Origin: Daphnia carinata
Lineage: Eukaryota
DNA: 64,000 nucleotides
Reading direction: 5' to 3'
Assembly (NCBI RefSeq): GCF_022539665.2
Contig: NC_081334.1
Coordinates: forward strand, 2,232,001-2,296,000
This document shows, piece by piece, positions 1 to 64,000 of the stretch. How positions within the stretch are numbered: the first letter of the stretch is position 1; every line of letters begins with the position of its first letter. The notes beneath the pieces were generated by a model. That model worked only from the letters and a program-made list of their open reading frames with translations. It did not search any database and was not told the DNA's origin. The position numbers and the translations under genes are program-made.

Positions 1-839
1 GGCGGCTGGTGCTCAGTCCGGTAAAGTCAGTAAATTAGCTGGAATTGGGTTGGGAACAGGCTTGCTGCGCAACGCCCTACCCGTTGAACCTCGGTAAATT
101 CAAAACCCACAATTTATTATTTTATTTATTCATCATTGTTTTTTTTGTCCTTTTGTCATGCCGTTTTCACAGAAAGCGTTATGTTTATTGTTTCCATGCG
201 CCTGAAGGTCCAGGACTTGATTGTCCGCTTACAGTAGATACGACAGGGTCGTACTTCAGGTAAACCTCCATAGAAACCTTTACTCCATCTGAAGAATACA
301 AAATAAAACTTTCGACAATGCAGACGAGAAGGCCTTGGAGGCCACTACGTAGCTGGAAAATCTCCTATTGCCAATGAAGAACCTGGAGTTTCTAATTTGG
401 ATGTGGATTACACTTTTTTTGATCAGCAAGTTTGGCCAGACGTAGCGCTGCGTGTTCCTGGGTTTGAAAACATAAAGGTATTAAGCTTGATTGGTTATTC
501 ATGTTGTTTGAGTGTTTTTTATTTATTTGTGGAAATATTTCTGATATTATCTGTAACGATGATATTCACTTTTTCCTCCTTTAGCTGAAGAGTGCATGGT
601 CTGGCTATTACGATTATAACACGTTTGATCAGAACGGTATAATCGGAATTCATCCATATCACACCAACTTTTTATTCGCTACCGGTTTCAGCGGTCATGG
701 ATTACAACAAGCGCCTGCTGTTGGAAGGGCTGTAATGGAACTTATTTTGGAGGGCAAGTTCCTCACGATTGATTTGTCTCGTTTTGGATTTGACAGAGTG
801 ATAACGAATCAACCAGTTTTCGAGCAAAACATTGTCTAG
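1..839 (+). CDS. FOXRED1: FAD-dependent oxidoreductase domain-containing protein 1 (complex I assembly factor), 3' part; 5' end lies outside the window
   Basis: Four exons (~1-93, 173-259, 324-477, 584-839) splice into ...[112 protein letters not shown], which matches the recognisable FOXRED1 C-terminus; stop TAG at 837-839. Confidence 0.93.
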
Positions 840-1356
840 TGTAAAATAATAAGTGACTGCATTGCAATTGAAGCACATCCTTTCACTTTATTGATTATTG
901 ATGGAATAATCAGGTATTTTCAGGAACCGCCATGCAAGTTTCAGTTGAATGCAGGTTGCCAATAGCAACCCGCTTTATTATTTACTAGCTTGACATATTC
1001 TCGATGACCGGGCAACTAATCTAAAAACAACGAATAATTTTTTTTAAATCGTCCTAAATGATCAGCTAAAAATATAATGTTAAAAGTTGTGCTTCTTTCG
1101 TCTGAGAACAAAAAAAAGGAAATTCTAGCCGGAGAAGTTCACCAAATAATAGAAAATGTTTTATGAATCAACGTTTCCGTGTATTAGCTACATTGCTAAT
1201 TATGTGGGTCCATCGTTCATAGAGTTCTTTTGATAGGAATTCGAATATGCGAACAATGTTTTTTAGAGTTGGCAGGTAATCATTCATCTGATTTGCAAGA
1301 ACTATAACCTACAACTAGTCCAGAAATGCATCATTTAAACGCCATGGAAGGCTATT

Positions 1357-4105
1357 TTACATTTTAACTCGATTTTCTTTTGCCCAATTGGTTATGACTC
1401 TCAAAATATGATCCATCTGGGGGTCAGGAGATCCACGCATTAAATTGACAACTTCACTTAAAGCCTCCCTTCACGTGGGCCAAAGACGAAATGAGAATAT
1501 TATCTTTTCACGAAGAAACTGTATACGAAGAAGATTACCTATGCTCTCGCCCTGCCAAAACCATTTGAAGTAAACCTACGCACGCACCACGTTTTGCAGC
1601 TGCGTGTTCTGGATTCGGATCATATTTGTCCAAAATATCGAACGCTTTTGCTGCCACGTAAAACTGCCCAGTACGGTAACAATCATTAGCCAGTAAGTGA
1701 AGAATTCCTGAGAACAAGAATGAATCCATTTCGTTATTCATAGGAAATTTTCGGCTTTAGATTTACAAACCCAAAGATTCTGCAGATGTTTCCATTCTGG
1801 AGTATATCTCCCAGGCCTGAACAGCTTTGCGGTTCATCACCACTAAGAAACGAAACCGTTTAGTAACGCGGATTTAACTTTTCTTCTGTCTTAATTCGTC
1901 AGATGCTTACGGCATCGTGTTAAACACTCGATATAGTTGTACTCGCTCCGGTACTTTGCGCTCTGGATGGTAACAAGTTCCTCTTCTGCTTCTTTGTAGT
2001 GTCCTAATATTGTTTGCACCTGCAAATGAACACCTTGTTGTGTTATTCAAAAAGAGACAGCAAGGTTAAAATATGAAATATACCTGTGCCAAATTGAACT
2101 TGAAAGTATCGTCATTACTCAGATATGATTTGATTGAATTGAAGTACAACAAGACGTCCTATAAATTTCCGTTTTCAATTTTGTGTTTATCATTTAACAT
2201 ACGAAAGTATTTCTTACTTTACCTCGTATTGACGTTGAAGGAAAAAGGCTGAAGCGACACACTGACGTCCTGTTAAGTGAATGTTTTATCTTTAATTCTC
2301 TTTTCCAATGGTAGTGGCAACAAAGAAATTTGTCGTTACGACACCCACCATCTTACCAGGTATTGTGTCACACTCACTCGCGCTACCTCCAACGAGATGC
2401 AAATATTGGATTGCTGTATCCAAGTACTCTTTCTAAAGCAAAAGAAAAAAAAAAAAAGAAGTGAAAGTTTTTTTTTCTTTTACCGTAACTCATTTCCTTG
2501 ATTGTACTTTACGTTATTTGTTTCCTGTCCAATAAGTGCATACACGATTCCCTTCAAAATGTACTCGGCCGGCAGGCTTGGATTGACGTCTTGCATTAAA
2601 TCGAAAGCTTCCTTTGTTTCATCCTTTTGTGTAGAAAAACAAATTTTATTTTTGTTTCTTCATAAGTTTGGTACTCCTGTACTGTTCCGGGATTTCGTTT
2701 CTATTATAGATTAAGCTCATATAATAAACATACTTGTCGTAAGTAGTAAATGATCAAGTTAAGTTTGGCCTCTGGAATGACGTCAACTAATGGTGGTAGC
2801 ACTTGAAGAGCTCCATCTCCGTTTCGGAAAATGACGAGATTGTGATTCAATAAATCTTTACCGAACGGACAATTGACTTGAGCCTCCTATTTCAATTGAA
2901 ATTGTTATAATAATGAAATTCAGTTTTTTCTGAAAATAAAATGTGAATACACTCACCAACAGCGGACGAATCTCAGATTCGGCGCTGCGGCCATTATACA
3001 GTCGGTAAATGTTGCAAGCTTTCAGATTAATAGCGATTAGCGAATCCGCATTTTTTTGTAGATAAACGGACAGTACTTCTTGAGAAACATCGTAGAAATC
3101 CAGTTTGTAGTAGCACAGGGCAATATCTAAATAAGATAAATTATATCGTTATTCACTGTTGAAGAAAATTCTGTATCGCATCAGTGATGTAGTCATAAAC
3201 TTTTTCGAAATGTTTGTAGTTATCATTGTAATGAAATTGAAACTGTTGTATATTACAGACATGAAGGGCCATGAGATCCTTGTTTTGTAAAACAAGTCGC
3301 TTGTAGATGTCGATTGCTTCTTGGTAGTTGGTGCGTAAAAAGTGAACAGCCGCCAAAGACAGTTGGTCTTCAGCAACATCACGTAGTTGCCTATGGAACT
3401 CTAAGACGCTTACTTCATCACCGGTTTTGTGAGCCAAATGAAACGAAAGTCTAACCTAATTTTCCAACAATAGCTTACACTTTTAGGCAAATAAAAGCTA
3501 GAGAATGTGAGGCATGGATAAATCGAAAATTAGTCGAAAAATCTTTTACCTGCAATGGACATTTTGGTGATTTGAGAACTAATTCGCGCGATTCTTGATA
3601 CATCCCTAAATAGAAATAGCAGCAAGCGGCGTAAAGCGGGTTGTTCATTGCCTCGTACTGCAAAAGGGCCTGCTTGTAGTTGCCACGATGAAATTCGCAG
3701 TATACTAACCACAAATCTGTTTCCGTGCTAGCATTTTCGTTTAGTTTTTGATACTTTGACAAATTGTATCGCCATTTTAGCGTTCCGTCGTTTTAGTCAA
3801 AATCATAAAACAGAATTTCATCAGTTTACCTCTAATAGAGTAATAGCTCCTTGGAAATCCCTGTGTTTTGACACACAAAAATAAAATACCAATAACATTA
3901 GTTTGATTGATTAAGTTTTTCGTTATGGTAAGTCTTAAAAACTAAAATATTTCCTTCATTGCCATTCATTTCTGATTGAAACTAAAACAAAATATTTTCT
4001 TTCAATAGATTCTACCAGCTTTAGTTTTCCAAAGAAATACAGTTTTCCGTACCGATTTTCGATGAATTTAGTGACTGATGGCACTTCCTGAGGTGACACT
4101 GCCAT
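1357..4105 (-). CDS. TTC26: Intraflagellar transport protein 56 / tetratricopeptide repeat protein 26 (multi-exon)
   Basis: Spliced minus-strand peptides include [65 protein letters not shown] and [35 protein letters not shown], all hallmark TTC26 motifs. Probable ATG at 4103-4105, stop at 1357-1359; many short GT-AG introns. Confidence 0.93.
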
Positions 4106-4149
4106 TCGTTGGGCTTTGGTAATTTCACTTAGATTCACTAAGGAATGGT

Positions 4150-4900
4150 TGTTGTTACTTGCTGCAGGTTTTGTTCGTGACAGCAGCTAAACAATTGGCA
4201 AATGAATAAAAATAAAATTGCATTTCATTTTCTAAAAGCTTACCATTTTCTTTCTCGTTTTCGATTCGCCTTCTAGTAAAATGTTCTGTTATTGAATAGT
4301 TTTCTGGTTTTTGTTGTGATTGCGCCAAACAAATTGAAAAAGCGCAGGGATAGGTTGCTAGGCAACTACAAGGCTCAACAGTATCATACGTAGAGATGTA
4401 TAGACCAGACTGGTTATTCACTATCGAAGTATCATAGATTTTACGAATAGGACGCCATCTGTTGGGAAAGGATGGCATGATACTTAAATGAAAATGGAAT
4501 TTTAAATAGATCTAACCACTAATAGTTTTGACGCAAATATGGCGTTCTATTCAAAGAAAACATATGCAAACCAATGTCTGCAATATTATTCGAAGACAGT
4601 AAAGCAAAAATCCATATGCTACCATTGCCACTCTGTATATCCCTTCTGCCATGGAAGCCAGTTGAATTTCTGAAGCGAAATAAAAGCCTAATAATATTGA
4701 AAACAGCTATTGGTCAATCCGCCTTGTTTTCAATAAGAGGAAACGACATTTACGGAAAATCAAATCAAAAGCAGATGGCAGGTAAGTAGCAGATGAAATA
4801 AAATATTTGTCAACACGTGACAACCCTGTATTCTGCTTTTTTTTTTTCTCTAGAGGTTTTGCTTGCACCCAGTCTTTTTCACGTGAAACCGTTTGGGAAA
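4150..4900. promoter_or_regulatory. Short divergent promoter region shared by TTC26 (-) and RPL38 (+), with a TCT-like pyrimidine start for RPL38
   Basis: The two genes are head-to-head. 'agtctttttc' at ~4871 precedes a GTAAGT donor at 4902, as expected for a ribosomal-protein TCT initiator. GCCATCT/AGATGGC motifs occur at ~4454 and ~4773. Confidence 0.55.
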
Positions 4901-5112
4901 AGTAAGTCGTTGCTTAGTTTGTTTCATCTCTTTTTATCTGTCTTCATCTCATCTTTGGTACAACAAATTCACTCACCAAATTATATATTCGATGACAAAT
5001 TTTTCGATGTCATTTTAAAGGAATATTGTGTTCTATCCCAACATAATTCTTATTTTATTTTAACAGGGCAGAGACTTGTCACCAAGTCAGTTCATACTAT
5101 CAACCTCCCAAA

Positions 5113-5498
5113 ATGGTAAGTTAGAAAATATATATGCTTCTTTAATCTGTATTACGTGAAAGAATTTAACGTATGCGTGACATGATGCTGAAGCCAACAT
5201 TCAATTGTTTTTGTTCCATCTTTTTAGCCCAAACAAATCATGGAGATCAAAGACTTCTTGTTGAAGGCCCGAAGGAAGGATGCCAAGTCTGTCAAGATAA
5301 AGAAGAATGCTGAGAACACCAAATTTAAAGTGCGCTGCTCGCGGTTTCTTTACACCTTGGTCATCACTGACAAAGAGAAGGCCGAGAAGTTGAAGCAATC
5401 ACTCCCTCCTGGTAAGAATTGTAATCCAAACATGTTCACTACTGAAATTGACAACTATTGATTTAATTTTAGGTCTTCAGGTCAAGGAACTCAAGTGA
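5113..5498 (+). CDS. RPL38: 60S ribosomal protein L38
   Basis: Coding exons 5113-5115 (ATG), 5228-5411 and 5473-5498 give [73 protein letters not shown] follows at ~5521. Confidence 0.98.
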
Positions 5499-6233
5499 TT
5501 CTCATATTTGTTGGAAGATCAATAAATAAGAGGTTTCTCACAGTCGTTTTAGTATGATTACTTCTTTCATCGTACCCAAAGTGGTCTAGTTAATTGAGAT
5601 GGTTCCCGCTGAAGTTTATCTCAAGCTTAACTGGCAGAACAATTTGCTCAAATAGCAATAATAGTTGAAACAAGTGTCGAACACTTAGTAAATCTCACCA
5701 TCGTCTAGAAAAAAAAAGGCTTGCAAAACAATGGAATGCATGAAAAATATTTTCAGGGTTTTAATTGAACTAACATTCAGAGGTATTAACTATGGCTCAT
5801 CGTAAAATAACCTTAATGTGCTAATTGCTGTGTGCACAAGTTAAACTATCAGTTTGGTGCTATTTGAAAACCTCTCGACTTGAATCCTACTGATAAACAA
5901 GTTATGGTTTAGGTTTGATATTGTAATTCCCAACCTAGGTTATATATCAATTGTCGCCTGTTCAAAGAGTTTTACTGTGACAAAGGAAGTTTGGTATAAA
6001 TGCAAAGTTTACATTGCTCATAAGTAAGCTTTTTATTTTGTAAAATACGTTGTATTGTTTATTCTGATAAATTCGGTTTGCTTACAAAGATGAAAAAAGT
6101 AGACTGCCTCGCATCTCGTTAGCTCTATATTGTATTTCTTAAGTAAATCACCAGACGACAAAGTTAAAGAAATTTACGTCAAAACGGGTGTATTACCATT
6201 TAGGCCCATTGTTATATAATCTATTTAAATAAA

Positions 6234-7062
6234 TCATTTTAATGTTGGTGGTTGTTGTCCAAACAAGCCTCCACTTTGTTTACTTGCAGCTCTGGAAGGT
6301 GCAAATCCAAGAAGTTTTTGGATATTTTGCCTAATGGACATGGTGCATCTAATAGCAAAACAAATCAAGATATATGACTTTTCTTGCCATTAAAACCTAT
6401 TATACTTACAATATGTAAAGGAAAATAAAGCTGCAGTCAGTGTAATCCTCTCCAGATAAATTCCTGTGAGAGAGCCCTTGCACCCATGAGATTGGTGTGA
6501 AGGGTAATTTAGCAACAACTCTACCATCAAATCTGAAACGCAAAAATATTTTGATTAATTAGATGGATGGTTCTATGATGAAAGCAACACATTTTCACAG
6601 CTTTTGGTTACATAGAGTTAAACATTCCCAGAAGAGCTGTAAATGCAAAACCAATAGCCAGCATTGATTTCATTTTCACCAAAGACAGATCACGGTTGTT
6701 GTTTTTCAGTTTCTCTTCTTCCCTGTCAATTTTTTTTTTGAATCCCTTGTCCAAAGCATCAGAATGGGTTTCTTTGATTTTTTCAACTAAGCAAAATACA
6801 GAAGTGCAAATTAATAGTGAATTGACTTCCTGCATTTTTTCATGAGTTGAACAGCTTACGTTTTTTGCTCTGCCTATCTATCTCAGCCTTCAGCCTTTGG
6901 TATTTTTCCGTTTTGTAGACTAAAAGCCAAGTAACGCCTGAAGTAATGAACAACAAGTATTTCAGGTCACGATAAAGTTAAACTCACAGATGAATCTATA
7001 CCTTCGCCTAAAAGGGCGGTGAAAACTGATATTCCAACAATTAAAAGAGTGTCGGCCCACAT
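6234..7062 (-). CDS. TMCO1: Transmembrane and coiled-coil domain protein 1 (ER Ca2+ load-activated channel / GEL complex subunit)
   Basis: Five exons splice into MWADTLLIVGISVFTALLGEG/VTWLLVYKTEKYQRLKAEIDRQSKK/..EEKLKNNNRDLSLVKMKSM..FTALLGMFNS/IFDGRVVAKLPFTPISWVQGLSHRNL.GEDYTDCSFIFLYIL/CTMSIRQNIQKLLGFAPSRAASKQ..*. Confidence 0.97.
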
Positions 7063-8618
7063 CTTGGAAAGAGTATTAAGGTAATTGCAACTTGATTGTT
7101 CTGGACAGCAATTTTCTTCAACAGCACTTTGTCCAGCAGCGTTAATTAGATTTGCCGATTGCCTGATGCCGGCGTTGATGTCCAGTTAAAGGGATTAGCA
7201 GTCGATGTTGACTTTCCAACGGAGCTAGCCATCTAGCGGCTGTTAATATTGACACTACCAAGAAGTGCGCGATTGACACGAGCAGACAGTTAAAAAATAA
7301 AAAATTCTTTCACATTACTTTGGAAGATTGATTTAGACTAGAGTTGGTCATAAAGTAACTTCATTTAGTGTTCTGTTGAAAATCAGTTTCAAAATCGGCA
7401 TCTCAGTTCATTTCCAGGTTCGTTTATTATGTTGTTTATTATATTTTCTTTTTTTTGTTTTCTTGTGACGTTTTCTCATAAAACCGGAACAAATGAAACG
7501 CAAATGGAATGAAGAATGAGGGCTGCGTACTGGTTAGGCGATAGAGATATTCCAAGCACATAACCAAGTTTGTACTCTGGGTTGTGTTACCACGTGCTGA
7601 ATTTTACCGAACCGCAATGGCAGAGCATCTATAGCTTATCTATATGGCTCCTCTATGTAAGTTGAGTTGTTGTTCATTATCAGGCAAACACACACTTGGC
7701 TGGGGGGGACAATCTAGATAGGAAATGATCCCGTTGTTGCAATGACTTGGATGTTATGGCACTGTCATGGCAATGATTTTTTATCAGACAATGTGTTGCT
7801 GTGTTTACAGCAGCAACATGCAAAACGTACACCACTTTGTGAAATCTGATGGGACACAATGTAAATTGTAGACAAAGAATTGTTCCACAATCTTTGTTTG
7901 GTCTCTGCCACTTTTTTGGAGCCCTAGTAGTATTACGTGCCACAGAACATGTACCTGTAAAACAACATCAAGCCAGTAGAAGAGAAATAAGTTGGAAGAG
8001 TTGGTATGAGGAAGGTAGTTTTGCCTCCCTCCAGAGAGGAAGTTAGACCAACTGACTTTTTCATTTCGTACCCGAGTCGGTGGTGGGTCCACTTGGCAGC
8101 GGTATCACATTTAATGCTCTCCTCTCAACCGCGAAGTAGCGTCTCGTTATTCGTCTAGCACGACAAGTCTAATACCGATTTCGAGGCTAGAGTTCTATTC
8201 GGAATTGGGCGCCCTTTCCAGTCCAGTCCACTCAATTCCACTGGTTCTCGTTGCACTTCAATTTGTATGTATCGACCCTTCTGTCGAATTGTGCCATCGA
8301 TCTCAACCATCCGTGACTATCCTATCCCTGGCAATTTAATCAACTTCGTCTTCATTTGGTATTGGGTAGAATTGCCACAATAGCACACACTTATATGACG
8401 ATGGCGTTGAACGATCTGCTTGGCTGCTGTTCAAACATTGATTACTTATAACCCATTTCCAGGCGTCCAACAAATTGTGTACGAGATGTGGCCAATCAAA
8501 TGATTCGTGGAATTATTGACAAAGAGAAAGTGGACACTACGTAATCTTATCGAGATAAATGTCGCATTCCTTGTTGGCTTAACTGGAACACGATTGTACT
8601 GGGCCCACTCGGATCTTG

Positions 8619-8655
<37 letters not shown>

Positions 8656-9068
8656 CTGTTTGCGTTACGTGCGTGTGTGTGTGTGCGCGCGCGCGCGCAA
8701 GCACACACAGACATCCGGCTTTATAGGTTGCCATTTCCTATTCTCATGTTGCCTTGGCTTTTCCCTGTCTCTGCCCAGTTGCACGACATCTAGAAAGATA
8801 TTAAGTATACGTGGCTGGCGTCTCACTTTGCTGAATCAATCAGAGCCCATTTGTCATTCAAAACTTGCCTGCTTTGCTTTTTACATGATTTGCAGGATAT
8901 ATCTATATAAAAAAGGGAATAGGAAATGGAAAACTGTAAAAGACATTGTTGGACTGCTGCGTCGTTCAGTCAAAGGGGGGGGGGGGTAGGGTCATCGGAA
9001 TTGAGTTTTCTCCGACCGGTTTGCCAACGATCAATACCTTCCAGACCCCCCCCTCTCCTTTCTCCTTC

Positions 9069-9100
<32 letters not shown>

Positions 9101-10380
9101 ATACGCACATAAAGAGACCCACATTGGAGTATGTGTCGATCAAGGCCCTGTTGACGTTCCAGAATCACATCCAGATTGTCGGGGAGTCTGGCGAACTCTT
9201 CTTTCATCGTCTATAGGAACAAAGAAAAGAACGAAGATGTTGTCTTCGTCTGTCGATAATTTCAAAAAACAAAAACGAATGCAGGGGTTTATTTTTGTAT
9301 CCTTTCAAGCTCGTTATTTCGGACTAAAGGGAATATCATTGATTACCGTCAATGTCGTCGTTTGTTTTTGTTGATCAATGTTTTTTTTTTTTTGTGTGTG
9401 TGTGTTGTTGTTTTATTTGTATGGCTGGTTTGTTTGTTGTGATGGTGCGTGACCAGCCATGTCTGGAGAAGAAGGTGGGGTAAGGGGGGTGGGGTGGATT
9501 TAGGTGAAGCCGGATCGGAGGATTCCCGATCGGTTGATATCCTGACATTGGCTGTGCTAGGAGCCGTTGTCTTTTACGGCGAGGAGGGGGGGGGGGGGGT
9601 AACAAAACTGGCAGCGAAGGAACACGAAAAAGAAGTAGGAGGAGTAGCAAATGGGGTGGCAAAAGAGAGGCGGGAGCAGGTGATGCGCTTGCGTTCTCTT
9701 ACGCTCTCCGTGCGGGATGTTACATACTAGCACGCTAGGACGAATAAAATCCTCAGGACGGATGTCAACATCGTACCTGTACTCTCCGGGAAGCCATCGT
9801 CGTCGGATTGCTCTTTATTTTTTTATTTTCTGTTTGGGTTTCGTCTTACGTCGTTTCAGTTGTTCAGCGTCTCGAGACCGAAGGCGAACAAGAAGAAACA
9901 TTTTTTGATTTGATTTGATTCGATTTTTTTTAAAGATCCATTTCTATTTATTTAAGGCTACATGTAAAGGTAGGCAGTCGACTCAAAAACGCGAAATCCT
10001 TCCGTCTATCACTGTTGAATTGGTTTAGTTTTTTTTTTTCAAAATCTATGCGTGATGTCGTTAAAGGGCTGGAATGCCTGTTGAGTTTAAAATGAAAATC
10101 CATTTACGTGATCCATCAAACGTACAGACAGGACAATTCGTTGGCTCTTTAATCTGTTTTCATGTTGTCAACGTCAACGAACTAATTTATCGTTTTCTTT
10201 TGTGTAACCCAATTTTCTTGTAGAAAGCCTGGTAGCTGGATCGAATGGGTATTCCAAGTGGATTGGAGGCGCGCGGAAGAACAGAGGTGTAAAGGAAGTT
10301 GGGCGTCGGAGGTGTCGAACGACAAACGGAGACCATTTTTGCCGTGTGTTTTTGTGTGTGCAACAAAGGCCCCAGACGTC

Positions 10381-34970
<24,590 letters not shown>

Positions 34971-37900
34971 AAGGCGTTCACTTGGTTGTTGATTGTACTC
35001 TTAAATCTCTCTCTCTCTCTCTCTTTCTCTCTCTGTCTCTATCTATCTGTTCTCACTCACACACTCACAGACATACACACATACACACACACTCATCCCT
35101 CACGTAAACACCAATGTAACACAAGACCTTCCCCGTTTGTTTTTGAATTCCCTTCCCCTTTCTACCTCCTCCCTTTATCTGCCCCACCTTCCGTAACCTG
35201 CATCACTTATCCCTCGCGCCAAAATAAATATCTTAGCTCTATATATATATATATTCTAACCAATGATAGAAGAAGAAAAAACAAAAAAAGAAAAACAAAG
35301 AAAAAAAAAAAGAAAAAGCACATCAAGATATTTATCTTGTATTGTTGTTCGTTAGTGAGAGCGGTTTCGTTGCGATTCGCTCTGTACGTCATTTTTTTTT
35401 AAGAAACCGTGTGCGTGTTAATAAATACAGCTCTAGAATGAGAGCCGAATCGGCGCCCAACCTGCCCGTCTTTTTTTTTTTTTTTTATTTCTTTTTTTGT
35501 ACAGATGACATTCTAACATAAAACTTCCTTCTTTCCACCCTCTTTATCTCAATTCTTTTCTTTTTGACGGGCTAAAAACAGAAAGGGTTGGGTCCGTCTA
35601 AAAGAAAAGTGAAACCCCTCCTCAACTTCCAACGTCCATCAAAAACAGGTTGTTCTACCTTTATTTACACGTTATTAGATTTGTTTTCCCAGTTGATGCG
35701 ATTGGCAAAGTGAAACAAGAAAAACAGAGATTGAAAAATCATTTTGCATCCGCAGCCCGTAACCTTGTAGCCGGCCACAAAGTATGCATCCCCCATCGAA
35801 ACAGTGTTGAGAAACAAAAGAAACGAGGCGTTGAAACAAACAAAAAAAAAAAGGTCGTTGTTGGTATAATGTTGATGTCATCTAATTGTTTGGTTGCGTA
35901 TATATATATATCTCTTCTGTATAAGCAATACACACACAACATGGCTTTCACAATCAAAACATGGGCTTATCTTCGATTTCGAAATGTAGGCAACGTGAGA
36001 TCGACTTGCGTGAGGCCATGTGTCATAATTAAAAACTGTTATCTTTTGACTGGTGCCCCCGTTAAGCCTTTCACACTAGCATGTTTTATTGAGTTGTTGA
36101 CAACATTTTAGACGATAGGCGCAATGGTTAAGACGACAATGATACGTTATACGACGGTGCTTATAGGCTGGCCGTAAAATAAAAAGGCTCAAGTTGTAGC
36201 CATATTTGTATTGGCATTGGATTAAGATATTTTGAAAGAAAAGGTAAACTGACGTGCAATATATTCTTGTCATATCTGAATGACGCAAATAATTTAATCC
36301 TCAATAACCAATATTTTTATATACTTTTGACGCACATCAAATCATTGATATCTGTTCACGTGTTCTTACCGTGGGGGGCCCTCAGTTTGAACGGCAAGGA
36401 CAACAAACTCTATCACCCACATGGCAAGTTGATCGCGTTCATCGAAGATAAAGATCAACAAATGGATTAGCTGGATTTAGGTGCGTATGTACAGTATCGA
36501 TTGCAATTGATTGTTTGAAGTTGGCCGAGTACGAGCGTCATATATACATTCACCGGTACAAAGTCACAACAACGTCGTTGCGCACACCTTGCCGGTCAGG
36601 TAAAATTACAATTTCATGAACCATGTCCGATTATCAACTAGGAAAAAAGGTAAACTTTGCAATTCCAGAACGCACGTAGGCATATGAACAAGCTTTAGTT
36701 TTAATTTTTTTTTTTTTTAAATTGTATTCAAGTTTTATCCACGACGAGGAGACGAAGAATCAAACAAACGGTAAGCTGCAAATGAAAGCGGAAAGTTTGA
36801 CCATAAGACGAGCTGGCCTACTTTTGCTTACTTAGCTATTTAACCTCTTCAACGTTATCGGTGCCAATGCAAATCAGAGAAAGATAAACTCCAGTTTTAA
36901 TAATGTCATGGCCATTAAGTCGAGCAGGGTAGGAAAACAGCTATTGAACGAAAATAAAATCAAAACTGATTTGGTCTACAGTCTATACTATCCCTACAGG
37001 TAAGGTTTTCTTGTATTGACCTGAAAAAATGTCCAGCCGTGCAGGACCTCCAATATAGACGAAATTTTGTTGAAGCAAAACGATTAAGATTTATACTTGA
37101 ATGGAAATGAGTTTGAACGGAATTGTATTTGTTTTCATTATATTTTAGCTACTACCAAATGGTAAGTTTTTTTTTAATGATTCCATTCGTTGTAAAAAAA
37201 AAATTTAATATGTATTGAAATTGATAATTGTAAAATCGTATTTTCTCCTATGGAATAGGAAACATTACGCATTTACGGTTACATGGTTTGTTTTAGATAG
37301 CTCTTTTTTCTTATGGAAAATTTTTTTTTTTTTAAGGTTGAAAATTTTGTATTAACCGTCATCTATCGATGGATGTAAAAAGCTCACGTTTTATCCGAAT
37401 GTCCTCGGCCTTGTAATGTAGGGAGCTCAAACATCAAAACTAGCGTAAAATAAATAAGTAATATAATAACTACTTTAATTTTGGATTTAAACCCTTGAAG
37501 AATTCTGTATTACGTTGTTGGTAAAAGGATGAAAAAAAAAACAGATTTACATTAAACAATGTGTACTGAATCGTTGTTATTGAACTACATTTTATTTGAC
37601 TCAATAAAGGGCTGGCATACAGAGCCCAGGGGAGAAATGTTTGAGGAGGGGAATTCTATGAATGGTGACGATGATCCGTTGAAGTTTGAAGTAGTGAAGA
37701 CTGAAGAATGTAAAATAGCTTTATAAAAAAAAAGGTACGTTCATTGCCGGTATTGCAACGGGGTGAAGAGAGATACCAGTTAGAGGGGTGGGATACAATG
37801 GAAAGTAGGCGGGAAAGGTTAAAAGCCACCAGTGAGCATACCAACTACTAAAATGCTTAAAAGAACAAAAAGGCTACTGCTCTCGTATTATCAAACTTGT

Positions 37901-38657
37901 AAAATATTTATTTCAAAATATCATATTCTTTATTTCAACATCTAAAAATAACGAAGGAAGCCGCGTAAACTGGCGAAGATGGATGCCTTGATCAACTGCT
38001 TCTTCACAGATTTACCGTGCTCGGCGCGTACGGCAACTGAGAATCTTAACATAAGTCTGGCAACGCTTTTATCACATAGCATATCGCTATGGTTCTGTCT
38101 TCGGCTTCACCATTCGTGTGAACACATAATTTCTTTGATGCTGATCCTCGTGTAAAAATTTTTTCCTTCTTCACGCTCATTGTGAAAACGAAATGTCCGC
38201 TTCATTTTAGTGCTAGCTTTTTCCAATTTTAAATCCTTTATTTGATTAGTTTGTTTTTGTCCAGCCGTGCTGACGGAATATTTTCAAAAAAGCATTTTAA
38301 AAAGTCTGCCCTTGTTCCAAAAACACTGTATACTACCATCGAGCCCTCGCCCATATCATTAAAAGAATTTTCACAAATTTCAATTACATCTTTCGCCTAG
38401 TGCCGTAATTTTTCGTTTGCACTTGAAACTGGAGTTTCGTTAACGGTATGTAAACTCAATTTTTATATTGTTTTCAGTAATGTGAAAAGGGTTGCAGACA
38501 ATTAACAACATTGTTTCTTCTTTCTGGCAGATGAGATGACTAGTGTTTAATTGGAGATATGAGTTGTTGCCTAGGCAGCTGTGTTTTTGTTTCCAAGTAA
38601 TAGCTCGGCTTATCCATCTCTAGCTTGCACAGCAGTCTGAAAATCTTCAGAAGTTAT

Positions 38658-41600
38658 ATGCCAGCGTCCAGAGGACGGAGTAGTGGGAGGGGTATGGGTG
38701 ACACTGCTGCCAATGAAAGTCTAGCTCAGAGAAACCTGGTAGACATAAATGTGGCCACCGTTGAAGAGCTTTCCACCCTTGTAGGGGTAGGTCGCAGTAG
38801 AGCTGAAGCCATAGTGGAAACGAGAAATGTAAGTTAACTGTTTAACTAACACTATATTCAGTGCTGTTCTTTAGTCATTCTTTCTTGTTCCTAGTCTCTC
38901 GGAGGATTTACTTCCATTGAAGATCTGAGTCTGGCCCCTGGTGTGGGGACAAATCTGATTGAAGCCAATCGCCAGATTCTAACAGTTTCAGCTCCAGTTC
39001 AGTCATCTCAGGTTAATACTAGAAAAGCCAACACTCGGAACAGGTAAATTGAACAAAGCTTGCCACTTCTGTTGTTTTGCTCTGGGTGTACGATAACCTG
39101 ATTCATCATCTACTTAGTTTTGTACAAAGTTGCCTACTCATTGTTAACTCAAATTGGTTTATTTCTATATAACAAATTTTTTTGTCCCAGAAGTAGTGAT
39201 AATACAAGCGCTCAACCAACTCCGAGCACCACACCAGTGATATCTAGTTCAAGTGATACTGCGGCTGAAGATCAGCAAAACGACAGCGGAAGCAGCAGCA
39301 GCAACGAATGGGGTGCTTGTCGATTGAGGCAACGCCGGTCGACTAGCCGAATCAATCCGCTTCCAGTTGGTAAATCGGCTTCGCTTCGACAAACTCGGAG
39401 CAATGACAGTGCCATTCAGTCACCTTCACCTCTCCCCACGACTCCTACCTCGTCAACACCCGCCGCACCTGCCATCGATGCCAGCAATGTGCCCCTTAAA
39501 GAAGGATCACCCACATCGGAAAATGAAGATGTTGTCAGACCCGGAGCGGTAAGTCTTTGTGATATCATTGAATATGTAAACATGGTGTGCAATCAAAATC
39601 GTGTCTTAGACCAAACGGAAGTCGGAGTCAACAGTGGAAATGTCTGCCGAAGTAGCCACAGAGAAAAAGACATGTCGAAGGAGTGAAGGTGTAGATTCAT
39701 CTTCTTCCTCAGTCTACTGCCATGTTCACCGGAATCCAATCCCTTCGAAAGACAACCCTCCGCCAGGTTTTTGTCAATGGCTTCACACTTTCCAAGTATT
39801 GTTATGTTTTTTTATAATCACTTAACGAGTTTTGATGCTAAAAATCGTAATCTTTCTTAGTATTGGTCGAACGCTGAGCGTTTGTGTGCCATTGACCAGT
39901 TAATAGAACTGTGTGAGCCCACTCAGGTCCGTCATATGATGGCTGTGATTGAACCACAGTTCCAGCGCGACTTTATCTCGTTGCTGCCCAAAGAACTGGC
40001 CCTGTATGTGCTCAGTTTCCTCACGCCTCGCGACTTAACTCGCGCCGCACAAACCTGCCGTTGTTGGCGAGTCCTGGCTGAGGACAATCTCCTCTGGAGG
40101 GAAAAATGTCGTGAAGCAGGTATCGATGATGTTCGTGATACACTGAACAAACGACGTCTTCGTGGATCTTCCCATCACTCAAGTCTCAGTTGTGGTCTTT
40201 CTTCCCCCACTGGATCCAGCCAAAGCACTGCGCCAATTATCACTCCGTCGCCGTGGAAGGTGAATAATCCAGGATCATTGAGTTGGGAATCTGAATCAAA
40301 ACTTTTCTTTCAGGCGACTTATATGCGTCACCGGAATATCGAGTTGAATTGGCGAGTGAGGCCGATCCCACAGCCAAGGGTACTGAAGGGTCATGACGAT
40401 CACGTCATAACTTGTTTACAGTTTTGTGGCAACCGTATCGTTTCCGGATCGGATGACAACACGCTCAAAGTCTGGTCGGCGACTACCGGAAAGGTACCTA
40501 ATATGTGCCCTATCTATACACCATCAAATAACGAAAAAAATAATCGCGAACAAATTATTATGAGACCAACAAAATTCATTTATTCTTATTTCACATAACA
40601 GTGCCTGAGGACCTTGGTGGGTCACACTGGAGGCGTCTGGTCTTCTCAGATGCAAGGGAACATAATAGTGAGTGGAAGTACAGATCGAACCTTGAAAGTC
40701 TGGAACGCTGAATCTGGACAGTGTTTACACACATTATACGGCCACACATCTACAGTCCGTTGTATGCATTTACACGGAAACAAGTCAGTTTGTTTTTAAT
40801 TTTCCTCATTAAAGTTACAGTAGCTTTCGCCACTGTCAAACTAATTTAATAACATCAATACTCTTCTAGAGTGGTGAGTGGATCACGGGACGCCACGTTA
40901 CGTGTTTGGGACGTGGAGACAGGAGAGTGCTTGCACGTTCTTGTCGGCCACGTAGCCGCCGTTCGATGTGTGCAATATGACGGGCGCCTTGTCGTTAGTG
41001 GTGCCTATGACTATACTGTCAAAGTTTGGGATCCAGAGCGAGAGGAATGTCTTCACACTCTTCAGGGACACACCAATCGGGTCTACTCACTACAGGTAAG
41101 GAGATGTGAACGTTGCTATTTTGATTTTATTGATATCTAATGTCTATGGCAATTTGAAATTCAGTTTGACGGCATCCATGTAGTCAGCGGATCATTAGAT
41201 ACTAGCATTCGGGTGTGGGATGCGGAAACTGGAGCATGCAAGCACACATTAATGGGTCACCAGTCCCTCACGTCCGGAATGGAACTGCGCAATAACATCC
41301 TGGTCTCGGGGAATGCCGATTCCACCGTTAAAGTTTGGGATATAATCAGTGGCAAATGCCTTCAAACGCTTTCAGGTATAATGTTCTATTATGGAACGGG
41401 CTCATTGTGCAACTCATTAATGCCAACTGTTTTTTAGGAGCTAACAAGCACCAATCGGCTGTCACATGTCTTCAGTTCAATAATAAGTTTGTAATAACTT
41501 CGTCAGATGACGGAACTGTAAAGTTGTGGGATGTAAAAACAGGTATAATTTTAATGGTAAACATGTTTCGTTGTAACCAATTCGAAATTAATCGGATATT

Positions 41601-41786
41601 GTTTTTTTACACGCTACTCTAGGCGAATTCATCCGGAATTTGGTTTCTCTGGACAGTGGCGGCAGCGGAGGTGTCGTTTGGAGGATCAGAGCCGATGAAA
41701 CGCGTCTGGTCTGTGCTGTTGGAAGCCGTAATGGCACTGAAGAGACTAAGCTGCTCGTTCTCGATTTTGATATCGAAAGCAAGTGA
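38658..41786 (+). CDS. FBXW7: F-box/WD repeat protein 7 (archipelago) with an N-terminal tandem helix-hairpin-helix domain
   Basis: D-domain/F-box ([59 protein letters not shown]) and WD40 repeats ([86 protein letters not shown]). Upstream exons 38658-38828, 38895-39043, 39191-39548 and 39610-39795 are in frame. Stop TGA at 41784-41786. Confidence 0.96.
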
Positions 41787-44199
41787 TATTCGTCATCGCC
41801 AGTTCACCGTCTTACTCCCCCTCCTCACCGCCCTACTTACGTCGTTTTCGGTCCCGTTTTTCCGTCTTAATAAGGTTGCAAAGTCGCTCGTTCGGCGGAC
41901 TGAGGAACACAACACTTTTAATTAAAATAAAATACAAAAACAAACAACAGCAAAAAAGAAAAAAAAAAGGAATCCGAGGCTACGGAAAAGTTGAGTTGAT
42001 AGGCAACTCAACATTTTGGAATTCTTCTTGGCTATGGAATTTGTGTTCGTCAAACCACTTTTTCCAGTTTGTCGTTATCAGATCTTCCGGCGTCAGGAAC
42101 AGTCAACTGCAGTTACGTGCCAAGCATGATGACAACAATAAAACTGCCACGACACTCACAAGAGAAGGGAAAACAAGTCGGGTCTGCTCCGAGGCGCTTC
42201 AAATGGTAACGAACCCCGAAGAAGAGACTCGGAAAAGCCATGACACACAGGGCTTTATAACTTGTGATTTCTTGTGTCTTGTTGATTTATTCCCTCCCTT
42301 TTCACCCCCATCACCATCTTATTCGTAATTCATGATATGAAAGCATCTGTTGAGATCAACTCATCATCATTCATTAGTAGTCTCGTACACTTAAATCTGA
42401 TTAAAGAATTTAATTTATGTTCAGCTGTGTCCCGAAATTTAGTTTCATTTCCCACAAGACACTTCCACAATGGCTCGGCGCTTCTTTCCATGCCAAAATA
42501 CACATTATCAGATTTCAATTACTTTATTTCAAAGGTTGGTGCACTACAGCAGACCCGTTGGCGGCTCAATAGTATAAAAATTTGACAAAAACTCCAATGC
42601 TAACTGGGCAGCATTTTCTTTTATTTTTATTTTTTTTTTTTACCTTGCTGATGCCGCGGTGTTGACGATTCGGGGCAGTGACTTGCTAGTTGAAGTGCTG
42701 CGTAGATGTAATAATAGTGAAATTTGAAATTTTGCAAAAAATTAAAAAGTGGGAAGGATATTAGCCTTCCCACTTTAGTCAAAACCTACAAAAAAACTAC
42801 TTTTTGAAATTCGACTAAAATTACGCGGAACAATCAAAATTGAACGCAGATTTCGATCAAGTACTGGTTTTCCCGCCAAACCAGCGATTTTACCTATCTA
42901 ATTACAGGTACAGCAGAATCGCAACATCAGCGCCACCTGGTAACCATTAGGCACCAGCATTTTTTTTTCAAATCTGAGCAGATATAGCCCCGTTGATGCA
43001 ACAGATTTAACCAAAATATTTGGTATAGATAGACAAAAACAAAATCCACCATCGAAATCGAATTTTCGTTGTTTTCATGTTTTTCATTTTCTGCAAAACG
43101 ACGGATCATGGTTTTTATACGAAATGTGGCAGATGTGGATCGGTTAACATAGTTATGGGGTTATGGTTATGTCAACCTTTGGTTGGCAAAAGCAGAGCAG
43201 CTGACAATCTGTCGGGCGTACCGATGTGAGATGTCAGAAGCAGACTTCTAGTAACTCAGCATAACATAGTACCGTCTCCTCCATAATTTTAGACGACGTC
43301 TTGTACGTCTCATCAATTTGAATTCTACTCCAACTACTAGATTCATTCTTGCTCACAGATGTGAGCAATTAGCAAAGCAAGCGTTATGTGGATACGAATG
43401 GCTACACTAGATGGCGTCCGATGCCACGATAGGTGGCGTTTCCAGTCATACTACGCTCGGACGCCAGTAGATTCCAATATTAAAGTGTCTTGGAGGGTCA
43501 GCACACTAACAAGTCAGTTACAGTTACTTGAACAATCAGGCGTTGTAAAATGGCGTCAAATACCGGAATACTCTGCGTTTGAGTACTGAGGAGCCAATGG
43601 ACCGTACGACGCGCAGTTCCACAGGTTTCTACAGCAAGGTGACTACTCCTGGAATCTCCATGAGCTAATGTACTAGTTAAGTTTTCAACATGGCTTCTAT
43701 AGCTGCGGCGGACGTGGGCTTTTTGGTATGGAACATGCTGCTTTTACGTGAACGAACCTCGTCAAGGTAAGCAAATAGAAGCGCTGCATGGAGTGTATGA
43801 CGTTATTTAATCCATGTTTAAGTTAACAAACAAATCCAAGTTGAACTAATTCACTATATTCATATATCTAATTATATTTTTAAAATATTTTGTGAGATGT
43901 TGTCAGCCGTTAAATGAAGATTTCTTTTCACTATCTTAGGACTAAGAAGGGTTACAGGCAACAGGCAGTGAAGTGGCAAGACACTTGAATTATCAACATA
44001 ATAGTTTAGTAGGTTCAACTGATATTTTATCTAATTTTGTGCATTGATCATAACTTATTTTTTGTTGAAAACTAGGTTTCAGTGTTCAGGGGCAAGTCAC
44101 TGCTAACAAATTAAAGTAAGGCACAATTCAGAATCTTTGTTTTCTTAGTTACACATTCATTCACAGTGATGTTAAAGTAGAATAATGTTTACTTTATCA

Positions 44200-44800
44200 T
44201 TTTATACCAGATTGCTGTCAATCTTTGCTAGCTGATCATAAAATGTCATGTGACTACATAGTTTGGTTTGCCTGTTTCAAGAATTGATAGCCAAAAATTA
44301 TGCATTAGTTATAGGTAGTTATGGGTGCAAAGAAGCAACTTTTTTTTCTGACATCTACATCCTACATGCACATTAACATTGAAGGAAATGTCTTATTTAA
44401 GTAAAGAATAAAAACATTTACTTTTGCATTTTATTCCAGGTTGCTGTCAATCTGCTAGCTGATCGAATAAGATGTTGTGTGACTACATTGCTTGGTTTGC
44501 ATGTTCCATGAATTTTAAACAGAAAATGATGGTGAGGTTTTGGTGGAAGCAACATACTTGAAAGGTAACAGACAATATTCTTCCTGTAACATGTATGACT
44601 CATAAATGTGGTCTGTTTTCCCTAATGGCAAGTATGTCAAGTTTCATGATAATGAGAGTTGATAGGAAAAAGTTTTATTACTTGAAATGGTGATTAACAA
44701 GTTACTATTTTTGTACAAAATGAAGATAACCTATTCCAAGAATTTATAGTAGAAAATGATGCTGAGGTTTTGTGGAGAGCGACTTCCTTAAAAAGTATGT
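44200..44800 (+). repeat. Degenerate tandem duplication with ~230 bp period
   Basis: 44200-44285 ~ 44430-44514 (ttgctgtcaatc..gctagctgatc..tgtgactacat..ttggtttgc) and 44510-44570 ~ 44740-44800 (gaaaatgatg.tgaggtttt). Confidence 0.75.
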
Positions 44801-44889
44801 ATAAAAAAACAAAGGCAAATGGATTCCGGTAGTGTAAAAATTTCTTGCTTTCGTGCCCGTCTGATAGCGTGCATTTCAGTCGCCTTTAT

Positions 44890-45170
44890 TCCCGATAGAT
44901 GGCGTTGATGTCATGAATACGCTGAACGTTTCTGTTGTAGTCCAACAGATGGCACTGAACATTTCTGTTTAAAGATGGCACTGAACATTTCTGTTTAAAG
45001 ATGGCGCTAAACATTTCTGTCAAAAAGATAGCGCTAAACATCTCCATCGAAGACCGATAGATGGCGCTAAACATCTCCATCGAAGACCGATAGATGGCGC
45101 TAAACATCCCCGTTGAAGACCGATAGATGGCGCTGAAAATCTTCGTTGAAGACCGAAAGATGGCGTTGAA
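44890..45170 (+). repeat. Minisatellite of 28-bp and 33-bp units, each built around AGATGGC(G/A)C
   Basis: Units such as gatggcactgaacatttctgtttaaa and gatggcgctaaacatctccatcgaagaccgata; about 9 copies of the core. Confidence 0.9.
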
Positions 45171-47290
45171 CGTCTACTGAAGTTTGATATCTGACGTTGC
45201 CTGCTAGCGTAGATTAGCGATGTCTGTTTGTAACATTCTTCACTGTTTTTCATTAATTCAGGTATTTAATACCTTCGTGGTTAATTTTTATACTCGTATT
45301 TATAATTCGTAAGCAAGAGATTTTAGGTTTGTCGGATCCGAATATTTAAAACAAATGCAAAATATTTTTCCAGGGACTACCACTGGTTTTCTTCTGAAAT
45401 GGTGTGTGGAAGCCAATCAGGAATTGTAAGCCTTTGATTAATTTTATGGGTAACTGTTAACTTTTACAAAAAAAAATTTTATAAATTAAGCTGATGTTTG
45501 TTTAATTTTCTTGATATAGGTGAGATGAAGTTATATGATGAATTGGAAAAGGTATGGATAATTTCACTTCCACACATGTTGGTATTTTTATTTATTGAAT
45601 GAATTCCATGGTTGATCTTTTCTTGTAAAATCATTTCTTCTTGACTCTTCTAGTAAAACAAACAGACTACATGTGCAAATAATTATTGTAGGAAAAATCA
45701 CCACCTGTGCACAAGTATACAACCTTTTGTCTATCCTGTTGAGTTTCAGGTGCAATTAGTTGTTCAATGCTGTGGTGATGACACTTAAAACTGGCTGCCT
45801 AACATTCAAAAAATTGTTAAATTCCTTAAGGTGAGTTGTGGAATTGTAAGTTAATAGACTCCCATAGTAACTTAAATGAAATACTATTTCATAGGTTTAC
45901 CATTGTTTTGCTGCTAGGTCTGAAATATAAAGCTTTATTCAGGTAATCAATCTATAATACCATAAAATTTATTTCACAGCAATAAAGTGAGAAGTAATCA
46001 ACAAAAAATTTATCCCAGGCCCTTGTGATCTTAAATTTGATCTACTGGTCCTAGTAAAATTCACTTTGGGTTCTGAGAAGGCCAATAATTTTTAATCTGT
46101 GGATGTGTCTAAAGAAATTGCATTGGCGCTGCTGGTTGTCTAACTGGAATTTTAGTTCTTGAATGAGATTCAGGTTTGATGATGCAGGTGTTACATTAAT
46201 GAATTACGCTCTAATTCACTAACATTTCAAGGACCAATTTCTTCCTCTTAAAATTTACTTGTAAGTAAAAATGAAGCTTTTATATAATTATGTATTATCT
46301 GCGTAACTTTTTCCTATTCAATAGGAAAGGATTTTGTTCATTCTGGGAACGCATCTATCAACGAAGGAAGCTCCAATGGGACGTGTCGTATGTTGTACGT
46401 GTATATATCAAATATGTTATCATTTCCAGTTGTTTCACCCGAAGCTTCTCTCAGAAGAATATGCTAAGCAATCAATTCACGAGTCATTTAAGGTATGAAA
46501 TGTATATATGAATCAAGAGTTTTTATGCTTAATGGAGTTTTACTGTCTTATTATAGATTAATAATAAATTTTGACCTGAAAAAGTTCCTTGTTTGGGGCA
46601 ACGTACTGAATGAAGCATTATGATTAGATACACTACATGGAATTTCCATACTTTATTGACATTCTCATTTAAAAACGGTATTTAATATTTTAAAAAATTG
46701 AAGTGCATATCTGGGCTCCCTTCCTTTCCGTAGCCCCGTTTCCCCTTGACTCGTAATAAGCCCGTAGGGGGTCATGCCCCTACTGTACGGTATATATAAA
46801 AATAACATATACCGAGGTTTGGAGGGCTCTGGCCGGAAAGGGGACGTGGAGGTCCGCTTAGTCCGATGATGTGTTCACGGAGGGCGACGTGGCTACCCAC
46901 AAATCCGAACTAAAGGTTAATCGCTCCAGTAAAAATGTTCCAAATCTTCGGCTCTTCTTCCGGCTTCTCTTAGCCAATCACCGGGTAATCTCCCCGGTGG
47001 GTCAACAAGGCAGTGTCTCCCCCTGCCTGGGTTGACGGCAACTTTTGAAAGGGCTATTGTGCCTTTTTAAAGTTGCAAAAATAATTATAATGTGCAGAGA
47101 ATTGTTAATAAAATTTTGTTCTAAAATATTTTTTGCAAAATTTGTTACTTTCATTGTCTGTGTACGCTGTGTTCGGACATTACATTTATCAACCGTTTTT
47201 TTTTTAATTATCTTGCTCAATCAAATACCTCTCCTTTATTGCTTATGCCACCTTTGAATGTAAGTATTGTTTCCATCAGTTTATCATTTA

Positions 47291-47350
47291 TCTGGGATTT
47301 GAACCACAAACCTATAGCATTCCGGCACAGCGCGCTACCATTGCGCCATG
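47291..47350 (-). other. tRNA-like sequence (Pol III A/B boxes); probably a SINE head or tRNA pseudogene
   Basis: Minus strand reads TGGCGCAATGGTAGCGCG ... GGTTCAAATCCC; no convincing acceptor stem. Confidence 0.5.
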
Positions 47351-47451
47351 ACTGTCCTTACAAATATTAGTTTAGATTTTGATCCGTATGTTAAAATAAG
47401 TTCGTCATTAGGTTATTATGGAATGCCTATCATGTTAGTAACAAATTATAG

Positions 47452-47513
47452 ATGGCATAATGGCAAAGCTACTGGTTAGCATGCTAGAATACTTGGGTTC
47501 GATCCCCATACCA
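47452..47513 (+). other. tRNA-like sequence (Pol III A/B boxes); probably a SINE head or tRNA pseudogene
   Basis: TGGCATAATGG ... GGGTTCGATCCCC; degenerate cloverleaf. Confidence 0.45.
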
Positions 47514-48004
47514 GTCAATTAAACAACTAAATAAAAAAATGCAAAAAATAAATAATGTTACAAAGCATTTTATTTTCCCTCCTTCCACCCACAAATCCAC
47601 CACTATACATATTCCACATAATACAACATACAATACATACAAATACACTTAACTAACACGTTGGCTGCCACGCCACTACTATCTACTATAGCTACATCGC
47701 TATCTAAAGGATAGCGACCAAGGGGGACTGAGGACAGTCCGGGCTGAAACGGCGATGAGACCTTTACGGAAATGCACATCCCAGGTCTACATCGCCGTCT
47801 CGAACAAGGGATTCCCTATGGTGCATTGCCTATGGGCCATTCGGCCAATCTTGGGCAGTGGCGCTGCTCCACCCCATGGCAGATAGCCATGGAGCAGAAC
47901 AGCGCGGCCCGTCCCTGTCAAGCTACAAAAAAAAGGGGATAAAAGGTGGGTGGCAGCCAACGGGTTAGTTAACAATAAACATTGCAAAACACACACAATA
48001 CCAA

Positions 48005-48351
48005 AACGAAGAGGCGAAGACGCGGCGACCACGAAGCGAAGACGGGATGGCGGGCGAGGCGAAGGCGGGTCGACCACGAGGCGAAGAAGGGATGACCGGC
48101 GGGGCGAAGACATGGGCGACGGGCGAGGCGAAGACGCGGCGACTGGCGAGGCGACGGGCAAGGCGAAGACGCGGCGACTGGCGAGGCGAAGACGCGGCGA
48201 CTGGCGAGGCGACGGGCAAGGCGAAGACGCGGCGACTGGCGAGGCGACGGGCGAGGTGAAGACGGGCGTGGAGAAGAGGAAGAAGGCTTTGGCGACGGGC
48301 AAGGCGACGGGCGAGGTGAAGACGGGCGTGGAGAAGAGGAAGAAGGCTTTG
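48005..48351. repeat. GC-rich minisatellite (GGCGAGGCGAAGACGCGGCGACT units) plus a repeat with 60-bp period
   Basis: Repeats are directly visible; 48242-48291 is identical to 48302-48351. Confidence 0.9.
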
Positions 48352-51300
48352 TTCTGTATCGTAAATGTAAAGAAAAAGAATTACTTAGTGGGAAATAAAA
48401 GATTGCTGATGTAGCCAAATGTATGAAAGCAATTTGACTTACTTTTGTTGTCCAATGGCTAGAAATACTGTAGGGCCAGCAAATAGGCAGCAGACGGCAA
48501 AGAGTTGGCAGTCCTATGGTTGAATATTGAATTTATCAATCACACAAACTATACTAGGTATGAGAAAAGTTTACCAATGCCAATTTAAATTGTGTTGAAG
48601 TACATGTCTTTGTCTGTTGGTAGACAACTACCGAAATGGCTGTGGTTACAGTTGGCACTGCAGCATAAGACGAATTTGGTGCACCTGTTAGATTACAATT
48701 GACAGGAGACCATAAGCGGTTAAAGATTAGAAGAATAATATTATGGTATTCCTACGCATAGGATTTGCATCTTTGGTGACATTCCTCAACGGGAAGTATC
48801 CTTTACAAATGAAGTTTCATGAGCTAAACCTTAAAAGCAAATCCGTCAGTGAGATTCTGATAACAAAACATAAGTCTTATACCTCTCAATGAGCACCAGA
48901 ATAGTTTGATGAATGCAACATAATGGGTTGCGAATAGTTTTTTGGTTTGACAGCTGACATAGGTGATTACAAGACATGTAACACAAAAACCAAGCATTTT
49001 GTGGGCTTCACTTGCAAAACACACTCTAGGATGAAAACACACAGAACCACCATTAGATTTTCTTGAATTTTCCCTTGGAATACGACATACTTCACAAAAA
49101 CTTTCGAACACAGGTTTCACTACTCCCAGTCACCAAGTAAGCAGTGGCACAGCAGCGTCATCTTGTTTTCCAATTAATAACCGTAATATTCGTAAAAATT
49201 GAAAATCTTGTTTTTTCGAGACGGGAACGGCACTGATGTGAACTCTTTTAACAAACTTCTTGAGCGTGAATGACAAATATGGGGGGCCACCTCCCCCCCC
49301 CATATTTGTATCATTTCAATTTTATTTAAACAAATGCAGCGACCAAAATCATGAACAGCATTTTTATAATATAGCGATTTAACCTGTTTTTTTACTGTCT
49401 TTTATTTATTGATTCAAAAACCTAGATATTTCTAGGAAATACATAATTTGGGTTCACAATTCAACAAGAAGCTTGATTGCACTTCACATCTAGAAATTTC
49501 GCAACTTCACACATCTCTGGATTTCAAGCTATTAAACATTAATGCTGTCTGACAATACAGTTTTCTTTGTTGAACAACTGCAATATTATTTCGGCCATAT
49601 GTTTCACGGAAAAAATTCTCCACTGAGACAAGGACGTCGATTGAGCGTTGTCGTGTGCCTATTTCAGTTAAATGGATTACACCTTCATTTTTCTGCTCCG
49701 AATACATCATTTTTGCCTGGAATTTTGTTTTGAATGGTATAGTTAGAATACATTGCATTGTGTTCATTAGCTTAGATCACTTACTTTTTGTCATACGTTC
49801 TTTAATTGCGTGAGGCTGTGAAATCGTCGACAGGCGATATCTGAATGAGGAAGTCAGCAAAGAGATTGCAGACTCTTGAATAAACTCAATTCTGGGAATT
49901 ACGATTATATCGAATGCAAAATATTAATAGCTCACAGTAAAATGAACACTAAATGAATCTAATCAGCTTTACACTATCCAATTATAACGTTGAAAAGAAA
50001 AAAAAAAAAAAAAGCTATTTGTCCGCATAAAAGAACCAACGCAGACTGGAAGTTTAACAAAAATAAGGAAAAAAATTAATTACGCAAAAAAAGTTAATCA
50101 GTAGCGGTCCATCTATCAGCCACAGAATAACAGAAATGTGATTCAGCCCAATCTAGAAAGCAAAATATTTTTTTGTTTTGTTATTGAAGAATGTATGTGT
50201 TCACTACAAACAAAAATGAGTAGTTGAAATATCTACCATAAAATGCCACTTTGAATGGCTGATCCTCCGTCATACAATGTCCTTCCAAAAAGTTATCAAA
50301 CAGTTAAATTGTGTGTCATTGGCTGGCTGCTCTATGTGCTAATGAAAAAAAAATGTTGGGTAAACCCATTCAAAAATTCAACGTTAGACATATACTTCTT
50401 CTTAACCTCCTGATTTGATCATCCTTGAAAATGACTGCTGGACAGATTAGGAGGCATCCGTAACATTACATTAGCAACACAGTTTTACCCGGGAAATCCT
50501 AAAAGAGAGAAAAAGAACAATTAAACTGTGTTGCATTTTACTAATAAAAAAGAGTGAAATATTTTGATAGTACATCAAGTTTTATCCTACAGCTGATTAA
50601 TGGTAAGACAAATGTAATCATCACCCTTAGGGTAGACATTTTCCGAAGTCCTGTTCGCCATGTCCCTGCTTTCTTTCAGCAGCGTTCCACCTAAAATGGC
50701 AAATGTTTGATTAACGTTAGAAAATTAGATATCTCTGAAGAAATGCATTACCCTGTGTAACATACTTGACGATGATGGAGAATCCTTGTTCCATCATGCA
50801 ATAAGAAGCTATATGGCAGTTGCCAGAAAGCCTGGATGGAAAAATCTATTCATTAGATTAATATTGATGGAATTTTATTGTACCATTTGCCTTTCAATTT
50901 ATTCATTCGATGCATGTTTATGGGATTTATCGTACCATTTGCCTGTCAAGCATTTCCTACTGCATAGGTGTTCGGGAATAATCACGGCTGTACGAACTTT
51001 GTGCTACAACTTGAATATGGCTCGTTGTTGTATCTGCTGAGGGCTTACATTACCGAAGCTGACTCTTGCTCACAGTTGGGTAAATCTATTAGATGGATTA
51101 GAATTTTCATTGATGTGACATAAAGGATGTCATCTAAAATAATGGATGAGACGGCACTATATTATGTTGACTTTCTAGACTGCTTCTGCCACGGACAAAT
51201 CACACCTGCACGCTCGACAGATCGTCAGCTGTTGGTAGTGTAGGTAGATATAGTCATAATTAGTTAACCGATCCACATCTGCCATATTTCGAAATCATCG

Positions 51301-51440
51301 CCCTTCGCTTTACAGACGTATGAAAAGAAACCGTGAAAACTATGGCAATATGGCAACCCGTTTTACCCAAATATTTCTGCTGCATCGCGCTAGCGCTGTA
51401 GCGTACTGGCGCGCTAGCAATGTATCAAATATTCGGTGTA

Positions 51441-52068
51441 TTTAAAAAACGATTAACTTAATGAAAAAATAGCAATTTTCCCGGAATCAGCATTTAATTT
51501 TGAGTATATCTTGTGATATTCAACCAATGCCGATGAGTGCCAGTTTTTGCAGAATTTTTTTTTAAGCCCGACTAAATAAGCCTGACTAAATAAGCCCGAC
51601 TTTTCTTATTTTTTCGTTTTTTACGTTTAATTAAAAAACCATAAGACCAATTGAAAAATAAATTTGATTTCCATGATAAGCATTCGATTCTGAATCGAAA
51701 TCATTTATTTTAAGCGAAATTTAAAATTTACCCAAAAATGAAAAACTGCAAAGGCTATATAGCCTTACCACTTTCGCCAAAATCGGCCAAAAAATGACAT
51801 CTCTTGGAATTCGACGAAAATCACTCAGTATAATCAAAATTTAACGCTGATTCATAAAGTCATTCATCTTCTTGTCAAGTTAGCCGTTTTTGAATTACAT
51901 CGAATATTCGTGCAAAAATAAGTCGGGCTTATTTAGTCGGGCTTAGAAATTTTTTCTACAAAAGCCGGCACTCATCGGAATTGGTTGAACATCACAAGGT
52001 ATACACAAAATTAAATGCTGATTCCGGGAAAATTGCTATTTTTTTCATTAAGTTAATCGTTTTTTAAA
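51441..52068. mobile_element. Foldback / MITE-like structure with ~150-160 bp inverted arms around a central 16-bp palindrome
   Basis: 51441-51603 is the reverse complement of ~51917-52068 with few mismatches (tttaaaaaacgattaacttaatgaaaaaatagcaattttcccggaatcagcatttaatttt...aagcccgactaaataagcc). AAGGCTATATAGCCTT lies at 51751-51766. Confidence 0.8.
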
Positions 52069-52739
52069 ACATAAAACAAACAAATGAAAAACAAATACTA
52101 AGGTATTCAAGTTACTATGACAGCTCTATTACTATGCAATTCCACAAGTCACCTGAAGGCATAAAAATACTTGTTGTATGCAGTTAAGTGTATAGTATCA
52201 CCAAAGCATTAAACAAGTAACTAATTGCACCTGAAACTCCACTGGCCAGACAGCAGGTCATATACTTGAGCACAGGTGATTTTTCCCATGTTAACTATTT
52301 ACACATTTAGTGTCACTGTCATTTAAAATATGAAACAAGAGGAAATGAGTTTACAAGAGAGGAAGCTTAACCATAGAATCATTACCAGGATGTGTGGAAA
52401 TGAAATTATGAATATCACAGCTGTTATAATTTTCAGAATATTTTACTTTTACATAAAACATTCTCCAATTCATATTTTTTCTTTTCTTATCCTATATCAA
52501 TAAAATTTAAAACAAATCAATGTAGAAAACTTCTGCTTGTGAAAGTAAACATGTACCTGAACATTCATTGAAGGCCAACAATTCCTAATTGGCTTCCACA
52601 CACCATTCCAGAACGTAACCAGTGGTAGTTACTTGAAAAATATCTTGCATCTGTTTAAAATGTTTGTATCTGGTAAACTTAAAACCTGTTGCTAATGAAT
52701 AATAAATTTATGAACAAAAATTCACCACGAAGGTAATTG

Positions 52740-52952
52740 TGATTTAGCTTTAAGTGCGACTGGTGTATCTGCACCAGATTCACGGGTTTGCCTAGCAATC
52801 CCTTACGCACGAGTGATTATTGTTTTTTGTTGAGTTGATATTTTTTTTTTTTTTTTTTTAAGGAAGGCAAGGATTGTTGGGGGTGGTGGGAATCGAACAC
52901 GAGGTAACTATCTACGAAGGTATGGCGACAGCCACTGTGCCAGGACCGCACA
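52740..52952 (-). mobile_element. tRNA-derived SINE-like insertion with flanking direct repeat
   Basis: Minus strand: A box TGGCACAGTGG, B box GTTCGATTCC, then an A-rich tract. ACCACGAAGGTA is repeated at 52724-52735 and 52953-52964, whereas the inverted paralog at ~45270 has one copy and no insert. Confidence 0.6.
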
Positions 52953-53069
52953 ACCACGAAGGTATTTGCCTATTGTTTCGTTGAAAACTCAAATACCTAC
53001 TGTATTACCTATGGTAAATTGTCTGCTAATGTAGCAGGCATTCACACGTATCAGACTTCAGGTCAGGCT

Positions 53070-53395
53070 TGCAACGCCATTTATTGGACTTCAGGTCATG
53101 CTTGGGACGCCATCTATTGGAATTCCGGTTATGCTTAGGACAGCATCTATTGGATTTCAACGCCATCTATCGGACTTCAGTAGGGTTGTAATGGACTTCA
53201 TACCAGGCTTCCAACGCCATCTATTTACTCACTCAAGCCATCTAGTGCTTAGAAATAACAATCCAAAGCCATCTAGTGCCAAGAAATAGAACTTCTAGCG
53301 GTTGGATTAGCAACAACACAGCGCCATCTGTTGTATCGAGATTCATTCATTTAGACTTTGAACTAAATGCAGACAATTTATAGCCATCTGACGTT
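53070..53395 (-). repeat. Degenerate array of GCCATCT(A/G) cores, the inverted counterpart of the 44.9 kb array
   Basis: gacgccatctattgg, aacgccatctatcgg, aagccatctagtgc x2, agcgccatctgttg and similar; about 10 copies. Confidence 0.75.
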
Positions 53396-55385
53396 GATAA
53401 AACAAACCATAAGAATTTTACTAAGAAAGATAAACATTAACAGATAATAGTGATTAACTTTCTATAATGGTTTACTTACCATCGGTATATGAAGTAATTT
53501 TGCCGCAAGGTGGTCCCCAAAGTAGCAGAGGAACAATGACTTCCTTTAGCCATCTGCATGCAATTAATTTACCACAGGGTGGGCATTATGGGTCACTTTT
53601 TTAATTCCTCATGTTTTTTTTTTCGTTTTCTTTCTGCCTCTGCTCCCCCAACCTGTTCCTGTATTGATACAACTTCACGTCATGGTAGAAACTGCACTGA
53701 GGCAAATAAACCTTCGATTTATGCTTACCGATATTCCCAGAGAATTGGATGAAAAGCTTTCTAAACGTTACCGCATAACAGTAACCTTTGTTGTTCCAAA
53801 ATCTCTTGCGTTAACTAACATGAAATAAAGTAAAATTCAATCAAGGATTCTTCAATGTGATGGATGTTCAGTATCAATGGTTTTCACGTGTCCTTTCCTT
53901 GTAGAGGATAACTCAGTTCTGACTCAACGCAATCTTTATTAGTAATCCGAAAGAGGTCTGTCGCATTTTCGCTCAAAAACGGATTCGTTTCCTTTCAGCG
54001 ACACAAATGCGCAACACCTGACACACCTGAAATCTAAATAGGCCAATCTGATATATTATGTTATATTGTATACGTTATGTATATATACGTGCCGCCAATG
54101 CCAGCCCGCACTAGTCACTGCAGTATTTAATGCGTTCATACACTGCGGTTTGAGTGTAATAGTGGATGACCTAAAATTGTTTGAAACAACAGTCAGGTAA
54201 AACTCTGTTACCTCACCGTCCTCTGCGTCAATTTCATTACTGTAGTAGGGCAGTAGAAATTTTGACGGCAAGGATACAAGGAGAAGATGGCGTGTTTGAA
54301 AAAATTGCTCAAGATGGCTGTATGATGGAGAAATGGATAGCTAATGAAAAATCTCCGTATGTAGAAATTGGCGGACACGATATGACGGACGCCACGGCGA
54401 TGCACTCAATTAGGTACTACATCATCATCTGGCAGCGCCATTCTTCTTTCGGCTCCTTGTTGGGGCTTGCATCAGGAACTAAATAGTTTTCGTCCGGATT
54501 TTCAGGTTCTTCTTTCCCAAGTTCCGGCTCCTATACTGGTTGTTCATTCCTCAACTGTATTCACCTTCCAGACCTTGTCGGGAAGAAATAGAAAAAAATA
54601 ACAAGTGTAACATCATTCAAAAAGCAAAAAAAAACAAAAGCAGATGAAATTCAAAAAATTTTTAGGGATACTTGTTTCTTAGCAGAAATCCCTTGCCTCA
54701 TTAAGGATATCACTGACACCCTTGCTTACATCAAGGCTTAGGTCTTGACAAAAATCTGAACCTGTGGCTAGGCCGTTGCAACAAGCTCATCTGCTAGGGG
54801 CTATCTCTGTATTTCACAACTTTAACATTAATGTGTGGATTGTATATGATGCAAATTCTTTTATGTGCTTTGGGGTGACAGAAACCCATCAACACAAAGA
54901 GACCTGTTGAAGAAAAAGATTATTATGAGACGAAAACAAACATGGATGTTAACATTCCCACAAGAACTAGTCTTAATTTTTCAAACTTTCAAGTTTTACA
55001 CATCTCAAAAGCTATCAAATATACAGTCTACAAGACGTGAATAAGAGCTCTGTTAATCAAGAAGTTACAACTGAAGATTTTAAACAAAGTAGATTAAAAC
55101 CAATGCTTCGAGAAACCTAGTAGCTGGTGTCACCTCTAAAAGCACTTGCAGTATCCAATACTCTCGACTGAATTAATGTTATCTACAGCAAATAGCTGCA
55201 CCTCCCATACAAACAGTGACCAAACAAGGACTAATAACTGTATAACATAGTGAAAAAAAGAAACACATTATCTGCAGTGATATTCCATTATTCCGTTAAC
55301 CATACATTTCCTAACACACGACATAAATGATAATGAGAGACTCTACAAATGAGAGTGTATGCTAAACCATGGCTAAATCCTTCAA

Positions 55386-55528
55386 AAACCGCGATTTGAC
55401 GGTTTGTACACGCAGTTTGTACCCGCGGTGTAAACTGCAGTTTACATCGCGGTTTTGCACGGTTTGCACCGCGGTTTTACGGTTTGCACCGCGGATTTGC
55501 GGTTTGAAAAACCGCGGTTTGCCCTGAT
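55386..55528. repeat. Subterminal-type repeat array (GCGGTTT/AAACCGC) ending in ...GCCCTG; possible solo transposon end
   Basis: Multiple ggtttgcaccgcgg units; the reverse complement begins CAGGGCAAACCGCGG, reminiscent of hAT-type termini. No partner end was found. Confidence 0.5.
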
Positions 55529-56380
55529 CAAAGACGATCGGGGCCGAGCCCTACCTACAGCGTTACCGCGATGCAGCCCAAATATTCGGTGTATTCCCAA
55601 AACAATTGATTTAATGACAAAAAATACAATTTTGTGATTTTCACAAAATTACAGTGTCAGATTTTACAGGTTTTTGAGGGAAAATTCCCACGGTACACGC
55701 GCCAGTGTCATAGCGTGCCAGTACGCAATAGCGTAACGCTATGCAATACAAATATTCCGTGCGTTTCCAAAACGGTTGATTTAATGAAAAAAAAATACAA
55801 TTTTCTCGGAACTAGTATTCAGGCTTGAATATAATTCTGTGATTCCCAAAAAATTTTCAATTGATGCCAGATTTTTTACACATTTTTTTATACATATACT
55901 CAAATTCGAGCGCTGATTCCGGTTGTACTATTAGTTTTCCCGTTAGTTATATAGTTTTTAATAAAACGCAATCGTAGCAGTTACGGCGCACATAACTTTT
56001 TGAATGTAATTACTCGAAAAGTAGTAGTCCCATGTGAAAATAAATAATAACTATCGTGATCCTCGTTAAATTTTGAATCTAAATCACGTGTAAAAAAAAC
56101 AGTTTTGGCTTTGAGGCGTACAGAATATTACACAATAAACATCGTGTGTATTGATTTGGCTCACCACCATACAATGAGATGAGCTAAGTGCAGTTGAAAC
56201 ACCGTAAAAAACGACGGAATAGCACATTAAAACATAAACGATATTTAGGTAGTTCCTTACGTCAAATAACATGTTTTGTTGCAGGTAATGGCGACACTGC
56301 ATATGGTTGCATTGTCAAACTTCCCCATTGTCTTGAGATCATCTGTAGCACAACCAAAAAGGTTTGTATCTAGGCCTGTT

Positions 56381-58901
56381 TTACATGTCGTCTGCAGTAA
56401 AAAGACCTGGTCGTTCTTGATATAAGGAGCCGCGTGGAACAGCCGTGGCCAAGGTCGCTTCGGTCGTAGCTATTGAGACGCAGTAAGCTGACGTGTGCCC
56501 GAGCGTACCATGTCTCCGCAGCCCAGTTCCGTTACTCATTTCAAACATAACTAAAGAACGCACAAAGAAAACTGATCTGCTTGCTTTCTGATTACAAAAC
56601 CAACCGAAATGAATGTCTTTAAACATACCAGAGTTGGGTCTAGCATTGTGGGCGTCTTCGTCTTCGCAGCAACGGACGAAACAGCAACAAATTTGCGAGA
56701 ATCTCCGTCTCCGAGTGCAAGATCGAACCATCATGCGCCGAAAGTTGGTTGACATGAACCTATATATTTACAAAAATGCCTCTCATAATTAAAAAATCAC
56801 GCGATATTATTGCCTTTCTCAACTTACCCGTATATAACAGGATTGATGCAACTGTGAACAAACGGCAGCAAATAGAAAACAAAACGTAATTGGTAAACCG
56901 TGTGGTCATAGCTGGGCAGGCCCCACTTGATTATTACATTCAGTAATAGCCTTGGTCCCCAGCAAACGAGGAACAACAAAACGACCAATATCAGCATCTT
57001 GATGACCTGGTCAATCAAAATCAGTTCAAGTACCACCGAATCGATTGCAACCGATCTTTTCAATGAGTTCCATTATTTAATTTTAGTAGCCTATCACCTG
57101 TTTACGGGCTTGTTTTGCACCGTCACCGCTGCGTGCATGGCCATACTTATTAGTCGGTTTACGAACGTGATGAGGCTCTTGGTGGTGAGACTGCATGTGA
57201 CTAAGCCGGCCTGTGACAGTGTTAAGTCCTGGGCCATGATTGGATCCCCATCCGGTTTGAACATTTTGTACGTCAAGACGGCGCGGTGAGCCACTGTTGC
57301 ATTCGCGTGTCATGGCCGTGATTTGCTTTGTCGAAAGCCATAGCTCCTGAATGACTCGTGAATAGCAGATAATCATGAGGAGCAGCGGGAGAACGAGCAT
57401 GATGAGGAGCTGGTAGAGAGCGATGACGAAACCGCTGTAAGCACCTAAACCTTGATCCTGACCGATATCTCCTGTATCCATACAATCTTCTGACAGATTC
57501 CATTGTTGTAATTCATTATTTTATTCCTTTATAAATGTAAATCATTTAGGTATTTCAAAATGTTAACTCACAGTGAACGGCAACAGATGTCTTGTTGTTA
57601 TAATAGATGTATGTGACACTGTCCTATTCGCATTCAAGTGATCAAACAAAAAATGAATTGTCTTTATGGTACTCTGTTAACGTAGTAAAAACTTACTCGG
57701 GCCCAAACGGACGGAGCTGTAAGTAAAAGGGCAAAAATCCAGACTGCAATTAAAGCTCTTCGGCAGTTGTGCAGCGTACAAAATGATCGTGACTTCATTG
57801 GGTATACAATCACTAAGTACCTAAAAAGAATTGAAAATATTAATAATAAATGAATCAAAATCTATGGCCAAATTTTTTTTGTGCTTCCAAGATACAAATT
57901 TAAAATACTAAGCCGACACTACCAACAAAACGGCAGGCTGTTATATATGCCGCTATTTATACATCGTATAATTTTGACATCGTTTTACTCTTCACAGCTG
58001 TCAGTCGTAAATTATGGTACATCAGCTGTCATTATCGATTAATAATTATCGATATTAGTCTACGTTATTCAGTCGACTTTGACTGCGCAACTATAATTCG
58101 ACCACAAATCAACGGATTACCAGCGACTATATCCCATAAGTCCTAATGGACGAAATTCAATCATGCGGAAGCAGAAAGCAATTACATATGAAGACCGAAG
58201 AACAATGACTTCCCTAAATCTACCGATGGCATTAGCTATAATTGATTAAATTTCAGCCCAAATTTGGGCAAGAAAGAAAAGAAAAAGATCACAAGCGTAA
58301 CTTTCGTAATCTTCATCTATATAGATTTGTCATTGCAGAAGACGACACGAGGGGCCAAACGTGACTTGGGTTTAACTACATGCCGCCTATAGATGTTTAA
58401 TCAACCGTAGCATTGGAATTGTAGACTATGCCCCCGCAGAGTTCCACTTTTCTTTGTTCAGAAGGCGTTTCCTTTTAAAACACACACACACACACACCCC
58501 CTTCCTTATTATATCAATTGAAGACGTCAATACGTACAAGTGGGCAAGCCTCATTCGTGTTTCACCCTCATAGAGCCTGCTTGTTAGTAGGGCAATAAAG
58601 GTCTTAGATGCGAGCCTGATAACAGTTGGAACAAAGTCGCTGGCTATGCCGTCATAACAATATCAAACCTTGTTTGCGAAATCAAAATAAAATGCGATAA
58701 AATAGTTGTGTTTACCTTTCTAAGCTGACTGCTGTGAGATTGAGGACGGAAGCGACAGCTGACAACATTTCCACGTAGTACTGGAGTTGACAGAGTCGGC
58801 CGCCTTTAGTCCACGGATTCAGAAAGTAGCCCATGGTCTCCAGCGGAGCGCTCACAGCTACCAAAAGAAGATCAGCCACCGCTAAGCTCACCAGAAACAT
58901 G
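56381..58901 (-). CDS. Class A (rhodopsin-like) neuropeptide-type GPCR, TM2-TM7 and C-tail; N-terminus/TM1 exon not located
   Basis: Exons ~58715-58901 (MFLVSLAVADLLL..CQL..SVLNLTAVSLER), 57697-57820 (YLVIVYPMKSR..VWIFALLLTAP), 57572-57623, 57098-57487 (TM5 LPLLLMIICYSRV), 56828-57007 (VIKMLILVVLLFLVCWGP..HSCINPVIYG) and 56381-56759 (FMSTNFRR..). ERY, CWxP and NPxxY motifs are present. Confidence 0.92.
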
Positions 58902-61900
58902 CTATCATCAAATTTAAAGACAAAAACAACTGGAATTATTTTCGATGACGTCGAACGCTGTTTCTCAGTCTACTGTGCCCAGCTTAAAACTTCACACGGA
59001 ATTCATTCATCTTTATTGTCATTCGTTTACGAACGATTAGTCTGTAATTATTGGCGCATACATTACAAGGTAACGAATGCGGATACAACGGATCCTTTCG
59101 TTGGCACGGCGAATAGGAAACACGTCGCTGACTGCGCAACCGTTAAGAACGTCTCGCCCATTCCGTCCGTGGCTTGTAAATATAACAAATCCCGAGGCCA
59201 TAAATGAACCCAACCGAAACGTCGGGACTTCCGAGTTTTAGCAAAAAGCTCTTATTCACATTGCTGCGGTGTATCAGCCGGGCCCAAATCTGCGTCCAAC
59301 GCAAATATAGCAAAGATAAAACATCGAGCGTTGCCAACTGAAAACCATTTCTATTAAATGATATATCTATTTACAGGTATATTGATAGATGCAAAGGCTA
59401 TATACTGTATAAAAAGCATAAAGATAGAACGCACGAATGTGCGACACATTTTTTTTTTTTTTTTATTATTTCTTCTTAAATCCAACGTCATTCCATGTGC
59501 CTGAATGCGTGTCATTTGCGTATATCCAATCAAATGTGCATGCGATGGGTAATTTGAATAACGCTACTGGACAGATAATATTGACGACAGTTGTCTCAGG
59601 TTATTTTAAAATAAATACATGATGCAATGAGAATTTTTTGACATTGCCAAAATAAGCTTCGTTTCTTGCTTTTGGATGAAAAAAAGAAAAATGTGTGGGC
59701 GTACGCTGACGATCGCGAGTATAACGAACGGTTATGTATCGTTCGTGTCTCCACGTCAGTTGGCTTCACGCATAAAAGAATAAGAAGCAATATAAAGCCG
59801 TATATATATAAAAAAAAATTTAGATTTTTGAAAAGATCGAAACTGAGGGCTATATAGCGCACGAAATTCTCTTTCTTTTCGCAATAAAAATGCGAGGCTC
59901 AATAACGCAAATGCAATTTGTGAGGCTGAACGCACTGTGACAAAGTCTGTGCCCACGTTAACTGTTTCCACCCATCCACATTTTTATTGAGCTTCTTCTC
60001 ACAATTTTGTTTCGTAAAGAAATATATCTTTAAATCATTGTACGTTCGCCCTACACACTTGTTAACAAGAAAGCATCGTCATCTCCTTTATTTTCATAGT
60101 TACACTGTACAACGAGAGTACAGCCTCGTTATTTTCTCAAAACGAACGACCGCATCCAACTAATGGAAATCGATTTCTGTTCTTTCGTGACCATTGTGCA
60201 ACTATGTTCATATCACGGTTTCGTTGCTCCGTTCAGTCGGCATGGCCTGCCCGTGGCTTTTATAGCCGCAATATGACCATCCGAGCCGAATTAGCGATAT
60301 GAACGAAAATGATTATATAAACCGGCTTATTGGTCACGTATAGCTACATCCCCCATTGCAATAGGACCAAGCAAATGTCACGTGGTATTTAACAACATCA
60401 CGATGTCATACACCGCTATCCTCTATGTGTACTTAATATATTTCCAGTGATAATATAAGGGCAAGCAACGGGCCTTCTTCGCTCGACTATGTCAAAAGTT
60501 ATTTAGCCTTTCTTCCGAACTTCCAATGCCAGTCTTTGAAGTGATCGTCTGTGTGTGTTAACTTGCTTTGATTTCCATCCAACTTCTCTTAATATATTGT
60601 CTGCGCATTGGAACTCGGTCTAAATTGTACATTCTGAGTGATGGCGCCTTGGTTTTCAGGTTGAATAAACACCTCGAACTGCACAACGGATTTATAATGT
60701 AGGCCTACGTCTATTTAAATGGAATTGAGACTTTCGTTTTTTTTTCGTAAAAATTATTCAATGAAGATAGAGGGAATCTTCGATGGGCTTTATGATTGAC
60801 CGCATTTGTTGATAGGGGAACGGGACTCAGAGATGGAGGTCTGCAAAGATGAAAGTCACGCGCTGCTTGTCATTTTTCGTGTCTATACTCGCGTGACTAC
60901 ACTCACGCGTTACCACTGGACTCTACGTATTAAGCGGACACGCTTGGCTGCTGTAGTAGTACAGTAGCTCGTTTATGCAATTACGTTTTATTCCAGTTCT
61001 CTTTATCGTATCATTTATTATTTTTTTTCGATCCATTCAGTTGTCCAGTTGGAGTGATGTATTGACTATACAATAATAATAAAAAAAAATAATCAGCCAA
61101 TCTATTGCAGCTTGTTGCATCACGTGATCTATGAATCGAACTGTAATCAAACTATTTGTATACAGTTTGATTCCATCCGAGATAAAATATAAGATTAAGT
61201 CTAAACAAACGGACAACCCATAAATATAAGGAAAACAAAAAAGGACTATCTCTGTAATGGCTGTAGCAAATAAGCTGCAAATGGGAATAAAAACATTTCT
61301 GATTAACCGATAACGGTGTTTGGATAACGAGGTCAGACAAATACAGCAAACGACTAACCAAACATCAGAAGCAGAAGGCAAAGAGCAAGTGATTTAATTA
61401 GCTCTCGTATCCTAGAAATATCTTTGAAAAAAAAAAAATTTGGAACTAACCATCTCGAAGGTCCCCCGGAAATAAATTCCACTTGGCTACACTAAACGGA
61501 CATAGTTGGCATGTCCGGTTACGCTTGGTGTATGTAGTTCAAAGGGTACGTTGAACCTGACTTTCCCCTATTTTACTATTGCCCTCTCGCTTTACTCCTT
61601 TATATATAATGTATACGATATCACGTCTGATTCGTTTCCATTGGCCGAAATTGCACCTTGCGGGACTGTCGAATTATTGCGGTATTGATCGTCGTCGGGT
61701 GATGCCATTTCTTTTAACTCCTTTTATTTTTTCTTATTTACAGCAGTAGCAGATGGCTAGTCCCAACTGTCATGCCGCTATCCTTATAAGCATTAAAAAG
61801 AAAACAAACATCTAAAAAAATGATGCAATGAAAACAGCGATTTTAAAGCCGCTTGTTTAATATGCAAAATCCTGAAGTCTAAAAAAAGGCCTTGTACTTA

Positions 61901-64000
61901 CTACGTCCTGATTAGATGAAATCAACAACTCAATGTTGAGTCATGCACGACCCAGTATGGATACATCGAGGATGAGGCTCATCCAGCTTGTTATCAGCAA
62001 CACGTAAAAAGAATACGATGCACAATAACGTAACAACAAACGAGCTCTTTCGCCAAAATTAAGGCCTTCGGGGTACAGCGAAATACATATAGGTCGTATT
62101 TTATATAAACACAACTGATGGAAAGTCGACGGGGGGAACTAACAAATCGGCCTCGGCGACACAGAGAAGCTTTAACGAGCAGCTACACACAAAGGCGTAG
62201 AAGGACGTCGAGTGTTATGTAAATATATTTCGGTTACTCTATACACGCGTGCATTATGCGTGACAAAGGGAGACGAAGGCCAATCACTCGTGTACGGGTG
62301 TACAGAGCAACGTGATTACCGTTTTCGATTACGTGTATAGTGTCGTTTCGTGTAAGACTAATTACACGTGCACAATAGATGTGCAGGTCTACATTGATCG
62401 AACCCGCTCGACAGTTGGACCAGGAACCAGGCAGGCAATGCACTCATTCTCTTGTTGTTCCCTTTTATTTTTCGTCGCACACATTTTTTCCCGTCTTCTT
62501 TGATTCTTTTTTAAAAATCTGTTTTCTGCTGTAACAACATTTGGTGTGGTCTTTTTCTTTTTTTTTTTTTTTTTTTTTTTTTTTTGTAAACGAAATTGGC
62601 CTTTATTTACGCGTACCCGTTAAGGTTTCATCGTGGAGTGTTACTTCATCTTGGATGTGTCAAGCGCACGCAATTGTCAAACATTGATCTGGCTGGTCTT
62701 TTTTTTTATTTTCCTCGCGAGGACTTGGAATCGTCGTAAACGCACAAGAAAAATGAGAAAATGTGGTCAGAAAAAAACAAAATTGCACGTATTTATACAC
62801 GTTAATCACGGCGAAGCTGTGTAAATTAAACTGGGTGTTACGTAAAAGCTATATTGGCACGAAAGTCTTTTATTTTTTACGTATTTACTACGATTTACAA
62901 ACAAAAAAAGCTTTTGGGAATGTTGCAATTGAAATGCGGAAAAGTTGAATCATAAAACATTTTTTAAAAAAAAATGCGCTAATCCAAAGCACATCCAGAG
63001 CAAGCAGTTGAGAGACTGTGTATTTCTGTTTTGATATCGCCCACTTTCCGCTGTTCTTTTTTTTTTTTATGTTAGTTTTTTTTTCCTACCATGTGCTATA
63101 TGGCTTGGCTTTCAGTCACGTAGCCACTTGGAAAAATAAGAGTCCTAAACGTAAATAGCATTTACATCTGGCATTGGCAGTTATTTTTCTGCAACGATTT
63201 TTAGCTTTTGCTAAGCCGTATTCATCTTGTATACACTGCTCCTCCTTTTCTTTTTCTTTTTTTCTAGAGAAAAACATCAAAATTCAAATGTCATAAACAC
63301 AAGAACTGGGGCCATCAGCCCAAAGATATACGTAACAAATAAAAAAAAAGAAAGAGGGTAAAAACAGTTACTGCGAAAGTCAATGGTGATGGAAGAGCAA
63401 AGACCAATAAAAAAAACGAGAATAAGAGCACCATCGTATAGGGCCGTGCTGACAAACGTCAATATTGATACAACGCATCAAGTTCTTGATCTTTCAGGTT
63501 GAATGTTAGCTCACAACCCTTTTTTTTTTTATTATTGTTTTCTTTCTTTTTTTGTTAGTGGTAGTTCAATCCAGCACGTTATAGCGGGACCAGAAGAGTT
63601 CAAACAACGCAGAAAATGGGATCAGACAAGACACACAGAACATCTTTAAAAAAAAAAAAAAAATGCTCCGCACACATGCACAACGAAAAACTCGCACATG
63701 TTTTTAGTTCGACGGAATTCCGTGGAATACAGATTTAAATTAAATATCGAGTTTGATTCGATAGTGCGTGTAAAAGCGCCGTGGGGATGGAGGTAGCACG
63801 ACAGGTGACATAAAAAATAGGAGGCCATTGTAATTTGGTTTATGTATGCAGCGTTGGTTGTTATATAAGCGTTTTGCAATGGCAGACATGATGACATTTG
63901 TTCTCCACTGTAGATGCCTATAAGCCTATAGGCCGCTGTACTTCTTTCTAAACGCAATTTTTAGCAGTGAAAAATAAAAAACATACACGAGCATTCTATC

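What the first reader, a model, noticed from the sequence alone, without database searches (positions are those of the whole stretch)
38658..39043. FBXW7/archipelago carries an N-terminal ComEA/EEPD1-type tandem helix-hairpin-helix DNA-binding domain
Seen in sequence: exons 38658-38828 and 38895-39043 splice (AAT|GTAAGT...CTAG|TCT) into [62 protein letters not shown]. This fits the ComEA/HHH_3 pattern (xINxAsxeELxxLpGiGxxxAxxIixxRxxxGxFxsxedLxxvpGiG). The frame continues without a break through phase 2, 0 and 0 junctions and a Ser/Pro-rich linker to the dimerisation domain, F-box and WD40 repeats. Established: human FBXW7 and Drosophila Ago have no HhH domain; HhH pairs bind DNA without sequence specificity; human FBXW7 acts on chromatin substrates (Myc, Notch ICD, cyclin E) and at DNA breaks. 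Inference: this would be an SCF substrate receptor with its own DNA tether. The spliceosomal intron inside the domain argues against bacterial contamination. I cannot tell whether this architecture has already been reported.
Basis: partly seen in the sequence, partly recalled or inferred. Interest (0 to 1): 0.88.

Follow-up and report, generated by a model that had tools for sequence, protein, structure and literature searches.

The report
Ancestral FBXW7 carries DNA-binding-type domain
The water-flea version of the tumour-suppressor ubiquitin-ligase adaptor FBXW7 begins with a helix-hairpin-helix domain that many invertebrate groups and a second FBXW7 gene of sharks, amphibians, reptiles and birds also carry, while the insect copies and the human-type sturgeon copy we examined lack it; it likely tethers the ligase to DNA, a role that is still untested.

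Summary
The 11-exon gene gives 776 aa, identical to RefSeq Daphnia carinata FBXW7-like X1. Residues 27-89 form one ComEA-type (HhH)2 domain (Pfam E 2e-16; model matches ComEA, TM 0.88). It is spliced into RNA and as conserved as the WD40 propeller (pN/pS 0.017).

It is not a Daphnia oddity. 96 of the 120 best-scoring orthologues listed carry it (ranking favours carriers): echinoderms, a hemichordate, amphioxus, molluscs, an annelid, a brachiopod, a nemertean, crustaceans, ticks. So does a second jawed-vertebrate FBXW7-like gene (sharks to birds), a paralogue of the human-type gene. These domains form one clade and share the same phase-0 intron, so the fusion predates the protostome-deuterostome split. 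The insect, spider, scorpion, horseshoe-crab and canonical sturgeon copies examined lack it.

The two ComEA lysines most needed for transformation are kept as arginines (R48, R83). A DNA tether acting through the FBXW7 dimer is the likeliest role (0.6), untested; the Daphnia domain is net acidic. The architecture is in automated annotations, but my searches of the open library found no paper on it; the scan's notes had nothing similar. New variant; interest 0.72.

The parts
38176..38445 (+). 5' untranslated exon (start approximate); donor GTATGT at 38446
   Evidence: RNA contigs cover 38176-38368 plus 76 further letters before joining 38530/38531; donor and acceptor read from sequence
38531..38657 (+). 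5' UTR part of the first coding exon, with an in-frame stop at 38601-38603, so the ORF cannot extend upstream
38658..38828 (+). Coding exon 1 (aa 1-57): start codon and first HhH motif (hairpin GVG at aa 43-45, R48, invariant R56)
38736..38990 (+). ComEA-type (HhH)2 domain, aa 27-89, split by the intron
   Evidence: Pfam HHH_3 and TIGR00426; model pLDDT 92.9; Foldseek ComEA 8dss TM 0.88, rmsd 0.9
38829..38894 (+). 66-nt phase-0 intron between the two HhH motifs (N57|S58); same position in three other animal loci and, by inference, in the vertebrate paralogue
38895..39043 (+). Coding exon 2 (aa 58-107): second HhH motif (hairpin GVG at aa 73-75, R83) and start of linker
39191..39548 (+). Coding exon 3: Ser/Thr/Pro-rich linker, predicted disordered
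   Evidence: pLDDT under 50 over the matching region of the Glandiceps model; 69% identity to L001 against 97-98% for the folded domains
39610..39795 (+). Coding exon 4: bipartite basic motif (aa 227-251, nuclear-localisation-like) and start of the dimerisation region
   Evidence: the basic pattern is present in 113 of 120 orthologues; its role as a nuclear signal is recalled from human FBXW7
39861..40259 (+). Coding exon 5: dimerisation (D) region, F-box (about 39975-40112) and helical linker
   Evidence: Pfam F-box-like E 1.2e-15; the D-domain label is from alignment to the FBXW7 family and recall
40314..41786 (+). Coding exons 6-11 (40314-40493, 40602-40783, 40870-41095, 41165-41375, 41438-41542, 41623-41786): WD40 propeller with R534, R548, R574 (= human R465, R479, R505) and stop

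Best explanation
This is the single intact Daphnia FBXW7 locus in the window, and its protein begins with a ComEA-type (HhH)2 domain that is the inferred ancestral bilaterian state of FBXW7 and likely tethers the SCF ligase to DNA. Shown: the domain, its splicing into the FBXW7 message, strong purifying selection, a spread over both protostomes and deuterostomes as one clade with a shared intron, and retention in a second jawed-vertebrate FBXW7-like gene. Inferred mechanism: the hairpin glycines and R48/R83 make weak, sequence-independent contacts with the DNA backbone. FBXW7 dimerises through its D region (recalled), so two domains on disordered linkers of about 185 residues would bind by avidity. 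This would hold the ligase on chromatin or at breaks while the WD40 propeller picks phosphodegrons on DNA-bound substrates (Myc, Notch intracellular domain, cyclin E, XRCC4 in human) and the F-box links to Skp1-Cul1 for ubiquitylation. Insects, several chelicerates and the human-type vertebrate gene would have lost the domain and rely on substrate, poly(ADP-ribose) or ATM-dependent recruitment.
For: Profile hits in 35 of 35 aligned domains to HHH_3 and TIGR00426. The model superposes on ComEA's DNA-binding domain (TM 0.88, rmsd 0.9). pN 0.015 vs pS 0.86 in the domain, like WD40 (0.018/0.73) and unlike the linker (0.184/0.61). B. subtilis ComEA K164 and K199, whose loss cuts transformation over 100-fold (PMC9747964 passages), align to R48 and R83 (8DFK alignment; numbering inferred from the 29/4/2 lysine spacing). 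They are K/R in 81 and 65 of 96 orthologues, both in 59; the first G-h-G hairpin is intact in 87 of 96. The weak-effect K193 and K197 positions are not kept. All 15 domains without K/R at the K164 site are chelicerate or myriapod, and chelicerates are also where whole-domain loss is seen. The vertebrate paralogue's domain is strongly basic (median +8, n=18). EEPD1's (HhH)2 domains need the dimer for DNA binding (PMC12988330 passages), which fits a dimeric FBXW7. Human FBXW7 already works at DNA breaks (PMC6486556 abstract and introduction). A nuclear-signal-like motif is in 113 of 120 and the three phospho-binding arginine motifs in 118 of 120.
Against: No binding or localisation data exist here. 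The Daphnia domain has net charge -4 and the invertebrate median is 0 (n=78). The second hairpin keeps G-h-G in only 49 of 96. K199 does not touch DNA in the ComEA model and its mutant lost only about 2-fold affinity in vitro. EEPD1's isolated N-terminal fragment with two such domains does not bind DNA stably. The same fold also occurs in PsbU and the pseudopilin GspK, which are not DNA-binding proteins (recalled). Repeated loss (5 changes on the 118-row tree) shows the domain is dispensable in several lineages.
Confidence: 0.6

Rival explanations
1. The domain is a protein-contact module, as the (HhH)2 domains of XPF-ERCC1 are: it would bind a partner, a substrate class, a second FBXW7 copy or the protein's own arginine-rich WD40 pocket, and DNA contact would be secondary.
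For: Acidic or neutral net charge in invertebrates. The invariant residues are mostly structural (D, N, A, I, R, F). (HhH)2 heterodimerisation in XPF-ERCC1 is cited in PMC12988330. Fold matches include PsbU and GspK.
Against: The K164-equivalent basic residue and the first G-h-G hairpin are kept in 81 and 87 of 96. The closest human relative, EEPD1's N-terminus, shows negligible self-association. ComEA-type domains lack the connector helix of canonical (HhH)2.
Confidence: 0.15
2. The domain binds another polyanion, nascent RNA or poly(ADP-ribose), and would place the ligase at transcription complexes or damage sites rather than on duplex DNA.
For: Structural and profile matches include the transcription factors Tex, TEFM and a Pol II-SPT6 complex chain. 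Human FBXW7 is recruited by poly(ADP-ribose) through its WD40 domain.
Against: The best matches by far are ComEA and EEPD1, both described as DNA binders; EEPD1 prefers dsDNA.
Confidence: 0.12
3. The domain does bind DNA, but its job is to sequester or time FBXW7 (for example parking it on mitotic chromosomes or in DNA-rich embryonic nuclei, as the HhH of the chromokinesin KIF22 is recalled to do), lowering rather than raising activity on soluble substrates.
For: KIF22's C-terminal domain matches the profile (E 3e-10). Vertebrate paralogue models without the domain are common, which would allow tethered and free isoforms, although many may be incomplete models.
Against: No direct evidence; classical FBXW7 substrates are chromatin-associated, which favours the tether reading (recalled).
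Confidence: 0.11
4. The upstream exons are a neighbouring gene, a transposon relic or a bacterial contaminant joined to FBXW7 by annotation, or a functionless vestige.
For: An old D. pulex model (P0176) starts at the downstream Met and omits the domain. No single RNA contig of a near-identical strain spans the whole gene.
Against: Single transcript-type contigs link the domain to the F-box (L001; X4 record 19). pN/pS is 0.017. The same architecture is in 96 of 120 orthologues, as one clade (97/96) with a shared intron.
Confidence: 0.02

Closest known systems
Human FBXW7 / Drosophila Archipelago / yeast Cdc4 (SCF substrate receptor)
   Same: D region, F-box, WD40 propeller, the three phosphodegron-binding arginines and a basic nuclear-signal-like motif; the tree places the Daphnia protein among arthropod FBXW7.
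   Different: An N-terminal (HhH)2 domain. The canonical sturgeon FBXW7 model and 13 of 13 insect-clade rows have none. That human FBXW7 and fly Ago lack it is recalled; PDB constructs of human FBXW7 start after this region, so I could not test it.
ComEA DNA-binding domain (Pfam HHH_3 PF12836, TIGR00426; PDB 8DSS, 8DFK)
   Same: Fold (TM 0.88, rmsd 0.9), both hairpins, K164 and K199 positions kept basic.
   Different: Fused to a nuclear ubiquitin-ligase adaptor and split by a spliceosomal intron; K193 and K197 not kept; neutral or acidic in invertebrates; below the full-length comE cut-off (50.4 vs 152 bits); a separate clade from 40 ComEA-like units.
EEPD1 (two (HhH)2 domains plus an EEP domain; PDB 9YI2)
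   Same: Closest human protein in the PDB sequence search; flexibly tethered HhH domains on a dimeric core.
   Different: FBXW7 has one unit per chain and no nuclease-fold domain; per single domain, B. subtilis ComEA scores higher than EEPD1's first unit against the family profile (68 vs 56 bits), so the donor is unresolved.
F-box or cullin receptors with DNA-binding parts: CXXC F-box proteins (KDM2A/B, FBXL19), FBH1 helicase, FBXO21 (YccV-like), DDB2
   Same: A ubiquitin-ligase receptor carrying its own DNA-contact module (domains listed in figure legends; DDB2; gene names recalled).
   Different: None uses a ComEA-type HhH, and none is an FBXW7 orthologue.
Xenopus 'Fbxw7-like' genes Fbxw29-33 (PMC4556705)
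   Same: Extra Fbxw7-related genes reported in an amphibian (passages).
   Different: Described as Xenopus-specific and only moderately similar; the main text has 0 occurrences of 'helix' or 'HhH'. I did not test whether one of them is the HhH-bearing paralogue; supplements were not read.

Membership tests
FBXW7/Cdc4 orthologues | F-box followed by WD40 propeller | tested here: met
   Pfam F-box-like E 1.2e-15 and WD40 hits on four exon frames
FBXW7/Cdc4 orthologues | Three phosphodegron-binding arginines (human R465, R479, R505) | tested here: met
   R534, R548, R574; human positions from the PDB chain alignment and PMC6486556 abstract
FBXW7/Cdc4 orthologues | Groups with FBXW7 of related animals | tested here: met
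   Identical to RefSeq D. carinata FBXW7-like X1; inside the arthropod set, 100/99; no non-FBXW7 outgroup was in the tree
FBXW7/Cdc4 orthologues | Dimerisation through the D domain and SCF assembly | not testable with these tools
   Region 98% conserved to L001 and helical in the model; function recalled from human
ComEA-type (HhH)2 domain (PF12836 / TIGR00426) | Profile score above curated cut-off | tested here: met
   60.4 vs 27 bits; 61.5 vs 53.1 bits
ComEA-type (HhH)2 domain (PF12836 / TIGR00426) | Two HhH motifs joined by a loop, compact four-helix fold | tested here: met
   Model helices 13-16, 23-37, 43-48, 54-63, pLDDT 92.9; TM 0.88 to 8DSS
ComEA-type (HhH)2 domain (PF12836 / TIGR00426) | G-h-G hairpins and the conserved basic residue at ComEA K164 | tested here: met
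   Both hairpins GVG and R48 in Daphnia; 87, 49 and 81 of 96 orthologues
ComEA-type (HhH)2 domain (PF12836 / TIGR00426) | Binds DNA without sequence specificity | not testable with these tools
   Needs a binding assay; net charge -4 in Daphnia, +8 median in the vertebrate paralogue
ComEA competence protein (whole protein) | Bacterial envelope protein matching the full comE model | tested here: not met
   Domain scores 50.4 against a cut-off of 152; intron-containing animal gene
EEPD1 | Two (HhH)2 units and an EEP domain | tested here: not met
   One unit only in the window's six frames; no EEP hit on the eight exon frames scanned
Jawed-vertebrate FBXW7-like as a paralogue of human-type FBXW7 | Shark-to-bird clade that excludes canonical FBXW7 | tested here: met
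   8 rows, 99/97, sister to sturgeon canonical P0209, 98/90; only one canonical row, a partly misassembled model used over 223 columns
Jawed-vertebrate FBXW7-like as a whole-genome-duplication ohnologue | Lies in a paralogous chromosome block | not tested
   Five read-through models fuse RRP8 to it, which places it beside RRP8; the 11p15/4q31 paralogy (ARFIP, TRIM2/3, DCHS pairs) is recalled and the paper search gave nothing on it

The most novel reading that the evidence does not exclude
The ancestral animal FBXW7 was a DNA-anchored ubiquitin ligase receptor. After the vertebrate genome duplications the job was split: the human-type copy dropped the tether, while a second, unstudied gene next to RRP8 kept a strongly basic (HhH)2 domain from sharks to birds and was lost in mammals. 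Chicken cells therefore still carry a DNA-tethered SCF-FBXW7, and the poly(ADP-ribose)/ATM recruitment of human FBXW7 is a replacement for the lost tether.
Probability: 0.4. Interest if true: 0.87.

Novelty: new variant of a known kind. Interest (0 to 1): 0.72.

Why it matters
FBXW7 is one of the most studied tumour-suppressor ligases, but mainly from mammals and fly, which appear to be lineages without this domain. If the domain binds DNA, the ancestral enzyme had a built-in route to chromatin, which bears directly on the open question of whether FBXW7 substrates such as Myc and Notch are destroyed on or off DNA. It is cheap to test: express the domain, or delete it in Daphnia, sea urchin, or chicken cells. 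It also flags an overlooked second FBXW7 gene in non-mammalian vertebrates (often mislabelled as an RRP8 isoform) that could confound FBXW7 loss-of-function work in chicken, reptiles and amphibians.

Tried and rejected
Whole genome: none held, so copy number in D. carinata outside the window and synteny were not checked; RRP8 has no tblastn match in the window. The 50%-representative search with the domain alone returned 15,775 hits whose best 150 were multi-repeat ComEA-like proteins: useful only as an outgroup, not for range or donor. The two word-indexed searches with the domain alone found just 5 and 4 proteins, an underestimate corrected by the full-length profile. Atlas searches gave only sub-0.9 bacterial HHH_3 clusters and generic FBXW7 clusters. 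The domain alignment was too variable for a locus scan; the full-length alignment gave 31 loci, 4 with the domain and 27 without; many of the 27 are short or begin downstream, and 5 kb of flank is too little to prove loss in the insect-like ones. VIA-align jobs could not be queued. The first codon count had an offset error and was replaced. No complex prediction was run. The scan's earlier notes held nothing on this (the four look-alikes were bacterial WD40 proteins). Rejected: contamination, a Daphnia-specific gain, recent transfer from bacteria, and an EEPD1 gene fragment. Not resolved: presence outside bilaterians (no cnidarian, sponge or fungal name among the 120 rows listed), in nematodes, teleosts, frogs or mammals (none among the rows or cluster members listed, which is weak evidence), and the donor of the domain.
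Full report
Observation. The window holds an 11-exon F-box/WD40 gene on the + strand, 38658-41786. All ten introns are GT-AG and the spliced frame gives 776 residues without a stop. It is 776/776 identical to XP_057374171.1, Daphnia carinata FBXW7-like isoform X1. An in-frame stop lies upstream of the ATG in the same exon, and the next Met after M1 and M13 is M237. Pfam HHH_3 matches exon 1 at model positions 4-35 (E 2.8e-8) and exon 2 at 37-64 (E 0.067), so the two exons complete one domain. The letter-identical D. magna stretch scores 60.4 bits against a cut-off of 27 and passes the ComEA repeat model TIGR00426 (61.5 vs 53.1). An AlphaFold model built on 35 family domains has pLDDT 92.9, and its best PDB match is the ComEA DNA-binding domain (8DSS, TM 0.88, rmsd 0.9). 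It is one (HhH)2 unit; no second one lies in the window's six frames.

Expression and selection. No run held more than 28% of the sampled words, so the RNA comes from related Daphnia and cladocerans in freshwater samples. Their contigs join 38828 to 38895 and the 39043 donor to exon 3 in 3 of 4 runs and 4 of 4 (three runs are shared between the calls; those are one study). The 39548/39610 junction is crossed by one contig but not placed exactly. One 2385-nt contig carries HhH exon 1 and the F-box exon in order (X4 record 19), and the intronless contig L001 reads from the domain to the last WD40 repeat with no stop. Against L001, synonymous sites are near saturation in the domain (pS 0.86) while pN is 0.015; the WD40 region gives 0.73 and 0.018, the linker 0.61 and 0.184. 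The domain is as constrained as the substrate-binding propeller.

Range. A profile search with Daphnia and hemichordate proteins gave 1061 hits, of which the best 120 were listed. My own profile found the domain in 96 of the 120, always starting within the first 64 residues; 60 of the 74 rows with a species name have it. The ranking favours carriers, so this is not a frequency. Carriers include crinoids, starfish, brittle star, urchins, the hemichordate Glandiceps, amphioxus, the annelid Owenia, Lingula, the nemertean Lineus, a chiton, bivalves, gastropods, decapods, krill, a stomatopod, ticks and a degenerate copy in Strigamia. The 24 without are 13 insect-clade rows, 5 spider-clade rows, a scorpion-cluster row, Limulus, one unnamed arthropod, two N-terminally short cladoceran models and the sturgeon canonical FBXW7. 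Of 40 further cluster members scanned, only the 2 from carrier clusters had it. Some absences could be isoform or paralogue gaps. The label needs 5 changes on the 118-row tree; with carriers on both sides of the protostome-deuterostome split these read as losses.

Single origin. In a tree of 34 FBXW7 domains and the 40 best-scoring ComEA-like units, the FBXW7 domains form one side of a 97/96 branch (64 columns, bootstrap not fully settled). All 3 genomic loci from other animals that showed the domain (L014, L015, L016, of 31 loci) have a GT-AG phase-0 intron at exactly the Daphnia position. Among 79 cluster members scanned (mostly vertebrate), all 11 models with half a domain begin at the residue after that same position, which implies the same exon boundary. 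The fusion is therefore older than the last common bilaterian ancestor. Its donor is unresolved: ComEA scores above EEPD1's first unit per domain (68 vs 56 bits), and EEPD1 was not in the tree.

A second vertebrate gene. Eighteen of the 120 rows are jawed-vertebrate 'FBXW7-like' proteins with the domain: sharks and a sawfish, lungfish, caecilian, newt, lizards, snake, turtles, birds; alligator and chicken appear among cluster members. They form a 99/97 clade from shark to bird that excludes the sturgeon canonical protein, its sister at 98/90. Over about 102 columns around the F-box, the chicken protein differs from human FBXW7 at about 23 positions and the sturgeon canonical one at about 7 (counted by eye). 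So the duplication predates the shark-bony fish split. Five models fuse RRP8 onto the gene, which places it beside RRP8 and explains labels such as 'RRP8 isoform X2'. That this region is the genome-duplication partner of the FBXW7 region, and that humans have no such gene, is recalled, not tested. Only one canonical row was available, and it is a partly misassembled model.

Mechanism. In B. subtilis ComEA, K164A and K199A cut transformation more than 100-fold, K193A and K197A only 2- to 4-fold, and the K164 equivalent is needed for DNA binding in vitro (PMC9747964, passages). On the 8DFK alignment (numbering inferred from lysine spacing) K164 and K199 fall on R48 and R83. These are K/R in 81 and 65 of 96 domains, both in 59; the first hairpin is G-h-G in 87 and the second in 49. 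The K193 and K197 sites are not kept. The 15 domains without the K164 residue are all chelicerate or myriapod. Against this, net charge is -4 in Daphnia and 0 at the invertebrate median, although +8 in the vertebrate paralogue; K199 does not contact DNA in the ComEA model; and EEPD1's two units alone do not bind DNA stably, needing the full dimer (PMC12988330, passages). The simplest reading is a weak backbone grip made useful by avidity. FBXW7 dimerises (recalled), the linker is predicted disordered (residues 70-251 under pLDDT 50 in the Glandiceps model), a nuclear-signal-like motif is in 113 of 120 and the three phospho-binding arginine motifs are in 118 of 120. Human FBXW7 reaches breaks through poly(ADP-ribose) and ATM phosphorylation and ubiquitylates XRCC4 (PMC6486556, abstract and introduction). 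I put the tether at 0.6, a protein-contact module at 0.15, RNA or poly(ADP-ribose) binding at 0.12, sequestration on DNA at 0.11 and artefact at 0.02.

What is known. The architecture is visible in automated annotation (precomputed PF12836 on RefSeq proteins). In the open library, FBXW7 + helix-hairpin-helix gave 1 paper, on SMUG1 (listing); F-box + WD40 + helix-hairpin-helix + domain architecture gave 1, whose passages are only clan tables; Fbw7 + HhH gave 2 unrelated by title and abstract; none of the 30 listed for HhH1/F-box/WD40 contains 'HhH1'; a five-term evolution search gave 0; Fbxw7-like + chicken gave 2, of which the Xenopus F-box survey never mentions helix or HhH in its main text; the 15 of 31 listed for ohnologue terms were cancer and cytogenetics papers. 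Most subscription papers are outside this library and no supplements were read; a domain table there could list the architecture. F-box proteins with other DNA-binding modules exist (CXXC, YccV-like, UvrD; figure legends), so the concept is not new. The scan's own notes had nothing similar.

Verdict. Real, expressed, strongly selected and ancient. It is a new variant of a known kind: the inferred ancestral form of a famous protein, with a plausible but untested DNA tether, plus an overlooked vertebrate paralogue in which the test is easy. Interest 0.72.

Noticed in passing
P0296, P0312, P0315, P0325, P0326 (bird and turtle protein models): Read-through models fuse RRP8 (up to residue 388 of the turtle protein) to the second half of the HhH domain of FBXW7-like, so the paralogue is often labelled 'ribosomal RNA-processing protein 8 isoform'. 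Whether such chimeric messages are real was not tested.
   Followed up: partly
window 39191-39193: Tandem acceptor (CAG AAG) at exon 3: most RNA contigs use the site 3 nt downstream, one uses the upstream site, in line with the one-residue difference between D. carinata X1 and X2.
   Followed up: partly
window 38531-38539: A minimal upstream frame (ATG AGA TGA) opens the first coding exon's untranslated part, directly after the 5' UTR intron.
   Followed up: no
window 38991-38993 region, domain position 88: 92 of 96 domains end in a cysteine in the last strand; the four cladoceran-type rows have valine, as ComEA does.
   Followed up: no
P0213 (Strigamia), P0185, P0190, tick rows: Degenerate domains lacking the K164-equivalent basic residue cluster in myriapod and chelicerate rows, next to lineages that lack the domain; possible loss in progress.
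   Followed up: partly
window 47790-48530: GC-rich repeated stretch with long open frames on both strands; looks like a tandem or mobile repeat.
   Followed up: no
window 15950-17152 and 25181-26386 (+), 57086-57520 (-): Long stop-free frames that probably belong to neighbouring genes; the last reads like a membrane receptor exon. Not identified.
   Followed up: no
P0209 (Acipenser sinensis model): The only canonical vertebrate FBXW7 retrieved is misassembled: middle WD40 repeats missing and the last ones duplicated.
   Followed up: yes
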